NCBI GenBank assembly: GCA_043822625.1
Contig: JBDRBQ010000067.1
Coordinates: 1 to 61,346, forward strand
From: Candidatus Omnitrophota bacterium
Lineage (GTDB): Bacteria > Omnitrophota > Gorgyraeia > DAOVKU01
Length of the DNA stretch: 61,346 nucleotides
Direction of reading: 5' to 3'
Made by a program: the position numbers and the translations under genes
Part shown: one piece after another, positions 1-61,346 of the stretch
Position numbering within the stretch: the first letter of the stretch is position 1
How the letters are laid out: every line of letters begins with the position of its first letter
The notes under the pieces: generated by a model
What the model saw: only the letters and a program-made list of their open reading frames with translations
Told to the model about the DNA's origin: nothing
Database searches by the model: none

Positions 1-13
1 GGAGGTAATTTCG

Positions 14-253
14 ATGGCGCATAAGAAGGGATTGGGTAGTAGTCGTAACGGAAGAGATTCAGCGTCTCAACGTCTTGGTATAAAGAAATTCGGCGGAGAA
101 GCTGTAAAAGCCGGCGGTATTCTTGTCAGACAGAGAGGCACGAAATTTAAGCCTGGCACTAATGTCGGCATAGGTAAAGATGATACCCTTTTTGCCAAAA
201 TTACGGGAAAAGTTTTTTTTACAAAGACCAGAACTATAAGTGTCCTTCCTTAA
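14..253 (+). CDS. rpmA: 50S ribosomal protein L27
   Basis: GGAGG at 1-5, ATG at 14. The translation [16 protein letters not shown]...RQRGTKF.PG.NVG is the classic L27 N-terminal signature. Confidence 0.95.
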
Positions 254-265
254 GGACAAATAATA

Positions 266-1234
266 ATGTTTATTGATAGCGCTAAAATTTTTATTAAAGC
301 CGGAGACGGTGCAAGGGGTTGCGAAAGCTGGTATCAAGATAAATTTACACGTTATCCTCTTCCCGACGGCGGGGATGGCGGAGCCGGTGGAGACATAATA
401 ATCAAAGCCAATCGGAATGTCTTTACCCTTTTAAACTTTAGATATAAGAAACATTTTAAAGCTAAAAACGGAAGAATGGGTTCCAGTAATAAGAAAAAAG
501 GAGCCGGCGGTGAAAATTGTGTGTTGGAAGTTCCATGCGGCACGCAAATTCTTGATTCTGAAAAAAATTTTTTTATCAGAGATTTGAAAGAACATAATGA
601 ACAAGTCATTGTAGCTTACGGCGGAGCTGGCGGCAGGGGCAATAGAGGCAACGTTAAACCTCAAGAAGGTAAACTGGGTGAAATAAAAACTCTTCTGCTG
701 GAATTGAAAGTTATAGCGGACGTCGGCATCATAGGTTTCCCAAACGCCGGAAAATCTTCCTTAGTTACAAAAATATCAACCGCGAAAACAAAAATCGCTT
801 CATATCCTTTCACAACAAAATCTCCTCATCTGGGTTTGGTTAATTTGAACGATGAAACCTTTATGGTAGCGGACATTCCCGGTTTAATTGAAGGCGCTCA
901 TAAAGGGAAAGGTTTAGGAGACCGATTCCTAAAACACGTTGAAAGAACTAAAATCATAGTTCATTTACTGGACATGGCCGATGAAACCGGCGTAGACCCT
1001 TTTAACGCTTACCAAATTCTAAATAATGAATTATCTTCATATAATCCCGATTTAGCAAAAAAAGAACATATTGTAGCGGCAAATAAAATGGATTTACCCG
1101 GAAGCGAAGAGAAACTGAAATTATTAAAGAAAAAAATTAAACAAAAAATTTTCCCTATTTCCTGCGAAGACGGCAGGGGAATAGATAAACTGCTTGAAGA
1201 AATAGCTAAAGTTTTATGGACAGAAAAAAGCTGA
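266..1234 (+). CDS. obg: GTPase Obg/CgtA
   Basis: Glycine-rich Obg fold (GDGG.GG), then G1 GFPNAGKSS, G3 DIPGLIEGA and G4 NKMD. Sits in the conserved rpmA-obg order. Confidence 0.93.
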   Translation: MFIDSAKIFIKAGDGARGCESWYQDKFTRYPLPDGGDGGAGGDIIIKANRNVFTLLNFRYKKHFKAKNGRMGSSNKKKGAGGENCVLEVPCGTQILDSEKNFFIRDLKEHNEQVIVAYGGAGGRGNRGNVKPQEGKLGEIKTLLLELKVIADVGIIGFPNAGKSSLVTKISTAKTKIASYPFTTKSPHLGLVNLNDETFMVADIPGLIEGAHKGKGLGDRFLKHVERTKIIVHLLDMADETGVDPFNAYQILNNELSSYNPDLAKKEHIVAANKMDLPGSEEKLKLLKKKIKQKIFPISCEDGRGIDKLLEEIAKVLWTEKS

Positions 1235-2349
1235 TTAAAAAAAATATAAAGAAAGTAGTTGTAAAAATCGGAACGGCGCTTCTGACAACCGATACCCTGC
1301 ATGTTAATAAAAAACAAATTGCAGAAATCTCCGCGCAAATAGCCGTGCTTCGCGAAAAAGGCTTTGACGTTATTTTGATAACTTCCGGCGCCATTGTAAG
1401 CGGCATGTCCAAGCTAAAACTAACCAAACGCCCAAGCGATTTACCTTTTTTACAATCATGCGCCGCTATTGGTCAAAGCCAGCTTATGAAAGTTTACGAC
1501 GAGCATTTCGCGAAACACAACATAGTAACAGCACAGATTTTATTAACCGCCGATGACCTTTCTCAGAGAAAAAGATATTTAAACGCCAGAAATACCATTT
1601 TAACTCTTTTGAAGCACGAAGTGGTGCCTATTATCAATGAAAACGACACTGTAAGCGTGGAAGAAATAAAATTCGGCGATAACGACAGGCTGGCTGCTTT
1701 AACCGCTAATTTAATAGAAGCAGACATGCTAATACTTTTATCCGATGTGGAAGGCTTTTGTAATATAGACAAAGAAAATAAAGTAGGTAATCGGTTAAAA
1801 ATCGTGGATAAAATAACGGCTCTGCACAAACAAATGGCTTGCGGTCCGGGACAGCATGGTACAGGCGGCATGGCAACTAAAGTAGAAGCCGCTAAAATTG
1901 CCGCCGATTCTGGTATTTATACTGTCATCGCGAACGGCAGAAAGACGGGTGTTCTTTTGGAAATTTTAGAAAAAAAAGACACCGGTACTTTATTCTTACC
2001 GGCGAATGATAAACTCGCGGCGCGCAAAAAATGGATAGCTTTTGGCATTAAACCCAAAGGAACAATAACCATAGACAACGGCGCTAAAGAGGCGCTTATT
2101 CATCAGGGAAAAAGTCTTTTGCCTGCCGGTATAAAAAATATTAGAGGAGATTTCAAATACGGGGATTCTATAATTTTAGCCGGAGAAAACGACAGAGAAT
2201 TTGCCCGTGGAATCATAAGTTATTCTTCGGATGAACTCGAAAAAATAAAGGGAAAGAAAACTTCCGAAATAGAAAAAATACTGGGCTATAAATATTATGA
2301 TGAAGTTGTGCACCGAAATAATTTAGTTTTATTGGACAGAGAGGAGTAA
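1216..2349 (+). CDS. proB: glutamate 5-kinase with C-terminal PUA domain
   Basis: VVKIGT..LT, ITSGAI..G, NENDTV...FGDNDRLAA and GTGGM.TK motifs. Followed directly by proA. Confidence 0.93.
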   Translation: MDRKKLIKKNIKKVVVKIGTALLTTDTLHVNKKQIAEISAQIAVLREKGFDVILITSGAIVSGMSKLKLTKRPSDLPFLQSCAAIGQSQLMKVYDEHFAKHNIVTAQILLTADDLSQRKRYLNARNTILTLLKHEVVPIINENDTVSVEEIKFGDNDRLAALTANLIEADMLILLSDVEGFCNIDKENKVGNRLKIVDKITALHKQMACGPGQHGTGGMATKVEAAKIAADSGIYTVIANGRKTGVLLEILEKKDTGTLFLPANDKLAARKKWIAFGIKPKGTITIDNGAKEALIHQGKSLLPAGIKNIRGDFKYGDSIILAGENDREFARGIISYSSDELEKIKGKKTSEIEKILGYKYYDEVVHRNNLVLLDREE

Positions 2350-2353
2350 AAAA

Positions 2354-3610
2354 ATGCCGCTTAGAAAAGATATTATCGATATCGCTAAAAGAGCCAAAGA
2401 AGCTTCTCATTTATTAAGATTAATTTCTTCCGGAGAAAAAAATAAAGCGCTGGCTTTAATGGCAGATGCTGTTTTAGATGACAAAAAGAAAATATTGGAA
2501 GCGAATAAAAAAGATATAAAAGCGGCTCAGGGTGCCGGTAAAAATAAAGCCTTTATAGACCGTCTTTTGTTGACTGAAGAAAGACTTAAAAGCATATCTA
2601 CAGCCATTAAAGAAGTTATTGATTTACCTGACCCCACCGAAGAAATCGCGTCTTCATGGATCAGGCCTAACGGCTTAAAAATCGAAAAGGTAAGAGTTCC
2701 TATAGGAGTAATAGGAATAATATATGAATCCAGACCGAATGTTACCGCCGATTGCGCGGTTCTTTGCCTTAAATCCGGCAACGCGGCGGTGTTGAGAGGA
2801 GGCAGTTTATCTTTCAATTCAAACATGGCTATTTTTAAAGTTATTTCCCGTTGTGTAAAAGAAGCAGGGTTGCCATCCGATTGTATTCAAATGATTTCTA
2901 CTACAGACCGCAAAGCGGTTGATTATTTACTGGCACAAAGTGATTATGTTAATTTAATTATTCCAAGAGGCGGTGAATCTCTGATAAAAGAAATATCCCG
3001 TAAATCACGTGTGCCGGTAATCAAACACGCCAAGGGATTGTGTCATATATATGTGGATGAAGACGCGGATCTTAATATGGCGGAAAATATCATTTTTAAC
3101 GCCAAAACGCAAAGACCGAGTGTGTGTAACGCCGTAGAAACGCTTTTGGTTCACAAAGATATAGCCGCCCGTTTTATCCCTCATTTTTGTAAAAAATTTA
3201 AAGAAGCGGGTGTGGAGATAAGAGGTTGTGAAATTACACGCAAACTGGCGGAAAACATTAAACCGGCCCAAGCTAAAGATTGGGACACCGAATACCTTGA
3301 TTTGATTTTGTCGGTAAAGGTGGTTGATTCTCTGAAAGAAGCGGCGGCACACATAAAAAAGTATTCATCCGGCCTTGCCGAAGCTATAATTACGGAAAGT
3401 TATACCAATGCCGCGAAGTTTTTGAAAGAAGTTGATTCAGCCTGTGTTTACGTGAACGCCTCAACGCGTTTTACCGACGGGAATCAATTCGGACTGGGAG
3501 CGGAAATAGGTATCAGCACTGATAAAATTCATGCACGGGGACCGGTGGGATTAAGGGAATTGACAATTCATAAATACGTTGTCTATGGCAGCGGACAGGT
3601 GAGAGAGTAA
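2354..3610 (+). CDS. proA: gamma-glutamyl phosphate reductase
   Basis: IYESRPNVT, catalytic-Cys region SVCNA.E.LLVH and NASTRFTDG motifs. proBA operon context. Confidence 0.93.
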   Translation: MPLRKDIIDIAKRAKEASHLLRLISSGEKNKALALMADAVLDDKKKILEANKKDIKAAQGAGKNKAFIDRLLLTEERLKSISTAIKEVIDLPDPTEEIASSWIRPNGLKIEKVRVPIGVIGIIYESRPNVTADCAVLCLKSGNAAVLRGGSLSFNSNMAIFKVISRCVKEAGLPSDCIQMISTTDRKAVDYLLAQSDYVNLIIPRGGESLIKEISRKSRVPVIKHAKGLCHIYVDEDADLNMAENIIFNAKTQRPSVCNAVETLLVHKDIAARFIPHFCKKFKEAGVEIRGCEITRKLAENIKPAQAKDWDTEYLDLILSVKVVDSLKEAAAHIKKYSSGLAEAIITESYTNAAKFLKEVDSACVYVNASTRFTDGNQFGLGAEIGISTDKIHARGPVGLRELTIHKYVVYGSGQVRE

Positions 3611-3612
3611 AT

Positions 3613-4188
3613 ATGAAAATCGGTATACTCGGCGGTACTTTTAATCCGCCTCATACAGGACATTTGATTTTAGCCGAAGGCGTAAAAGAAAAATTAAAAC
3701 TGGAAAAAATAATATTCGTTCCCGCCAATATTCCGCCTTTGAAAGAAGAAAAGGAATTGATAGACGCTAAAATCAGGCTGAAAATGATTAATTTATCCAT
3801 TAAAGGCAATAAACATTTCGCGTCTTCAAAAATAGAAATAGAAAGAAAAGGGGTGTCTTATACCTTTGAAACTATAAAGAAAATAAAAGAAACTTTCGGC
3901 GTAAATTCGCGATTGTTTTTTATAGCCGGTTCCGACGTATTGGAAAACATCAATTTATGGAAAAACAAGGAAGAGCTTTTTAAACTATCAACTTTTATCG
4001 CGGTTACCAGGAAAGGTTTTAAAATGCCTTCATCACTGCCGCAAAACATAGAAACGCTGGAAATGAACACCATTGAAATTTCTTCCAGCCAAATAAGAGA
4101 AAAAATAAAAAACGGTGAAAGCATCCGGTATCTGGTTTGCGAACCGGTCAGGCTTATTATAGAACGCAAAAAACTATATTTAACATAA
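3613..4188 (+). CDS. nadD: nicotinate-nucleotide adenylyltransferase
   Basis: N-terminal GILGGTFNPPHTGH (the (H/T)xGH nucleotidyltransferase motif) and C-terminal ISSS.IR motif. Confidence 0.88.
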   Translation: MKIGILGGTFNPPHTGHLILAEGVKEKLKLEKIIFVPANIPPLKEEKELIDAKIRLKMINLSIKGNKHFASSKIEIERKGVSYTFETIKKIKETFGVNSRLFFIAGSDVLENINLWKNKEELFKLSTFIAVTRKGFKMPSSLPQNIETLEMNTIEISSSQIREKIKNGESIRYLVCEPVRLIIERKKLYLT

Positions 4189-4194
4189 AGAATA

Positions 4195-5208
4195 ATGGCT
4201 ATGGAAAAATTTCATATTTTCGTTATACCTTTTATAATTATTATTTTGTTTTTGATATTTTTATCAGCCTTTCTTTCGGGAAGCGAAACTGCCTTCATCG
4301 GTTTGAACCGTATCAGACTGCGCAATCTTATTTCAAAGGGAAACGATAAAGCAAAAATTGTCGGCGGGCTGATGCAAAATATGGATAAACTCATCACAAC
4401 CATTCTTATAAGTAATAATTTCGTTAATGTAAGCATATCTTCCATTGTTACCGCGATTTTTATTTTTTATTTCGGCCCGCGGTTTGGAGTTGTACTGGCA
4501 ACCGTTATTACCACCGTTGTTATTCTTATTTTTGGCGAAATCACCCCTAAAATTTTTGCTTCATCGCGTTCTGAAAAAGTTTCCTTGGCAGTGGGCGGAA
4601 TATTGAAGGAAATGGTAAAATTCATGTCCCCCCTATCAAATTTATTTTCTACAGTAAGTAAAAAAATTATAACTTTATTCGGCGGACAACCGACAAAAAG
4701 AAGCCCTCTGATAACCGAAGAAGAGATAAAACTAATGATTGAAATCGGCCGCGAGGAAGGCATTTTACTTGAAAAAGAAAAAGAAATGCTTCATCGTATC
4801 TTTAAATTCGGTGATACAAAAGTCTTTGAAGTCATGATACCAAAAGAAAAAATAAGCGGTATCGATGTAAATTCCAGCATGGATGATTTGCTTAAATTAA
4901 CTATTAAAGAAAATTATTCAAGAATGCCGGTTTATGATAAAATTTTGGATAATATCGTCGGTGTTGTTTATGTTAAAGATTTAATTCGCGTTCAGAAAGA
5001 AGGGAAGGTTTTAGAAATCAAAGAATTACTGCACCCTGCTTTTATCTGCGATCCCGAAAAAAGAGTTATTGATTTACTGAGAGATTTTCAGCGAAAACAC
5101 ATTCACATGTCTATCGTCATCAGGGAAGGACAAACAAAAGGCATTGTTACACTTGAAGATTTACTTGAAGAAATCGTGGGAGAGATAGAAGATGAATACG
5201 AAGATTAA
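4195..5208 (+). CDS. DUF21 (CNNM) plus CBS-pair membrane transporter, HlyC/CorC-like, lacking the CorC C-terminal domain
   Basis: Four N-terminal hydrophobic helices with the LSGSETAF motif, then a CBS pair (VMIPKEKI...VYDK..DNIVGVVYVKDL). Confidence 0.8.
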   Translation: MAMEKFHIFVIPFIIIILFLIFLSAFLSGSETAFIGLNRIRLRNLISKGNDKAKIVGGLMQNMDKLITTILISNNFVNVSISSIVTAIFIFYFGPRFGVVLATVITTVVILIFGEITPKIFASSRSEKVSLAVGGILKEMVKFMSPLSNLFSTVSKKIITLFGGQPTKRSPLITEEEIKLMIEIGREEGILLEKEKEMLHRIFKFGDTKVFEVMIPKEKISGIDVNSSMDDLLKLTIKENYSRMPVYDKILDNIVGVVYVKDLIRVQKEGKVLEIKELLHPAFICDPEKRVIDLLRDFQRKHIHMSIVIREGQTKGIVTLEDLLEEIVGEIEDEYED

Positions 5209-6397
5209 AATAGAAGAAAGTTTATCAAATACAGTGGTTAAATTAAATAAAAAAATTTTATTTTTATACGCTTCTTCAGGTTCTGGACATCAGAAAGCCG
5301 CGCAGGCAATAAAAGAAGCTCTGCTCGCTCAAATTCAGGACATCGAAATGATGGACATCGAAGCCTTGAAATTTTCTCATCCGAATTTAAGTAAAGCAGT
5401 TCATCATGTCTATATGATTTTAGTTACCGGTTTGAGCGGTTTTTATGACTTTTTATGGGATAACATTGCTATCGAAAAAAGAATCGCGTGGCTCAGAAAG
5501 ATAATTAACGAAAAAAGCCTGGATAAATTCGAAGAGCTTTTTAATTCTTTTCCAGCCCAAATAGCGGTTTGCACCCAGGCTTTACCATGTGGATTTCTTT
5601 CAACTTTGAAGGCAAAAAGAGGTTTTGATTTTAAATTGATAGCTGTAATCACTGATTACGACGTTCACGCGTATTGGCTTTATAAAAACGTGGATATCTA
5701 TTGCGTGCCTACCATTTTGGCAAAAGATAAACTTATTAGTAGAGGCATTCCCGCCGAAAAAATAAAAATAACCGGCATTCCTGTAAGACTGCAATTCGGA
5801 CTACTAAAAGAAAACATAGAAATCGCGAAACAACAAATAGGTATCAATCACGCGTTGAAGTCTGTATTGATTATGGGGGGCAGTTACGGAATCGGTCCTG
5901 TTAATCAAATAATAGAAAATCTCGATAAAACTAAAGAAGATTTTACCATGCTTGTAGTTACAGGCAATAATAAAAAACTTTATCAAAGTTTGCAGAAAGA
6001 AATCAAAAAAGTCAAAAAGGACGTTAAGTTATTTGGTTACACCGAAGATTTGGCGAAATTAATGCAGGCCTCAGATGTTTTAATTACCAAACCCGGCGGG
6101 ATTACAGTCAGCGAAGCGCTCTGCTTTGGAACACCGATGATAATTACCAGAGGGATTAGAGGACAGGAGTCGGCTAACTTCAATTATCTGACAAAAGAAG
6201 GAGCGGCTATAGGCGTAAATAATCCTGCTGATATCGCTAAGGAATTTATCAACTTAGTGCGCAATCAGGCGCGGCTCGAAGCTATGCGAAAAAATGCCCT
6301 TAGAATTTCACACCCCGGCGCGGCCATGAAAGTAAGCCAACTGATAAAAAGCTTTTTGAAATACAGCCCCGCGGATAAAACTGTGACACCGCCATAA
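5192..6397 (+). CDS. GT28-type glycolipid (MGDG/diglucosyl-DAG) synthase-like glycosyltransferase
   Basis: N-terminal SSGSGHQKAAQAI and C-terminal ITKPGG.T.SEAL motifs, typical of MGDG-synthase/UgtP-like enzymes. Confidence 0.72.
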   Translation: MNTKIKIEESLSNTVVKLNKKILFLYASSGSGHQKAAQAIKEALLAQIQDIEMMDIEALKFSHPNLSKAVHHVYMILVTGLSGFYDFLWDNIAIEKRIAWLRKIINEKSLDKFEELFNSFPAQIAVCTQALPCGFLSTLKAKRGFDFKLIAVITDYDVHAYWLYKNVDIYCVPTILAKDKLISRGIPAEKIKITGIPVRLQFGLLKENIEIAKQQIGINHALKSVLIMGGSYGIGPVNQIIENLDKTKEDFTMLVVTGNNKKLYQSLQKEIKKVKKDVKLFGYTEDLAKLMQASDVLITKPGGITVSEALCFGTPMIITRGIRGQESANFNYLTKEGAAIGVNNPADIAKEFINLVRNQARLEAMRKNALRISHPGAAMKVSQLIKSFLKYSPADKTVTPP

Positions 6398-6466
6398 CCC
6401 AGTTGAGATTGACATTCAATAGGCTCTATGGTAGAATTTAAGCCATAACAAAAAGGAGGTATTTTA

Positions 6467-6610
6467 ATGAAAGGTTATTGCGTGAAGTGCAAAGACAAGA
6501 AGGAAATGAAAGATACTCAGGAAGTGACTATGAAAAACGGAAGAAATGCCATGAAAGGAAAATGTCCGGACTGCGGCACATCGATGTTTTGTATTTTAGG
6601 TAAAAAATAA
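6467..6610 (+). CDS. 47-aa zinc-ribbon protein (DUF5679-like)
   Basis: AAGGAGG at 6452-6458, ATG at 6467. Translation MKGYCVKCKDKKEMKDTQEVTMKNGRNAMKGKCPDCGTSMFCILGKK has a CxxC...CxxC pair. It is below the ORF-track length cut-off. Confidence 0.6.
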   Translation: MKGYCVKCKDKKEMKDTQEVTMKNGRNAMKGKCPDCGTSMFCILGKK

Positions 6611-6656
6611 ATCTTTTTACATCGTTGAAGTATAAAATTTTTGGAGGACCTTTAAA

Positions 6657-6998
6657 ATTAGAGCTAATCAAAAAGCCTTACTCATTGCCGAGGCTTCTTT
6701 AGAAAAAAAAGGCGAAGATATTTTAATATTGGATATGCGTAAAGTATCCAGTATTGGCGATTTTTTTGTTATTTGCAGTGTGCCTTCCGACAGACGTGCA
6801 AAAGCGATAACAGATAATATCACAGAAAAGTTGGAAGAAAAAAATGTACCGGTTTTGAGAACGGACGGTTATAAACATGGTTTGTGGACCGTTGTCGATT
6901 GTGGAGACGTCATAGCGCATGTTTTCAGAAAAGACCTAAGAGATTTTTATAAATTGGAAAAATTGTGGGCTGACGTTCCGCAAAAGCGTATTGAATAA
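6657..6998 (+). CDS. rsfS: ribosomal silencing factor RsfS
   Basis: DYFVICSG-like core (GDFFVICSV) and W.L.D.GD..VH.F motif. The listed ORF starts at TTG 6729, but RsfS-like sequence (ALLIAEASLEKKGEDILILDMRK) continues upstream in frame to the stop at 6633. The start is uncertain; ATT 6657 lies after GGAGGA 6643-6648. Confidence 0.8.
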   Translation: MRANQKALLIAEASLEKKGEDILILDMRKVSSIGDFFVICSVPSDRRAKAITDNITEKLEEKNVPVLRTDGYKHGLWTVVDCGDVIAHVFRKDLRDFYKLEKLWADVPQKRIE

Positions 6999-7001
6999 AA
7001 T

Positions 7002-7078
7002 CTACCTGCCGTTTTCATTTTTAACAACTAAACAACTAGTTTTACGTTAAAATAAAAACGGTAGGTAGTATTTTTTTA
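7002..7078 (+). terminator. long hairpin plus T-tract after rsfS
   Basis: CTACCTGCCGTTTT (7002-7015) pairs with AAAACGGTAGGTAG (7055-7068) with one G-U. TATTTTTTTA follows. The large loop makes this atypical. Confidence 0.45.
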
Positions 7079-7325
7079 TCCACTTTCACAGAATACCACG
7101 GGTTTGTCCGTGGATGAATAATAATATTGTTGCGGCGGATGTTCGCGAGGAAAATCTATATGGGGCGGATCGCTTTGTGGTGAATAAATTTAGAACGGAC
7201 CACAGGTTTATCCGTAGAACTCCATGTCGATTTTTCCCTACCTGAAAAAGTTTTTAATAAAATAGTCAGGCTTGCAAAAAAACAGTTTTTTATAAAAGTC
7301 TTTAAAAAAATAGGATCGACATAAA

Positions 7326-8987
7326 GTGGACGAAAAAATATTAGAGCTCATCAAAAAAGCGGTTAAGAAAAATAAAGAACGGTTTGATTTAAAAGAAATC
7401 CCGCTTATCGAAATCGAAATTCCTCCGGATTCCAAACTCGGAGATATTTCAACTAATATCGCTCTAAAAATCGCCCGTCAGACCCGTAAAAATTTAGGCG
7501 AAATAGCTCAAACTCTTATCAATGATTTTAATGCCGGACTTCGCGATTTCGCGCTTAATCAGGATATCGAAAAGATAGAATTAAAAAACGGTTTTATAAA
7601 CTTTTTCCTAAGCAGAAGCGCTTATTACAAGATTTTGCTTAATATAAAAAAAGAGGGCAACCGCTATGGACGCAGTAATACAGGGCGAAGGAAAAAAGTT
7701 TTATTGGAATTTGTGAGCGCCAATCCCACCGGCCCCTTAAGCGTAGCGCACGGCAGGCAGGCGGCTTTAGGCGAAGGGATAGCCGGCATATTAAAGTTTT
7801 TGAATTTTTCGGTACAGAAAGAATATTACGTCAACGATGAAGGCCGGCAAATAGAACTTTTGGGAGAATCCGTGAAAGCACGCTGTATGGAATTAAGCCA
7901 AGAAAGCGGCTTTGAATTTCCGGCGGACGGGTATAAAGGACAATATGTTTATTCTATTGCCGAAGAAATGCTCGGTAAATACAAAAAAGATTTTTTGAAA
8001 GGAAAAGACAAAACTTTCTTTTCCCAATATGCCATTAATTTCATCCTTGCTCTGATTGAATCCGACCTTGAATTGTTCGGTGTGCGTTTCGATAACTGGT
8101 TTCATCAATCAACTCTTTCAAAGCATGCAAAAGAAGAAAAGGTTTTGGCTTATCTTAAAAAACAAGGGCATATTTATGAAAAAGAAGGGGCTGTTTGGTT
8201 TAAATCATCAACTTTCGGAGACGATAAAGACCGTGTATTGATTAAAAACGATGGTTCTTTTACCTATCTTACCCCCGACATCGCGTATCACAAAGAAAAG
8301 AAACAACGAAAATTTGAATGGATGATAAATATATGGGGACCGGATCATCACGGTTATATTCCCCGGCTTAAAGCCGCTTGCTCGGCTTTGGGCGTAAAAG
8401 ACGGTGTCTTACAGGTTATCATAGCGCAGTTATGCACTCTTTTATCAGAGGGAAAACCCCTAAAAATGTCTACCAGAGAAGGAGAATTTGTAACTTTACG
8501 GCAGGTTATCGAAGATGTAGGTAAAGACGCGGCTAAATTTTTCTTTTTAATGAGACGGGCCAGTTCACATCTTGATTTCGATCTCGAATTGGCCAAAAAA
8601 AAGAGCCTCGAAAATCCTATTTATTACATTCAATACGCGCACGCCAGAATATGCAGTATCATGGAATTCAAGCAGGAAAAAAAGATTAAACTCAACAAAC
8701 TTGATTTAAATTATTTAAACGAACATGAGGAATTAGAACTTGTCAGAACGTTGAGATTGTTTCCTTCGACATTAATCAATATATCACGCTCTTTAGAGCC
8801 TTACACTTTAACCCTTTACCTGAGAAATTTAGCCGGTCTTTTTCACACCTTTTATCAAAAACACAGGGTAGTCATAAGCGACGACCTTGAATTGACCGCC
8901 GCCAGAATTCTGCTCATAGACTGTACGCGTATAGTAATCGCCAACGGTCTGTCGCTTTTAGGAATAAGCGCTCCCCGCAAAATGTAA
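7326..8987 (+). CDS. argS: arginyl-tRNA synthetase
   Basis: GTG start. SANPTGPL.V.HGR (HIGH-class motif), the DHH region and the C-terminal anticodon-binding DALR-type domain ending in M. Confidence 0.95.
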   Translation: MDEKILELIKKAVKKNKERFDLKEIPLIEIEIPPDSKLGDISTNIALKIARQTRKNLGEIAQTLINDFNAGLRDFALNQDIEKIELKNGFINFFLSRSAYYKILLNIKKEGNRYGRSNTGRRKKVLLEFVSANPTGPLSVAHGRQAALGEGIAGILKFLNFSVQKEYYVNDEGRQIELLGESVKARCMELSQESGFEFPADGYKGQYVYSIAEEMLGKYKKDFLKGKDKTFFSQYAINFILALIESDLELFGVRFDNWFHQSTLSKHAKEEKVLAYLKKQGHIYEKEGAVWFKSSTFGDDKDRVLIKNDGSFTYLTPDIAYHKEKKQRKFEWMINIWGPDHHGYIPRLKAACSALGVKDGVLQVIIAQLCTLLSEGKPLKMSTREGEFVTLRQVIEDVGKDAAKFFFLMRRASSHLDFDLELAKKKSLENPIYYIQYAHARICSIMEFKQEKKIKLNKLDLNYLNEHEELELVRTLRLFPSTLINISRSLEPYTLTLYLRNLAGLFHTFYQKHRVVISDDLELTAARILLIDCTRIVIANGLSLLGISAPRKM

Positions 8988-9045
8988 TTTTACCTTTTAA
9001 CCAAAAACCCGTTTCGATAACGACAATATCCGCTGGTTTTTATAC

Positions 9046-9074
9046 TTTACAAAATAATGCCAAAACTATATAAT
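9046..9074 (+). promoter_or_regulatory. sigma70-like promoter upstream of recA
   Basis: TTTACA (9046-9051), 17 bp, TATAAT (9069-9074), about 58 nt upstream of the recA ATG. Confidence 0.4.
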
Positions 9075-9131
9075 AAAAACAATATTTATACACTTAAATT
9101 TATATATAATATATAAAAAAGGAGACTACTA

Positions 9132-10184
9132 ATGCTTAAAGAAAAGGTTAAGGAAAAAGAGGTTTTTCAGAAAGACAATCCCCTCTCGGAACGTAAAAAA
9201 GCCCTTGAATTAGCTTTATTGCAGATAGAAAAGCAATTCGGTAAAGGGTCTATAATGAAACTCGGACAGCATACAAAAATTCAGGTTGAGGTAATACCTT
9301 CGGGTTCGCTTTCTCTCGATTTCGCGCTTGGAGTAGGCGGTATACCCCGTGGCAGAGTAATTGAAATTTTCGGTCCGGAATCTTCCGGCAAAACTACTTT
9401 AACGCTGAGTCTAATCAGAGAAGCTCAATTAAAAGGCGGCGTAGCCGCTTTCATTGACGCGGAACACGCCTTCGATGCCTCTTACGCGAAGAAAATCGGC
9501 GTTAATCTTGATGATCTTCTGATGTCCCAGCCGGATACAGGAGAACAGGCCTTGGAAATCACGGATACGCTTGTCAGAAGCAATGCCGTGGACATTATCA
9601 TAATTGACTCCGTAGCAGCTTTAACTCCACGGGCCGAAATCGAAGGAGAAATGGGACAATCACAAATCGGGCTTCAGGCAAGACTTATGTCACAGGCTCT
9701 GAGAAAATTAACCGCTATAATCAGCAAATCAAAGACCAGTGTAGTCTTTATAAATCAGCTAAGAGAAAAAATAGGCGTTATGTTTGGTTCACCTGAAACT
9801 ACCCCTGGGGGAAGAGCGCTTAAGTTTTATTGTTCCATCAGAATAGATTTGAGACGCATAGGATCTATAAAACAGGGAGAAAATATCATCGGAAACCTGG
9901 TGCGCGCCAAAGTCGTTAAAAATAAAGTCGCGCCGCCTTTTAAGCAGGCTGAATTTGATATTATGTATGATGAAGGCATTTCCCGTTCCGGATGTATACT
10001 TGATATGGCTGTTGACAAAGAAATAGTTAAAAAATCGGGCTCATGGTACCTGTTGGATGAACAAAAACTTGGACAAGGCAGGGAAACCGCGAAACAATTT
10101 CTAAGAGAAAATAGAAAAATTTTAGAAGAGCTTGAAATAAAACTAAGAGCTCTTGAAAACGCGCCCAAAGAAGAAAAAAAATAA
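9132..10184 (+). CDS. recA: recombinase RecA
   Basis: GPESSGKTT Walker [10 protein letters not shown], and L1/L2 loop sequences ([38 protein letters not shown]). Confidence 0.97.
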
Positions 10185-10692
10185 AAACGTGCCTGCAAAA
10201 GAAGATTTTGAAAAAGCTTTCAACTACGCACTGCGCTTATTGAACTTAAGACAACGCAGTGAAAAAGAACTGAATGATAAATTCGCGCGAAAGGGTTATT
10301 CACGGACTCTAAATGATAAATTGATAAGAGAGTTAAAAAAAACGAATCTTATCAATGACATTGAATTCGCGCGCGCGTGGGTAAACACAAGAATGCTTCT
10401 TAAGCCTTCTGGGGTTTTTAAATTAAAACGAGAGTTAGTAATCAAAGGAATCAATACCGAAATAATAGAAACAACCATCGAAGAACTTAAAAACAACTAT
10501 GATTTAAAAAAAACAGCGTTTGAACTTGCCGAAAGGAAAAAACATACTTTAAAAAACAAAGACCGGCAAAAAGCAAAGAAAAATATTTATGATTATTTGA
10601 GACGGAGAGGATTTTCAGGAGAGATAATTTTTCCCGTCTTGAACAAACTTTTTAAATCAGACGATACATTGGATATAGACGAAAACAATTAA
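10153..10692 (+). CDS. recX: RecA regulator RecX
   Basis: Lies immediately after recA. Has three-helix-repeat RecX-like sequence (ALRLL..R.RSEKEL..KL..KG). The listed start overlaps recA by 32 nt; in-frame GTG 10189 is a more likely start. Confidence 0.78.
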
Positions 10693-10726
10693 GAGCAAAT
10701 TCCCATAAATTAGAACAGGAATAAAA

Positions 10727-10750
10727 GTAGGGACAGGTCGAGACATGTCC
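10727..10750. repeat. GTAG-headed REP-like hairpin (GTAGGGACA family)
   Basis: GTAG then GGACAGGTC/GACATGTCC, 35 nt after the recX stop. Confidence 0.7.
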
Positions 10751-10764
10751 AATAAATTTTAAAT

Positions 10765-13395
10765 ATGAAGACGGATATTTTAAGAGAGACATACCTTTCT
10801 TTTTTCCAAAATAAAGACCATAAACTTGTTGGAAGTTCTTCACTTGCTCCCGAAGATGACCCCACACTGCTTTTTACAGGCGCGGGGATGAATCAGTTTA
10901 AAGAACAATTTAGAGGCAATGTCGGAGATTTCAGAAGAGCGGTAACCTGCCAGAAATGTCTTAGAACCGATGACCTTGAAAAAGTAGGCAAAACTCCCGC
11001 CCATCATACTTTTTTCGAAATGCTCGGGAATTTTTCATTTGGAAACTATTTCAAGAGAGAAGCTATTTTCTGGGCGTGGGAATTTTTGACAGAGGAATTA
11101 AAAATCGATCAAGAAAAACTCTGGATTTCGGTTTATAAAGACGACGTGGAAGCTTTCGATATATGGCACAAAGAAATAGGCGTGCCGGAGAAAAGAATAG
11201 TAAAATTAGGAGAAGTAGACAATTTCTGGCCGTCCGACGCCATCAAAAAAGGGCCGAACGGGCCCTGCGGACCTTGCTCTGAAATTTTTTATGACCAGGG
11301 CAGTGATAAAGGATGCAAAAAAAGTGATTGCTCTCCGGCCTGTGATTGCCGGCGTTTTGTGGAAATATGGAATCTGGTTTTTACCCAATTCGAAAGAAAA
11401 GAAGGGGCTAAATTAGATCCCCTGCCCAATAAAAATATAGACACCGGCATGGGGCTTGAGAGAATGGCCTCTGTTTTACAGGGAGTATCAACTAATTTCG
11501 AGATAGATATTTTAATGCCTGTTTTAAATTTTATCTGCGCCGAGGTCAATACCGATTATAAAACTCTTACAAAAAAAGAAGATGTTTATTGTATATGCGA
11601 CCACGTTCGCGCGGTCGTTTTCGCGATATGCGAAAATATCCTGCCCTCTAACGAAGAACGCGGATACGTGATAAGAAAAATTATAAGAAAAGCCTCCATG
11701 CACGCGCGCAATTTAAGTAAAACACGGGGGCCGTTTTTGCATAAAATCGTACCGGTTATCGCCCAAAGCATGGGAAAACATTACCCCGAACTTAAAATGA
11801 GACAGGACACCATAAGCCGGATAATATTAGCCGAAGAAAAACGCTTCGCCGAAATTCTGGAAAATTCAGAGAAAATGGTCGAAACTAAATTTTCTTCAGG
11901 ACAAAAAATCGATACCGGAAAAGCCGCGTTCGAACTTTACGATACTTTCGGCACGCCCATAGAAGTCACAAAAGAAATAGTAAAAAGACTTTTCACCCTC
12001 GAAATAGACGAAGAGAGTTTTAATAATTACATGTCTCATCAGAAAAATCTTTCAAGGGCCGGCAGTCAGATGAAAGGGGACGTGTTCGCCGAAGGCACAA
12101 AAGTTTTAAGCGGCATACCAAAAACAGATTTCAAAGGCTATGCAACTTTAGAAACAGAGGCAAAAATTATCCTGATTGCCGAAGGCGACGAAAAAAAAGA
12201 AAAGGCCCAAGGCAAAGGAAAATTTTCTCTTATTCTCGACAAGACACCTTTTTACGCGCAAAAAGGCGGACAAGCTCCCGATAAAGGAATAATCGAAACC
12301 AAAGACGGCGCGGTTTTTAAAGTGGAAGACACAAAAGCTTATAATGATATAGTTTTACATGAAGGATTCATTGAAAAAGGCGTAATTAACAACAATTCAG
12401 ACATAAAGGCAATAGTAAATAAAGAACGCCGCAAAGCAATCGCTAAACATCACACAGCAACACATCTGCTTCAAAGCGCTTTGAGAAAAATTTTAGGCGC
12501 GCATGTGGAACAGGCCGGTTCTTTCGTGGACGAAGACAGACTGCGCTTCGATTTCACGCATTTTAAAGGTTTAAGCGATGGGCAATTACTGGAAATAGAA
12601 AATACCGTCAATGAATATATAAAAAATAACTATAAAATCGAAGTACAAACTTTAGATAAAAAAGAAGCCATGAAATTAGGCGCTCTGGCTTTATTCGGAG
12701 AAAAATACGAAGATACTGTCAGGGTAATTATCATCGACGATATAAGCAAAGAATTCTGCGGGGGAACACATCTAAACTATACAGGCGAAGCAGAGCTGTT
12801 TAAAATAAAAAAAGAAAGTGCTGTTTCGGCAGGAGTACGCAGGATAGAAGCCGTTTGCGGTAAAAGCGCTTTAAAAGAAGAGGCAAAAGAACAGGCTGAA
12901 TTAGATGAACTCGCGCGCTGGTTTTCGGCTAAAAGCGGAAATATAATACCAAAATTGACACAGGCAGAAGAAAAAATAAAAGAACTTGAAAAAAAACTGA
13001 CTAGCCTCAGAGATAAAGGCATAAACGATTATATCCCCACGTTCAAAGAAAAAGCGTTAAAAATGGCAGATACTATAGTAATAATCAAAAACTTTTCGGA
13101 TATTTCGTCTGATTCGGTAAGAAATATTTGCGATAAATTAAAAGAGCAGGTAGATTCTTACGCGGCGGTTTTTATTTCCAAACTCGAAGATAAAATAAGT
13201 TTAATTGTTTCTCTTTCTAAGGATAACGTAACTAAAGGCCTGAACGCCAACGTTTTAGTGAAGGAAATAAGTAAACTTTTAAACGGTTCCGGCGGCGGCA
13301 GGCCGGATTTCGCGCAGGCCGGAGCCAGAAACAACGGTAAACTGGAAGAAGTTATTTCCGGTTTACCCGAAATGATGAAGGGGTATATAAAGTGA
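10765..13395 (+). CDS. alaS: alanyl-tRNA synthetase
   Basis: 876 aa with FTGAGMNQFK, the class II core, the editing-domain HHTATHLL...CGGTH motif and a C-terminal DHHA1-like domain. Confidence 0.96.
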   Translation: MKTDILRETYLSFFQNKDHKLVGSSSLAPEDDPTLLFTGAGMNQFKEQFRGNVGDFRRAVTCQKCLRTDDLEKVGKTPAHHTFFEMLGNFSFGNYFKREAIFWAWEFLTEELKIDQEKLWISVYKDDVEAFDIWHKEIGVPEKRIVKLGEVDNFWPSDAIKKGPNGPCGPCSEIFYDQGSDKGCKKSDCSPACDCRRFVEIWNLVFTQFERKEGAKLDPLPNKNIDTGMGLERMASVLQGVSTNFEIDILMPVLNFICAEVNTDYKTLTKKEDVYCICDHVRAVVFAICENILPSNEERGYVIRKIIRKASMHARNLSKTRGPFLHKIVPVIAQSMGKHYPELKMRQDTISRIILAEEKRFAEILENSEKMVETKFSSGQKIDTGKAAFELYDTFGTPIEVTKEIVKRLFTLEIDEESFNNYMSHQKNLSRAGSQMKGDVFAEGTKVLSGIPKTDFKGYATLETEAKIILIAEGDEKKEKAQGKGKFSLILDKTPFYAQKGGQAPDKGIIETKDGAVFKVEDTKAYNDIVLHEGFIEKGVINNNSDIKAIVNKERRKAIAKHHTATHLLQSALRKILGAHVEQAGSFVDEDRLRFDFTHFKGLSDGQLLEIENTVNEYIKNNYKIEVQTLDKKEAMKLGALALFGEKYEDTVRVIIIDDISKEFCGGTHLNYTGEAELFKIKKESAVSAGVRRIEAVCGKSALKEEAKEQAELDELARWFSAKSGNIIPKLTQAEEKIKELEKKLTSLRDKGINDYIPTFKEKALKMADTIVIIKNFSDISSDSVRNICDKLKEQVDSYAAVFISKLEDKISLIVSLSKDNVTKGLNANVLVKEISKLLNGSGGGRPDFAQAGARNNGKLEEVISGLPEMMKGYIK

Positions 13396-14615
13396 GAGTA
13401 ATCAAATATTCTAAAAGCGCGCTGGAAAAAATATATAACCGGCAGAACAAAAGCAAAAGAGGCATAGAAAGCAAAGTAAGAAAAATCGTAGAAGACGTGA
13501 GAAGCCACGGAGACGAAGCCCTTATAAAATACACCCAGAAATTCGACGGGTTAAAATTGACACCAAGACAAATAAGAGTCGGTGAAAACGAAATAAACGC
13601 GTCGTACCAGAATATACCGCCGAAATTTATAGATACTCTTAAAATTGCCATAGACAACATAAATAAGTTCTATAAAAAACAACTCAAGAAATCATGGAAA
13701 ATAAAAGACACTGACGGTGTCAGCCTTATGCAAAGATACCAGCCTCTGGAAAGAGTAGGTATATATATTCCCGCGGGAAGCGCTCCTTTGGTATCGAGTG
13801 TTTACATGACCGTAACTTTAGCAAAACTCGCGGGGGTAAAAGAAATAGTTTTGGCTACACCGCCTAATAAATTTAAAACCGTCGACCCCTATATTTTAGC
13901 GGTCGCGAACCTGCTTGAAGTAAAAGAAATTTATAAAATAGGCGGCGCTCAGGCAATCGCGGCTTTAGCTTTCGGAACTAAAATTATTCCCAAAGTGGAC
14001 AAAATCGTGGGCGCAGGTAATATGTATGTTGCCGAGGCGAAAAGACAGGTTTACGGCTACGTGGACATCGATATGGTTGCCGGCCCAAGCGAAGTCGTAG
14101 TAATAGCCAATCAATACAGCAACCCTGAATTCGTGAAAGCGGATCTATTGGCTCAAAGCGAACATTTTATGGGAAGTTCATTTTTAGTAACAACTTCTAA
14201 GACTTTGATAAACACTTTAAAAAAAGAAAATCTTACAGGCGTAACAGCCATTAAAGTAAAAAATTTACAGGAAGCCGTAGAGATAACGAACCGTATAGCG
14301 CCGGAGCATCTTCAGATTATGATTAAAAGCCCGAATGCAATTCTTAAAGAAATCAAAAACGCGGGCGCGATTTTCTTAGGCGCTTATACACCGACTGCCG
14401 TAGGGGATTATATCGCCGGGCCTTCGCACGTGCTTCCGACGGGAGGCACAGCCAGATTTTTTTCAGGCCTGAACTTAGCCGATTTTTATAAAAGCATGCA
14501 CATAATATCATATTCAAAAAAAGCGCTTGAGAAAGTATGCGAACCGATAAAAGCCATATCATCTCTGGAAGGTCTTGAAAAACACAAACAGTCAATAGAG
14601 GTGAGATTTAAATAA
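13392..14615 (+). CDS. hisD: histidinol dehydrogenase
   Basis: GGAQAIAALA.GT, AGPSE..VIA, LAQSEH and YIAGP.HVLPT motifs. Confidence 0.95.
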   Translation: MRVIKYSKSALEKIYNRQNKSKRGIESKVRKIVEDVRSHGDEALIKYTQKFDGLKLTPRQIRVGENEINASYQNIPPKFIDTLKIAIDNINKFYKKQLKKSWKIKDTDGVSLMQRYQPLERVGIYIPAGSAPLVSSVYMTVTLAKLAGVKEIVLATPPNKFKTVDPYILAVANLLEVKEIYKIGGAQAIAALAFGTKIIPKVDKIVGAGNMYVAEAKRQVYGYVDIDMVAGPSEVVVIANQYSNPEFVKADLLAQSEHFMGSSFLVTTSKTLINTLKKENLTGVTAIKVKNLQEAVEITNRIAPEHLQIMIKSPNAILKEIKNAGAIFLGAYTPTAVGDYIAGPSHVLPTGGTARFFSGLNLADFYKSMHIISYSKKALEKVCEPIKAISSLEGLEKHKQSIEVRFK

Positions 14616-14626
14616 ATACAAATAGG

Positions 14627-14654
14627 GTAGGGACAACCCTTGCGGTTGTCCGTA
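14627..14654. repeat. GTAG-headed REP-like hairpin (GTAGGGACA family)
   Basis: GTAG GGACAACC CTTGC GGTTGTCC GTA, 12 nt after the hisD stop. A TGCCTG-TG-GCAGGCA palindrome follows at about 14683-14699. Confidence 0.8.
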
Positions 14655-14720
14655 TATATATCATATATATCATGGGCGGAGGCCGTGCCTGTGGCAGGCA
14701 AGCCAGCCCATACACGAGTA

Positions 14721-15359
14721 ATGGGAGACAAACAAATGCAAAGAAAAATTTCTATCAAACGTAAGACAAACGAAGTTGATATCACCGGCAGTTTAAATAT
14801 AGACGGAAGCGGAAAATCAAAAGTAAAAACCGGCATTGATTTTCTCGACCACATGCTGACGCTTTTTTCCTTCTTCGGATTTTTTGATTTGGAAATAGAA
14901 GCTGTTGGCGACTTATCACACCACGCCAATGAAGATGTGGCTATCGCTATAGGTAAAGCGTTCGGGCAGGCTTTGGGCGAAGGTGTAGGAATTAAAAGAT
15001 ACGGTTTCGCGTTTTGCCCCATGGATAAAAGTTTATCTCGGTGCGTAATAGATATTAGCGGCAGACCGTCGGTTAGCGTTGTAGGTAAGCAAGTAAAAAC
15101 CAATGCTATTGATACAACTTTGGAATTCACAGCCATCGATCCCACTTTAAATTATAGTCTTGAAGAAGCAAAACATTTTTTAGAAGCGTTCGCAAATTCC
15201 GCAAAAATCACTATCAATATAGAAGCTCAGTTTGACGGAGATTTACACCATTTTCTGGAAGCCATCTTTAAATCCTTCGGACTCGCGCTGGACATGGCGA
15301 CACAAATAGACCATAGGCGCGAAGGCGTTACATCAACCAAAGGTGTCCTTGATTTATGA
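14721..15359 (+). CDS. hisB: imidazoleglycerol-phosphate dehydratase
   Basis: R.T.E..I...LN.DG.G, GI.F.DHML and H...E..FK..G.AL motifs. The listed ORF start (14640) lies inside the repeat; the real start is probably ATG 14721 or 14736. Confidence 0.9.
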   Translation: MGDKQMQRKISIKRKTNEVDITGSLNIDGSGKSKVKTGIDFLDHMLTLFSFFGFFDLEIEAVGDLSHHANEDVAIAIGKAFGQALGEGVGIKRYGFAFCPMDKSLSRCVIDISGRPSVSVVGKQVKTNAIDTTLEFTAIDPTLNYSLEEAKHFLEAFANSAKITINIEAQFDGDLHHFLEAIFKSFGLALDMATQIDHRREGVTSTKGVLDL

Positions 15360-15970
15360 TAGCTATTGTTGATTATGGAATGGGCAATTTAGGCAGTGTA
15401 AAAAAAGCCTTTGATTTTCTGGGCGCGAAATCTAAAGTTACGGATAAAGCAAGCGTTATTTTAAGCGCGGAAAAAATAGTTTTTCCCGGTGTAGGCGGGT
15501 TTCGCGACGCCATGGAAGAACTTGATAAAAGGCAGATAACAGAAGTTTTAAAAAAAGAAATAGCGAACAAAAAACCGTTTCTTGGTTTATGCCTTGGGGT
15601 ACAGCTTCTTTTTGAAGAAAGCGAAGAAGCCCCGGGAGTAAAAGGATTAGCTGTATTTAAAGGCAACGCAACAAAGTTTCAGGCTTCCCGCGGTTTCAAA
15701 GTTCCCCAGATAGGATGGAACGAATTAAACATTACAGCTCAGGGCAAAAAATGCCCTTTTCTTAAAGGTATAGAAAACGGCACTTTTGTATATTTTGTGC
15801 ATTCTTACTATGTCGAGCCGGAAGATAAAAAAATAACCGCGGCAACGTCGGATTACAAAAAAAAGTTTACCGCGTGCGTGTGGAAAGACAACGTCTTTGC
15901 CTGCCAGTTTCATCCGGAGAAAAGTCAAAAAGCAGGCTTAAAGATTTTGGAAAATTTTTGTAATTTATAA
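15356..15970 (+). CDS. hisH: imidazole glycerol phosphate synthase, glutaminase subunit
   Basis: Class I amidotransferase: GLCLG.Q (catalytic Cys) and the C-terminal QFHPEKS motif. Confidence 0.93.
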   Translation: MIAIVDYGMGNLGSVKKAFDFLGAKSKVTDKASVILSAEKIVFPGVGGFRDAMEELDKRQITEVLKKEIANKKPFLGLCLGVQLLFEESEEAPGVKGLAVFKGNATKFQASRGFKVPQIGWNELNITAQGKKCPFLKGIENGTFVYFVHSYYVEPEDKKITAATSDYKKKFTACVWKDNVFACQFHPEKSQKAGLKILENFCNL

Positions 15971-15971
15971 A

Positions 15972-15998
15972 GTAGGGACACAGTGTGCTGTGTCCGTA
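15972..15998. repeat. GTAG-headed REP-like hairpin (GTAGGGACA family)
   Basis: GTAG GGACACAG TGTG CTGTGTCC GTA, starting 2 nt after the hisH stop. Confidence 0.8.
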
Positions 15999-16043
15999 AT
16001 AAAGAGTAATAAAAATTCAAAAGAATAAGTATAGGGTGAAAAC

Positions 16044-16769
16044 ATGATTATCATAGCGGCAGTAGATATAAAAGATGGAAAAGCGGTAAGATTAACAGGC
16101 GGTGATTTTAAAAAAGATAAAATTTATTTCGATAATCCGGTTGACGCGGCCATGTTGTGGAAATCGCAGGGCATACAATACCTGCACGTCGTTGATTTGG
16201 AAGGAGCGGCACTTGGACGTTTGAAAAATTTCAAGAGTATAGAAACTATATGCAAAGCCATGAATATGCCCGTTGAAGTCGGCGGCGGAGTAAGAACAGA
16301 AGATGACATCCGCAAAGTTTTATCCGCCGGCGCTAAAAGAGCGGTGCTCGGAACAACCGCGGCCACAGACAAAGATTATCTTAAAAAACTGATAAAAAAA
16401 TTCAAAGCGAAAATAATTGTCAGCATAGACGCCGTTGACGGTAAAGTCGCGGTTAAAGGATGGAAAGATAAACTAAAAATAGAAGCGCTTGATTTTATAA
16501 AAGAATTAAAATCTTTCGGCATGGAAAACATAATTTATACCGACATAAAACGAGACGGAACGCTTAAAGGCGTCAGAACCGAAATAGCCGAAAAAATATT
16601 AAAAAAGACAAAAGTTAATCTTATCTTCGGCGGCGGAATTTCAAGCATAGACGACATCATCAGCCTTAAAAAACTGGAAAAATACGGCCTTTCGGGAGTC
16701 ATCATAGGCAAAGCTCTTTACGAAGGAAAAATAGATTTAAGAAAAGCGATTAAGATAGCATTGGAATAG
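16044..16769 (+). CDS. hisA: ProFAR isomerase
   Basis: I.A.D...GK.VRL..G, LH.VDL.GA and GG.I.S..D...L motifs, in the his cluster. Confidence 0.92.
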   Translation: MIIIAAVDIKDGKAVRLTGGDFKKDKIYFDNPVDAAMLWKSQGIQYLHVVDLEGAALGRLKNFKSIETICKAMNMPVEVGGGVRTEDDIRKVLSAGAKRAVLGTTAATDKDYLKKLIKKFKAKIIVSIDAVDGKVAVKGWKDKLKIEALDFIKELKSFGMENIIYTDIKRDGTLKGVRTEIAEKILKKTKVNLIFGGGISSIDDIISLKKLEKYGLSGVIIGKALYEGKIDLRKAIKIALE

Positions 16770-16966
16770 ATAGTATATGGTGAATGGTTTAATCGTTTAA
16801 TGGTGAATAGTATCGGTTTTGAATTTTTGTCATTTTTGCGTTAAAACGTCATGCTGAGTATAACGAAGCATCTCAATAAGAAGATTCTTCTTCGCCTATG
16901 GCGAATCAGAATGACGATAAAAACTATTCACCATTCACCATTCACTATTAAACTATTTACTATTAA
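16767..16966. repeat. composite repeat: heptamer arm, inverted GTCAT-type doublet, reverse heptamer arm
   Basis: The forward TNAATRG heptamer run (16767-16812) starts with the hisA TAG. The core CGTCATGCTGA...TCAGAATGACG (16847-16916) is an inverted doublet. The reverse arm CTATTCACCATTCACCATTCACTATTAAAC is at 16923-16966. Confidence 0.8.
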
Positions 16967-16977
16967 TATATAATATC

Positions 16978-17052
16978 GCCCCCGTAGTTCAACGGATAGA
17001 GCGCTAGCCTCCGAAGCTAGATGTGCAGGTTCGATTCCTGCCGGGGGCACCA
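16978..17052 (+). tRNA. tRNA-Arg (anticodon CCG), CCA encoded
   Basis: Hand-folded cloverleaf. Acceptor GCCCCCG/CGGGGGC, D stem GTTC/GAGC, anticodon stem CTAGC/GCTAG with loop CTCCGAA, T stem GCAGG/CCTGC with loop TTCGATT, discriminator A, then CCA. Confidence 0.9.
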
Positions 17053-17204
17053 AAGGAATCGAACCTAAAAGGGGATTTTAAGGGGAAAGATAGTTTCCCC
17101 TTATCGGCGCACTGGGACTTCCTGCGGAAGAAAGGAAAATATTAAAAGGAAAACCCGCCTACCGGCAGGCAGGCATCAGGTTTTCCTTTTAAAGAGCGAA
17201 GCGA

Positions 17205-17231
17205 CAGGTTTGGCTCCTGCCGGGGGCACCA
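17205..17231 (+). repeat. direct duplication of the tRNA-Arg 3-prime end (att-like)
   Basis: CAGGTTTGGCTCCTGCCGGGGGCACCA matches tRNA positions 17026-17052 at 24 of 27 bases. No matching 5-prime acceptor half lies upstream. Confidence 0.8.
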
Positions 17232-17236
17232 AAAAA

Positions 17237-17346
17237 CAGTAGATAGTAGTTAGTGAATAGTTGATAGTTTAATTTAATATATGTGTCATTCCCCACCCCG
17301 ATAAATTGTTTTCATAGTCATCGGGATAAACTCCGGCGGGGAATCC
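17237..17346. repeat. heptamer run plus GTCATTCCCC...GGGGAATCC palindromic element
   Basis: CAGTAGATAGTAGTTAGTGAATAGTTGATAG at 17237-17274, then GTCATTCCCCACC...GGCGGGGAATCC at 17285-17346. Confidence 0.7.
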
Positions 17347-17523
17347 AGAGTTTTTTGAATCGGGAATAGAATAAACTATGTGGACATGTCACGACCTGTC
17401 CGATACAACATATTAAAGATTTCAACTGATTACCGACTACTCATAACTGAAAACTATTTTTTTAAATTGAATACGTTGTACACTATGCGCTATGCGCTTC
17501 GCTCTATGCTTTAAAGGAAATAA

Positions 17524-18369
17524 ATGCTGGCAAAAAGAATAATTCCATGTTTGGACGTAAATAAAGGCAGGGTCGTTAAGGGAATAAAATTCCTTAATCT
17601 GAAAGACGCCGGAGATCCTGTTGACGCGGCTATCGCTTATGATAAAGCAGGTGCCGATGAATTGGTTTTTCTCGACATTACCGCCTCAAGTGAGAAAAGA
17701 AATATTATGCTTGAAGTAGTTACAAAAGTAGCCGAGCAAATATTTATCCCTTTTACCGTTGGCGGCGGCATAAGAACTATCGAAGATATCAGAAGATTGC
17801 TTACAGCAGGCTGTGATAAGGTTTCCATGAATACCGCCTGCGTGAAAAATCCTGATTTAATTAAGAATTCTTCAGCGCGCTTCGGAAGCCAGTGTATAGT
17901 GGTGGCTATTGACGCGAAGCTTCAAATCCCTCCGGTGGTGGAAAAGGGGACTCCCTCCTTTATTAAAGGAGGGCAGGGGAGGATTTCTCTTAAGAAAAAG
18001 CAGGCGATTAAAACTGATAAAATTTGGGAAGTTTTTATCCACGGCGGACGCACCCCTACAGGCATAGACGCGGTCTGGTGGGCAAAGAAAGCGGCGGAAC
18101 TCGGAGCCGGAGAAATTCTTTTAACCAGCATGGATTTTGACGGTACTGAAGCAGGTTACGACATAGAACTTACTAAAAAAGTCTCAGAAGCCGTTAATAT
18201 TCCGGTAATCGCTTCCGGAGGTGCGGGTAAACCAAAACATCTTTACGACGTATTAACCGGCGGAAAAGCAGACGCCGCGTTGTGCGCGTCTATCTTTCAT
18301 TATAAGAAACATACTGTGGCGGAAGTAAAAAAATATCTCAAAAGAAAAGGAGTTGTGGTAAGATTATGA
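17524..18369 (+). CDS. hisF: imidazole glycerol phosphate synthase, cyclase subunit, with an internal insertion
   Basis: [23 protein letters not shown] and LLTSMD.DGT..GYD motifs. At 281 aa it is about 30 aa longer than I recall for typical HisF, because of an insert after AIDAK. Confidence 0.95.
17924..17986. repeat. 63-bp palindromic element (AAATCCCC...GGGGATTT family) inside the hisF reading frame
   Basis: Ends AAATCCCTCC (17924-17933) and GGGGAGGATTT (17976-17986). Internal perfect palindrome CCCTCCTTT-ATT-AAAGGAGGG at 17953-17973. The architecture matches the intergenic copies at 23057-23147 and 48512-48551. Confidence 0.7.
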
Positions 18370-18746
18370 AGTTAGAACTTAAATTCAATCAGGACGGTCT
18401 CGTGCCTGCTATTGTGCAGGATTACAAAACCGGAGAAGTGCTTATGCTGGCATACATGAATCAGGCGGCTTTTGAAGAAACAGTACGTGTTAAAAAGGGC
18501 GTTTTCTTTTCCCGTTCACGACAGAAAATGTGGCTTAAAGGAGAATCCTCCGGTCATGTTCAGGAAGTAAAAGAAATTTTTATAGACTGCGATAAAGACG
18601 CCGTTTTATTAAAAGTAGAACAAACAGGGGGCGCGTGCCATACCGGTTTTTATTCCTGTTTTTACAGGCAGTACGACCCTGAAACCGGAGAATTAAAGGA
18701 AACCGGTAAAAAGATTTTCGAACCCGGCGATATTTATAAGAAATAA
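18366..18746 (+). CDS. hisI: phosphoribosyl-AMP cyclohydrolase (monofunctional, no HisE part)
   Basis: [23 protein letters not shown]...W.KGE.SG and C.TG..SCF motifs. Confidence 0.9.
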
Positions 18747-18748
18747 AG

Positions 18749-20233
18749 GTGAACATGAATTTCTATCCTTCAAAAGAAGAATTTGTAAAATTATCTAAAA
18801 AGGGGAATTTAATTCCCGTATATACCGAAGTAGTGGCTGATATGCTGACACCTGCTTCGGCTTACCTAAAGATAAAAGACAAAAGCTGTTCTTATCTGCT
18901 TGAATCAGTAGAAGGGGAAGAAAAAATAGCCCGCTATTCTTTTATAGCCAATAATCCTTCGGTAATCATAAAAAGCCGCGGAAAAACAGTAGAAAAAATA
19001 ACCAAAGAAGGCACTCAGATAATAGAAGCGGAAAAAGACCCGCTTGAAGAAATAAAAAAAATTCTTTCCCAGTATAAATTTGTTTCCGTGCCCGGCCTGC
19101 CGAGATTCTGCGGAGGCATGGTAGGTTATTTCTCTTACGACATGGTAAGATTTTTCGAACAACTGCCTGATAAAAATCCGGATGAATTGAATTTACCCGA
19201 AAGCTATTTCCTTTTAACAGATACCCTTTTAATATTCGACCACGTCAAACATAAAATACTTATAGTTTCCAACGCGCATATACAAGAAAGCCCTGAAACC
19301 GCGTATGACAAGGCAGTCGAAAACATAAAAACACTTTTAGAAAAACTAAACCGACCGTTATCCATTGAAATAAAAACAAGCGATTCGAAAGAAACAGCGC
19401 TGGACATTAAATCAAATTTCAGCTTTGATGAATTTTGTGACGCCGTTAAAAAAGCGAAAAGATACATACGTGAAGGAGATATTTTTCAGGTAGTCTTGAG
19501 CCAGCGTTTTGAAATAGATTTCGACGTAGAGCAGTTTGACATTTACCGCGCGTTGAGGAGTATCAATCCCTCGCCGTATATGTTTTTTATGGATTTCGGA
19601 GAATTTTCACTCATTGGCGCTTCTCCTGAAATAATGGTACGCTGTGAAGACGGAAAAGTAGAAGTGCGTCCCATAGCAGGCACAAGGCCCAGGGGCAAAA
19701 ACGAAAAAGAAGATAAGAAATTCGCCGAAAGCTTAATGCGTTCCCGAAAAGAAAGAGCCGAGCATCTCATGCTTGTGGATTTAGGCAGAAACGATATCGG
19801 CAGGGTAAGCGATTACGGTTCGGTAAAAGTACCTGAATTTATGATAATAGAAAAATATTCGCATGTAATGCACATCGTCAGCGACTGCGTAGGAAAATTA
19901 AAAAAAGGTAAAGATTCATTTGATGTGCTCAGGGCGGCATTGCCGGCGGGAACAGTCAGCGGTTCTCCCAAAATAAGAGCTATGGAAATTATAGACGAGC
20001 TTGAAAATACAAGGCGCGGACCTTACGCCGGATGCGTGGGATATTTCAGTTTCTCGGGAAATTTCGATTCCTGCATAACCATTCGAACCATCGTCACTAA
20101 AAATAAACAGGCCTTCATACAGGCAGGGGCGGGTATAGTTGCCGATTCTAACCCCGCCAAAGAATATCAGGAAACACAAAATAAGGCGAAAGCTTTGGTA
20201 AAAGCCATAGAACTGGCAAAAAAAGGATTTTGA
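18749..20233 (+). CDS. trpE: anthranilate synthase component I
   Basis: LLES.E, GDIFQVVLSQRF, NPSPYMF and GT.SG.PK.RAMEII.ELE...RG.Y.G..GY motifs. Start is GTG 18749 or ATG 18755. Confidence 0.95.
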   Translation: MNMNFYPSKEEFVKLSKKGNLIPVYTEVVADMLTPASAYLKIKDKSCSYLLESVEGEEKIARYSFIANNPSVIIKSRGKTVEKITKEGTQIIEAEKDPLEEIKKILSQYKFVSVPGLPRFCGGMVGYFSYDMVRFFEQLPDKNPDELNLPESYFLLTDTLLIFDHVKHKILIVSNAHIQESPETAYDKAVENIKTLLEKLNRPLSIEIKTSDSKETALDIKSNFSFDEFCDAVKKAKRYIREGDIFQVVLSQRFEIDFDVEQFDIYRALRSINPSPYMFFMDFGEFSLIGASPEIMVRCEDGKVEVRPIAGTRPRGKNEKEDKKFAESLMRSRKERAEHLMLVDLGRNDIGRVSDYGSVKVPEFMIIEKYSHVMHIVSDCVGKLKKGKDSFDVLRAALPAGTVSGSPKIRAMEIIDELENTRRGPYAGCVGYFSFSGNFDSCITIRTIVTKNKQAFIQAGAGIVADSNPAKEYQETQNKAKALVKAIELAKKGF

Positions 20234-20237
20234 AGAA

Positions 20238-20465
20238 ATGCCGAAGAAAAAGATAATTTTGACCCGGCACGCTCAGGAAAGAATGCTTAAACGGAATGTT
20301 ACCCTCGAAGACATAAGACAAACTTTAGAACACGCTACTTATATGTCCACATTGAAAAGCGATAATACTCAGGAATTTAGAAGAAAATCCGGCGACAAAG
20401 AAAATTATGTAGTGGTAGAAAAACAAAAGGGAAAAATGATTATAATAACAGTGGGGTGGTCGTAA
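20238..20465 (+). CDS. DUF4258-like small protein (putative toxin)
   Basis: 75 aa. The N-terminal LTRHAQERMLKRNVTLEDI motif is typical of DUF4258. Overlaps the next ORF by 10 nt. Confidence 0.6.
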   Translation: MPKKKIILTRHAQERMLKRNVTLEDIRQTLEHATYMSTLKSDNTQEFRRKSGDKENYVVVEKQKGKMIIITVGWS

Positions 20466-20761
20466 TGAGAAAAAAAACCGTTAGTATTAAGACAAAAAAA
20501 CTTGTTTCGTTTTCTTTCGATGCTTTAGCAAAAGCTATTTACATTGGATTTTCAAATGAAGCTGTCGAAAAAACCGTCCGCAAAACACCGTCTTTCTTTA
20601 TCGATTATGATAAGAAAGGAGAAGTGGTAGGTATAGAAATAATCCGTGTGCAAAAAGTGCAAACAGCCATAAAAAAAATAGTCGCGGACGCGGAAAATAA
20701 TTTGCCGCTTTCAGTAAGAAGGCAAATGGACAATTATCTCCAACCTTCTTTAAATGCTTAA
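20456..20761 (+). CDS. DUF2283-like small protein (putative antitoxin)
   Basis: FDALAKAIYIGF...IDYDKKGEVVGIEI resembles the DUF2283 pattern (D.LYI.......D.D..G..VGIEI). Confidence 0.6.
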   Translation: MVVMRKKTVSIKTKKLVSFSFDALAKAIYIGFSNEAVEKTVRKTPSFFIDYDKKGEVVGIEIIRVQKVQTAIKKIVADAENNLPLSVRRQMDNYLQPSLNA

Positions 20762-20778
20762 GCAATGAGGTTTAAAAA

Positions 20779-21378
20779 ATGATTCTGGTAATTGATAACT
20801 ATGATTCTTTTACTTACAATTTGGTGCAGTATCTTGGAGAACTCGGACAGAAAATAAAAGTTTTCCGCAACGATAAAATATCCGTTGCCGAAATTAAACG
20901 GCTCAAACCGTCTTTTATCGTTATATCACCCGGACCCGGAACCCCGGAAGACGCAGGCATGTCTAACGACTGCATTAAAGAACTATATGATAAAATTCCT
21001 ATTCTCGGCGTATGTCTGGGACATCAATGTATAGGACATTGCTTTGGTGCTAAAATTGTCAAAGCCAAAAATTTAATGCACGGTAAAACTTCTCTTATAT
21101 ATCATAACAAAAAAGATATATTCAAGGGCATTCCGTCACCATTCGAGGCCACACGTTATCATTCGCTCATAATAAAACCCTCGACTTTACCGAAAGAATT
21201 AATAGTAACCGCGCAAACAAAAGAAAAAGAAATCATGGGCGTGCGGCATAAAAAATTTCCGCTTTTCGGGGTGCAGTTTCATCCTGAATCTATATTAACC
21301 AGCGAAGGCAAAAATTTGTTGAAGAATTTTTTGAAGTTTAAAATTAATCGGAATAAAAAGCAGAATGAAACAATTTAA
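20779..21378 (+). CDS. trpG: anthranilate synthase component II (glutamine amidotransferase)
   Basis: ISPGPG.P, GVCLGHQ.I (catalytic Cys) and GVQFHPES motifs. Confidence 0.93.
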
Positions 21379-21990
21379 ATCCCGAAAACAAAATCGGCTA
21401 AAAAATTATGATTATTCACACAATGGATATTACCTGCCTGCCGGCAGGCAGGTTTTGTAACGATATGCGCGCATAATAGGGAAAATATATTTGGTGCAAT
21501 TATAAATAATGATAATTCTGTAGGGGCGCTGCTTGCCTGCGCCCATAATAATAATTCTGTCAAAATAGAATTAACCAGAATTGGTCAAATTATTAACAGT
21601 CAATGGAATAATATCCCAAATCAATATAAAAATATTGAAATCGATAAATTTATTATTATGCCGAATCATATTCATGGAATTGTGATTATTAATAATCGGG
21701 CGCAGGCAAGCAGCGCCCCTACACTATCTCAAATTATCCGTTCTTTTAAATCTAAAACAACTATGGAATATTTGAAGTATATTCACCAAAACAAATTAAA
21801 TATTTCAGGTGAAATATGGCAACGCTCGTTTTATGATCATGTAATTAGGGATGAAGAATCTTTAGAGAAAGTTCGTGAATACATATTCAATAATCCTAAA
21901 ACATGGGAAATGGACGAAAATAATATCGATAATTATTCTGTAAAGGTTCAGGCAAGCCTGAACCCTACAGGAAAATTCCTAACAAAATAA
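21365..21990 (+). pseudogene. IS200/IS605-type Y1 (RAYT-like) transposase, frame-disrupted
   Basis: ATG 21365 overlaps the trpG end. [23 protein letters not shown] is followed by a 20-bp palindrome that shifts the frame. The sequence then continues in the frame starting at 21454 (FVTICAHNRENIFG...IMPNHIHGIV = HUH motif; WQRSFYDHVIRD = catalytic Tyr). Confidence 0.8.
21433..21452. repeat. perfect 20-bp palindrome CCTGCCTGCCGGCAGGCAGG interrupting the transposase gene
   Basis: The reverse complement of CCTGCCTGCC is GGCAGGCAGG. Related copies occur at 17157-17174 and 35289-35345. Confidence 0.85.
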
Positions 21991-22006
21991 AATTTAAGGA
22001 TTATTC

Positions 22007-23026
22007 ATGATCATAAAAGAATCTATTTCAAAATTAATTGATAAGCAGGACTTAACACGGCAGGAAATGGAAGCCGTGATGAACGAAATCATGACAGGTG
22101 TTGCCACAGCCGCGCAAATCGGCGCTTTTCTGACAGCCTTAAGATTAAAAGGCGAAACCGTAGAAGAAATCACAGGCGCGGCAATTGTCATGCGCGAGAA
22201 AGCCGCTAAAATAGATTTAAAGGCTGAAAATAAAATCATCATAGATACCTGCGGGACAGGCGGAAGCGGTACAAATGCTTTTAATATTTCCACCACCTGC
22301 GCTTTTGTAGCGGCGGGAGCAGGCATTGTAGTAGCAAAACACGGGAATAAATCCGTATCGAGTCAATGCGGAAGCGCCGATGTGTTGCAAGCTCTGGGAA
22401 TAAATATAAATTTAACTCCCGAAGAAGTAGGTGAATGCATCTCACAAACCGGTATCGGTTTTCTATACGCTCCGCTTTTTCACAGCGCCATGAAATACGC
22501 CATAGGCCCGAGAAGGGAAATAGGCATAAGAACTATTTTTAACGTCCTTGGACCGTTGACTAATCCGGCAGGCGCGAATCGTCAGGTACTGGGAGTTTAT
22601 GACGAAAAACTATGCGAAGCGTTGGCTGGAGTTTTAAAAAATCTCGGCAGTAAACACGCCTTTGTGGTACACGGGCTTGACGGACTGGATGAAATTACTA
22701 CCACCAATTCCACCAAAATAACGGAATTAAAAAATAACGAGATAAAAGTTTATCACATAAAACCTGAAGATTTCGGAATAAAGCCTGCTAAAGCGCAAGA
22801 TTTAAGAGGCGGGGGCGTGCAAGAGAACGCCGAAATTATCCTAAATATATTAAAGGGTGCAAAAGGAGCAAAAAGAGATATTGTGCTTTTGAATACTGCC
22901 GCGGCTTTTGTTGCCGCTGATAAAGCGGAAAATTTAAAAGAAGGCCTTAAAATAGCCGCCCAATCCATAGACACAGGCAAAGCACTGGAGAAATTAGAAG
23001 CCTTGCGAAAAGCAAGTAATAAATAA
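22007..23026 (+). CDS. trpD: anthranilate phosphoribosyltransferase
   Basis: DTCGTGG.G..AFNIST and KHGN.S.SS..GSADVL.ALG motifs. Confidence 0.95.
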
Positions 23027-23056
23027 TTGTGACTTTAATTTTGTTTTGTGCAGTTA

Positions 23057-23147
23057 AAAATCTCCCCTCCCCCCCACATATGCCTCTTTAAAAAAGAGGG
23101 GGATATTAAAATTTCCCCCTTTGTAAAGGGGGACTAAGGGGGATTTT
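23057..23147. repeat. AAATCCCC...GGGGATTT-family palindromic element(s)
   Basis: AAAATCTCCCCTCCCCCCC ... CCTCTTTAAAAAAGAGGG ... TTCCCCCTTTGTAAAGGGGGA CTAAGGGGGATTTT, in the trpD-trpC spacer. Confidence 0.75.
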
Positions 23148-23242
23148 GAAAAGCTCGTTTACAATTTTAATAAATAATTTCGCGCAAGATAAATAAAATA
23201 ATCAGTGCAATCAAAATCAATGTTTTTAAATTAGTTAAAAAA

Positions 23243-24016
23243 ATGAACATTCTCGACACAATCGTAAAACAAAAAGAAAAAGAAATCGTTTCTTTGAAAA
23301 AGAAGAAGAACGATTTAATAGCCGCCTGTGAAAAGCCGGTAAAAATACTGAACTTCGAAGCAGCTGTTTCAAAACCCGGAAAACTGAATATTATCGGAGA
23401 AGTAAAACAGGCTTCACCTTCGGCAGGTGTTATAAAAAAAGTTTTTAATCCCGCGGAAATAGCCCGTATTTATAAAAGAAACGGTATTTCAGCAATAAGT
23501 GTTTTAACAGATGAGAATTTTTTCAAAGGCAAATTAGAATATATCGCTCTGGTAAAAAAAGCCGGCCTGCCTGTTCTAAGAAAAGATTTCATCATAAATA
23601 AAGTCCAAATTTACGAATCTTTATTAGCAGGATCTGACGCGATATTATTGATAGCCGCTATTCTTAGCGAAACAAAGTTAAAGAAATTTATAAAATTGAC
23701 CCATCAGCTCAGAATGTCCGCTCTGGTCGAAACCCGTACAAAAGAAGAAGTTTTAAAAGCATTATCAGCCGGCGCGCGGATTATAGGCATAAACAACCGT
23801 GATTTAAAGAACTTTAAAATAGATTTAAAGACCACTGAAAAAATGCTTAAATATATTCCCAATGGGAAAATAGTGGTTTCAGAAAGCGGTCTTGAATACA
23901 AAAAAGATTTGCTATATATGAAAAAGTTAGGAGTAAACGCCGTCCTGATAGGCACGACTTTTATGAAAGCGGCGGATATGGGGAAAAAGATAAAATTATT
24001 AATAAAAGCAAAATAA
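23243..24016 (+). CDS. trpC: indole-3-glycerol phosphate synthase
   Basis: IGEVK.ASPS.G, LRKDFI and IGINNRDL..F motifs. Confidence 0.92.
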   Translation: MNILDTIVKQKEKEIVSLKKKKNDLIAACEKPVKILNFEAAVSKPGKLNIIGEVKQASPSAGVIKKVFNPAEIARIYKRNGISAISVLTDENFFKGKLEYIALVKKAGLPVLRKDFIINKVQIYESLLAGSDAILLIAAILSETKLKKFIKLTHQLRMSALVETRTKEEVLKALSAGARIIGINNRDLKNFKIDLKTTEKMLKYIPNGKIVVSESGLEYKKDLLYMKKLGVNAVLIGTTFMKAADMGKKIKLLIKAK

Positions 24017-24048
24017 CAAGTCTGATAATTTGTCATAGGCGAAATAAA

Positions 24049-24270
24049 ATGATGGAGGAATATATTATGGATAAGACTCTTTTAGAAAAGGCGTTAAAAA
24101 TGTCACCTAACGAAAGAGTGGTATTTGCTGAGTTAATTCTTGCCAGCATTGATCATGAAGAAAAAGGAATTCGTGAAGCATGGATTGCCGAAGTAAAAAG
24201 CCGTATGAAAGCTGTTAAAAAAGGCAAAGCGAAATTATTGGATTTTGAAAGGTTATTCAATGAAGATTAG
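24049..24270 (+). CDS. putative addiction-module antitoxin component
   Basis: L.MSPNERV.FAE.IL.S........I.EAW..E...R pattern, typical of the small 'putative addiction module component' family. Overlaps the next ORF. Start is ambiguous among ATG 24049, 24052 and 24067. Confidence 0.62.
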   Translation: MMEEYIMDKTLLEKALKMSPNERVVFAELILASIDHEEKGIREAWIAEVKSRMKAVKKGKAKLLDFERLFNED

Positions 24271-24553
24271 TATCCATGAGTTAGCGGCTAAAGAATTTAA
24301 TGAAGCCATTGATTGGTATGAAAGTCAATCAAAAGGATTTGGGAAACGATTTAAAAAATTAGTACTGGAACAGCTCAAAAAGGTTAAAAAAAATCCCAAG
24401 TGGTTCCTGATAGAAGCTGATAATATATACAAAGCCTATATCCCCAAATTTCCATACAAAATATTATTTACATTGGATAAAAATCTGATTATTATATGGG
24501 CTATTTCTCATATGCATAGAAAGCCTTGGTATTGGCAATCGAGAATAAGCTAA
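24245..24553 (+). CDS. RelE/ParE-family toxin
   Basis: A..EF.EAIDWYE.QS.G.G.RF pattern at the N-terminus and the size (102 aa) fit ParE/RelE plasmid-stabilisation toxins. Confidence 0.68.
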   Translation: MKGYSMKISIHELAAKEFNEAIDWYESQSKGFGKRFKKLVLEQLKKVKKNPKWFLIEADNIYKAYIPKFPYKILFTLDKNLIIIWAISHMHRKPWYWQSRIS

Positions 24554-24588
24554 ATTAAGTATAAAGAAACCCTAAGGGAAAATTTACC

Positions 24589-25218
24589 ATGTTTAAAGTA
24601 AAAATCTGCGGTATCACAAATGAAAAAGACGCGCTGGCGGCAGTGAAATTCGGGGCGGACGCGTTGGGTTTTATTTTTTACAAAAAAAGTCCGCGTTATA
24701 TAGCACCCGCGAAATGCGCTAAGATTGCCGTGAAAATCAATCCTTTTGTGGTTAAAACAGGTGTTTTTGTGGATGAAAAAAAGGAAACGGTTCTGAAAAT
24801 CCTAAAACAATGCCGTCTTCAGGCAGTTCAGTTTCACGGTAACGAAACACCTTCGTATTGCAATTTTTTCAGGAAACATGCTATAGTAATAAAGGCTTTT
24901 AATTTAAAAGACGAAGCCTCGCTTGAAAAAATAAAAAAATACAGCGTTGACGGGTATTTGGTAGATACCTATCATCCTGTCCTTAAAGGTGGAAGCGGTA
25001 AAGTATTCGACCTGAAATTAGCTTGTGCCGCGGCACGGATAAAAAGGCCTTTGATTTTAGCAGGGGGACTGAACGCTGAAAACGTGATTTCTTATTTAAA
25101 CAAAATCAAGCCCGACGCGGTTGACGTAACCAGCGGTGTAGAAAAAAAGCCGGGCGTAAAAGATATTAAACAAATGGAAAAATTCATAAGAGAGGTTAAA
25201 AATTATGTTACCGGATAA
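24589..25218 (+). CDS. trpF: phosphoribosylanthranilate isomerase
   Basis: KICGIT...DA and QFHG.E motifs, C-terminal VDV.SGVE..PG.KD. Confidence 0.9.
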
Positions 25219-26398
25219 AAGAGGTTATTTTGGAGAATTCGGCGGAAAATACGTACCAGAGACGCTCATGTCCGCCATAACACATTTGGAAGAATTTTAT
25301 CATAACGTCCAAAAAGACGCTAAGTTTAAGAAAACTTTAAAATTCTATCTGGAAGAATACGCAGGGCGTCCTACTCCGCTTTATTACGCGGCGAGATTAA
25401 GCGAGGCTTTGGGAAATAACGTAAAAATATATCTTAAAAGAGAAGACTTGCTTTTAACCGGCGCTCATAAAATAAATAATACTTTGGCGCAGGTTCTTAT
25501 GGCGGTAGCTATGGGTAAGAAAAGAGTAATCGCCGAGACAGGAGCCGGACAGCACGGTGTGGCTACGGCTACCGCGGCGGCTAAATTCGGCCTTGGATGT
25601 GAAGTTTATATGGGAGACGAAGACGTAGAACGGCAGTCGCTGAACGTGCTGAGAATGAAACTCCTGGGCGCGAAAGTTATACCGGTGCATTCGGGTTCGA
25701 GAACTTTAAAAGACGCTACCAACGAAGCTATAAGAGACTGGGTAACAAACGTCAGGAGTACCCATTACGTAATCGGTTCTGTAGTGGGGCCGCATCCTTA
25801 TCCTATGATGGTAAGAGATTTTCAGGCTGTTATAGGTAAAGAAGCCAGACAGCAGATTTTAAAAGCCGAAGGCAGGCTTCCTGATTATTTAGTCGCGTGC
25901 GTAGGCGGAGGCAGTAATGCTATAGGGCTTTTTCACCCGTTTTTTAACGATACCGAAACAAAATTTATCGGCGTGGAAGCCGCCGGCAGGGGATTGTCAA
26001 GCGGACTGCACGCGGCTCCTTTAAATAAAGGTACGGTCGGTGTTCTTCACGGCTCAAAAAGTTATCTTTTGCAGGATAAAAACGGACAGGTGAAAATCGC
26101 GCATTCTATTTCCGCGGGGCTTGATTACCCGGGAGTAGGACCGGAACATTCCTATTATAAAGATATCGGCCGGGCCGAATACGCGGCGGCAACAGATAAA
26201 GAGGCTTTGGAAGGATTTCAACTAATGGCTAAAACCGAAGGAATCCTGCCGGCGTTGGAACCCAGCCATGCTATATCTTACTTAACAAAATTAGTGCCGA
26301 AAATCGGTAAAGACAAAATTATTATTCTCGGGCTTTCCGGCAGAGGCGATAAAGACGTAAATATCATCAAAGAAGCCTTGAAATTAAATAATAATTAA
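25205..26398 (+). CDS. trpB: tryptophan synthase beta chain
   Basis: [21 protein letters not shown] (PLP lysine) and GGGSNA.G.F motifs. Confidence 0.97.
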
Positions 26399-26411
26399 AT
26401 AAAAGAGTATC

Positions 26412-26438
26412 GTAGGGACAGGGCTTGCCCCTGTCCGT
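26412..26438. repeat. GTAG-headed REP-like hairpin (GTAGGGACA family)
   Basis: GTAG GGACAGGG CTTG CCCCTGTCC GT, 13 nt after the trpB stop. Confidence 0.8.
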
Positions 26439-26444
26439 TAAAAG

Positions 26445-27281
26445 ATGATTAGCGAAATTATAAACTGCGAGGGCAAAAAATTGAACAGAATTAACGAGAA
26501 GTTTAAAGAGTTAAAGTCTAAAAATAAAAAGGCTTTTATCGCTTTTATTACCTGCGGAGACCCGTCTTTAAGCAAAACCATGAAAATCGCCCAAGCGCTT
26601 GACAGAGCAGGGGTAGATATTCTGGAATTAGGCGTGCCTTTTTCAGACCCCTTAGCTGACGGCCCGACCATACAAAAAGCCAGCCAGCGCGCCTTAGAGC
26701 ATGATACGAACTTAAAAAACATTTTTTCTTTTGTTAACGATTTCAGAAAAAAGAGTTCTTTGCCTGTAGCTTTGATGACGTACTATAATCCGGTTTTGTA
26801 TTACGGTATCGAAAAATTCTGTCGCGACTGCCGCGAAAACGGCGTTGACGGTGTTATTGTGCCTGATTTACCGGTTGAAGAAGACGCCCGTTTAAATCAG
26901 CAGTTAAAAAAAGAAGGTGTAGCTTCGGTATTATTCATCGCGCCGACTTCAACCGCGGAAAGAAAAAGCAAAGCGGTTGATGCTACGACCGGTTTTATTT
27001 ATTACGTTTCTTTAACAGGCGTTACCGGAGTCAGGAGAAATCTGGACGCTTCTTTGATTGAAGACCTGAAAGAAACCAAGAAAATCGCTAAAGACAAGCC
27101 TGTTTGTGTGGGATTCGGAATTTCAACTACCGAACAAATAAAACAATTGAAACCTTATTGCGATGGCCTTATCGTAGGCTCAGCTATTATAAAAATTATA
27201 GAAGAAGACCCGAAAGATAAAAATATAGTACCCAAAATAGAGGCCTTTGCCAAAAAACTCGCGAAGGCAGTCCATGAATAA
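26445..27281 (+). CDS. trpA: tryptophan synthase alpha chain
   Basis: GDPS, D..ELG.PFSDPLADGP.IQ and YYVS..GVTG motifs. The exact start is uncertain. Confidence 0.92.
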   Translation: MISEIINCEGKKLNRINEKFKELKSKNKKAFIAFITCGDPSLSKTMKIAQALDRAGVDILELGVPFSDPLADGPTIQKASQRALEHDTNLKNIFSFVNDFRKKSSLPVALMTYYNPVLYYGIEKFCRDCRENGVDGVIVPDLPVEEDARLNQQLKKEGVASVLFIAPTSTAERKSKAVDATTGFIYYVSLTGVTGVRRNLDASLIEDLKETKKIAKDKPVCVGFGISTTEQIKQLKPYCDGLIVGSAIIKIIEEDPKDKNIVPKIEAFAKKLAKAVHE

Positions 27282-27315
27282 AACATCAGAGAGTATACGA
27301 AAATGAGGGTTATCA

Positions 27316-28386
27316 ATGAAAGCAAATAAAGTTTTTATAACAATTTTAGCCGGCGGCCGGGGAGAAAGATTCTGGCCTAAAAGCACAAAGTCAAAACCAA
27401 AACAGGTTCTTTCTTTTTTCTCGAACAAAACTTTAATAGAAGAAAGCGCCTTACGCGTAAAAAATATAGCCGGCGCGAATAATCTTTACATCTTGTGCAA
27501 TAAAGAATTAAAAACGGCCTTAAAAAAATTTAAAATATTAAAAAACGCGAATATCATTGCCGAACCTGCCGGACGCAATACAGCTCCTTCGATAGCTCTT
27601 GCTTCGGCTCTGACCGAAAAGGAAAACCCCGGTGCTGTTATGGTTGTTCTGCCATGCGACCAATATATAGGCGATAATAAAAAATTTATCTCTGCTTTGA
27701 ACGCGGGCATAGAGGCCGCGCGCTCAACGGATAATATAGTAACAATCGGCATAAAACCCGCTTATCCGGCAACCGGTTACGGGTATATCAATATCGGCAA
27801 AGAAAAAAGCCCGGCTTTATTCGCAGTCCAAAGTTTTAAGGAAAAACCGGATGAAAAAACGGCAGGTACGTATTTTAAGTCCGGGAAGTTTTTATGGAAC
27901 GCGGGTATTTTTATTTTTAAAAGCTCGGTAATGCTTTCTTTATTTGAACAGTTTTCGCCGTTAATATACAAAGATATAAAAGCCATAGTTGACTCAGGTA
28001 ATTTTAATAAAGCGTTAAATTCAATTTATCCGAAAATAGAAAAAATCTCCATTGATTACTGTATTATGGAAAAGACCAAAAACATCCTTTGTGTGGAAGG
28101 AGATTTCAAATGGTGCGACATCGGTTCGTGGGAAAGCCTCGAATATATTTTCGGCAAAGATAAAAATTCCAACATAATAAAGGCCGAAAATTTTGCCGGT
28201 ATTAATATTAAAGACTGTATTATTTTAAGTGAAAAAAATCATTTAGTAGGAGTTATCGGTATTTCGGGCCTGATTGTGGTGCATACCGAGAATGCCACGC
28301 TAATATGCCCCAAAGAAAAAGCGCAGGAAGTGCGCGCGCTGGTGGAAATATTAAAAACTACTAAAAAGACGGAAAAGTTTTTATAA
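27316..28386 (+). CDS. mannose-1-phosphate guanylyltransferase-like NTP-sugar transferase
   Basis: ILAGG.GERFWP.S N-terminal nucleotidyltransferase motif, and 356 aa without a cupin/PMI extension. Confidence 0.78.
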   Translation: MKANKVFITILAGGRGERFWPKSTKSKPKQVLSFFSNKTLIEESALRVKNIAGANNLYILCNKELKTALKKFKILKNANIIAEPAGRNTAPSIALASALTEKENPGAVMVVLPCDQYIGDNKKFISALNAGIEAARSTDNIVTIGIKPAYPATGYGYINIGKEKSPALFAVQSFKEKPDEKTAGTYFKSGKFLWNAGIFIFKSSVMLSLFEQFSPLIYKDIKAIVDSGNFNKALNSIYPKIEKISIDYCIMEKTKNILCVEGDFKWCDIGSWESLEYIFGKDKNSNIIKAENFAGINIKDCIILSEKNHLVGVIGISGLIVVHTENATLICPKEKAQEVRALVEILKTTKKTEKFL

Positions 28387-28422
28387 TTAACTTAAACTGT
28401 AAAAATAGGGTTATGCTAATAT

Positions 28423-28689
28423 GTGGGGATTTATAGGTGTTATAATTGGATCATTGTTAATATTGATGAAGATGACCTTGAGATATTTCATGATTTTGTG
28501 GTTAATGATACAAGATATTCTGTGGAGTTTGATGAAAGTGGTAAAATGATAATTCCAATGAGTGTTTATAATCATCTTAAAGAGGTGTTTCATGTTAAAA
28601 ATGTATCACATATGCCGCCGGAATTTATCAAAAGAGTCAAAGAAAAATTTGATAGTAAGAAAAGCAATTTAGAAGGTGATAAGAAATGA
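28423..28689 (+). CDS. hypothetical protein, translationally coupled to the MNT gene
   Basis: GTG-start ORF whose stop overlaps the MNT ATG (ATGA at 28686). I see no recognisable family. An alternative 42-codon hydrophobic ATG ORF (28421-28549) overlaps it in another frame. Confidence 0.35.
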   Translation: MGIYRCYNWIIVNIDEDDLEIFHDFVVNDTRYSVEFDESGKMIIPMSVYNHLKEVFHVKNVSHMPPEFIKRVKEKFDSKKSNLEGDKK

Positions 28690-28973
28690 ACAATAAAAGA
28701 GAAATGTTTAAGAAAGTTGCTTTATTGCTTGAAGGACAAGGCGCGAAAAAAGCAGCGGTTTTTGGTTCTTATGTAAGGGGAGAGGAAAAACCGGACAGTG
28801 ATATAGATATTCTCGTAGAATTTAAAGAACGAAAAAGCCTTCTCGAGTTTGTAAAAATAGAAAGAGAATTGTCTCAAAGCATAGGAATAAAAGTGGATTT
28901 ATTAACGGAAAAATCCATAAGTCCCTATTTAATCGACAGAATAAAAAAAGAAATGGAGGTAATCTACGAGTGA
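28686..28973 (+). CDS. MNT-type nucleotidyltransferase (antitoxin of the HepT/MntA pair)
   Basis: GS..RGE....SDIDILV is the minimal nucleotidyltransferase signature. Confidence 0.85.
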
Positions 28974-29299
28974 AGAAAGACGATAACGTTTATTTGAAAC
29001 ATATTTCAGATGCTATGGATAGAATAGACGAATATACTTTAAATATAAGTTATGAAAAGTTTATGGATAATAAACTTGTGCAGGATGCGGTGATACGCCA
29101 AATCGAAATTATGGGAGAGGCCGCCAAAAGGTTGTCCAAAGAAATTAGAGAACGATATTCAGAAATACCATGGAGAGATATGGCGGGTATGCGGGATAAA
29201 CTAATACATGATTATCTGGGTGTAGATTTGGATGCTGTTTGGGATACTGCGAAAAAAGACATTCCATTTTTGAAAGAAAAATTTTCGGAAATTAGTTAA
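28970..29299 (+). CDS. HepT (DUF86) HEPN-domain toxin
   Basis: The R(x4)H HEPN motif occurs as MRDKLIHDY. Has 4-nt overlap with the upstream MNT gene. Confidence 0.85.
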
Positions 29300-29317
29300 G
29301 GGCAAAGGAGACGGTTT

Positions 29318-29749
29318 TTGAGAGTACTCGGATTCGATATAGGAACAAAAAGAGTGGGTGTGGCAGTCAGCGACGAACTTGGTATGTGCGCCAACGCTAA
29401 AGATGTTTTCACATATACTACCAAAGAGCTATTAATAAACAAAATTAAGAATTATGCCGAAGAATTGTTTGCTACCGAGATCGTTATCGGTCTGCCCATA
29501 AATATGGATGGCTCTTTAGGCGCTTCTGCCAAAGCAATTATGGAAATTGTCGAAACAGTCAAAAAGGAAGTTTCGATACCGGTTCACACGTTTGATGAAC
29601 GCTTTTCCACGGTTATAGCCGAAGAATTCCTGATAGAAGCTGATCTATCACGCAAAAAGAGAAAAAAAATAATAGACGCGGCTGCCGCGCAGATAATTTT
29701 GCAGGATTATCTGTCAATGATTAAACAAAAAAGAGATACGGGGATATAA
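29318..29749 (+). CDS. ruvX: YqgF/RuvX putative pre-16S rRNA nuclease
   Basis: TTG start. LGFDIGTKRVGVAVSD, P.NMDGS and DER.ST motifs. Confidence 0.85.
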   Translation: MRVLGFDIGTKRVGVAVSDELGMCANAKDVFTYTTKELLINKIKNYAEELFATEIVIGLPINMDGSLGASAKAIMEIVETVKKEVSIPVHTFDERFSTVIAEEFLIEADLSRKKRKKIIDAAAAQIILQDYLSMIKQKRDTGI

Positions 29750-29784
29750 TCGGTAATTTAGGAGGGAAAATAATAACGTTTGGT

Positions 29785-29848
29785 GTAGCTGCAGAGCGAA
29801 GCTCTGCTCAATAGCTTTGTCTATTCACTATTAAACTATGTACTAAAT
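29785..29848. repeat. GTAG-headed hairpin followed by a reverse heptamer arm
   Basis: GTAG CT GCAGAGC GAA GCTCTGC at 29785-29807, then CTATTCACTATTAAACTATGTACTAAATC at 29821-29848, directly before the RBS of the next gene. Confidence 0.7.
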
Positions 29849-29869
29849 CAAAAAGGAGTTTACTTTAAC

Positions 29870-31156
29870 ATGAAAGCTAAAAAAAACAATTACCACATTT
29901 CAACTTTATCAAATGGTTTGCGAGTTTTAAGTTATCCTATGCCAAGCAGAAAATCCGTTACTCTGGGAATATGGTCTGCCTGCGGCGGACGTTACGAAAA
30001 AATGGAAAAAGCCGGCATTTCGCATTTCATCGAACACATGGTTTTTAAAGGTACAAAAAAATATTCTTCCATGGAATTAAAAAAAGCCATCGAGGGCGTG
30101 GGCGGATATTTAAACGCTTTTACTTCAGAGGAATTTACCTGTTATTATTCCAAAGTCGCCGCTTCTTATTTAAATCAGGCAATTGACGTTTTGAGCGATA
30201 TGGTTATTGCCCCAACATTCAGAGAGTCTGATTTTAAAAGAGAAAAATCCGTAATTCTGGAAGAAATTAAATTATATTTCGACCTTCCCAGTCATCACGC
30301 TGTGGAAATTTTATACAAGCTTCTGTGGCCGAATCAGAGTTTAGGCATGTTTCTCGCCGGCACGCATAAAACCGTCGGGGATATAACCTGCGCGGATTTA
30401 AGAAAATTTAAAGAATTGTATTATACTTCCCCAAATATATGTGTCATTGCCTGCGGAGACGTTTCGCATAAACTTGTTTTAGAACAGGTTGAAAAATCGT
30501 TCAAAAATTTTAAAAGCGGCAGTAAGAATAGTTTTCCGCCTGCCGTAAGAACACAGGACAACGCCAAGCTAAAAGTCATTGAAAAAAAACTGGAGCAGAC
30601 GCATCTGGCTATCGGTTTTCATGCCTCGGGAAGACACTCTGAAAATCGTTTCGCCGAAGGCCTTTTAAACATAATGCTCGGTGGAAACATGAGTTCAAGG
30701 CTCTTTCAGGAAGTAAGAGAAAATAAAGGTTTAGCGTACGAAATAGGAAGTCATATAAGAAGATACGACGATACAGGAGCTTTAATAATTAACGCCGGTA
30801 TTCACAACGATAAAAAAGAACAAGCTCTTAAAGTTATTTTTACTGAACTTAAAAAAATAGCCGATAAAAAAGCCGCTGAAGAAGAACTTAAAAGAGCCAA
30901 AGAATTTTTCCGCGGGCAGTTTATGCTTGCTCTCGAAGACACCGCAGAGAGAATGATATGGCTGGGAGAAAGTCTTATCACGCTTGATAAAATAGAAAGC
31001 GAACAGGATATTATGAAAAAGCTTGACGCCATTACCACAGCCGACATCAAAGAAGCTGGAAAACGGCTTTTCAGCGCCGATGGTATTAATTTAAGCATAG
31101 TCGGTCCGGTAAAAAAAGAGGAAGAGAAAAAAATAGAAAAATCTCTTAAAATTTAA
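29870..31156 (+). CDS. M16-family zinc peptidase
   Basis: Inverted zinc motif HFIEHMVFKGT (HxxEH) near the N-terminus, 428 aa. Confidence 0.85.
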   Translation: MKAKKNNYHISTLSNGLRVLSYPMPSRKSVTLGIWSACGGRYEKMEKAGISHFIEHMVFKGTKKYSSMELKKAIEGVGGYLNAFTSEEFTCYYSKVAASYLNQAIDVLSDMVIAPTFRESDFKREKSVILEEIKLYFDLPSHHAVEILYKLLWPNQSLGMFLAGTHKTVGDITCADLRKFKELYYTSPNICVIACGDVSHKLVLEQVEKSFKNFKSGSKNSFPPAVRTQDNAKLKVIEKKLEQTHLAIGFHASGRHSENRFAEGLLNIMLGGNMSSRLFQEVRENKGLAYEIGSHIRRYDDTGALIINAGIHNDKKEQALKVIFTELKKIADKKAAEEELKRAKEFFRGQFMLALEDTAERMIWLGESLITLDKIESEQDIMKKLDAITTADIKEAGKRLFSADGINLSIVGPVKKEEEKKIEKSLKI

Positions 31157-31157
31157 A

Positions 31158-32231
31158 ATGAAAGGTTCGATAAAACTTTTTACCGCGTTCGGTATAGAAA
31201 TAAGAATACACATAACTTTTTTACTGTTGCCTCTTTTGTTTGGTTTTGTGTATGCTTCTCATGGCATAATGACCGGCGTAAGAGCTGTCGTAGTTATATT
31301 TTTTGTTTTTATATGCGTGGTTATGCATGAATTGTGCCACAGTTTAGTAGCTAAAAAATACGGCATCGCGGTAAAAGATATTACCCTGCTTCCCATAGGC
31401 GGGATTGCTTCTATGCAGGCTATTCCAGACAATCCAAAACAGGAATTTGCCATTTCTATCGCAGGACCAAGCTTCAATTTAATTTTTGCCGCGATTATTT
31501 TTTTCCCCATATATTTATTAGTCGGAGAAAATATCAGGCATCCCGGATTCGGCAATTGGCAGGAAGTTTTGGCTTACATGTTTTGGATAAACCCTATACT
31601 GGCGTTCTTTAATCTTTTGCCCGCCTTTCCCATGGACGGCGGCAGGGTTTTGCGTTCGGTTTTGGCACGCAAAATGGAGTATGGACACGCCACCAGAATC
31701 GCCGTCGGACTCGGTCATACCTTTAGTTTGATTTTCGGTTTTCTGGGAATCGTATCCGCCAATATTATTTTAATTCTGATAGCTATTTTTATTTACGTAG
31801 CAGCGTCGCAGGAAGGACTACAGGTTGATTTACGCCTCACTTTAAGGCGGTTTAAAGTAAAGGATATTTTGCCGGCGAATTTCGTCAGCGTAGAGCAGGA
31901 AACACCTTTTTCGAAAATACTAGAATTGATTTTTCATACTCATCAGGAAAATTTTCCGGTAGTAGAAAATTCCAAATTAACCGGTTTAATCTGCCGGAAT
32001 GATATTTTATTCTGTATGCATCAGGGATGCGCCGATAAAAAAGCCAAAGATTTTATGCGCGCGGACATCAAAGCTGTTTCTCCCGAAGAACCCCTCAATA
32101 AAGTTTATTTGAGAATGCAGGAGTTTCAGGTAAAAGCACTGCCTGTAGTACAAAGAGGGGTTTTAAAAGGCATTATTACTTTAGAAGACATCAGCAGGGT
32201 TTATCACTTATTGTCTCAAAATAAATATTAA
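31158..32231 (+). CDS. M50 site-2 protease-family metalloprotease with C-terminal CBS pair
   Basis: HELCHS (HExxH) inside a membrane helix, the second motif NLLPAFPMDGG, then a CBS pair. Confidence 0.85.
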   Translation: MKGSIKLFTAFGIEIRIHITFLLLPLLFGFVYASHGIMTGVRAVVVIFFVFICVVMHELCHSLVAKKYGIAVKDITLLPIGGIASMQAIPDNPKQEFAISIAGPSFNLIFAAIIFFPIYLLVGENIRHPGFGNWQEVLAYMFWINPILAFFNLLPAFPMDGGRVLRSVLARKMEYGHATRIAVGLGHTFSLIFGFLGIVSANIILILIAIFIYVAASQEGLQVDLRLTLRRFKVKDILPANFVSVEQETPFSKILELIFHTHQENFPVVENSKLTGLICRNDILFCMHQGCADKKAKDFMRADIKAVSPEEPLNKVYLRMQEFQVKALPVVQRGVLKGIITLEDISRVYHLLSQNKY

Positions 32232-32245
32232 CGCGAGGAAAACAA

Positions 32246-32884
32246 ATGACAGAGAAAAAAATTAAAATAGCGCCGTCGCTTTTATCAGCGGATTTCGGTT
32301 GTCTTGAGAAAGACATGAAAGAAATCGAAAACATAGTGGATATGTGGCACATAGATGTAATGGACGGACATTTCGTGCCGAACATAACCATAGGGCCCGT
32401 GGTAGTAAAAAGCCTCAAAGGCAAAACAAAGCTTCCCTTAGACGTACATTTAATGATAAGCAAACCTGAAAAATTCGTGGACTCCTTTATAAAAGCAGGT
32501 GCTGATTTACTTACTTTTCATATAGAAGCGGTTCCGAATCCGGAAAAAATCCTCCGCGCCATCAAAAAAAAGGGTATAAAATGCGGCTTATCCGTCAACC
32601 CTGAAACCTCAATCGAAAAAATAAAACCCTATTTAAAAATAGTTGATTTAGTACTGATTATGAGCGTGCATCCCGGTTTCGGCGGGCAAAAATTCATCAA
32701 CTACTGCGCGGACAAAATTAAAAAAATAAGACCCCTTTATGACGGACAAATAAGTATAGACGGCGGCATCAACGACATCACCGCCAAAAAAGCCGTATCC
32801 GCCGGAGTAGATATCTTAGTAGCCGGAAACTACATCTTTTCCGCCAAAGACAGAAAAGCGGCGATAGAGAAATTAAAGAAATAG
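32246..32884 (+). CDS. rpe: ribulose-phosphate 3-epimerase
   Basis: APS.LSADF, H.DVMDGHFVPN, M.V.PGFGGQ.F and DGG.N motifs. Confidence 0.93.
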   Translation: MTEKKIKIAPSLLSADFGCLEKDMKEIENIVDMWHIDVMDGHFVPNITIGPVVVKSLKGKTKLPLDVHLMISKPEKFVDSFIKAGADLLTFHIEAVPNPEKILRAIKKKGIKCGLSVNPETSIEKIKPYLKIVDLVLIMSVHPGFGGQKFINYCADKIKKIRPLYDGQISIDGGINDITAKKAVSAGVDILVAGNYIFSAKDRKAAIEKLKK

Positions 32885-32907
32885 TGAATGGTTTAATGGT
32901 GAATAGT
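32882..32907. repeat. forward heptamer (TNAATRG) run starting with the rpe stop codon
   Basis: TAGTGAATGGTTTAATGGTGAATAGT. Confidence 0.75.
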
Positions 32908-32965
32908 CATCCCCCTGTCCCACCTCCGAGGTGAGACCGGGAGTTATTACAAAAAATATAAAAAA

Positions 32966-33694
32966 ATGAAATGTCCAGTATGCAATGAAAATTTAAAAAC
33001 AACTATTTGTAAAAATCAAGAACTCGATACTTGCCCCAAATGCGGCGGAATATGGTTCGATGAAGGAGAGCTATATAAAGTCGTCGAAAGCATGATATCT
33101 AACAATGAAGTAACTCCTCTTACACTTGAACAATCTCTCAGAAAGAAAGTAATAAGCCCTCAAAGAATAAAACAACCAATTCTAAAATGCCCCCGATGCC
33201 ACGTTGATATGCGAATATATAATTACGCTTATAATTCGAACGTTTTGCTTGATCAATGTCCCGATTGTAACGGACTATGGACAGATAAAGGTGAAATCCA
33301 AACTGCGGCACAATATATCAAGGGTAATGAAAAAATAGAAAGCTACGCTAAAGCCTTAACTGAGCTTTGTCCGCGCTATCAAAAAAAGAGAGGTAAGACC
33401 GATAGGGTTATTGCGTCAATAATTGCTTTATTTTACCTTGGAGGGGCTTATGTTCATTTTGGAGCGGAAGCATTTTTTAGAATATTTTTATTTTTAATAT
33501 TACCGCTTGCTTGTATTTTCTTTAGCGAGACTATGGGAAATATGACCGGGTTTATAGCAAAGCCCTGTTCTCCTGTAATAACAAAACCAAGCCCGCCTTT
33601 TTTAATTGCTTTATTGGGATGGGTTTTGCTACTTTTGCCCATGGTAATTGGTATATGCTGGAACCTTAACGGCAGTTTTTGTCAATGTCGATAA
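32966..33694 (+). CDS. membrane protein with two zf-TFIIB-like zinc ribbons
   Basis: Two modules of CP.C......C..CGG.W.D.GE (KCPVC...CPKCGGIWFDEGEL and CPRCH...CPDCNGLWTDKGE), followed by hydrophobic C-terminal helices. Confidence 0.6.
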   Translation: MKCPVCNENLKTTICKNQELDTCPKCGGIWFDEGELYKVVESMISNNEVTPLTLEQSLRKKVISPQRIKQPILKCPRCHVDMRIYNYAYNSNVLLDQCPDCNGLWTDKGEIQTAAQYIKGNEKIESYAKALTELCPRYQKKRGKTDRVIASIIALFYLGGAYVHFGAEAFFRIFLFLILPLACIFFSETMGNMTGFIAKPCSPVITKPSPPFLIALLGWVLLLLPMVIGICWNLNGSFCQCR

Positions 33695-33730
33695 ATAAAA
33701 ATAAAATATATTATCATTTTATTATTACCC

Positions 33731-33759
33731 TTGCATATTTCCCTCGAAAATTATACAAT
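33731..33759 (+). promoter_or_regulatory. sigma70-like promoter upstream of the phosphohexomutase gene
   Basis: TTGCAT (33731-33736), 17 bp, TACAAT (33754-33759). Confidence 0.35.
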
Positions 33760-33832
33760 AGTGCTACTAAAAAGCTCTTTAGGGGCTTTTTGTTTGATTT
33801 TAAGATAACTAAAAATACGGAGGAGAGGAAAA

Positions 33833-35248
33833 ATGATTAAGTTTGGTACTGACGGCTGGCGGGCGCGCATTTCAGAAGAATTTACGTTTGAAAACGTTCG
33901 TGTTCTGGCTCAGGCGATATCCGACTTGCTTCATTCGGAAAACAAAAACAAGACCAAAAAACCGCATATGTTAATCGGCTACGATACGCGTTTTTTATCG
34001 AATGAATACGCAAAGCTGATGGCGGAAGTTTTTTGCGCGAATAAGATAAAAGTCAGCCTGACTACGAAACCTACACCTACTCAGATAATCAGTTTTTCGA
34101 TTGTGAACAGGCATTTAGACGGCGGTATAATGGTTACCGCCAGTCATAATCCTCCGGAATTCAACGGTATAAAATTTAGAGCTAATTTCGGAGGTTCTCC
34201 CGACGAATCTTTTACTAAAAAAATTGAGTCTAAACTTCATAAATCAAAAGTAAACTCCATTTCTCTCGATGACGCTAAAAAGAAAAACTTATTCGATTTT
34301 GCCGATGATTTAGACGATAATTACATAAAATTTCTTAATAACTATGTAGATATCAAGAAAATAAAAAATTCGAATTTAAAACTATTGATAGACCCTATGC
34401 ACGGCGCGGGCATCGGCTATCTGGAAAAAATATTAAAGGGCGGAAAATTAAAAATCGAAACGACGCGTTCTTTTATCAATCCTTCTTTCGGAGGAGTAAA
34501 TCCCGAGCCTATAGAAAAAAATTTGCTTTCATCTATGAAAATAATGAAAGACGGGGATTTCGATATGTGCATTGCCACCGACGGCGACGCGGACAGGGTC
34601 GGCGCTATAAATGAAAAAGGAGTTTTTATTACGACTCAGCAGGTGTTTATGCTTCTTTTTGTGCACATGGTTGAAGATAAATTGATGAGGGGCGATTTAG
34701 CCCGGACAGTTTCGGCTACGAACATACTGGATAAAATTGCCAACAAATTTAATCTGGGAATATTCGAGACCGCGGTAGGATTTAAATACATAGCCTCTAT
34801 TATCCGCGACAAAGACATTTTGATAGGAGGAGAAGAATCAGGCGGTTACAGTTTTAAAAATTACATACCCGAAAGAGACGGGATTTTGGCAGGACTTCTT
34901 TTGCTGGAAATGATGGTTATGAAAAAAGAAAAAATTTCCGCGATTCTGGATTCTATCGAGAAAATATACGGGCGTTCCCGTTTTGTGAGAAAAGATGTTC
35001 ATTATCCTCTGGAATTAAAGGAAAAGTTCTTAACCAAGGTTAAAAAAGAACCTCCTGTGAAATTGGCCGGTAAAAAAATAACTAAAATCCAAACTATAGA
35101 CGGCATAAAATTCGTACTTGAAGATGAAAGCTGGTTGCTTTTGAGGTTTTCGGGAACTGAACCGTTATTGCGTATTTACGCGGAAACCGATTCACTTTCC
35201 AAGACCGAAAAATTAATAGAAGCGGGGTTGAAATTAACCGCGGTTTAA
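33833..35248 (+). CDS. alpha-D-phosphohexomutase (phosphoglucomutase/phosphomannomutase)
   Basis: Active-site TASHNPPEFNGIKF, metal loop ATDGDADR and sugar loop GGEESGG. Confidence 0.88.
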   Translation: MIKFGTDGWRARISEEFTFENVRVLAQAISDLLHSENKNKTKKPHMLIGYDTRFLSNEYAKLMAEVFCANKIKVSLTTKPTPTQIISFSIVNRHLDGGIMVTASHNPPEFNGIKFRANFGGSPDESFTKKIESKLHKSKVNSISLDDAKKKNLFDFADDLDDNYIKFLNNYVDIKKIKNSNLKLLIDPMHGAGIGYLEKILKGGKLKIETTRSFINPSFGGVNPEPIEKNLLSSMKIMKDGDFDMCIATDGDADRVGAINEKGVFITTQQVFMLLFVHMVEDKLMRGDLARTVSATNILDKIANKFNLGIFETAVGFKYIASIIRDKDILIGGEESGGYSFKNYIPERDGILAGLLLLEMMVMKKEKISAILDSIEKIYGRSRFVRKDVHYPLELKEKFLTKVKKEPPVKLAGKKITKIQTIDGIKFVLEDESWLLLRFSGTEPLLRIYAETDSLSKTEKLIEAGLKLTAV

Positions 35249-35251
35249 GAA

Positions 35252-35350
35252 ATAGTTTATGGTTTAATGGTGAATGGTAGGGGCCAATGCCTGCCTGCCT
35301 GCCTGCCTGCCTGCCATATAATTTTGGTAGGCGGGCCTGCCGGTAGGCAA
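35252..35350. repeat. heptamer run, (GCCT)n microsatellite and GTAGG-headed palindromes
   Basis: ATAGTTTATGGTTTAATGGTGAATGGTAG at 35252-35280, GCCTGCCTGCCTGCCTGCCTGCC at 35289-35311, then GGTAGGCGGGCCTGCCGGTAGGCAAGG at 35322-35348. Confidence 0.8.
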
Positions 35351-35396
35351 GGTGTCCGCCAGTAATAAAATACACTTAAAAAGAGTTTAAAAAAAC

Positions 35397-37190
35397 ATGG
35401 AACAAAAATTTATCAGAAACTTTTCGATTATAGCGCATATCGACCACGGCAAATCAACTTTGGCGGATAAAATTCTCACCTTTACCAAGGCTGTGGATCC
35501 CCGCGACTTAAAAGCGCAAATGCTGGATGATATGGATCTTGAACGCGAAAGAGGCATTACCATTAAAGCCAGCGCGGTGCGATTGGAATATCCGGCCAAA
35601 GACGGCAATACTTACATGCTTAATTTGATAGACACCCCCGGACATGTGGATTTTACTTACGAAGTCTCCAAAGCGCTCGCGGCCTGCGAAGGAACTTTGA
35701 TTTTGGTGGATGCCTCACAGGGCGTAGAAGCGCAAACACTGGCGAATCTGCATCTTGCTCAGGAACATAACCTTGTAATTATTCCTATCATAAATAAAAT
35801 AGATATAAAAAATATTGATATTTCTAGAGTAGAAGACCAGATCCGAAACATATTAAAATTGGAGAAGGAAAAAATTATACTTGCCAGCGCGAAAGAAGGT
35901 ATCGGTATCGAAGAGATTTTATCCGAAGTAATAGAACGGGTACCAGCGCCGCAGGGAGAGTCTCAGCACTCATTAAAAGCCCTTATTTTCGATTCAAGCT
36001 ATGATTCTTACCGTGGAGTAGTGGTTTATGTTCGTATAAAAGACGGTTCGGTTAAAAAAGGCCAATTCATAAAAATGATGGCCAGCGGCAAAACTTACGA
36101 AGTCCAGTCTTTGGGTGTTTTGAAACCCAAGCCGGAGGAAATCAATGAATTAAGGTGCGGCGAGGTAGGTTTCATTATCGCGAACATAAAAGAAGCCCGG
36201 GAAATAAATATAGGCGATACTATCACCGGCCTTAAAAATCCGGCGGATAAGCCCTTGGCAGGATACAAAATAGTTAAGCCGCTTGTTTTTGCTTCTTTTT
36301 ATCCTGTTAATTCCAAAGATTTCGAGTTATTACGGCAGGGGATGGAAAGGCTCAGACTTTCGGATGCTTCTTTCACTTTCGAAGCCGAATCTTCAAGTTC
36401 CCTTGGATTCGGTTTTAGGTGCGGATTTTTGGGACTTCTGCACATGGAAATAATACAGGAGCGGCTGGAAAGAGAATCCGATTTGAATATTTTAGTTACT
36501 ACTCCCACGGTTGTGCATAAAATAAAAAATACCTCCGGAGAAATAGTCGACGTGGAAAATCCTTCTAAATTGCCGGAAGCCGTGAAAATAAAAGAATTTC
36601 AGGAACCGTGGATAAAAGCTTTTATTATGGTGCCTCAGGATAGTATCGGTTCGATTTTCAAATTAGCGCAAGACAGACGAGGTATTTATAAATCAACTCA
36701 GATGTTGGATGAAAACAGATTAATATTGATTTATGAACTTCCTTTGAGTGAAGTAATTGTTGATTTTTACGATAAAATAAAATCAGCAACGAAAGGTTAC
36801 GGTTCTCTGGATTATGAGCTTATCGGATACAGGACAGGGTCACTGGTGAAATTAGATGTGCTGATAAACGACACGCCGTGCGATGAATTAAGTCTGATTG
36901 TTCACAAAGAAAAAGCCTATTACAAAGGAAAAAAACTGGTTGAAACCCTTTCCGAACATATTCCGCGGCAATTATTTGAAGTTAATATTCAGGCGGCTAT
37001 CGGCAATAAAATAATATCGAAAGCAAGGGTTCGTCCTCTTTCAAAGAACGTTACCGGAAAATGTTACGGCGGAGACATTACCAGAAAAAGAAAATTATGG
37101 GAAAAGCAGAAAGAAGGCAAGAAGAGAATGAAGCAATTCGGTAAGGTTCAAATTCCACAGGAAGCGTTTATGTCGGTAATAAAAATATAA
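35397..37190 (+). CDS. lepA: elongation factor 4
   Basis: IRNFSIIAHIDHGKSTLAD, DTPGHVDF, and the characteristic LepA C-terminal domain. Confidence 0.97.
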   Translation: MEQKFIRNFSIIAHIDHGKSTLADKILTFTKAVDPRDLKAQMLDDMDLERERGITIKASAVRLEYPAKDGNTYMLNLIDTPGHVDFTYEVSKALAACEGTLILVDASQGVEAQTLANLHLAQEHNLVIIPIINKIDIKNIDISRVEDQIRNILKLEKEKIILASAKEGIGIEEILSEVIERVPAPQGESQHSLKALIFDSSYDSYRGVVVYVRIKDGSVKKGQFIKMMASGKTYEVQSLGVLKPKPEEINELRCGEVGFIIANIKEAREINIGDTITGLKNPADKPLAGYKIVKPLVFASFYPVNSKDFELLRQGMERLRLSDASFTFEAESSSSLGFGFRCGFLGLLHMEIIQERLERESDLNILVTTPTVVHKIKNTSGEIVDVENPSKLPEAVKIKEFQEPWIKAFIMVPQDSIGSIFKLAQDRRGIYKSTQMLDENRLILIYELPLSEVIVDFYDKIKSATKGYGSLDYELIGYRTGSLVKLDVLINDTPCDELSLIVHKEKAYYKGKKLVETLSEHIPRQLFEVNIQAAIGNKIISKARVRPLSKNVTGKCYGGDITRKRKLWEKQKEGKKRMKQFGKVQIPQEAFMSVIKI

Positions 37191-37206
37191 AAAGAAAGGC
37201 ACCATA

Positions 37207-37749
37207 ATGGACAAAGAAAAATTAAGAATATTTATCAAAGAGTGGGTAGAACCTATATTAATTGCCATAATCTTAGCGTTGATTATTCGGACTTTTTTTA
37301 TGCAGGCATTCAAAATTCCCTCCGGTTCGATGAGGCTAACTTTGCAAGAAGGCGACCGTATTCTTGTCAATAAACTGATTTACCGGTTCAAAGACCCCCA
37401 AACCGGAGACATCGTAGTTTTTAAATATCCTGAAGACCCGAAAAAAGATTTTATCAAAAGACTAATCGCCAAAGAAGGAGAAACGGTTCAAATAAAAGAG
37501 GGGGATATTTATATAGATGGAGAATTGATAAAACTGCCGGCCATAAAAAATATTACCTATGTTAACAGCGGAAGCTTAAATGATGAAAATAGTTCAGTTA
37601 CCGTGCCGGAAGGCACTTATTTTGTGCTTGGCGATAACAGCGCTAACAGCAGGGATTCAAGATATTGGGGATTTGTTCCTAAAAAAAATATGATAGGCAA
37701 AGCCTTTGTAATATATTGGCCTATTACGCGGTGGCAATTAACGAAGTAA
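37207..37749 (+). CDS. lepB: signal peptidase I
   Basis: IPSGSM (catalytic Ser), GD...V.K, KR..A..G and GDN...S.DSRYWG motifs. Confidence 0.9.
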   Translation: MDKEKLRIFIKEWVEPILIAIILALIIRTFFMQAFKIPSGSMRLTLQEGDRILVNKLIYRFKDPQTGDIVVFKYPEDPKKDFIKRLIAKEGETVQIKEGDIYIDGELIKLPAIKNITYVNSGSLNDENSSVTVPEGTYFVLGDNSANSRDSRYWGFVPKKNMIGKAFVIYWPITRWQLTK

Positions 37750-37821
37750 ATAGTTTAATAGTGAATGGTGAGATAGTACAAATTGTCATCCTGACCCTGA
37801 GCGCAGTCGAAGGAGAAGGAT
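37748..37821. repeat. forward heptamer run plus GTCATCCTGA-type element
   Basis: AAATAGTTTAATAGTGAATGGTGAGATAGTAC (37748-37779) overlaps the lepB TAA. GTCATCCTGACCCTGAGCGCAGTCGAAGGAGAAGGAT follows at 37785-37821. Confidence 0.75.
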
Positions 37822-37957
37822 ATTGAAAGGGAACAGACTTTTTTGCATTATCAACATAGCTGTATAGGACATTTCTATTTTGCATTGACATTGAATTTTA
37901 ATATTTGCCGTGATATACTAATTTATAGGGGAACAAACAAAAAAGGCGGTGATAAGT

Positions 37958-38257
37958 ATGAGAAACATAATGCTATTATTTTTAATTATTTGTGTGGCAA
38001 TGGTTTGCGGATGCACTACTACTCAGAAAGGTGCGGGCTTAGGCGCGGTCACGGGCGCGGGCTTAGGCGCTATTATCGGTCATCAATCCGGTCACGGCGG
38101 AGAAGGCGCGGCTATAGGAGCGGCTGTAGGAGGATTGGGTGGAGCGCTTATTGGTGAACAGGTAGCTAAAAAATTCTGCCCTGTTTGCGGAGCTACTTAC
38201 CCCGGTGACGTACAATATTGTCCCAAAGACGGTACCCAATTAGAGTGGAAAAAGTAA
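37958..38257 (+). CDS. glycine-zipper lipoprotein with C-terminal zinc-ribbon motif
   Basis: Signal peptide ending in a lipobox-like VCGC, G-x3-G repeats (GAGLGAVTGAGLGAIIG...GAAVGGLGGALIG), then CPVCG...YCPKDG. Start is ATG 37958 or GTG 37949. Confidence 0.6.
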   Translation: MRNIMLLFLIICVAMVCGCTTTQKGAGLGAVTGAGLGAIIGHQSGHGGEGAAIGAAVGGLGGALIGEQVAKKFCPVCGATYPGDVQYCPKDGTQLEWKK

Positions 38258-38280
38258 TAAATTATTTTTAAGATAAGACT

Positions 38281-38841
38281 ATGAAAAAAGTGCCTCTTGC
38301 TAATAAGTTGTCTATACTTAGAATTTTATGTATTCCTTTTTTTATAGGAACGCTGATATATTATAATCCCCAAAGAGATTATTTGCGTTGGATATCTTTG
38401 GGGATTTTTTGCGTAGCGGCTTTAAGTGATTTTTTTGACGGCTTTTTTGCCAGGAAATTACAACAAAAAACTACCTTTGGCGCGATTATCGATCCTTTAG
38501 CCGATAAAGCTTTACTGATATCTTCTTTCATTACTTTAGCCGCTTTAAAAAGTTCTATATGGAATTTTAAATTCCCGACATGGATACCTATAATAATAAT
38601 AAGTAGAGACGCTATAATTTTACTGGGATCCGCTTTGATATGCGCCTTAAAAAAAGAATTTAAAATTTTGCCTACACCTCTGGGAAAACTTACTACTACG
38701 TTCCAAATGACAACTATTATATGTATTATTGCCAATTTTAAATTCGCGCCTTTCATCTGGAACACGACTGTTTTAATTACTGTTTTTTCGGGAATTCAAT
38801 ATATTACTCATGGTATAAAAATTTTGAATACGGAGGAATAA
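38281..38841 (+). CDS. pgsA: CDP-alcohol phosphatidyltransferase (phosphatidylglycerophosphate synthase-like)
   Basis: DFFDGFFARKLQQKTTFGAIIDPLADK matches the D-x2-DG-x2-AR...G-x3-D-x3-D motif. Polytopic membrane protein. Confidence 0.78.
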   Translation: MKKVPLANKLSILRILCIPFFIGTLIYYNPQRDYLRWISLGIFCVAALSDFFDGFFARKLQQKTTFGAIIDPLADKALLISSFITLAALKSSIWNFKFPTWIPIIIISRDAIILLGSALICALKKEFKILPTPLGKLTTTFQMTTIICIIANFKFAPFIWNTTVLITVFSGIQYITHGIKILNTEE

Positions 38842-38843
38842 CT

Positions 38844-39476
38844 TTGATAATAATTGGATTTATTTGCGCTTATTTAATGGGCGCTATACCTTTCGCGTAT
38901 ATATTTACAAAATTAACCAAGCATGTGGATATAAGAACTCAAGGCAGCGGCAATGTCGGCGCGACTAATGTTATGAGAGTTGCCGGCGGGAAAATGGCTT
39001 TATTAGTTCTGATTTTAGATATACTTAAAGGCATCTTAGCGGCATCTTTTTTAGCTTTTATTTTCGCGCCTTATACTCAAATGACTTTAACAAATGTAAT
39101 GCTTTTATTCGCGGCCGGCGCGGTTATAGGACACATCTGGACTATATTCTTAAAGTTTAAAGGGGGCAAGGGTGTAGCAACAAGTTTAGGCGCCTGCATC
39201 GGACTTAGTTTCTATCTTGCGGATTTTCGTTTTTTGATTTTAATCGCGCTTGTAAGCTGGATTTTATTTTTTATTCTTACTAAATACGTTTCCGTCGGTT
39301 CTATAGTGGCGGCTTTAAGTCTTCCAGTAACAGCGGTTTTAAAGAGTCTCAACTTAAATATCGTCCTTTTTTGCGTATTTATAGGAACACTAATTATCCT
39401 AAAACACCACGAAAACATAAACAGAATTTTCACAAAAAAAGAAACAAAAATTTATCTTTTTAAAAAATCGCGTTAA
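38844..39476 (+). CDS. plsY: glycerol-3-phosphate acyltransferase PlsY
   Basis: TTG start. GSGN.GATNV.R and F.GGKGVAT motifs. Confidence 0.9.
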   Translation: MIIIGFICAYLMGAIPFAYIFTKLTKHVDIRTQGSGNVGATNVMRVAGGKMALLVLILDILKGILAASFLAFIFAPYTQMTLTNVMLLFAAGAVIGHIWTIFLKFKGGKGVATSLGACIGLSFYLADFRFLILIALVSWILFFILTKYVSVGSIVAALSLPVTAVLKSLNLNIVLFCVFIGTLIILKHHENINRIFTKKETKIYLFKKSR

Positions 39477-39576
39477 AAAAATAGGTTTGAGTTGTTATTT
39501 TATATTTTAATATGGTATAATACAAACATTGTAGTATAAAAAATATTGATTTAAAACCAATAAGGAGGTTATACGC

Positions 39577-40224
39577 ATGGCAATAAAAACATTTTCTATT
39601 AATGAAGCTCTGCTTTTTGGCTGGAACGTAATGAAGAAAAATATTGGGTTTTTTATAGGCATCCTGGTTGTGGTATTTATCGCTTCTGCCGCGCCCGACG
39701 TTATAAATAATTTCATAAAAGGGAAAGCGCCCGTGGCAATATCTATTATAATAGCAGTCATATTTTGGGTTTTACAGTTAATATTAGGAATGGGGCTGAT
39801 AAAAATCGCTCTTAAATTTTGCGGCAACGAAAAACCGGATTTCGCGGTACTTTTTTCCGGCATCCCGTTATTTTTTAAATATCTGGCGGGAGTAATTCTG
39901 TATGTGCTTATTGTGTTGGGAGGATTGATTCTGCTTATTGTTCCCGGTGTTATATGGAGTATTAAATTTCAATATTTTCCCTATTTGATTATCGATAAAA
40001 ATATGGGGCCCATAGAAGCTTTAAAAAAGAGCGCTTCTATTACTCATGGTGCCAAATGGGATTTGCTGGGATTTAATGTTGTGCTTGCTGTTGTGAATGT
40101 ACTCGGCATTTTATGTCTATTAATAGGCGCTTTTGCCGCTGTACCGACGGTGATGATAGCTTACGCTTTTGTTTATCGCAAATTGCTGGCGCAAACCGAA
40201 GCAGTATCAACACCGGCAGTTTAA
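39577..40224 (+). CDS. polytopic membrane protein of unknown function
   Basis: GGAGG RBS at 39564-39568 and about 5 hydrophobic helices. No catalytic motif recognised. Confidence 0.55.
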   Translation: MAIKTFSINEALLFGWNVMKKNIGFFIGILVVVFIASAAPDVINNFIKGKAPVAISIIIAVIFWVLQLILGMGLIKIALKFCGNEKPDFAVLFSGIPLFFKYLAGVILYVLIVLGGLILLIVPGVIWSIKFQYFPYLIIDKNMGPIEALKKSASITHGAKWDLLGFNVVLAVVNVLGILCLLIGAFAAVPTVMIAYAFVYRKLLAQTEAVSTPAV

Positions 40225-40246
40225 CTTTAAAATTAACTCGTTTAAA

Positions 40247-40280
40247 TAGAGGGGCTTGTATCAAACTACAAGCCCCTCTA
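40247..40280. terminator. bidirectional intrinsic terminator between convergent genes
   Basis: Perfect 14-bp stem TAGAGGGGCTTGTA / TACAAGCCCCTCTA with loop TCAAAC, flanked by A-rich and T-rich runs. Lies between the membrane-protein gene (+) and ispH (-). Confidence 0.75.
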
Positions 40281-40398
40281 TTATTTTAATGCCGAATTTG
40301 TTCAAAGTAGTTTTTTTTGCGAAAAGGATATAAAAAATTATCTTGATTTAATTTCGTCAATCGCGAACAGACCAGATTAGCACTCTTCATCTATACAC

Positions 40399-41238
40399 CT
40401 AACGCAAAATCAAGGTTAAATAGTTTACTATATCCCGGGTGGTTGTATCCGGAGTAGAAGAACCTGCCGTAATTCCTATGTTTCGCGCGTCGTCAAACCA
40501 TGACTTTTTTATGTCTTTCTTCGATTGAACCCAATAACTGCGCGTATTAAGCGTCTTGGATATTTCATATAACCTGCGGGTGTTGGCGCTCTTTTTTGAA
40601 CCGATAATAAGCATAACGTCATTCTCAAGAGGCATGGTTTTTATCTCCTGTTGTTTGTATCGCGTTGGCCTGCAAATCGTATTAAAGAACTTTAAATCCT
40701 TAATATGTTCTTTTAATATAGCTGTTATTTTAAAAACATTTTCTTCTGTCTGTGTGGACTGCACTACCACACAGGCTTTTTTGAACTTTTTTACTTTTTT
40801 CGGAATATTTTTAACATTATCTATTACGGTTGCTTTTTCTTTTAACTGCCCGACAATGCCCTTAACTTCGTCGTGGTTTTTGTCGCCAATTACTATAATT
40901 TTAAAATTTTTATCTTCCATGTCCTTGACGATGTTATGAATTTCCTTAACCATGGGACAGGTAGCATCTATTATTTCATATCCAAGAGAGCGGGCTTTTT
41001 CTACGATTTCGGCAGAAGTTCCGTGAGCCCTGATAAGAATATCTTTATTTTCACCCCGCGTGAGGCGGGTTATTTTTTTCATACCGGATTTTTTTATTTG
41101 CTTAACAACGTCTTCGTTATGCACGATATCTCCGAGCATTTCTACCGTCCTGCCTTTTTGAGCCGCGTCAATCGCGATTTTCACTGCCCGTTTTACGCCA
41201 AAACAAAAACCGGCTGATTTAGCTATAGTTATCTTCAT
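40399..41238 (-). CDS. ispH: 4-hydroxy-3-methylbut-2-enyl diphosphate reductase
   Basis: GFCFGV.RA, H.G...I.DATCP.V and ..GS..S.N motifs. It is the only confident minus-strand gene. Confidence 0.93.
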   Translation of the reverse strand: MKITIAKSAGFCFGVKRAVKIAIDAAQKGRTVEMLGDIVHNEDVVKQIKKSGMKKITRLTRGENKDILIRAHGTSAEIVEKARSLGYEIIDATCPMVKEIHNIVKDMEDKNFKIIVIGDKNHDEVKGIVGQLKEKATVIDNVKNIPKKVKKFKKACVVVQSTQTEENVFKITAILKEHIKDLKFFNTICRPTRYKQQEIKTMPLENDVMLIIGSKKSANTRRLYEISKTLNTRSYWVQSKKDIKKSWFDDARNIGITAGSSTPDTTTRDIVNYLTLILR

Positions 41239-41522
41239 AAATATTGTCCTTTCCCCAACAATTTTAAAATTATTATAATTTTAGAAACAGTACCTGTAAA
41301 AATCATCCGACTAACTATATCGTAATTATTTTTTTCTATTTTATACAATATCGAAGCATATATTTCCATTTGAATTCTATTTTACATGTAAGCCATAGTA
41401 AATCAAGACAAAAATCAGTAACCATTCCAATTATAGATAATCCTTGCTTAAAGGGCATGTTTTTCTTATAATAAAACAATACATGTTTGGGTAAAAAAAG
41501 CAGTTCTATCGATATAAAAAAT

Positions 41523-43487
41523 ATGAAAAAATTCACTCTTACGACAAACCTGAAACCCGGCGGCGACCAGCCCCAAGCTATCAAAAAATTAAGAGAAGGT
41601 TATGAAAAGGGACAAAATTTTCAAACACTTTTGGGCGTTACCGGTAGTGGGAAAACTTTTACCATAGCTAATTTTTTAGACGGTATGAGCCGTCCGGTTC
41701 TGGTTATTTCTCATAATAAAACGCTTGCCGCCCAGCTTTACAGCGAATTTAAAGACTTTTTCCCACATAACGCTGTTGAATACTTTGTGAGTTACTACGA
41801 TTATTATCAGCCGGAAGCTTACATCCCGCAAACCGATACTTACATCGAGAAGGACGCTTCTATAAACGAACAGCTTGACCGGTTGAGACTTTCCACCACT
41901 TCATCTTTAATATCACGTCAAGATACAATTGTAGTAGCCAGCGTTTCCTGCATTTATAATTTGGGTTCGCCCGAAGAATATCAGCAATTGCTTCTGAACG
42001 CCCAGCGCGGTCAAAAGATAAAAAGAAATGATTTGGCGCGCCGTTTAGTCGATATTCTTTATGAAAGAAATGATGTCTCTTTTACAAGGGGAACTTTTAG
42101 AATCCGCGGGGATGTCGTGGATATTTTTCCTTCTTACAGCGAACAGGCGTTACGAATCGAATTTTTCGGAGAAGCGATAGAAAATATATACAAAATAAAT
42201 CCGGTTACATTAAAAAAAATAGAAGAACTGGATAAAGTCGTGCTTTACCCTGCAAAACATTTTCTAATAGATAAAAACAGGGTAGAAACAGCTCTTAAAT
42301 CAATCGAATGGGAACTGGAAGACAGGCTAAAGGACTTAAACAGTAAAAATAAATTACTGGAGGCACAACGGCTTGAATCGAGAACACGGTATGATATGGA
42401 AATGTTAAAAACCGTCGGATACTGCCACGGCATTGAAAATTATTCGCGGCATCTGTCGAGTAGGCCGGACAGTTCAAGGCCTTATTGTCTTTTGGATTAT
42501 TTCCCCGAAGAATTTATTACCGTAATAGATGAATCTCACGTTACCATTCCACAGATAAGAGGGATGTACGCGGGCGATAAGGCACGCAAAGAAGTGCTCG
42601 TGGAACACGGCTTCAGACTGCCGTCATGTTTAGATAACCGCCCGTTGAAATTCGATGAATTTAAAAAAGTTCTGAAAGAAACAATTTTCGTTTCGGCGAC
42701 ACCAGCGGATTATGAACTGCGTTTAAGCGGCAAACCCATAGAACAGATTGTCCGGCCCACGGGATTGCTTGATCCTGAGATAGAAATCCGTCCGACGGAA
42801 AATCAGATAGACGATATTATAGAACAGGTTCAGGAAAGAGCAAATAAAGAAGAACGGGTATTAATTACGACTTTGACAAAAAAAATGGCCGAAGACTTAA
42901 CCGCTTATCTGAAGGAAATAGGACTTAAAGTAAGATACTTGCATTCGGAAATAGACACCCTTGAGAGAGTGGCTATCCTCAAAAGTCTACGGAAAAAAGA
43001 GTTTGATTGTTTGGTAGGCATTAATTTATTAAGAGAAGGTATAGATTTGCCGGAAGTATCTCTGGTATGCATGCTGGACGCGGATAAAGCCGGTTTTTTA
43101 CGCTCTTATACTTCGCTTATTCAGATAACCGGCAGGTGCGCGCGCAATGTCAACGCTAAAGTAATTATGTACGCGGATAAAATTACAGAAGCTATGGCCA
43201 TGACCATAAAAGAAACCGAACGGCGGCGTAAAATTCAGGTTGAATATAATAAGAAGCACAACATAAAACCGGCTACCATCAAAAAAGCTATTCGTGAAGG
43301 CATTGAAATGCACCTGGATTCTAAAAAACTTTTACTGAAATTTTCGGGACAGTCTGAAGATGAGTATGAACTCAATAATCTAATATCGCATCTTCAGAGA
43401 GAAATGGAAATAGCCGCAAAAAAAATGGAATTCGAAAAAGCGGCTGAATTAAGAGACCGGATAAAGGAACTATCGCGTCATAAATAA
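41523..43487 (+). CDS. uvrB: excinuclease ABC subunit B
   Basis: GDQP.AI, GVTGSGKTFT Walker A, the beta-hairpin region YYDYYQPEAY, DESH, and the C-terminal UVR motif. The listed TTG 41487 start is probably too far upstream; ATG 41523 gives MKKFTL. Confidence 0.97.
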   Translation: MKKFTLTTNLKPGGDQPQAIKKLREGYEKGQNFQTLLGVTGSGKTFTIANFLDGMSRPVLVISHNKTLAAQLYSEFKDFFPHNAVEYFVSYYDYYQPEAYIPQTDTYIEKDASINEQLDRLRLSTTSSLISRQDTIVVASVSCIYNLGSPEEYQQLLLNAQRGQKIKRNDLARRLVDILYERNDVSFTRGTFRIRGDVVDIFPSYSEQALRIEFFGEAIENIYKINPVTLKKIEELDKVVLYPAKHFLIDKNRVETALKSIEWELEDRLKDLNSKNKLLEAQRLESRTRYDMEMLKTVGYCHGIENYSRHLSSRPDSSRPYCLLDYFPEEFITVIDESHVTIPQIRGMYAGDKARKEVLVEHGFRLPSCLDNRPLKFDEFKKVLKETIFVSATPADYELRLSGKPIEQIVRPTGLLDPEIEIRPTENQIDDIIEQVQERANKEERVLITTLTKKMAEDLTAYLKEIGLKVRYLHSEIDTLERVAILKSLRKKEFDCLVGINLLREGIDLPEVSLVCMLDADKAGFLRSYTSLIQITGRCARNVNAKVIMYADKITEAMAMTIKETERRRKIQVEYNKKHNIKPATIKKAIREGIEMHLDSKKLLLKFSGQSEDEYELNNLISHLQREMEIAAKKMEFEKAAELRDRIKELSRHK

Positions 43488-43723
43488 CCGGCAATTTCCC
43501 TTTTTGGAAAAGAAGTACTATGGATCCAAGCAATTTCCCCACTTTGAAAAAGGGCAAAGTAACCAAGTAACTTCCCCACTTTGAAAAAGGGGCAAAGTAA
43601 CCAAGCAATTCCCCACTTTGAGAAGGGGCAAAAGTCCAAGCAATTCCCCCACTTTGAAAAGGGGCAAAAGTCCAAGCAATTCCCCCACTTTGAAAAAGGG
43701 GGGATAGGGGGGATTTATTATAA
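43488..43723. repeat. tandem array of about 36-bp units (one degenerate plus 5) ending GGGGGGATAGGGGGGATTTATTATAA
   Basis: Unit CCAAGCAATTCCCCCACTTTGAGAAGGGGCAAAAGT. Units start at 43526, 43563, 43601, 43636 and 43672. Confidence 0.9.
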
Positions 43724-44104
43724 TATGTTAAAATATAAATCTACTTTAAAACATAATGCGCGTCGATTACGAAAGGAAATGACAGATAGTGAAAAAAAAC
43801 TATGGTCAAGATTACGTGGTAAACAAATCATGGCTATTCAGTTTTATCGACAAAAACCCATAGGTCCTTATATTGTAGATTTTTATGCCCCTACGGCAAA
43901 GATTGTTGTAGAAGTGGATGGTTCGCAACACATGGAAGAAAGAGCGGAGCAAAAAGATATGCAACGAGATGATTACTTGAAGGATCAAAATTTATTTATA
44001 TTGCGCTTCAATAATTTACAAGTTTTACAAGAGTTGGATTCTGTAGTTGAAGTGATTTATCAAACAGTAAAAGAAAGGATGTAAATAAAAAACAAATCCC
44101 CCCC
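43707..44104 (+). mobile_element. candidate one-gene cassette: DUF559 ORF bounded by inverted GGGGGGATTT / AAATCCCCCCC
   Basis: GGGGGGATTT at 43707-43716 and AAATCCCCCCC at 44094-44104 are reverse complements. The cassette sits between two co-linear copies of the same repeat array. Confidence 0.4.
43725..44084 (+). CDS. DUF559 (Vsr-like PD-(D/E)xK) endonuclease-domain protein
   Basis: ARRLRKEMTDSEKKLW.RLR, FYRQKPIGPYIVDFY and KIVVEVDGSQH match the DUF559 pattern. The ORF is also open in frame upstream through the repeat array to 43581. Confidence 0.8.
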   Translation: MLKYKSTLKHNARRLRKEMTDSEKKLWSRLRGKQIMAIQFYRQKPIGPYIVDFYAPTAKIVVEVDGSQHMEERAEQKDMQRDDYLKDQNLFILRFNNLQVLQELDSVVEVIYQTVKERM

Positions 44105-44144
44105 TGCATGCTAAAGGCATGGTCCGCCGCAGGAGGAGCCAGGC

Positions 44145-44438
44145 TTCATCCCCCTTTTTCAATAGAGGTCCAAGTAACTTCCCCACTTTGAAAAAGGGGC
44201 AAAGTAACCAAGCAATTCCCCACTTTGAGAAGGGGCAAAAGTCCAAGCAATTCCCCCACTTTGAGAAGGGGCAAAAGTCCAAGCAATTCCCCCACTTTGA
44301 GAAGGGGCAAAAGTCCAAGCAATTCCCCCACTTTGAAAAAGGGCAAAAGTCCAAGCAATTCCCCCACTTTGAAAAAGGGCAAAAGTCCAAGCAATTCCCC
44401 CACTTTGAAAAAGGGGGGATAGGGGGGATTTATTATAA
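44145..44438. repeat. second tandem array of the same about 36-bp unit (one degenerate plus 7) with the identical terminal unit
   Basis: Units start at 44170, 44208, 44243, 44279, 44315, 44351 and 44387. The order of unit variants matches the upstream array. Confidence 0.9.
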
Positions 44439-44447
44439 GGTAAAACA

Positions 44448-45428
44448 ATGCAAAACATAGACGATAAAATTATTTCGATATTAAAAGAAAACAAAGATAC
44501 CTACGTTTCGGGAGAAGAACTGAGCCGTATTTTAGGTATATCGAGAGCGGGGATATGGAAACACATCCGCAAAATTAAAGAACACAAATACGGAATTACA
44601 GCTTCCCCTCATTTAGGATACAGATTAACCGGTATCCCCGACAGCATGATTCCGGCCGAGATTAAATATAAACTCGATACCTCTGTCATCGGCAATGAAA
44701 TTTATTCATATCAGGTTCTCGATTCGACCAACGATACCGCCGAAAAATTGGCCATTGAAGGCGCGAAGGAAGGAGTAGTGGTTTTTGCCGAAAACCAACA
44801 AAAAGGCAGAGGCAGGCAAAATAGAAAATGGATTTCGCCCGATAAAAAAGGCATTTACATGTCGGTGATTTTAAGACCTGCTTTGCCGCCGTCGGCAGTA
44901 TCCAAAATTACACTTATATCTTCATTAGCCGTCCTTAACGCCATAAGAAGAATTTCTTCACTGCCTGTTTTGATTAAATGGCCGAACGACATTATCATCA
45001 ACAATAAAAAAGTATGCGGCATACTGACCGAAACTACGGCCCAGCCGGATATTGTAAAGTTTATCATTATAGGCATAGGTATAAATGTGAACACACCAAA
45101 AGAACTTTTGCCGGAAAACGCGACTTCTCTTTTCGAAGAATCGGGGAAGAGTATAAACAGAATTTCTCTTACGCGGGAGATATTAAAAGAACTTGAAAAA
45201 TACTATTTTTTATTTAAAAAAGATGGTATAAAAACTATAATTAACGAATGGCGGGATTTTTCGGCAACCCTGGGTAACAGAGTAAAAATAAACGGTTTAA
45301 ATAATGTTTACGAAGGACAGGCGCTGGCTATCGATGAAGATACCGGCAATTTAATCATTCGCGAAGACAGCGGTTTTACGCGCGCTGTTTCTTCAGGAGA
45401 CGTGGAAATTTTAAAAAAGGAGCCCTAA
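44448..45428 (+). CDS. birA: bifunctional biotin-[acetyl-CoA-carboxylase] ligase / transcriptional repressor
   Basis: N-terminal HTH (SGEELSR.LGISRAGIWKHI), ligase motif QQKGRGRQNRKW and KWPNDI. Confidence 0.9.
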   Translation: MQNIDDKIISILKENKDTYVSGEELSRILGISRAGIWKHIRKIKEHKYGITASPHLGYRLTGIPDSMIPAEIKYKLDTSVIGNEIYSYQVLDSTNDTAEKLAIEGAKEGVVVFAENQQKGRGRQNRKWISPDKKGIYMSVILRPALPPSAVSKITLISSLAVLNAIRRISSLPVLIKWPNDIIINNKKVCGILTETTAQPDIVKFIIIGIGINVNTPKELLPENATSLFEESGKSINRISLTREILKELEKYYFLFKKDGIKTIINEWRDFSATLGNRVKINGLNNVYEGQALAIDEDTGNLIIREDSGFTRAVSSGDVEILKKEP

Positions 45429-45429
45429 A

Positions 45430-46206
45430 ATGCTTTTATGCGCGGATATAGGAAATACAAATATAACTATCGGAATTTTCGATAAAGAAAAACTTTTACT
45501 GCGGTTTGAAATACCGACGAGGTTTACTCAGGACAGAAAGAAATTATACAGAGCGTTAGCTAAAAGTCTTAATAAAAAACCGATTAAAAAAACCTTAAAA
45601 GAATCTATCATCTGCAGTGTGGTTCCACGTGCGGGGAAAACTTTTAAAGATATTTTACTTAAAGAATTTAATTTAAACTGTCTCGAGGTCGGGAAAAATT
45701 TCAAAGTGCCTATTAAAAACTGTTATTTAAATCCCGCAAAAGTAGGCCAAGACCGTCTCGTAAACGCTGTAGCCGCGGTTAAATTATACGGTAAACCGGC
45801 AATAGTAATCGATTTCGGCACCTGCGTTACTTTCGATTGCATTTCCCAAAAAGGCGAATATCTTGGCGGCTTAATCATGCCCGGTATCGGCATAACTCTC
45901 GACGCTCTTTATGAAAAAACAGCTTTGCTTCCAAAAATAAAAATGTATAAGCCTCACGAGTTAATAGGACGAACTACAAAAGAAAGTATAGCCAGCGGAC
46001 TCTATAACGGCTTTTTGGGAGCGTCTAATTTTATCATAGAAAAAACCAAAAAAAAGCTGGGTAAAAAAACCTTAGTAATAGCCACAGGTGGCAACGCCCT
46101 ATTTTTTAAAACAGCCGGTAAATTTATCAATCAATTGAATTTAGACCTGACTTTACAAGGTCTTTATATTATATACAACGAAAATCAAAGAGAAAAGCAA
46201 AAATAA
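45430..46206 (+). CDS. coaX: type III pantothenate kinase
   Basis: LL.ADIGNTN...G and VGQDRL.NA motifs, IDFGT, and birA-coaX adjacency. Confidence 0.88.
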   Translation: MLLCADIGNTNITIGIFDKEKLLLRFEIPTRFTQDRKKLYRALAKSLNKKPIKKTLKESIICSVVPRAGKTFKDILLKEFNLNCLEVGKNFKVPIKNCYLNPAKVGQDRLVNAVAAVKLYGKPAIVIDFGTCVTFDCISQKGEYLGGLIMPGIGITLDALYEKTALLPKIKMYKPHELIGRTTKESIASGLYNGFLGASNFIIEKTKKKLGKKTLVIATGGNALFFKTAGKFINQLNLDLTLQGLYIIYNENQREKQK

Positions 46207-46319
46207 TAAGCATTAAGTAGATTGCACCAATAAAAATCTAAATATACTGCAATAAATCAGGATATATCCTTTTTTACGGGCTTGATTATTATCGGGTTTT
46301 TGTATAGATTAGTAACTTA

Positions 46320-46346
46320 TTAGCACTCGCAGGCCAAGACTGCTAA
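46320..46346 (+). promoter_or_regulatory. CIRCE operator (HrcA binding site) upstream of groES
   Basis: TTAGCACTC-GCAGGCCAA-GACTGCTAA versus the consensus TTAGCACTC-N9-GAGTGCTAA, with one mismatch in the right arm. Confidence 0.8.
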
Positions 46347-46392
46347 TAATAATCAAAAAAAATATAAAACTAAAGAAAGGAGGCACATTTAT

Positions 46393-46686
46393 ATGTCCAA
46401 AATAAAACCATTAGGAGACAGAGTTTTAATAAAAGTTCTTGATCCGGAAGAAAAAACAAAGGGGGGCATTATCATACCTGATACGGCAAAAGAAAAACCT
46501 CAGCAGGGAAAAGTCGTAGCTGTAGGAACAGGAAAAGTTAAAAAAGATGGTACCCGCATCCCCATGGAGTTAAAAGAGGGAGATAAAGTATTATTCAGCA
46601 AATATTCCGGAAACGAATTTACCACCGCGGAAGGGGAAGAATTGCTGGTTATTAAAGAAGAAGATATTTTAGCTGTTTTCGCGTAA
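46393..46686 (+). CDS. groES: co-chaperonin GroES
   Basis: [10 protein letters not shown]......KT.GGI.IPD.AKEKPQ.G.VVAVG. Confidence 0.97.
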
Positions 46687-46703
46687 TTAATTTAGAAAGT
46701 TAA

Positions 46704-48356
<1,653 letters not shown>

Positions 48357-48383
48357 TACCCCCTAATGCGAACGAAAACAAAA

Positions 48384-48418
48384 AGCCCCGTTTGAATTTT
48401 TGAACGGGGCCTTTTTGT
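48384..48418 (+). terminator. intrinsic terminator after groEL
   Basis: GCCCCGTT / AACGGGGC stem followed by CTTTTTGTT. Confidence 0.8.
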
Positions 48419-48511
48419 TCTTAGCACCTCTTGCAAAATTTAACTTTTTAGTTTATACTATTAAAAATCTAATCTTATAAGTAGGCAATATTAATAAAAG
48501 AGGACAATATC

Positions 48512-48551
48512 AAATTTTTCCCCTTTGCAAAAGGGGGATTAATGGGGATTT
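48512..48551. repeat. AAATCCCC...GGGGATTT-family palindromic element
   Basis: AAATTTTTCCCCTTTGCAAAAGGGGGATTAATGGGGATTT. Confidence 0.75.
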
Positions 48552-48612
48552 GAAAAAGTCGTACACAGCATTAAAACAAAATACTATGTATTTATAAATG
48601 AGGTAATTTGCC

Positions 48613-48933
48613 ATGGTAACTTTCGAAGAATTTAAAAACATAGAAATAAAGACCGCGAAAATACTTGAAGCGCTGGATCATCCAAACGCCAATAAACTTC
48701 TTTTATTAAAAGTAGAAGTCGGCTCAGAACAAAAACAAATAGTTGCCGGCATAAAAGAACGTTATTCAAAAGAAGAATTAATAGGTAAAAATATCGTAAT
48801 TATCAACAATTTAGAACCGGTTTTACTCAGGGGAGAAAAAAGCGAAGGCATGCTTTTAGCGGCTCAGGACGAGAATACCTTATCTTTAATCGTGCCTGAA
48901 AAAGAGGTTAAAAGCGGCAGTACGGTAAAATAA
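48613..48933 (+). CDS. tRNA-binding (EMAP/CsaA-like OB-fold) domain protein
   Basis: F....I..A.I.......A.KL..L.V..G....QIV.GI...Y..E.L.GK..V...NL.P..LRG..S.GMLLAA is the typical tRNA_bind domain pattern. Confidence 0.8.
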   Translation: MVTFEEFKNIEIKTAKILEALDHPNANKLLLLKVEVGSEQKQIVAGIKERYSKEELIGKNIVIINNLEPVLLRGEKSEGMLLAAQDENTLSLIVPEKEVKSGSTVK

Positions 48934-48935
48934 AG

Positions 48936-49205
48936 ATGACACTAAAACCTGCCGATATAAGCGAAGAAGAATTTGAAGCTGTCTGCAAACATTGCGGCGT
49001 ATGCTGTGGCTCTACAGACGGGGACCCGTGCATTTATCTGGAACAAAAAGAAAACGGAAACTATTATTGCCGGATATATACCGAGAGATTGGGAAATAGA
49101 ATTACCGTAAAAGGCAACGTATTCAGATGTATTCCAATTGAACAGGCAATAAAATATCCGCATATTCAAGAAATTTGCGGATACGCTAAATTTTTAAAAA
49201 AATAA
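48936..49205 (+). CDS. small cysteine-cluster protein, YkgJ/UPF0153-like
   Basis: CKHCGVCCG ... C.YL......YYCRIY..R pattern. Confidence 0.5.
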   Translation: MTLKPADISEEEFEAVCKHCGVCCGSTDGDPCIYLEQKENGNYYCRIYTERLGNRITVKGNVFRCIPIEQAIKYPHIQEICGYAKFLKK

Positions 49206-49206
49206 A

Positions 49207-49605
49207 ATGCAGGAACAAAGACAAAATACACGAATAGGCGTAGGATTAAAAGTAAAAATGCGGGCTGAAAAATACGGCTTTGAAAATCAGGTAACTTCGG
49301 TAAATATCAGCGGCGGGGGCATTATGCTTGTTATCGAAAGAAGACTGCCTATAGGAGCGCAAGTTGACCTTGAAATTATTCTTTCCCCCAGAGAACATCC
49401 TATAAAAACAAGGGGTAAAATTGTCTGGATTAAGCCTGTTTCAGTAAAAAACACGGAAGATGAAGAAGCCGAGGTATTTTTTGAGAAAATGTATTGCGGC
49501 ATGGAATTTATCGAATTTACGGATATTAGCCCAGACGATCAAAGCCGGTTATTGAATTTCATTTTTAATAACATAAGCGGCGAGGCAGTAAAAATACGAA
49601 CTTAA
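49207..49605 (+). CDS. PilZ-domain protein
   Basis: RQNTR (RxxxR) and NISGGGIML (D/NxSxxG) c-di-GMP-binding motifs. Confidence 0.75.
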   Translation: MQEQRQNTRIGVGLKVKMRAEKYGFENQVTSVNISGGGIMLVIERRLPIGAQVDLEIILSPREHPIKTRGKIVWIKPVSVKNTEDEEAEVFFEKMYCGMEFIEFTDISPDDQSRLLNFIFNNISGEAVKIRT

Positions 49606-49685
49606 TATTCCCCTCTTTATTAAAAGAGGCCTGCCAGTATACTGTTGAGGCAGGTCTGCCGAAGGCACGATCCGCTTAAAAAATG

Positions 49686-50005
49686 CCCCCTCCCCCTTTG
49701 CGGGAGAGAGCAGGGGTGAGGCAATTAACTAACTTCCTTGTTCCCCATCTTCCCATCGTGGCAAAGAGTTGGGCCTGTCCCGCCGTAATGCGGGAGTGAG
49801 GCGTTAACACAGAGTTCCTTGTTCCCCATCTTCCCATCGTGGCAAAGAGTTGGGCCTGTCCCGCCGTAGTGCGGGAGTGAGGCAATTAACTAACTTCCTT
49901 GTTCCCCCTCGCCCTTTATGGGAGAGGGTTGGGGTGAGGCAATTAACTAACTTCCTTATTCCCCCTCGCCCTTTATGGGAGAGGGTTGGGGTGAGGGTTA
50001 TAATC
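49686..50005. repeat. array of 5 hairpin-containing units (57-81 bp) ending GGGGTGAGGGTTATAAT
   Basis: Units start at 49686, 49743, 49824, 49904 and 49961. Units 2 and 3 are near-identical 81-bp copies. The shared linker is GTGAGGCAATTAACTAACTTCCTTGTT. Palindromes of the type CCCTCGCCC-TTTAT-GGGAGAGGG are present. Confidence 0.88.
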
Positions 50006-50055
50006 TTATTTGTATTTATTTACCGCCGGATTTTAATTTTTAAGGAAAAATAATA

Positions 50056-50430
50056 ATGACTAAAAATAAAAAAAGAAAAAATATATGTTTAGAAGAATGT
50101 TCCGCTTTATGCTGTAAGTATTTTGCCATGGACATAACAAAACCCAGAACAAAATGGGATATCAACGATTTAAAGTGGAAATTAAAGCATAAAAATATAC
50201 ATGTTTATATAATAAATAAGAGATGGTGTCTTTTAATTACAAGCGACTGTATGTACCTGCAAGACGACAACAAATGCGGCATATATGAAACCAGGCCGGA
50301 TATATGCAGAAAATACAGCCACGTTAATTGCGAAAAAACCGGCCCATGGTACGATGTTTTCATTTCCAGTCCGGAAGAATTGGACAAACACCTCGAAAAA
50401 GAAAAGGTCGACAGAAAAAAGAAAAACTAA
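50056..50430 (+). CDS. YkgJ-family (UPF0153) cysteine-cluster protein
   Basis: C.E.CSALCC ... D.KCGIYETRPDICRKY. Confidence 0.7.
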   Translation: MTKNKKRKNICLEECSALCCKYFAMDITKPRTKWDINDLKWKLKHKNIHVYIINKRWCLLITSDCMYLQDDNKCGIYETRPDICRKYSHVNCEKTGPWYDVFISSPEELDKHLEKEKVDRKKKN

Positions 50431-50436
50431 TAAAAA

Positions 50437-50544
50437 CCCTGCCCGCATTATTTCCCATCTACCATTGTGGGGTGAGGCGTTAACACAGTTCCTTGTTCCC
50501 CCTCTCCACTTGAGGGAGAGGGCGGGGGTGAGGGGTATTATAAT
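50437..50544. repeat. two further units of the same hairpin-repeat family, ending GGGGTGAGGGGTATTATAAT
   Basis: CCCATCTACCATTGTGGGGTGAGGCGTTAACACAGTTCCTTGTT then CCCCCTCTCCACTTGAGGGAGAGGGCGGGGGTGAGGGG. Confidence 0.85.
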
Positions 50545-50631
50545 AAAAAAACGTAATAGCCTTATTTTTCAATCTCTCTTCAATAAAACCTGAAAAAATC
50601 GAACAAATCAAAAAAAATCAAAAAAAAATAC

Positions 50632-50660
50632 TTGACAAAAGCTTTAAAATCCAATATATT
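50632..50660 (+). promoter_or_regulatory. sigma70-like promoter (distal)
   Basis: TTGACA (50632-50637), 17 bp, TATATT (50655-50660), preceded by an A-rich tract. Confidence 0.4.
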
Positions 50661-50767
50661 TAAATTGTTTTATTAGTTGCTTTTCAGCAAAATTCTTTCT
50701 AAACTAATTTTTCTATAAAACGGGGGGATATTAAAAGCTCCTTGACTTACAAATAGAGAGATTATTA

Positions 50768-50796
50768 TTGACAAAGATACATCAAGTGTGTATAAT
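50768..50796 (+). promoter_or_regulatory. consensus sigma70 promoter (proximal) for the giant-gene leader
   Basis: TTGACA (50768-50773), exactly 17 bp, TATAAT (50791-50796). Confidence 0.6.
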
Positions 50797-50983
50797 TAGC
50801 CGTGCTTTCAGTTTGCCAATCGAAGTCGGCGAGAGCTTCACTTTTTCAACCTTATGGAAGGGTAAATTTTGAAGATTCAGGAAAAATACAAAACTAAAAA
50901 AACAGTCTGTGTTTTAGGCGCAAACGATTATATTGAAACTGAAAGTATAATTATTTCCGTTTTAAATAATAATTTCTTAAATC

Positions 50984-51017
50984 AGCCCGGTGATTAACTT
51001 CATCGGGCTTTTTGTTT
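50984..51017 (+). terminator. intrinsic terminator / attenuator inside the 5-prime leader of the giant gene
   Basis: AGCCCGGTGA / TCATCGGGCT stem (one G-U) followed by TTTTTGTTT. It ends 21 nt before ATG 51038 and upstream of its GAGGAG RBS. Confidence 0.6.
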
Positions 51018-51037
51018 AACAAAAATGAGGAGAAGAG

Positions 51038-54000
51038 ATGAAAATATTTAGAAAAAAAGAGGCATTTATCGAAATAATTATGTTATTATTGTTAACTGGC
51101 TTTATTTTCATGCCAGGCAAAGTTTCCGCGCAAAGCACGTGTAGTACCGAAACAAGACAAGGGAACGGGGGTGGCTGTGAAAGTGCAGACGACGGGGACC
51201 CTACGTTTATTCAAATAAGCCGAAGGGTTATACCCTGCGCTAATTATGATAAACCTAAATTAGAATTATCCAGCGGTTCTTCGACAAATATTCTTTTTTC
51301 GTATGACAAGTCTCTTATTACCACTACCGCTGAGATGGATGTTATATCAAGTTTACCTGATTGGCTTAATATTGCCGTGGATTCCGAAGTTACGGATTTA
51401 GGCGACCCAAACCTTAATTTTATAAAAATTACTTTTATGGTTACAGCTAATGTTTTGCCTAATTCACATAGTGAAATAAAACTCAGGCTTGTTGACGAAG
51501 GACCCGGAGAAACAAGGGCTGTAAAAAAAGTAATAATTACGGTTGATCGTACTCTTTTTTCCCAAATAAATGTTCCGGCAGAAGGTTCCTTGGTAAGAGC
51601 AGAAGTGCCTATTTTTGGCCTTGCTTACGGAGAAGATTTTTCTCATTATACGATAGAATTCGGCGAAGGGTATGACCCCAATATTTGGATACCTATTACC
51701 ACCTCCTATACACCTCAAACAAATGACACTTCTCCCATAGAATACAAATCCGGCGATCTTACTATTTACGGAAATTTAGCAACATGGGAAACCGGTCTAA
51801 CTGAGTATACTTATGGTACGTGGGCTACCGATCTAAATGGTGCATATACGGTACGTCTGAAGGTTTTTGACACCGCCGGCAATTATACTTATGATGAAAC
51901 AACTGTAGGGGTAGGCAGGGTATTAGGCGGAACATACAGCGGTACGGCTGTTAGTCCGGATACGAAAACGTTATTAATTGTTCCTGAGCAGGCCATCAAA
52001 GAAGATTTTGTGGTAGTGGGAATAGATACTGTCGCGAACCAAGTAGTTTCTATAGATGAAGGATACGATACGATAGGACAAATATATGAAATTCAGCCGC
52101 CGGGTTTGGAATTTACCAAAGATGTCGTGCTGGAAATGAATTATAGCGAAGATGACATAGCAGGTAAGGATGAAAGCAAAATAGGCATTTATGCCTACAA
52201 TCCCGATACGGGGCATTGGCAGTATCTCGCTACTAATAAATACTTAGAAGATAATAAGCTTACAACGGTTATCAGGAAAATCACATCCGGTTACGCGTAT
52301 TATGCAATATTGGAAAAAAGTTCTGTTCCCGCGAAACCGGTTTTGAACCAGCCCGATTCTCCCACGCAAGACAGATTTATTTCTATAAACGGAACCGCGG
52401 ATAGACAGGCGAAAGTCAAAATATCGGTAAATGGTATTGTAAAAAACACGTCTATTGCCGATGATAACGGAATATTTAGTTTAGATATCCTGCCGTTAGC
52501 TGACGGCATAAATACAATTACCGCCGTGGCTGTAGATGAATTCGACCGGCAGAGTCCGGAATCGGACGCGGTAACAGTAGAAGTGATAGAACCGCAAATA
52601 ACTGTAACAGAAATAAATTTCAAAGATAGCGTGTATAGCTCTGATTTCAGCGGCACAGTATACGCGGGAGATACTTTGTATTTAGAATTAATCGGCAGTG
52701 GCGGGGATATTTCTAAAATAGATAAAACAAGCATCACTTTAAAAAGCAGTATCACCGACACAACCGGCATAGAAATACAGTTGGCGGAAACCGGTGTAAA
52801 CAGCGACATCTATAGAGGGGAAGCGAAAGCCGCTGAACAAAGCTGTGAAATGACGAAATGTATAGCCTCGTGGCATGACGGAGAAACTATCACAGCTATA
52901 TCCAAAATCAATCCCGCTAAGACAGCGTCGGTAACCGTGGCCGACTTTTTGCCTCCCGCGGCACCCGCGATAACTTCGCTTACTCATACATCAATCTGCC
53001 AAAATACCTTTGAAGACGGTTCTGAACAGTGGAGAAACAGAAATGCCGAAGAAGGCGCGGAGCTTAATATCGATAATTTAGAAACTGTCGACGGCACCAA
53101 CTGTTTGAAATTAATAAACATAAATTACGGCGGAAATTTTGCTTCTACCGTAACCACAGTACCCTTTGATGCCGCGGAATATCCTTTAATAACTTTCGAT
53201 TACAAAATCACCGAAGACGTAAAAATAAATCTGCTCGTAAAAGTAAAAGACGATATGTGGTATGAAATAATTTTCAACAATGACGAAAAAAAATACTGGG
53301 TCGTAAACATGGAAGACATGGCGGCAATAGAGAACATAATCGCTGACGGAGAGTGGCACACGGCCGCGTTTGACTTATATAAGTTTCTCATAAATCACAG
53401 GGTTCGTTCCACGGAAATAGAAGAAGTAATAATGGCCGACTGGGACACTGCCGGTTTTATGAAGCTTATTTACGGCACCAATTACGCCGGTGCCTCTTAT
53501 TATGTAGACAATTTTATGATAACTAAACCCGCGTATGATGATACTAATCCAATATTCATCATAACACCACCGCATGATTTAAGCGGCATAGCCGGGTTTA
53601 GTTATAAATTAGATAATATTGCCGATACCCTACCTGACCAAATAATGGACACAGGCGAAACTACCCTAAATTATGAAAATTTATCCGACGAAACATATTA
53701 TTTTCACGCCCGCTGTGTGGATAATGCCGGAAACTGGGGGGAACCGAACCATTATAAAATAAAAATAGACACGCGGGGACCACAAGCTTCTTCGCCTAAT
53801 CCGGCTGACGAAAGCACTTGGGAAAACACTCCCGTAACCTTAGCGTTAACCGACAATAACGGCGCGGGTATAAACGAAGAAAGCATAAAGTTAAAAGTAA
53901 ACGACGTCATTTATGATACCGCCAACGGCGGATTGAGTTATGACAAAGAAACCGAAACCCTTGTCTTCGATCCAGCCTCGGTAACACCTAATCCAGCATC

Positions 54001-55870
54001 ATTTTCCGCCGGCGAAACGGTAACTTTTCAGTTATTGGAAGCAGAAGACAACATAGGACATTTATTACAAAATCAGTTAAGCTGGACTTATACAGCACAG
54101 TCACCCTTAAGCTTGAATACACCTACTAATCCCGACGGAGAAAACGGATGGTATGTAACAGCGCCTATGATAACTTTAAATCAACCGGATGCCCAAATAT
54201 TTTTTCATTGGAACAATGAACCGGAAGAAACATACACAGAACCCATAACTGCTCCCGAAGGAATTCATACACTAACATATAGAGTAGTAACTGTTGGCGG
54301 AGAAAAAGAATATACAAAATTATTTAACGTTGCTCCTTCACAGCCGGGGGTAATTCTAAAAACAAGCCCCGTTCAGCCGGACGGCGAAGACAGCTGGTAT
54401 AGAAGCAGTCCTTTAATAGAATTAATCAAAGAAGAATATTATATTCCCGGCGGACTAAAAGGGACGTATTGCGACAATATGGATTATACGGAACCGGTAT
54501 TAAGCCGTTTGGATTTTCGAATAAATTTCAACTGGGAAAACAACAGTCCTGATTATTCGATAGACAGAGATACATATTCGATAATGTGGCAAGGTAAAAT
54601 ATATATACCGCAAAGCGATACTTTCACGTTTAGCCTTATATCGGACGATTTATCACAGCTATTCATAGACGACGATTTAATTATCGATAAAAACGAATAT
54701 TATTATGGTCAGGCCGAAGGACAGGTGTTTTTACAACAGGGATACCATGATATACAAATAACCTATTTCGAATATTATGAAGATTCACAAATCTCACTCA
54801 GCTGGAGTTCAAGCGGCATAACTGGACAAATAGTACCGGCAAAATATCTTTACCATCAAGCGGAAGAACAGCCGGTTATTTATTATCACTGGAACGAAGA
54901 ACCTGCAGTGTTGTATACTCAACCTCTGGTCGCGCCTAAAGGGGTTAATACATTGTATTATTATACACAAGAACCCGCTGGTATTATAACTCAGGAAAAA
55001 GCGCAAGAGTTTAAAGTAATCGGTGTAACCGCGCAAGGTAAAGCCGGTTTTATAATAGACGCGGGACAAACAGTCAAATGGGAAAATTTTAACCTGACCG
55101 CGGCTGAAGACGGCACTAATACAGACGTAAGCATCAGAGCCAGAACAGCCGCCACAAAAGAAGAACTTACAGCTACTCAATGGTCGGATTATTATGGAAA
55201 AGATAATTCCGAGAACGGCTTCAGTCTCAATATCGATAATAATCGCTGGGCGGAAATAGAAATAACTTTAGAGAGCAACTCCATAGAATACCAAACTCCT
55301 ATATTAGAGTCGGCCGGCATAAGCTACGACACCATACCCGGTAAAATCACCGGTACTCTAATAGACGAAAAAGGCAATCCTGTAGAAGGCGCTGAAATAC
55401 AAATAGAAGGCACGGGAATAAGTGCGGTAACCGGCGTTGGCGGCACATATACTTTAATCGGAATACCCTTAGGCACAAATACCGTTATCGTTACAAAAGA
55501 AGGACTGCCAACTGTTTCTATAGCGGTAAATATACAAAGCGGCGACGAATTGCAAATAAATTTCTCTCCGAGGGAAGGCAAAATAAATTTAAAATACGAT
55601 GCCGAATTTTCCCGTTTCTGGGACATTATAAATTACAGTATTCACGAAGATGAAGCGAAAGGCACACACATAAAAATCCGAAGCCGCGCCGCGGAGACAG
55701 CAGAAGCATTAACAACCGCCGCATGGTCTGATTATTACCAAAGCAGTCCCGCGCAAATTACCGATGAATACGGGAATACAGCCTGCGGCAGATGGATAGA
55801 AATAGAAATAATTTTAAGTACAGCCACCTGTGAGGCAACACCGGCAATAGAGGAAATAACTATAGAGTAA
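51038..55870 (+). CDS. 1610-aa secreted multidomain protein (Ig-like, CBM-like, PA14, carboxypeptidase-regulatory-like domains)
   Basis: Signal peptide MKIFRKK...GKVSAQ. Ig-like module at about 52335-52590. Clear PA14 domain at about 54448-54860 (GLKGTYCDN...W.GKIYIP.SDTFTF...SDD...LFIDD). CarboxypepD_reg-like GKITGTLIDEKGNPVEGAEI at about 55340-55530. Internally repeated modules are present. Confidence 0.85.
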   Translation: MKIFRKKEAFIEIIMLLLLTGFIFMPGKVSAQSTCSTETRQGNGGGCESADDGDPTFIQISRRVIPCANYDKPKLELSSGSSTNILFSYDKSLITTTAEMDVISSLPDWLNIAVDSEVTDLGDPNLNFIKITFMVTANVLPNSHSEIKLRLVDEGPGETRAVKKVIITVDRTLFSQINVPAEGSLVRAEVPIFGLAYGEDFSHYTIEFGEGYDPNIWIPITTSYTPQTNDTSPIEYKSGDLTIYGNLATWETGLTEYTYGTWATDLNGAYTVRLKVFDTAGNYTYDETTVGVGRVLGGTYSGTAVSPDTKTLLIVPEQAIKEDFVVVGIDTVANQVVSIDEGYDTIGQIYEIQPPGLEFTKDVVLEMNYSEDDIAGKDESKIGIYAYNPDTGHWQYLATNKYLEDNKLTTVIRKITSGYAYYAILEKSSVPAKPVLNQPDSPTQDRFISINGTADRQAKVKISVNGIVKNTSIADDNGIFSLDILPLADGINTITAVAVDEFDRQSPESDAVTVEVIEPQITVTEINFKDSVYSSDFSGTVYAGDTLYLELIGSGGDISKIDKTSITLKSSITDTTGIEIQLAETGVNSDIYRGEAKAAEQSCEMTKCIASWHDGETITAISKINPAKTASVTVADFLPPAAPAITSLTHTSICQNTFEDGSEQWRNRNAEEGAELNIDNLETVDGTNCLKLININYGGNFASTVTTVPFDAAEYPLITFDYKITEDVKINLLVKVKDDMWYEIIFNNDEKKYWVVNMEDMAAIENIIADGEWHTAAFDLYKFLINHRVRSTEIEEVIMADWDTAGFMKLIYGTNYAGASYYVDNFMITKPAYDDTNPIFIITPPHDLSGIAGFSYKLDNIADTLPDQIMDTGETTLNYENLSDETYYFHARCVDNAGNWGEPNHYKIKIDTRGPQASSPNPADESTWENTPVTLALTDNNGAGINEESIKLKVNDVIYDTANGGLSYDKETETLVFDPASVTPNPASFSAGETVTFQLLEAEDNIGHLLQNQLSWTYTAQSPLSLNTPTNPDGENGWYVTAPMITLNQPDAQIFFHWNNEPEETYTEPITAPEGIHTLTYRVVTVGGEKEYTKLFNVAPSQPGVILKTSPVQPDGEDSWYRSSPLIELIKEEYYIPGGLKGTYCDNMDYTEPVLSRLDFRINFNWENNSPDYSIDRDTYSIMWQGKIYIPQSDTFTFSLISDDLSQLFIDDDLIIDKNEYYYGQAEGQVFLQQGYHDIQITYFEYYEDSQISLSWSSSGITGQIVPAKYLYHQAEEQPVIYYHWNEEPAVLYTQPLVAPKGVNTLYYYTQEPAGIITQEKAQEFKVIGVTAQGKAGFIIDAGQTVKWENFNLTAAEDGTNTDVSIRARTAATKEELTATQWSDYYGKDNSENGFSLNIDNNRWAEIEITLESNSIEYQTPILESAGISYDTIPGKITGTLIDEKGNPVEGAEIQIEGTGISAVTGVGGTYTLIGIPLGTNTVIVTKEGLPTVSIAVNIQSGDELQINFSPREGKINLKYDAEFSRFWDIINYSIHEDEAKGTHIKIRSRAAETAEALTTAAWSDYYQSSPAQITDEYGNTACGRWIEIEIILSTATCEATPAIEEITIE

Positions 55871-55873
55871 AAA

Positions 55874-55967
55874 CAGTAACTAGTAAATGGCAAATAGTAG
55901 ATGGTTAAATGGTTGTTAGTGAATAGTTTTTTATTCACCATTAAACTATTAAACCATTCACTAAATC
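55874..55967. repeat. intergenic hairpin built from forward and reverse heptamer arms
   Basis: Forward ...TAGTAAATGGCAAATAGTAGATGGTTAAATGGTTGTTAGTGAATAG, loop TTTTTT, reverse ATTCACCATTAAACTATTAAACCATTCACTAAATC, then the RBS. Confidence 0.8.
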
Positions 55968-55982
55968 AGGAGGATAAATAAA

Positions 55983-57239
55983 ATGAAACACAAGTTGGTG
56001 CTGTTAATATCACTAATAGTTTTAAGTTTAAGCACGGCTATTTCAGTTTGTGCTGCTGTGAAAACATGGACCACCGATGCGGACTGGAAAGAGGGAGAAA
56101 CGCAAAAAGTAGAAATCATAAACACCGGAGAACCGGCAAGCCTTATACTTGCCGCCTGTCCCGATATTAAAATTATAAACATAGACGGAAATTTTGAGGA
56201 CTGGCAGGGTATTCGCGGACTCGACACGTTTCCTCAGCCTGCCGAAGAAACAGGAGATAGTACTCTCGCTTCGTTAGATATAGAGAATATATGGGCCGCC
56301 AATAACGATAAATATCTATATCTCAAATATCAATGCTCCGCCGATATAGACTTTAACGAAAACAATTATTATTTTTACTTAGATACCGACAATAATTCCG
56401 CCTCCGGATTTAAAAGTTCCACAAACGATTGGGCAGTAGGCGCGGATTACCTCATTCAAAACGCGAACCTATTCATATATACCGGAACCGGCACAGACTG
56501 GAGCTGGAATTGGATAAATACACTCAACTATTTCATAGTTGGCAATACCGTAGAAATAGCTATACAAAGAAAAGATATGGATGAAACCCTTTACAACGGA
56601 GAACAAACAAACCTTCTCGCGGTTAGCGAAACCGGTATGGCAAAGTATGATTTTGCCCCCAATGATAAAGAGAACCAGGTCTATTATTACACCTATGCCA
56701 AACCCATAATGACGGTTGACGGAGATACACAAGACTGGCCGGGCATAGAACCATTAGTTATCGACCCGCAGGATATGGTAGATCAGGACGTAGACATAAA
56801 AGCGGGATACGCTGTCAGTGACGAAAATAATTTATACCTAAGATTAGATGTGTACGGAGATATAAACCCCATTGGACACCGCTATATTATTTACCTTGAC
56901 ACAGATCAGGATAATGCTACCGGACTGACTTACGGCTGGTGGGCAACCGGAGCCGATTACAGAATTTACATAGATGAATGGAGCATAGGATTACAGAAAT
57001 TTATGGGAACCACCCAAAGCGAAGATACATGGGGGTGGAACGGACAATTGTACCAATTGGAAAACACAAACACAAAATGGGCATGGAATGCCGAATCAGG
57101 CATACTAGAATGCGCTATAAGAAAAACCGACATAGGCGAAAACAATGCCGCAAACATACTCTGGCGTTTATCAGGAGACGATTCAGCGCCGTATTACACA
57201 AATACGGTAACGTATCAATATTTAAAAAGCAGTGAATAG
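55983..57239 (+). CDS. 418-aa secreted protein with an internally duplicated domain of unknown function
   Basis: AGGAGG RBS and signal peptide MKHKLVLLISLIVLSLSTAISVCAA. Two homologous halves each start with DG(N/D)..DW.GI and contain YLDTD.N..(S/T)G and GADY.I. Confidence 0.75.
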   Translation: MKHKLVLLISLIVLSLSTAISVCAAVKTWTTDADWKEGETQKVEIINTGEPASLILAACPDIKIINIDGNFEDWQGIRGLDTFPQPAEETGDSTLASLDIENIWAANNDKYLYLKYQCSADIDFNENNYYFYLDTDNNSASGFKSSTNDWAVGADYLIQNANLFIYTGTGTDWSWNWINTLNYFIVGNTVEIAIQRKDMDETLYNGEQTNLLAVSETGMAKYDFAPNDKENQVYYYTYAKPIMTVDGDTQDWPGIEPLVIDPQDMVDQDVDIKAGYAVSDENNLYLRLDVYGDINPIGHRYIIYLDTDQDNATGLTYGWWATGADYRIYIDEWSIGLQKFMGTTQSEDTWGWNGQLYQLENTNTKWAWNAESGILECAIRKTDIGENNAANILWRLSGDDSAPYYTNTVTYQYLKSSE

Positions 57240-57305
57240 TGGATAGTGAATGGTGAATAGTAGTTTTAAAAGCTTTTACCATCAACCATTAAACCATTCA
57301 CCAAT
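57231..57305. repeat. intergenic hairpin built from forward and reverse heptamer arms
   Basis: AGTGAATAGTGGATAGTGAATGGTGAATAGTAG, TTTTAAAAGCTTTTA, CCATCAACCATTAAACCATTCACCAAT. The TAG stop of the upstream gene (57237-57239) lies in the first heptamer. A 32-bp core (57246-57277) is identical to 58935-58966. Confidence 0.8.
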
Positions 57306-57322
57306 AACAAGGACTAAACACA

Positions 57323-58492
57323 ATGAAGTTAAAAAACAAAATATTATTCTTATTGCCTCTAATAAGCATTCTTTTCTCCGTTCGCGCCAACGCCGGCGAT
57401 TTGGAAAATATCTGGAAACAAAGAATAGAAGGGGGAATATTAACTACCGCGGTAAATACGACACCCATTGTAGTTACTCAAAAAGAAATAATATTCATGG
57501 ATGAAAAGGGTGCAATAGTAAATACTATACCTCTTAACGAAAATCAATTCGCGGTAATATCGCGGGACACAAACACTTTCACCCTTGTAACACATCGCCC
57601 TCACATAAAAGAAATAATACAAAAAACAGAACTCTTTATTTCCTCCGCATTGTTATCTTGTTCCACATCGTCATCATCTTCCACGTTGTCATCCTGCGGC
57701 TTGACCGCGGGATCCATCACCCCCCTCTGCACCATAGAAGAAAACGGTTATCCTTATCTCAGCCCAGACGGCACATGGCTGGCGATGATAAGCAAACCGA
57801 AAAGCAAAATTAGTTTCTATACAAAAGAAGGTAAAAAACTACGCGAATACGATTTTCCGAACATTAAAAATTCCGCCCTTGCTTTTTCAGGCGACAGCCG
57901 CTATTGCGCTATAAACACCTCTAATATTCAGGGGAATGAAACCGGAAGCCGCGTAATTCTATTCAACGATAAAGGCAAAAAAATCTGGCAATATGATCAT
58001 CCCCGCTCAACCGCCGGAGAACTTAATCTTTCTCAAAATGGTGAAACCGTAGTATATTCATCGGAAAATGAGCTTATTTCCATAAATAAAAAGGGTAGAG
58101 AAAACTGGACAAAATCTTTAACCCCCGGCGGCATAAAAACAGCTCTAAGCCCAAATCAAAAATATCTGGCCATAAGCCGCAGAGAGGACAACAGTATAAC
58201 TTTATACAACGCCCAAGATGGAACGGAAATATGGAAAAAACAGATTACAGGCCTCTTAGGATACAACAGCCCATTCACGTCATTAGAAGTTTTAGACAAC
58301 GGTGCTGTGATAACCGCCATAGCCAAAAGCTGGTCCATTAGAAACGACCAGAGCTATTTATACATCATAAAAGACAAGCAAATAGCCTCATACACTGAAT
58401 TCACGGCACCTTGGATAAAAGCCATAACCAAAAACGACAATCGGCATATAATCGTTTACTCGAAAGAATTTGTGGAAAAATACAGGAAATAA
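57323..58492 (+). CDS. 389-aa secreted protein, beta-propeller-like (PQQ/WD-like repeats)
   Basis: Signal peptide MKLKNKILFLLPLISILFSVRANA. Recurrent (D/K)G..(I/N)W(K/Q/T) strand motifs (KGKKIWQYDH, KGRENWTKSL, DGTEIWKKQI). The fold call is an inference. Confidence 0.65.
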   Translation: MKLKNKILFLLPLISILFSVRANAGDLENIWKQRIEGGILTTAVNTTPIVVTQKEIIFMDEKGAIVNTIPLNENQFAVISRDTNTFTLVTHRPHIKEIIQKTELFISSALLSCSTSSSSSTLSSCGLTAGSITPLCTIEENGYPYLSPDGTWLAMISKPKSKISFYTKEGKKLREYDFPNIKNSALAFSGDSRYCAINTSNIQGNETGSRVILFNDKGKKIWQYDHPRSTAGELNLSQNGETVVYSSENELISINKKGRENWTKSLTPGGIKTALSPNQKYLAISRREDNSITLYNAQDGTEIWKKQITGLLGYNSPFTSLEVLDNGAVITAIAKSWSIRNDQSYLYIIKDKQIASYTEFTAPWIKAITKNDNRHIIVYSKEFVEKYRK

Positions 58493-58503
58493 AAAAACGC
58501 AAA

Positions 58504-58535
58504 TATATAGTAAATAGTTGATGGTGAATAGTAAC
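58504..58535. repeat. forward heptamer run preceding the four-helix-bundle gene
   Basis: ATATAGTAAATAGTTGATGGTGAATAGTAAC. Confidence 0.7.
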
Positions 58536-58549
58536 AGAGAGGATAAAAA

Positions 58550-58912
58550 ATGGACAACAAAAAAATACAAAATTTTAAAGATTTGAAAATTTGGCAAGAA
58601 TCTATGGAAATAGTAGAAGAAATATATAAAGTGACTAAAGATTTTCCAAAGAATGAAATATACGGCATTATTACTCAGTTAAGACGTTCAGCTGTATCTA
58701 TTCCCTCGAATATAGCCGAAGGTTTTATGCGCCAGTATAATAAAGAATTTAAACAATTTTTATTCATAGCTTTAGGTAGCAGCGCGGAAGCTGAAACACA
58801 GTTGATAATTTCCAGTAAATTAAGTTATATAACTAAGACTAAAAATGATACTTTATTAAAAAAAATCGAGAGATTGAACAAAATGATAATGACATTAATC
58901 AAATGTTTATGA
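58550..58912 (+). CDS. four-helix-bundle protein of the 23S rRNA intervening-sequence (S23p) family
   Basis: F.DL.IWQ.S.....EIY..T..FP..E.YG...QLRRSAVSIPSNIAEG......KEF..FL.IALGS..E..TQL is the family signature. Confidence 0.85.
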   Translation: MDNKKIQNFKDLKIWQESMEIVEEIYKVTKDFPKNEIYGIITQLRRSAVSIPSNIAEGFMRQYNKEFKQFLFIALGSSAEAETQLIISSKLSYITKTKNDTLLKKIERLNKMIMTLIKCL

Positions 58913-58916
58913 AAAA

Positions 58917-59172
58917 CAGTGAATAGTAGATGGTGAATGGTGAATAGTAGTTTTAAAAGCTTTTACGATTAACCATTAAACTGTTTTTCAACTATTCACC
59001 ATCGAACCATTAAACTATTGAACCATTAAACTGTTTTTCAACTATTCACCATCGAACCATTAAACTATTGAACCATTAAACTGTTTTTCAACTATTCACC
59101 ATTGAACCATTAAACTATTGAACCATTAAACTGTTTTTCAACTATTCACCATTGAACCATTAAACCATTCAC
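58917..59172. repeat. forward heptamer run followed by a 50-bp tandem repeat (4 copies) of reverse-arm sequence
   Basis: CAGTGAATAGTAGATGGTGAATGGTGAATAGTAG at 58917-58950. Unit CCATTAAACTGTTTTTCAACTATTCACCATCGAACCATTAAACTATTGAA starts at 58973, 59023, 59073 and 59123. Confidence 0.9.
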
Positions 59173-59193
59173 TAATGAAAAGGAGCTAAAAAA

Positions 59194-61346
59194 ATGCGTC
59201 TGACAAACAAAATCTTAAACGCAATCGTGGCAGTGAGCATGTTCTGGACAACTCCGGCAATGGCAAAGATTATCCCTGACATGCCCGGCCTGAACCCCGA
59301 GGCAAAAGTTAAATACACCGAAGGCAAATTCTACGTGCCCTATACCGATTTTTACATCAAAGGTCAGGGTTTTCCTCTCGAACTCACCCGCGTATACAAC
59401 AGTCGTAGTACTTATTACAGCGGCTTTGGCTTCGGCTGGACATGCAACCTTTTCGCTCATATATATCATATAGAAGATACTCCCGAAGGCATGATAAAAC
59501 TTTTCGACTACCGCGGTATGATAAAAGAATTTCTACTGCAGGAAGACGGCACCTACGTTAATATAGAAGGCGAATGCAAAACCCTCACCCGCGACGGACA
59601 AGGCAACTATATCATCGCCGATAAAAGCGGTAATAAAGAATACTACAACGCCGAAGGCAAACTAACTAAAAAAACAGATACAAACGATAATCAATTAACT
59701 TTAACATACAACACTAACAACCAGCTTACACAAGTAACCGATTCAGTCGGCAGAAGCCTCACATTAAGTTACACAGGTTATTACATCACACAGGTTACCG
59801 ATCCAATAGGCAGGACGTTTCAATACCAATACGACTCCACCTATAATCTCATCAAAGCCATAAACCCCGCGGGACAAAGTATAAGCTATGAATACAATAA
59901 CCAACACAACCTGACTAAAATCACATACCCCAACGAGGCCGAAGTAAAACTCGAATACACCAACGAAGAAAAAGACAAAGCCGAAGTAAAATGGGTAGAC
60001 CCTTTAGGCATGACTAAAACATACGACCGTACTAAAATAATAGAAATGGCAAAAGAGGCTTTAGGGGATACAAGCCTTAATTCTGCTACCATCGCCGCCA
60101 AAAGAGAAGCCGTAATAATCACAGACACAGATACCAGAGGCAACGAAACCAAATACATCTACACCGACAAACAGCACACCATGAAAACCATAGACAGCTT
60201 TGGCAATGCCGAAACCATACAAAGAAACAACCGCTTAGACATCATAAAAGAAACCGGCAAAAGAGGAGAGGTTACCAACTACAGCTACGACGACAGCCAC
60301 AACCTGACCCAAATCACAGACCCATTAGGCAAAATAACAGAATACACCTATAACGGACAAGGCGCGGCTCAAAACAAACCAACCATCATAAAAGACAGAC
60401 TAAACCGTCTCACAAATTACCAATATAACGAAACTACCGGAAATCTAATAAAGAAAATCAACGCCCTTGGCGCGGAAGTCAATTACAGCTACACCCAAAA
60501 AGGAAAACTCTCAAGCATAACCGACGCGAAAGGAAACGCCACCCAATACGAATACGACACCATAGGAAACCAAACTAAAAGAATAGACGCGCTCGGCGCG
60601 CAAACCCAATACCAATACGACGCCATAGGCAGATTACAAAACAAAACCGCCCCTGAAGGAAATACATACAATTACGAATACACAGCCACAAACGACATAG
60701 AAAAAATTACCGACCCCAAAGGCAATCAAATCAATTATAACTACGACGGCATGGGCAACGTAACCTGCATAACCAAAATAGACAACACAGACCTCCAAAA
60801 TCCCATAAACGTAACCACTCAATGCCAATACAATTTAGTAAATAAACTCACTCAAGTTACAGATCCAATCGGCAATACAGCGCAACTAACTTATGACATA
60901 GACGGCAATCTTATACAGGTCACAGACCCAAAAGGCAATCAAACCCAATACGAATACGATGCCTTAAACCGCGTAACCAGAGTTACAAATCCCCAATCCC
61001 AAATTATCAACTACGCCTACGACCCCGCGAATAACCTGACACAGATCACAGACCCCATGGGCAACCAGACCAATTACCAATACGACCTATTAAGCCGCCT
61101 AACACAAGTCACCGGTCCCCAGTCACAAGTCACCGGTTATGAATATGATGCCGTCGGCAATTTAACCAAAATAACAGACCCAAAAGGCAATCAAAACAAC
61201 TATCAATACAACGCCCTGAGCGACTTAACAAAAATAATCAGGCCCGACAATACCAATATACAATACGAATACGACGCCAACTCAAACTTAACCAAAATAA
61301 TAGACCCGAATAACAACCAGACCCAATACACCTACGACGCCGTCAA
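59194..61346 (+). CDS. RHS/YD-repeat protein, N-terminal part (runs off the window)
   Basis: Absent from the ORF track because no stop is reached. AAAGGAG RBS, ATG 59194, signal peptide MRLTNKILNAIVAVSMFWTTPAMA. Continues with PLELTRVYNS...GFGFGWT and many YD repeats (Y.YD..GNL..ITDP.GN.T.Y.YD), open to 61346. Confidence 0.9.
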   Translation, partial: MRLTNKILNAIVAVSMFWTTPAMAKIIPDMPGLNPEAKVKYTEGKFYVPYTDFYIKGQGFPLELTRVYNSRSTYYSGFGFGWTCNLFAHIYHIEDTPEGMIKLFDYRGMIKEFLLQEDGTYVNIEGECKTLTRDGQGNYIIADKSGNKEYYNAEGKLTKKTDTNDNQLTLTYNTNNQLTQVTDSVGRSLTLSYTGYYITQVTDPIGRTFQYQYDSTYNLIKAINPAGQSISYEYNNQHNLTKITYPNEAEVKLEYTNEEKDKAEVKWVDPLGMTKTYDRTKIIEMAKEALGDTSLNSATIAAKREAVIITDTDTRGNETKYIYTDKQHTMKTIDSFGNAETIQRNNRLDIIKETGKRGEVTNYSYDDSHNLTQITDPLGKITEYTYNGQGAAQNKPTIIKDRLNRLTNYQYNETTGNLIKKINALGAEVNYSYTQKGKLSSITDAKGNATQYEYDTIGNQTKRIDALGAQTQYQYDAIGRLQNKTAPEGNTYNYEYTATNDIEKITDPKGNQINYNYDGMGNVTCITKIDNTDLQNPINVTTQCQYNLVNKLTQVTDPIGNTAQLTYDIDGNLIQVTDPKGNQTQYEYDALNRVTRVTNPQSQIINYAYDPANNLTQITDPMGNQTNYQYDLLSRLTQVTGPQSQVTGYEYDAVGNLTKITDPKGNQNNYQYNALSDLTKIIRPDNTNIQYEYDANSNLTKIIDPNNNQTQYTYDAV

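Follow-up and report, generated by a model that had tools for sequence, protein, structure and literature searches.

Why should a single small nuclease gene lie between two copies of the same tandem array in the spacer between uvrB and birA, and do the gene and the repeat belong together? We considered these questions in a 61,346-nt stretch of DNA from a Candidatus Omnitrophota bacterium (referred to here as the window), in which a 119-codon gene of the DUF559 family, among the commonest domains of unknown function in prokaryotes, has on either side of it one of two co-linear arrays with a unit of 35–38 bp and a shared 52-bp terminal unit (Table 1). The initial annotation had read the two arrays as duplicates and had proposed DUF559 as the nuclease partner of the repeat, by analogy with the RAYT proteins of REP sequences.

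Table 1. Features of the uvrB–birA locus and related repeats elsewhere in the window (numbered from the first letter of the window).
Feature	Position	Strand	Remarks
Gene-less motif variant in frame inside hisF	17925–17986	+	CCCTCC/GGAGGG/GGGAGG
Gene-less companion element, trpD–trpC spacer	23057–23147	+	AAAATCTCCCC…two hairpins…GGGGGACTAAGGGGGATTTT; outer arms pair, two inner hairpins form
uvrB	41487–43487	+	From ORF list; final codons …SRHK and stop inside left edge of insertion
Degenerate left end of companion element M1	43477–43525	+	AAATAACCGG…TTTCCCTTTTTGGAAAAG; probably a hairpin with its tail, inverted and decayed; in repeat family D2
Array 1, four internal units of 35–38 bp	43526–43671	+	Left arm, loop, truncated right hairpin arm, spacer
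Terminal unit T1, the left inverted repeat of the gene	43672–43723	+	Full motif CCCCCACTTTGAAAAAGGGGGG-ATA-GGGGGGATTT at 43683–43716, then ATTATAA
DUF559 (Vsr-fold PD-(D/E)xK) nuclease, 119 aa	43725–44084	+	Pfam PF04480, E = 2.7e-35, 106/109 profile positions
Right inverted repeat, doubling as left end of companion element M2	44091–44168	+	Inverted repeats I1, I3, I5, I6
Array 2, six internal units	44170–44386	+	Co-linear with array 1
Terminal unit T2, identical to T1	44387–44438	+	Motif at 44398–44431; 9 nt upstream of birA start codon
birA	44448–45428	+	Downstream of insertion; Pfam PF08279, PF03099, PF02237; homologues named biotin ligase
Solo left-type motif downstream of groEL	48518–48551	+	CCCCTTTGCAAAAGGGGG-ATTAAT-GGGGATTT

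Both arrays were recovered by TRF with a period of 36 bp (4.8 and 6.9 copies), and the core sequence CCCCACTTTGARAARGGG occurs 12 times, always within the two arrays and never in shuffled sequences. In array 1 a degenerate segment (43488–43525) is followed by units starting at 43526, 43563, 43601, 43636 and 43672, and those of array 2 start at 44170, 44208, 44243, 44279, 44315, 44351 and 44387, with the units abutting without spacers. The arrays share a 73-bp block without mismatch (43563–43635 and 44170–44242), T1 and T2 are identical over all 52 bp, and the final ~150 nt of each are near-identical. They are therefore duplicates of one array, as first annotated; array 1 has one additional leading unit and array 2 has additional GAGAAGGGG and GAAAAAGGG units. 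The internal units of array 1 fold weakly (-2.9 kcal/mol) and no better than shuffled sequences, and T1, which was picked up by a generic triplex-motif detector, forms a 10-bp hairpin (-7.7 kcal/mol).

The annotation that each array begins with a degenerate unit needs to be revised, as what stands there is the hairpin in inverted and degenerate form (43491–43511 in array 1, and CCCCCTTTTTCAA at 44150–44162 in array 2). We infer that the left end of M1 is a decayed inverted hairpin, and its position and layout match the intact AAATCCCCC-TAA-CCCCCTTTTTCAAAGGGGGG that opens the upstream array of another locus (L012). The gene itself is bounded by inverted GGGGGGATTT and AAATCCCCCC (the inverted copies are GGGGGGATTTATT at 43707–43719 and AACAAATCCCCCC at 44091–44103), and its ATG lies one base after the …TATTATAA that ends T1, both as originally described. 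The right repeat is made up of the tail AAATCCCCCCC (44094–44104), a 45-nt linker (44105–44149) which holds a small hairpin of its own, and the inverted hairpin remnant CCCCCTTTTTCAATAGAGG (44150–44168); its intact counterpart, AAATCCCCCC-NNN-CCCCCCTTTTTCAAAGGGGGG, is found downstream of the gene in 57 of 75 homologues, and long linkers are also present at L019 and L049. The arrays are not independent satellites. Each array and its two ends make up a gene-less companion element bounded by palindromes and consisting of a C-tail and hairpin, amplified half-hairpins, and a hairpin and G-tail, and the locus has an element–gene–element layout. This layout, the split right repeat with its 45-nt linker, and membership of the BoxC/PIT/triplex class discussed below had been missed in the initial annotation.

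In three syntenic relatives (L082, L083 and L085) uvrB and birA overlap by 17–20 nt with neither spacer nor array between them, the gene order nadC-uvrB-birA-coaX-groES-groEL is kept, and UvrB ends in …KELxxYAxNR. These overlapping genes show the 960-bp uvrB–birA block to be an insertion as a whole, rather than the gene having landed in an array that was already there, which argues against the suggestion that DUF559 went into an existing array and duplicated its target. The only open reading frame of the inserted block is that of the 119-aa nuclease, and no transposase gene is present in it. It should be noted that elements with the hairpin outside and with the tail outside are indistinguishable because the motif is palindromic, and that no precise pair of filled and empty alleles which would fix the ends of the mobile unit was found among close genomes.

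The nuclease also matches NCBIfam PRK09767 (YcjD; E = 3e-23, below the equivalog cut-off) and PDB 3HRL (E = 6e-18), and the best folds for its AlphaFold model (pLDDT 87) are 3HRL and the homing endonuclease I-Bth0305I (Foldseek TM-scores of 0.90 on the target for 3HRL and 0.74, E ~1e-3, for I-Bth0305I as 3R3P, with a weak match to 1VSR, E = 0.35). Each of the predicted catalytic residues D52, E63, D65 and H69 is retained by at least 95% of 75 homologues, and dN/dS for this set is 0.10–0.15, which shows that the gene is under purifying selection; in its residues, selection and modelled fold the enzyme is active-looking. The exact gene is not on record in public assemblies, and no second copy or remnant of DUF559 was found in the 61-kb window, including the vicinity of an array at 49.7 kb. 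An array-encoded N-terminal extension of the protein had also been proposed from the frame left open through the arrays; all six frames are open through these stop-free repeats and the open frame is uninformative, the 75 homologues begin at the same M-L-K-Y, and their upstream DNA differs except for the motif.

If gene and repeat belong together, the same flanks should be found around DUF559 homologues elsewhere, as the initial annotation had anticipated. We used a set of 75 homologues (55–87% identity) from many phyla and searched within 130 nt of each gene for the motif C5-7TTT-NNN-AAAG5-7, a short linker and G5-7ATTT. The motif was found on one side or the other at 71 of the 75 loci (upstream at 58 and downstream at 57), and on both sides in inverted orientation, as terminal inverted repeats of ~34 bp, at 44, compared with 49 of 2812 background windows of 130 nt. 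The generic detector placed a motif within 250 nt of the gene at 76 of 77 loci, with a density of 5.3 per kb near the gene and 0.20 per kb elsewhere. The hosts include Omnitrophota, Desulfobacterota, Gammaproteobacteria, Chloroflexota, candidate-phyla-radiation (CPR) bacteria and archaeal MAGs, although many of the source genomes are MAGs and some taxonomic labels may be wrong. At the level of sequence, these counts demonstrate an association of gene and motif across phyla.

The motif hardly changes over comparisons in which dS of the gene reaches 0.5 to >1 and its synonymous sites are saturated: there is next to no variation in run lengths, TTT/AAA or ATTT, and among 57 upstream and 49 downstream copies the runs are C5-7, G5-7 and G5-7 with a linker of 1–5 nt. 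The asymmetric loop is inverted as well (GAA upstream and TTC downstream), and at L019 the two arms carry mirrored copies of a 22-nt linker that differ at one base; a general rule that the linker co-varies between the arms was rejected, as this holds for only 8 of 44 loci. The layout seen in the window, with direct repeats or hairpin arrays on both sides, is found again at roughly one locus in four: at 18 of 68, the gene has direct repeats of ≥40 bp on both sides, and tandem repeats with a period of at least 20, nearly all built of hairpin units, lie next to about 17 of 86 gene copies. In L012 the order is a C-tail hairpin, 35-bp array and hairpin with G-tail, then the gene, then the same again, and L011 is similar. 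The unit specific to the window was not found at other loci in a first metagenome scan, and a second, looser scan returned only unrelated gene-less pairs; scans of viral contigs with two distant DUF559 proteins and with a mixed alignment gave nothing usable. More distant DUF559 genes have triplex-type flanks of their own, including those of Deinococcus, Sphingomonas, Pseudanabaena, Azospirillum, Photobacterium, Synechocystis and Neisseria, and E. coli ycjD.

Catalogues of BoxC, PIT and "triplex" repeats go back to the 1990s. Enterobacteria, cyanobacteria, Neisseria and many other bacteria carry them in abundance, and they have been linked to genome instability; to our knowledge, they have no known enzyme or means of spread. 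Judged by its sequence, the window motif belongs to this BoxC/PIT/"intrastrand triplex" (TM) class. Like BoxC, PIT and TMECO, it has a pyrimidine run, a loop, a purine run, a short linker (often TTA) and a mirror purine run, and all are intergenic, multi-copy, found in many phyla and tied to local instability, whereas the window sequence itself differs (C6TTT…AAAG6…G6ATTT), flanks a gene and ends tandem arrays. Of 31 distinct motifs that were informative, 27 have a third run that is the mirror of the purine arm and four have a direct copy; in the window, ATTT is the mirror of the stem AAA. A detector built to the published definition recovers T1, T2 and E. coli TMECO alike, and there is a TMECO-like array within the window at 49688–49997. 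The E. coli BoxC at 164547–164631 consists of two motifs with their tails inward and a 16-bp spacer, which resembles the gene-less pairs of the window family (12–26-bp spacers). An earlier survey of intrastrand triplex motifs reported no mobility gene near them and no shared flanking function, and found that TMECO forms triplexes in vitro on single strands only, with none detected in vivo (Holder et al. 2015, PMC4666352). A link between DUF559 and triplex motifs is absent from that survey and from the other literature we found.

Copies of the motif without the gene occur within the window as well. The hairpin, G-run and ATTT recur at 23113–23144, 48518–48550 and in hisF, where HisF residues 133–167 stand in place of five residues in solved HisF structures. 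Pairs of the form hairpin–tail/tail–hairpin also occur without the gene. The connection first drawn between the array tail and the sites at ~23.1 kb, at ~48.5 kb and in hisF is thus sound for the motif as a whole and fails for GGGGGGATTT proper, which is found in only three places, all at the uvrB–birA locus. Evidence of mobility comes from one deltaproteobacterial MAG with 10 near-identical copies of the cassette (87% mean column identity in an alignment that includes unrelated flanks). Each copy occupies the loop of a separate CCCTCCCCC-N5-GGGGGAGGG hairpin whose 5-bp loop sequence is now present twice, so that in this lineage the sequences show a multi-copy cassette with target-site duplications. 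These copies carry an extra outer 19-bp inverted repeat (GGGCATAGGCGCTAACTTA), which could be part of a conventional transposon mobilised by a different enzyme. No target-site duplication was found at the outer edges of the hairpins in 43 window-type copies, and insertion of the window type into a hairpin loop with duplication of that loop was rejected, as the downstream TTC inverts the upstream GAA and is not a direct copy. For E. coli ycjD, the alternative allele is an eefRABCD island and not a clean empty site, and the insertion ends were not defined.

On this evidence we consider it probable, if not strongly so, that the uvrB–birA block is a copy of a widespread, selfish-looking mobile cassette of a DUF559 nuclease and a conserved hairpin and G-run motif. 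The cassette would comprise the gene and one ~34-bp inverted repeat on each side, with each repeat having a hairpin with a 9-bp stem (C6TTT/AAAG6), a linker of 1–5 nt, and a second G6 run with ATTT that mirrors the purine arm. We infer three things of the nuclease: that it would recognise the motif flanking its gene, either from the sequence or in the form of an extruded hairpin or triplex, and nick or cut at that site; that cutting would drive spread, with the break repaired by recombination with other copies and gene and motif carried to new copies in a homing-like manner; and that it would drive array growth, with unequal or slipped repair synthesis amplifying, contracting and duplicating half-hairpin units to give the arrays and the far-side duplicate. 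Counting against a mobile cassette is that a 119-aa PD-(D/E)xK nuclease has no known route to strand transfer. The RAYT-like partnership first proposed is largely supported by the association at 71 of 75 loci, the gene-less copies and the lineage-specific motifs, and loses its target duplication and N-terminal extension. As a tentative extension, it is possible that DUF559 proteins are the missing partners of BoxC/PIT/triplex repeats in bacteria and some archaea, each lineage cutting its own mirror-repeat hairpin, perhaps in folded form, and that cassettes and their derivatives without the gene (E. coli BoxC among them) spread, and give rise to local instability, through nuclease and host repair, and neither by classical transposition nor by intron homing.

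The alternative which survives best, though we think it unlikely, is that these are MITE-like, palindrome-bounded elements on which an unrelated transposase or recombinase acts in trans, with DUF559 as cargo trapped between a pair of them in a mobile insertion cassette, maybe with a role in repair or defence. The outer inverted repeat and clean 5-bp target duplication of the deltaproteobacterial copies are DDE-transposon-like. Against this reading, the same gene family with the same motif at 71 of 75 loci across phyla, where the motif tracks the DUF559 lineage, is not what random cargo would show. The element–gene–element layout recalls a composite transposon, gene-less copies insert alone (e.g. 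in hisF), and DUF559 gives weak matches to defence-system profiles; however, no transposase is found among the called genes of the three loci screened (L001–L003), and the inner repeats lie 3–30 nt from the gene in most loci. Less likely again is that the hairpin and G-run are expression signals for DUF559 (an operator, ribosome-binding region or insulating terminators) and that replication slippage produced the arrays, which would play no part in mobility. Although the second G-run lies 7–32 nt upstream of the start codon in most loci, where GGGGGG could act in a Shine-Dalgarno-like way, the spacing overall (7–81 nt) is too variable for a ribosome-binding site. Hairpins on both sides could insulate the gene inside operons, but neither a terminator-like site nor a convincing promoter is predicted at the locus and the sole Rfam match is a chance one, and for the copies without a gene, those inside hisF and the inverted ones downstream there is nothing to regulate; nor would signals that the host reads stay identical from an Omnitrophota genome of 39% GC to GC-rich proteobacteria and archaea. 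We regard a mis-assembled second array or a one-off tandem duplication without general meaning as very improbable. Tandem repeats are classic sites of assembly error and these two are near-identical over ~150 nt, but they differ in unit number and left ends, and the same layout is present in independent assemblies (L012, L011, L069, L074, L020, L064 and L080).

Among known systems, the cassette proposed here can be compared with REP/REPIN sequences and their RAYTs, which also have a single small nuclease-type gene between its own palindromes, gene-less repeats elsewhere, and a repeat that varies with the gene lineage. RAYTs are HUH/Y1 enzymes (PF01797) that act on single-stranded hairpins and are usually single-copy and vertically inherited, whereas the window gene is PF04480 with a Vsr/PD-(D/E)xK fold, can be multi-copy (at least 10 in one MAG) and looks horizontally mobile; the window repeats also have a third, mirror run that REP sequences do not. 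I-Bth0305I, with its Vsr-fold EDxHD core, is like the window protein in the modelled catalytic fold and in being a selfish gene amid a (pseudo)palindromic site. In contrast to it and to free-standing homing endonuclease genes, the window gene does not lie within an intron or intein and encodes no additional DNA-binding domain, and the half-sites on its flanks are dispersed repeats and not unique gene sequence. E. coli Vsr shares the superfamily and catalytic core, with the weak similarity noted above; no cytosine methyltransferase gene happened to be noticed next to the window gene, and the T:G mismatch context of Vsr is not implied here. The terminal inverted repeats and short gene-less derivatives recall MITEs, mobile insertion cassettes and REP-loop-targeting IS elements such as IS1397, as does the hairpin-loop insertion with a short duplication seen in the deltaproteobacterial copies, but the window type has no DDE, serine or tyrosine transposase and no target duplication. 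In-frame insertion into a gene, as in hisF, has been described for Rickettsia palindromic elements. An integron cassette or CRISPR array was rejected, as there are no spacers, cas genes, attC or integrase and the neighbours are uvrB, birA and coaX; reading through the sequence turned up no GTTRRRY cores.

If the proposed partnership is true, the co-variation of DUF559 and its motif would give a function to both, and would make this a second REP/RAYT-like system built on another enzyme fold. It would also account for small nuclease genes inside housekeeping operons and for BoxC-class motifs at sites of local genome instability. A nuclease that reads hairpin or triplex structure could be a useful reagent, and, for the long-known BoxC/"intrastrand triplex" repeats, the cassette may point to the protein partner that has been missing.

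Mis-called homologue proteins gave the first clue to the sequence associated with the DUF559 gene, as the peptides in their extensions, SPFEKGGYGDLF and NPPSPLFQRGK among them, are translations of a C-run/G-run palindrome. A homologue scan using one genome per species returned 372 relatives, of which we took the best 80 (55–85% identity); the MAG labels of these include Omnitrophota, Clostridia, Planctomycetia, Nitrospinota, Desulfobacterota, Beta- and Gammaproteobacteria, Chloroflexota, candidate-phyla-radiation (CPR) bacteria and two archaeal groups. For the 75 copies with enough flank we searched the 130 nt on either side of the gene. A motif consisting of the hairpin C5-7TTT-NNN-AAAG5-7, a 1–5-nt linker and the tail G5-7ATTT was found upstream in 58/75 and as its reverse complement downstream in 57/75, with 44/75 having it on both sides and 71/75 on at least one (the background is 49/2812 windows of 130 nt). 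This comparison of homologues, the kind of check that the initial annotation had itself proposed, supports its central hypothesis of DUF559 as a RAYT-like partner of the repeat. The asymmetric hairpin loop is likewise inverted between the upstream and downstream copies, and the flanks are therefore true inverted repeats of ~34 bp. A generic triplex-motif detector placed a motif ≤250 nt from the gene in 76/77 loci of the window family, with a density of 5.3 per kb near the gene versus 0.2 per kb elsewhere. The gene is under purifying selection (dN/dS 0.10–0.15) and has kept the Vsr-type catalytic residues, and in the same comparisons the motif is unchanged where the synonymous sites of the gene are saturated. 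The structure prediction comes closest to 3HRL, a DUF559 protein of Neisseria, and to the homing endonuclease I-Bth0305I in its catalytic domain.

At the uvrB–birA locus the array unit core occurs 12 times, all in the two arrays and nowhere else in the 61-kb window (0 in shuffles), with a period of 36 bp (TRF), confirming that two arrays of one unit flank the gene. We consider the arrays to be copies of each other because they share an identical 73-bp block and an identical 52-bp end and align near-perfectly over the final ~150 nt; a strong hairpin is formed by the terminal unit only, the internal units having a truncated right arm. The ORF is bordered by GGGGGGATTTATT and AACAAATCCCCCC in inverted orientation, and the right-hand repeat is stretched, running from the tail AAATCCCCCCC through a 45-nt linker to an inverted hairpin remnant directly before array 2. 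Taken with its ends (44094–44431), array 2 is therefore one unit bounded by AAATCCCC… and …GGGGATTT, and the left end of array 1 is a decayed version of the left end of array 2. A small hairpin (CTGCATGC-TAAAG-GCATG…GCAG) lies within the linker itself (44105–44149), and as two homologue loci, L019 and L049, have GC-rich hairpin inserts here too, this position may be a preferred insertion point. An array-encoded N-terminal extension had also been suggested, but several frames are open through the arrays on both strands and the 75 homologues share the start Met-Leu-Lys-Tyr, so the open frame is uninformative and was rejected as a coding signal.

Features of the DUF559 cassette and gene-less motif copies in the window
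Feature	Location	Description
Array 1	region 43488–44438	degenerate 38-nt segment, four internal units of 35–38 bp and a 52-bp terminal unit (split at CCAAG)
DUF559 ORF	43725–44084	sole ORF between the arrays; full-length DUF559 domain
Array 2	region 43488–44438	six internal units and a terminal unit as in array 1 (split at CCAAG)
Gene-less two-hairpin element	trpD–trpC spacer	
Gene-less solo motif	after groEL	
Gene-less variant motif copy	17920–18024	in frame inside hisF (17524–18369)

The nearest BirA relatives (66–68% identity) keep the gene order nadC-uvrB-birA-coaX-groES-groEL with uvrB and birA overlapping by 17–20 nt, and the whole ~960 bp, arrays included, is therefore an insertion missing from the empty site. 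It had been proposed that the gene inserted into an array with target duplication, but the empty site in relatives is without any array and no older array at uvrB–birA received the gene. The left edge of the insert is the source of a new uvrB C-terminus and stop codon. We note that the junction is occupied differently in one further relative (L084 476–1682, upstream of birA; GCA_030631665.1), where a Y1_Tnp (IS200/IS605-type) gene and a zinc-finger ORF are present and uvrB is reduced to its last ~35 codons beside a short GTGTCCCCTAATTTATGT direct repeat.

Gene-less copies of the motif are found in the fetched loci as pairs with the tails facing inward and spacers of 12–26 bp, and as full palindromes, the stem of one being perfect over 23 bp, as well as in the window. 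The hisF copy is a palindromic triplex-type element (AAATCCCTCC…CCCTCCTTTATTAAAGGAGGG-CAG-GGGAGGATTT) contained in an in-frame insertion of ~30 codons, with HisF residues 133–167 replacing five residues of solved HisF proteins, and recalls the Rickettsia palindromic elements which are also inserted in coding sequence. The cassette can also be multi-copy, as the deltaproteobacterial MAG MFD10007.bin.3.145 has ten near-identical DUF559 cassettes of 505 bp each (L051, L054, L056, L057, L060, L061, L062, L076, L077 and L079), with 87% mean column identity in an alignment that includes unrelated flanks. Each has an extra outer 19-bp inverted repeat (GGGCATAGGCGCTAACTTA). The insertion point is the loop of a hairpin (CCCTCCCCC-N5-GGGGGAGGG), a different one for each copy, and the 5 bp of the loop are duplicated; this is hairpin-loop targeting of the kind described for IS1397. 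When duplications of this 5-bp type were looked for in window-type copies, none were found. The main rival explanation makes DUF559 the cargo of elements that another enzyme moves; these outer repeats and duplications speak for it, and the lineage-specific pairing of gene and motif speaks against it.

The intact layout is seen in the Omnitrophota locus L012, where a block (AAATCCCCC-TAA-hairpin, 35-bp array, hairpin-CGA-GGGGGGATTT) precedes the gene and is repeated after it, and L011 has a similar layout plus an additional gene-less junction. Direct repeats of at least 40 bp flank the gene on both sides in 18/68 loci, and tandem repeats with periods of at least 20 adjoin ~17/86 gene copies, nearly all made of hairpin units with variable spacers. 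The array units of the window and homologue locus L001 look related on reading, though the loci differ, and the arrays may therefore travel with the gene.

The window motif shares its design with TMECO (BoxC or PIT), the E. coli form of the 'intrastrand triplex motifs' defined by Holder et al. 2015 (PMC4666352). TMECO has the form CCCTCGCCCC-loop-GGGGAGAGGG-TTA-GGGTGAGGGG, is present 23 times in K-12 and in >260 genomes, forms a triplex in vitro as single strands and marks unstable loci, and the authors found no mobility function near it (PMC4666352). Of the 31 informative distinct motifs in our loci, 27 have a third run that mirrors the purine arm. The only DUF559 gene of E. coli is ycjD; in strain KE47 a TMECO complement forms its 3' end and last codons, and in K-12 TMECO number 9 lies ~170 bp downstream of it. 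Like our gene-less pairs, the E. coli BoxC at 164.5 kb has two motifs arranged tail to tail, 16 bp apart. Behind ycjD in the sapF–fabI region (L086 5041–5840, L098 and L087) come a partial second copy of the gene's 3' end and TMECO number 9, and ~2000/5426 complete E. coli genomes are without most of this stretch. One of these, O157 AR-0429, has TetR regulator and RND-pump adaptor genes upstream of fabI, which agrees with the eefRABCD island reported in place of ycjD (PMC12817139).

More distant DUF559 genes (37–44% identity) from Deinococcus, Sphingomonas, Pseudanabaena, Azospirillum and Photobacterium lie within operons, with triplex-type motifs of their own in the flanks, as found at 6/8 loci fetched with controls and at most of six further loci read by eye. 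In L100, L103 and L105 (Sphingomonas and Deinococcus) the conserved operons are yqeY-dnaG-rpoD, paaD-paaZ and the hpa genes, and the motifs are lineage-specific, often with direct repeats of the motif pair on both sides. Our literature search found no paper tying DUF559 or YcjD to BoxC/triplex repeats, and one survey places DUF559 among the gene families enriched beside inverted repeats.

Elsewhere in the window, the units of a tandem array with periods of 81 and 57 bp (49688–49997) end in CCCTCGCCCTTTATGGGAGAGGGTTGGGGTGAGG, nearly the BoxC/TMECO sequence of E. coli, here in an Omnitrophota genome of 39% GC; a related motif is located at 50498–50530, and no DUF559 remnant was found near the array. 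The window's nine convincing triplex-type motifs (17952, 23113, 43683, 44398, 48518, 49688, 49906, 49963 and 50498) are all on the + strand, as are nearly all of its genes, which hints at a preferred orientation with respect to transcription or replication. A tRNA-like 3' end (…GGTTCGATTCCTGCCGGGGGCACCA; 17012–17070) directly precedes GGGGATTTTAAGGGGAAAGATAGTTTCCCCTTA, a G-run and hairpin arranged the opposite way round from the cassette motif. A 50-bp tandem repeat (58971–59169; four copies, 98% identical) and a (TGCC)7 microsatellite (35288–35315) seem unrelated to the cassette.

Our best reading is of a selfish cassette whose nuclease and palindromic mirror-repeat site are mutually dependent. 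The data establish the gene–motif association, the insertion, the inverted repeats, the gene-less derivatives and the multi-copy state; we infer that the protein recognises and cuts the motif, and likewise the route of spread. The arrays, and the duplication of one of them, would be by-products of break repair or slippage at the mirror-repeat site. Neither a purely regulatory role nor an assembly artefact fits the data well. The proposed pairing of DUF559 with the triplex motif resembles the REP–RAYT partnership of repeat and nuclease, and provides a testable answer to the origin of BoxC/triplex repeats.

What the first reader, a model, noticed from the sequence alone, without database searches (positions are those of the whole stretch)
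50768..51037. Perfect consensus promoter followed by a 235-nt structured leader ending in an intrinsic terminator, just before the giant secreted-protein gene
TTGACA-17 bp-TATAAT (50768-50796) is the only perfect sigma70 consensus I found in the window. From the predicted start (about 50803), CTTTCAGTTT (50805-50814) can pair with AAACTGAAAG (50936-50945), closing a domain of about 120 nt. A strong terminator hairpin plus U-tract follows at 50984-51017, only 21 nt before ATG 51038 and upstream of its RBS. This layout fits either a riboswitch or attenuator controlling the 4.8-kb gene, or a free-standing sRNA of about 215 nt.

A 42-codon TTG ORF (50869-50997) has GGAAGGG 6 nt upstream and ends with its TAA at the loop and descending arm of the terminator, so translation-coupled attenuation is also possible. 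I could not match the leader to any riboswitch class by eye. A PilZ gene lies 1.4 kb upstream, so a second-messenger link is conceivable, but nothing in the sequence supports it.
Basis: partly seen in the sequence, partly recalled or inferred. Interest (0 to 1): 0.65.

Follow-up and report, generated by a model that had tools for sequence, protein, structure and literature searches.

The report
Small RNA unit gating secreted-protein operon
In an uncultured groundwater bacterium (Candidatus Omnitrophota), a very strong promoter drives a roughly 215-base non-coding RNA that stops at a strong terminator just before a large secreted-protein gene; a second copy of this RNA unit exists in the same samples, so it is probably a real small-RNA or leader element of an ordinary kind, and it does not look like a riboswitch.

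Summary
TTGACA-17-TATAAT at 50768-50796 is the only perfect sigma-70 consensus in 61 kb. A -17.8 kcal/mol terminator (50984-51009) plus U-tract ends 21 nt before ATG 51038. The 42-codon TTG ORF is there.

New evidence comes from Logan contigs of four groundwater and biofilm metagenomes. They hold a second copy (V2) of the unit. It matches from at least 50772 into the U-tract and then continues into unrelated sequence. The promoter is 100% identical, the first 45 nt 93%, the last 57 nt 96%, and the middle 114 nt only 72%. No second variant of the flanking genes appears, so V2 is probably a paralogue in the same genome.

The proposed 10-bp closing helix is within chance (p about 0.07) and is not cleanly kept in V2. 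No Rfam family matches and no antiterminator pairing is predicted. The ORF stays open in V2 but shows no coding-type substitution pattern.

Best reading: a discrete small-RNA unit, one of at least two copies. Its default-on terminator gates the downstream operon, which has no promoter of its own. A riboswitch is disfavoured. Translation-coupled or factor-dependent antitermination remains possible. No RNA data or distant homologues were available. Interest is modest.

The parts
50632..50660 (+). Secondary promoter-like site TTGACA-17-TATATT (11 of 12), preceded by A-tracts at 50603-50630. It may be a tandem upstream promoter. Its transcripts would also have to pass the terminator.
   Evidence: sequence
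50768..50796 (+). Perfect sigma-70-type promoter TTGACA-17-TATAAT. Bases 50772-50801 are 100% identical in the second copy, V2.
   Evidence: only match in the window, 0.05 expected
50802..51017 (+). Predicted non-coding transcript of about 215 nt. The start is inferred at purine 50802 (G here, A in V2) or at 50804. The 3' end lies in the U-tract.
   Evidence: Inferred from promoter and terminator geometry. Fold z = -3.6. V2 fold z = -3.0. No Rfam match.
50804..50836 (+). 5' hairpin P1 (GCUUUC.GUU.GC / GU.CGGCGAGAGC), inside the 45-nt 5' block that is 93% conserved.
   Evidence: -8.7 and -6.6 kcal/mol in the two copies; the only change turns G-C into G-U
50841..50862 (+). Hairpin P2, CUUUUUC paired with GGAAGGG. 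It sequesters the Shine-Dalgarno-like motif of the small ORF.
   Evidence: two one-sided, wobble-compatible changes in V2
50869..50997 (+). 42-codon TTG ORF. It reads AAU AAU AAU (50965-50973) as Asn-Asn-Asn, enters the terminator's 5' arm and stops in the loop. It is probably not a conserved peptide.
   Evidence: Open in V2, with P = 0.22 under neutrality. Substitutions fall 8/4/5 by codon position. About 1 change in 25 is synonymous (my reading of the sequences printed).
50936..50964 (+). Hairpin P4. It uses the 3' strand of the proposed closing helix. In V2 it becomes a 12-bp stem of -11 kcal/mol, and one A-U pair (50947/50952) becomes G-C.
50961..50983 (+). Conserved A/U-rich stretch UUUAAAUAAUAAUUUCUUAAAUC immediately 5' of the terminator. 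It is predicted to be single-stranded.
   Evidence: one 1-nt deletion in V2
50984..51017 (+). Intrinsic terminator: 10-bp stem with 6 G-C pairs, 6-nt loop, then U5-G-U3. It is conserved in V2 apart from A50984G, which changes the basal pair from A-U to G-U.
51027..55870 (+). GAGGAG ribosome-binding site (51027-51032) and a 1610-aa secreted multidomain protein gene (ATG 51038). The protein has a signal peptide and Big_13, Big_6, PA14 and CarboxypepD_reg domains. There is no promoter of its own.

Best explanation
The stretch 50768-51017 is a self-contained, strongly promoted transcription unit. It makes a non-coding RNA of about 215 nt. At least two diverged copies exist in this Omnitrophota population, probably in the same genome.

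The RNA is a string of local hairpins (P1, P2, P4). A conserved A/U-rich single strand and a strong intrinsic terminator follow them.

No RNA-encoded antiterminator is detectable, so termination is the default. Most transcripts should therefore end at about 51013-51017 as a small RNA.

The operon starts 21 nt later: a 1610-aa secreted protein, a 418-aa protein and a beta-propeller protein. It has no promoter of its own. It can only be expressed by the fraction of polymerases that read through.

The unit therefore acts as an attenuating gate between a maximal-strength promoter and a costly operon. At the same time it produces a small RNA whose conserved 5' and 3' ends suggest a function of its own.

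**Shown by sequence:** promoter, terminator, lack of an intervening promoter, the second copy and its conservation pattern.

**Inferred:** the transcription start, termination in vivo, read-through, and any trans activity.
For: - The promoter is unique in the window and perfect.
- The terminator has -17.8 kcal/mol and a U-tract. It is one of very few strong terminators here and the only one not directly behind a protein gene.
- The only promoter-like site near the ATG is 51016-45, whose transcripts would start after the ATG.
- Copy V2 occurs in runs X1-X4. Homology runs from at least 50772 into the U-tract and then changes to unrelated sequence.
- Substitutions cluster in the middle: 30 of 34 fall in 114 nt (Fisher p = 1e-7). 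This conserved-ends, variable-centre pattern resembles paralogous sRNAs such as OmrA/OmrB. The resemblance is from my own knowledge.
- The flanking genes and the large gene show no second variant at 80% identity or more. V2's word depth is 3.1-4.2, against about 4-9 for the genome. This argues for a paralogue rather than a sister species.
- Both copies fold better than shuffles, z = -3.6 and -3.0.
- The terminator's GCCCGG core stays unpaired (P = 0.01-0.17) before the 3' arm is made, in both copies.
Against: - No expression data exist; no RNA runs hold the stretch.
- Only two sequences are available, so covariation is inconclusive.
- The identical ends could reflect recent gene conversion rather than selection.
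- A terminator 21 nt ahead of a promoterless gene is the classical signature of a regulated cis-leader. A purely constitutive leak may therefore be too simple.
- What follows V2 is known for only 30 nt. It contains an ATG about 20 nt after the U-tract, so V2 could also be a leader.
- No homologue was found in any other Omnitrophota locus.
Confidence: 0.5

Rival explanations
1. Translation-coupled attenuation of the pyrBI type. A ribosome translating the 42-codon leader ORF runs into the terminator's 5' arm. When it follows the polymerase closely, it prevents hairpin formation. Read-through into the large gene then depends on tight transcription-translation coupling, or on stalling at the Asn codons just before the stem.
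For: - The ORF has a purine-rich motif 6 nt upstream. It ends in the terminator loop, and the terminator lies 21 nt before the gene.
- No RNA-only antiterminator exists, so an external agent is needed for regulated read-through.
- The start codon and open frame are kept in V2.
- A distant homologue of the large gene (L001) also has a small ORF. It reads AAU AAU AAU as Asn3 and runs through a terminator upstream of the gene.
Against: - Keeping the ORF in V2 happens in 22% of neutral simulations.
- Substitutions show no codon-position bias (8/4/5), and nearly all change the amino acid.
- The start is a TTG, and its Shine-Dalgarno-like motif is buried in hairpin P2.
- The most conserved block, the 5' 45 nt, lies outside the ORF.
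- The L001 ORF has a 1-nt spacer between GGAGG and ATG. Its terminator may belong to a neighbouring IS element.
- Asn makes up only 5.8% of the large protein.
Confidence: 0.15
2. A factor-dependent antitermination leader. An RNA-binding antiterminator, or a NusG-paralogue type of processive antitermination system, recognises the conserved 5' hairpin region. It lets the polymerase pass the terminator and then the long operon. V2 would control another gene of the same regulon.
For: - Default-on terminator with no RNA antiterminator.
- The 5' 45 nt and the promoter are the best conserved parts in both copies.
- The gene has no promoter of its own.
- A third locus shares the promoter including its spacer, 33 of 40 positions. 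This hints at co-regulation.
- Long operons for surface structures are often under such control. This rests on my own knowledge of RfaH/ops, LoaP and EAR.
Against: - No candidate factor gene was identified in the window.
- No match to the Rfam models for such leaders.
- Resemblances to ops or boxA are at chance level by eye.
- Nothing is known of V2's downstream gene.
Confidence: 0.15
3. A metabolite or second-messenger riboswitch (for example c-di-GMP). Its aptamer would be the domain of about 140 nt closed by 50805-14/50936-45.
For: - Leader plus terminator layout.
- Stable fold.
- A PilZ gene lies 1.2-1.6 kb upstream.
- Surface-protein genes are known riboswitch targets in other phyla (own knowledge).
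Against: - No Rfam family matches, even at E up to 10.
- The closing helix is at chance level. It has two broken pairs in V2, whose own minimum-energy fold does not contain it.
- The putative aptamer core is the most variable part, 72% identity. That is the opposite of riboswitch paralogues.
- No switching antiterminator is predicted.
Confidence: 0.04
4. No dedicated RNA function. The promoter and terminator would be parts of a repeated intergenic cassette, or a fortuitous arrangement. The terminator would mainly end transcription from the upstream genes (48613-50430).
For: - The intergenic region is full of repeats, including a REP-like element at 50469-50540 and arrays at 49716-49996.
- No strong + strand terminator lies between 48410 and 50984.
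- The left border of V2 homology is unknown.
- No homologues were found outside this population.
Against: - A perfect promoter is expected only 0.05 times per window. It sits in the right orientation and at the right distance from one of the few strong terminators.
- The 3' border of homology coincides with the U-tract.
- Conservation is strongly non-uniform.
Confidence: 0.1

Closest known systems
Paralogous trans-acting sRNAs with conserved ends, such as OmrA/OmrB in enterobacteria (own knowledge)
   Same: - It has its own strong promoter and intrinsic terminator.
- There are two copies, nearly identical at the 5' and 3' ends and divergent in the centre.
- An A/U-rich single strand sits next to the terminator hairpin.
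   Different: - There is no sequence relation.
- Chaperone, targets and expression are all unknown.
- This copy sits 21 nt ahead of a gene that has no promoter, which is unusual for free-standing sRNAs.
- The copies are not adjacent in the window.
Terminated 5' leaders that double as small RNAs, such as the SreA/SreB riboswitch-derived sRNAs of Listeria, and premature-termination products seen by Term-seq (own knowledge)
   Same: - A promoter-proximal intrinsic terminator lies just upstream of the ribosome-binding site of the regulated gene.
- The terminated product is a discrete small RNA.
   Different: - No aptamer or known sensing domain is present.
- No alternative antiterminator structure is predicted.
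E. coli pyrBI leader, translation-coupled attenuation (own knowledge)
   Same: - A leader ORF of about 40-45 codons runs into the attenuator hairpin.
- The attenuator lies about 20 nt upstream of the structural gene.
- The leader contains U-rich tracts.
   Different: - The downstream gene is a secreted multidomain protein, not a pyrimidine enzyme.
- The start codon is TTG, with a sequestered Shine-Dalgarno-like motif.
- There is no evidence of translation and no codon-level conservation.
c-di-GMP-I/II riboswitches upstream of adhesin and surface-protein genes
   Same: The gene context is similar (a large secreted protein), and the leader ends in a terminator.
   Different: - No covariance-model match.
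- The core is not conserved.
- No switching helices are predicted.

Membership tests
Riboswitch (any Rfam class, including c-di-GMP-I/II and T-box) | Match to the aptamer covariance model | tested here: not met
   The Rfam 15 gathering scan of the window finds only a tRNA. The E-value scan of 50400-51200 up to E = 10 lists no riboswitch, T-box or 6S family.
Riboswitch (any Rfam class, including c-di-GMP-I/II and T-box) | The sensing core is more conserved than the expression platform among copies | tested here: not met
   The middle 114 nt are 72% identical between the window and V2. The promoter is 100%, the 5' 45 nt 93% and the 3' 57 nt 96% identical.
Riboswitch (any Rfam class, including c-di-GMP-I/II and T-box) | Mutually exclusive antiterminator and terminator pairing | tested here: not met
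   When the transcript is folded up to the loop, the GCCCGG core of the 5' arm has pairing probability 0.01-0.17 in both copies. The best upstream duplexes differ between the copies.
Riboswitch (any Rfam class, including c-di-GMP-I/II and T-box) | Ligand binding | not testable with these tools
   Needs in-line probing or ITC.
Leader-peptide attenuator (trp/his type) | Short translated ORF with a run of regulatory codons in the leader | tested here: inconclusive
   An ORF is present. It has AAU x3 in frame at 50965-73 and a fourth AAU at 50980. Translation is unknown, and the ORF is retained in V2 with P = 0.22 under neutrality.
Leader-peptide attenuator (trp/his type) | Alternative 2:3 antiterminator hairpin | tested here: not met
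Leader-peptide attenuator (trp/his type) | The regulated operon concerns the sensed amino acid | tested here: not met
   The downstream gene encodes a secreted Ig-like/PA14 protein with 5.8% Asn.
pyrBI-type translation-coupled attenuator | The leader ORF extends into the terminator, which lies shortly before the structural gene | tested here: met
   The ORF at 50869-50997 covers the 5' arm at 50984-50993. The U-tract ends 21 nt before the ATG.
pyrBI-type translation-coupled attenuator | The ORF is translated and coupling controls read-through | not testable with these tools
   No RNA or ribosome data exist.
Free-standing trans-acting sRNA | Own promoter and own intrinsic terminator delimiting a non-coding unit | tested here: met
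   There is no coding signal in the substitutions.
Free-standing trans-acting sRNA | Homology between copies is confined to the transcription unit | tested here: inconclusive
   The 3' border lies in the U-tract. The 5' border is unknown because the contigs start at 50772 or 50791.
Free-standing trans-acting sRNA | Expressed as a discrete RNA; target or chaperone interaction | not testable with these tools
   No RNA runs.
6S RNA | Match to the 6S models; long closed helix with a central bubble | tested here: not met
   No 6S hit at E up to 10. The two copies share no common end-to-end helix.
Type I toxin mRNA | Small hydrophobic (transmembrane) peptide conserved among copies | tested here: not met
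   The peptide LKIQEKYKTKKTVCVLGANDYIETESIIISVLNNNFLNQPGD is hydrophilic, and nearly every change in V2 is non-synonymous.

The most novel reading that the evidence does not exclude
The unit is the founding member of an Omnitrophota-specific class of leader RNAs. In this class a default-on terminator is overridden by a ribosome loaded on the leader ORF, or by a dedicated antitermination factor bound to the conserved 5' hairpin. Polymerase would then enter very long secreted-protein operons only when it is already coupled and protected. This would be a licensing step for the transcription of large genes in a phylum noted for them.
Probability: 0.1. Interest if true: 0.6.

Novelty: new member of a known kind. 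Interest (0 to 1): 0.3.

Why it matters
In two full-text searches I found no paper describing non-coding RNAs or transcription control in Omnitrophota. The phylum is uncultured and is known for very long surface or secreted proteins.

A verified sRNA or attenuator at the head of such an operon would give a first handle on how these costly genes are switched. It would also add a new RNA family to databases.

As it stands, this is a well-delimited but unvalidated candidate of a familiar kind. The practical gain from this check is threefold:
- The riboswitch reading can be set aside.
- A second copy exists, which helps define the element.
- The element's borders are now fixed.

Tried and rejected
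**Searches for homologues that found nothing**
- Rfam gathering and permissive scans returned only sub-threshold hits that look like noise: RsaE and Plastid-rpl20 on the wrong strand, and VrrA through the terminator only.
- Genome-contig scans with the large protein and with the upstream CxxCxxCC protein found no relatives.
- A metagenome-contig scan with a degenerate pattern from the window/V2 block gave 8 hits. All were chance matches to the pattern only.
- Two viral-contig scans with the conserved 5' and 3' blocks found nothing.
- Exact look-ups of the window's large protein and CxxCxxCC protein are not on record.

**Upstream regions of homologues of the large gene (48-51% identity; L001-L006)**
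- Only L001/L002 shows a terminator upstream: hairpin, AAUAAUAAU, terminator, then 90 nt to the gene.
- BLAST and nhmmer find no significant similarity there, and it sits next to a transposase gene.
- L003, L004 and L005 have no such terminator.

**Closest GroEL relatives (87%; L015-L018)**
- Synteny is lost after groEL, and there is no homologue of the RNA.

**Other checks**
- Beta-propeller homologues (L019, L020) lack the start of the large gene.
- No RNA sequencing runs were available.
- No further variants appear in X5, X6, X7 or X12.
- A sister-species explanation for V2 is rejected, because no second variant of the flanking genes or the large gene is seen at 80% identity or more.
- The 11-nt perfect complementarity of 50947-57 to codons 12-15 of the large gene (I5), and the long discontinuous sRNA/RBS duplexes, are not conserved in V2. 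I treated them as chance.
- By-eye resemblances to ops (GGCGAGAGC) and boxA (UUUAACAA) are too weak to use.
- The literature has nothing on Omnitrophota sRNAs or leaders.

Full report

Yes. The sequence shows TTGACA at 50768-50773, a 17-nt spacer and TATAAT at 50791-50796. A pattern search finds this as the only TTGACA-N16-18-TATAAT in the 61,346-base window, where shuffles give 0.05.

The terminator scan reports AGCCCGGTGA-TTAACT-TCATCGGGCT at 50984-51009, followed by TTTTTGTTT. Its folding energy is -17.8 kcal/mol. Across the whole window only three or four terminator-like sites are of comparable quality. They are 48385 just after groEL, 33768 just after a gene, and a REP-like hairpin on the minus strand. 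The site at 50984 is the only one that does not sit directly behind a protein gene.

ATG 51038 lies 21 nt after the U-tract, with GAGGAG at 51027-51032. The predicted 218-nt RNA folds at -53.5 kcal/mol, z = -3.6 against dinucleotide shuffles.

The 10-nt perfect complement 50805-14/50936-45 exists. A perfect stem of that length also occurs in 7-8% of shuffles, so on its own it is not evidence.

The 42-codon TTG ORF at 50869-50997, the GGAAGGG motif 6 nt upstream and the stop in the terminator loop are all as described. The PilZ gene is at 49207-49605.

**2. Organism and context**

GroEL (46716-48356) is 79-90% identical to many Candidatus Omnitrophota GroELs. The DNA is found only in groundwater and biofilm metagenomes. 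Almost all genes are on the + strand.

The gene order is:
- groES-groEL, followed by a terminator;
- a tRNA-binding-domain protein, a small Cys-rich protein and PilZ;
- REP-like repeat arrays;
- a CxxCxxCC-domain protein (50056-50430), then one more REP-like copy;
- the unit studied here;
- a 1610-aa protein with a signal peptide and Big_13, Big_6, PA14 and CarboxypepD_reg domains;
- a 418-aa secreted protein and a beta-propeller protein.

In the closest available relatives (87% GroEL; L015-L018), groEL is followed by quite different genes. The segment from about 48.4 to 58.9 kb is therefore lineage-specific.

**3. Known families**

Rfam 15 finds only a tRNA at gathering thresholds. A permissive scan of 50400-51200 up to E = 10 returns only low-scoring hits. 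Most are driven by the terminator or lie on the wrong strand. No riboswitch, T-box, 6S, ANTAR or leader family comes near its threshold. ARAGORN finds only the tRNA.

**4. A second copy (the main new result)**

I laid the Logan contigs of runs X1-X4 on 50700-51100 at 80% or more likeness. Besides window-identical contigs, this shows a second sequence, V2.

- It appears as X2 record 3 (431 nt), X3 record 8 (669 nt), X4 record 9 and X1 record 2.
- It aligns from 50772 or 50791, which are contig ends, to 51017.
- It has 36 substitutions and 3 single-base indels.
- All four contigs then continue into the same unrelated sequence, TTTAACTTGAGCCTTTGTGATGTTGAAAAA. That sequence is absent from the window.

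I rebuilt V2 from the difference table. The rebuild reproduces an independent 30-nt loose end from X4. Two substitutions are not listed and must lie in 51014-51017. V2's last four bases are therefore uncertain.

Conservation is strongly uneven:

| Segment | Identity |
|---|---|
| Promoter 50772-50801 | 100% |
| 50802-50846 | 93% |
| 50847-50960 | 72% |
| 50961-51017 | 96% |

Thirty of the 34 mapped substitutions fall in the middle 114 nt (Fisher p = 1e-7).

The same runs show no second variant at 80% or more for the neighbouring genes at 48.6-50.4 kb. They show none for the large gene and its partners at 51.0-58.5 kb either. V2's word depth is 3.1, 4.2 and 2.4 in the three runs, of the same order as the genome's 4-9, 3-7.5 and 3.3. 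V2 is thus most simply a paralogous copy elsewhere in the same genome, not the orthologue of a sister species.

A third locus shares only the promoter, 33 of 40 positions over 50759-50798.

**5. Structure**

With two sequences, covariation has little power.

Eleven are invariant, three have wobble-compatible changes and two are broken in V2. V2's own minimum-energy fold does not contain it.

What the two copies share is a set of local hairpins:
- P1 at 50804-50836 is almost invariant.
- P2 at 50841-50862 pairs CUUUUUC with GGAAGGG.
- A weak P3 follows.
- P4 at 50936-50964 uses the 3' strand of the proposed closing helix. In V2 it becomes a 12-bp stem of -11 kcal/mol, and one A-U pair becomes G-C.
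- A conserved A/U-rich single strand and the terminator complete the RNA.

This is the look of a small RNA made of stem-loops, not of a multi-helix aptamer.

**6. Is there a switch?**

I folded each copy only up to the terminator loop, that is, before the 3' arm exists. The GCCCGG core of the 5' arm stays unpaired (P = 0.01-0.17). The best upstream partners are weak and differ between the copies. No RNA-encoded antiterminator is visible, so termination should be the default.

**7. The small ORF**

In V2 the TTG and the open frame are kept, and the frame runs on through the hairpin. A neutral simulation placed the observed number of substitutions at random in the variable segment. It keeps both the start codon and the open frame in 22% of trials.

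The substitutions fall 8/4/5 on codon positions 1/2/3. Only about one in 25 is synonymous (my reading of the sequences). The peptide is hydrophilic. It is therefore not a conserved protein.

Translation as such cannot be excluded. AAU AAU AAU (50965-73) is read as Asn3 in the window and in V2. It is also read that way in an analogous small ORF upstream of a distant homologue of the large gene (L001). A spanning ORF can only read that motif as Asn3 or as Ile-Ile, because the third frame gives stop codons. The L001 ORF has a poor ribosome-binding-site spacing, and its terminator lies next to a transposase gene. I rate this as weak support.

**8. How the large gene is transcribed**

The promoter scan lists no site of 9 of 12 or better between 50800 and 51016 on the + strand. 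The site at 51016-51045 would start transcripts after the ATG. The N-terminus encoded from 51038 is a typical signal peptide with a good ribosome-binding site. Every transcript of the operon must therefore cross the terminator. This is the firmest argument that the unit also acts in cis as a gate.

**9. Synthesis**

The best-supported picture is a discrete, strongly promoted RNA unit of about 215 nt, present in at least two copies. Its terminator is on by default. Most transcripts should end as a small RNA, and a minority should read through into the promoterless secreted-protein operon.

The conserved-ends, variable-centre pattern resembles paralogous trans-acting sRNAs (my knowledge of OmrA/OmrB). 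The 21-nt spacing to a promoterless gene resembles cis attenuators. These two readings are compatible, as in leader-derived sRNAs.

Regulated read-through by a translating ribosome (pyrBI-like) or by a protein factor remains open. A metabolite riboswitch is unlikely. I put 0.5 on the combined sRNA-and-gate reading. The rivals get 0.15 for translation coupling, 0.15 for factor-dependent antitermination, 0.04 for a riboswitch and 0.1 for no dedicated function.

**10. Limits**

- No RNA data exist.
- No homologue was found beyond this population, despite scans of genomes, metagenomes and viral contigs, and of 20 fetched loci.
- The left border and the downstream gene of V2 are unknown.
- Literature searches found nothing on Omnitrophota small RNAs or leaders.

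**11. Verdict**

This is a new candidate member of a known kind, of modest interest (0.3) until expression is shown.

Noticed in passing
window 49716-49996 and 50469-50540: A REP-like repeat family (GTGAGGCAATTAAC...CCCCTC...GAGGG). It forms arrays of 81- and 57-nt units between PilZ and the CxxCxxCC gene, with one more copy after that gene. The copy at 50500-50540 has 25-30x word depth in metagenomes, against 2-3x for its flanks, so it is a high-copy element.
   Followed up: partly
window 43525-43700 and 44168-44416: Two arrays of a 36-nt tandem repeat flank a DUF559-like ORF (43581-44084). They generate long spurious repeat-peptide ORFs on both strands.
   Followed up: no
window 58971-59169: Four near-perfect 50-nt tandem repeats lie downstream of the operon. 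Each contains a TTGAAA-16-AATAGT promoter-like site on the minus strand.
   Followed up: no
window 50603-50660: A second near-consensus promoter (TTGACA-17-TATATT) lies 136 nt upstream of the perfect one. It is preceded by A-tracts that resemble an UP element. This may be a tandem promoter arrangement.
   Followed up: partly
window 51867-51895: TTGACA-17-TATGAT (11 of 12) lies on the + strand inside the large gene, about 830 nt into the coding sequence.
   Followed up: no
window 50759-50798 (matching contigs in X1, X3, X7, X12): A third locus shares only the promoter, including its spacer, at 33 of 40 positions. It then reads TAGATATGACAATTACACCAGAACAATTTA, with an ATG 8-9 nt after the -10 box. 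This may be a leaderless mRNA driven by a related promoter.
   Followed up: partly
window 48400-58900 compared with L015-L018: Relatives with 87% identical GroEL keep birA-coaX-groES-groEL. After that they continue with IMPDH-like and Asp/Asn-tRNA synthetase genes. The segment holding PilZ, the RNA unit and the secreted-protein operon is lineage-specific.
   Followed up: partly
L001 9564-14290, L004 7917-11468, L019 2108-7103, L020 140-5108: In L019 and L020 the beta-propeller gene is followed by a large RHS/YD-repeat protein gene. In L001 and L004, which also hold the large gene, a large gene with no recorded domain hits sits in the same place. The window has no such gene after its beta-propeller gene.
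   Followed up: no
window about 55961-55964: Contigs in X2 and X3 branch into two other sequences just after the stop of the large gene. This indicates strain-level variation in what follows it.
   Followed up: no
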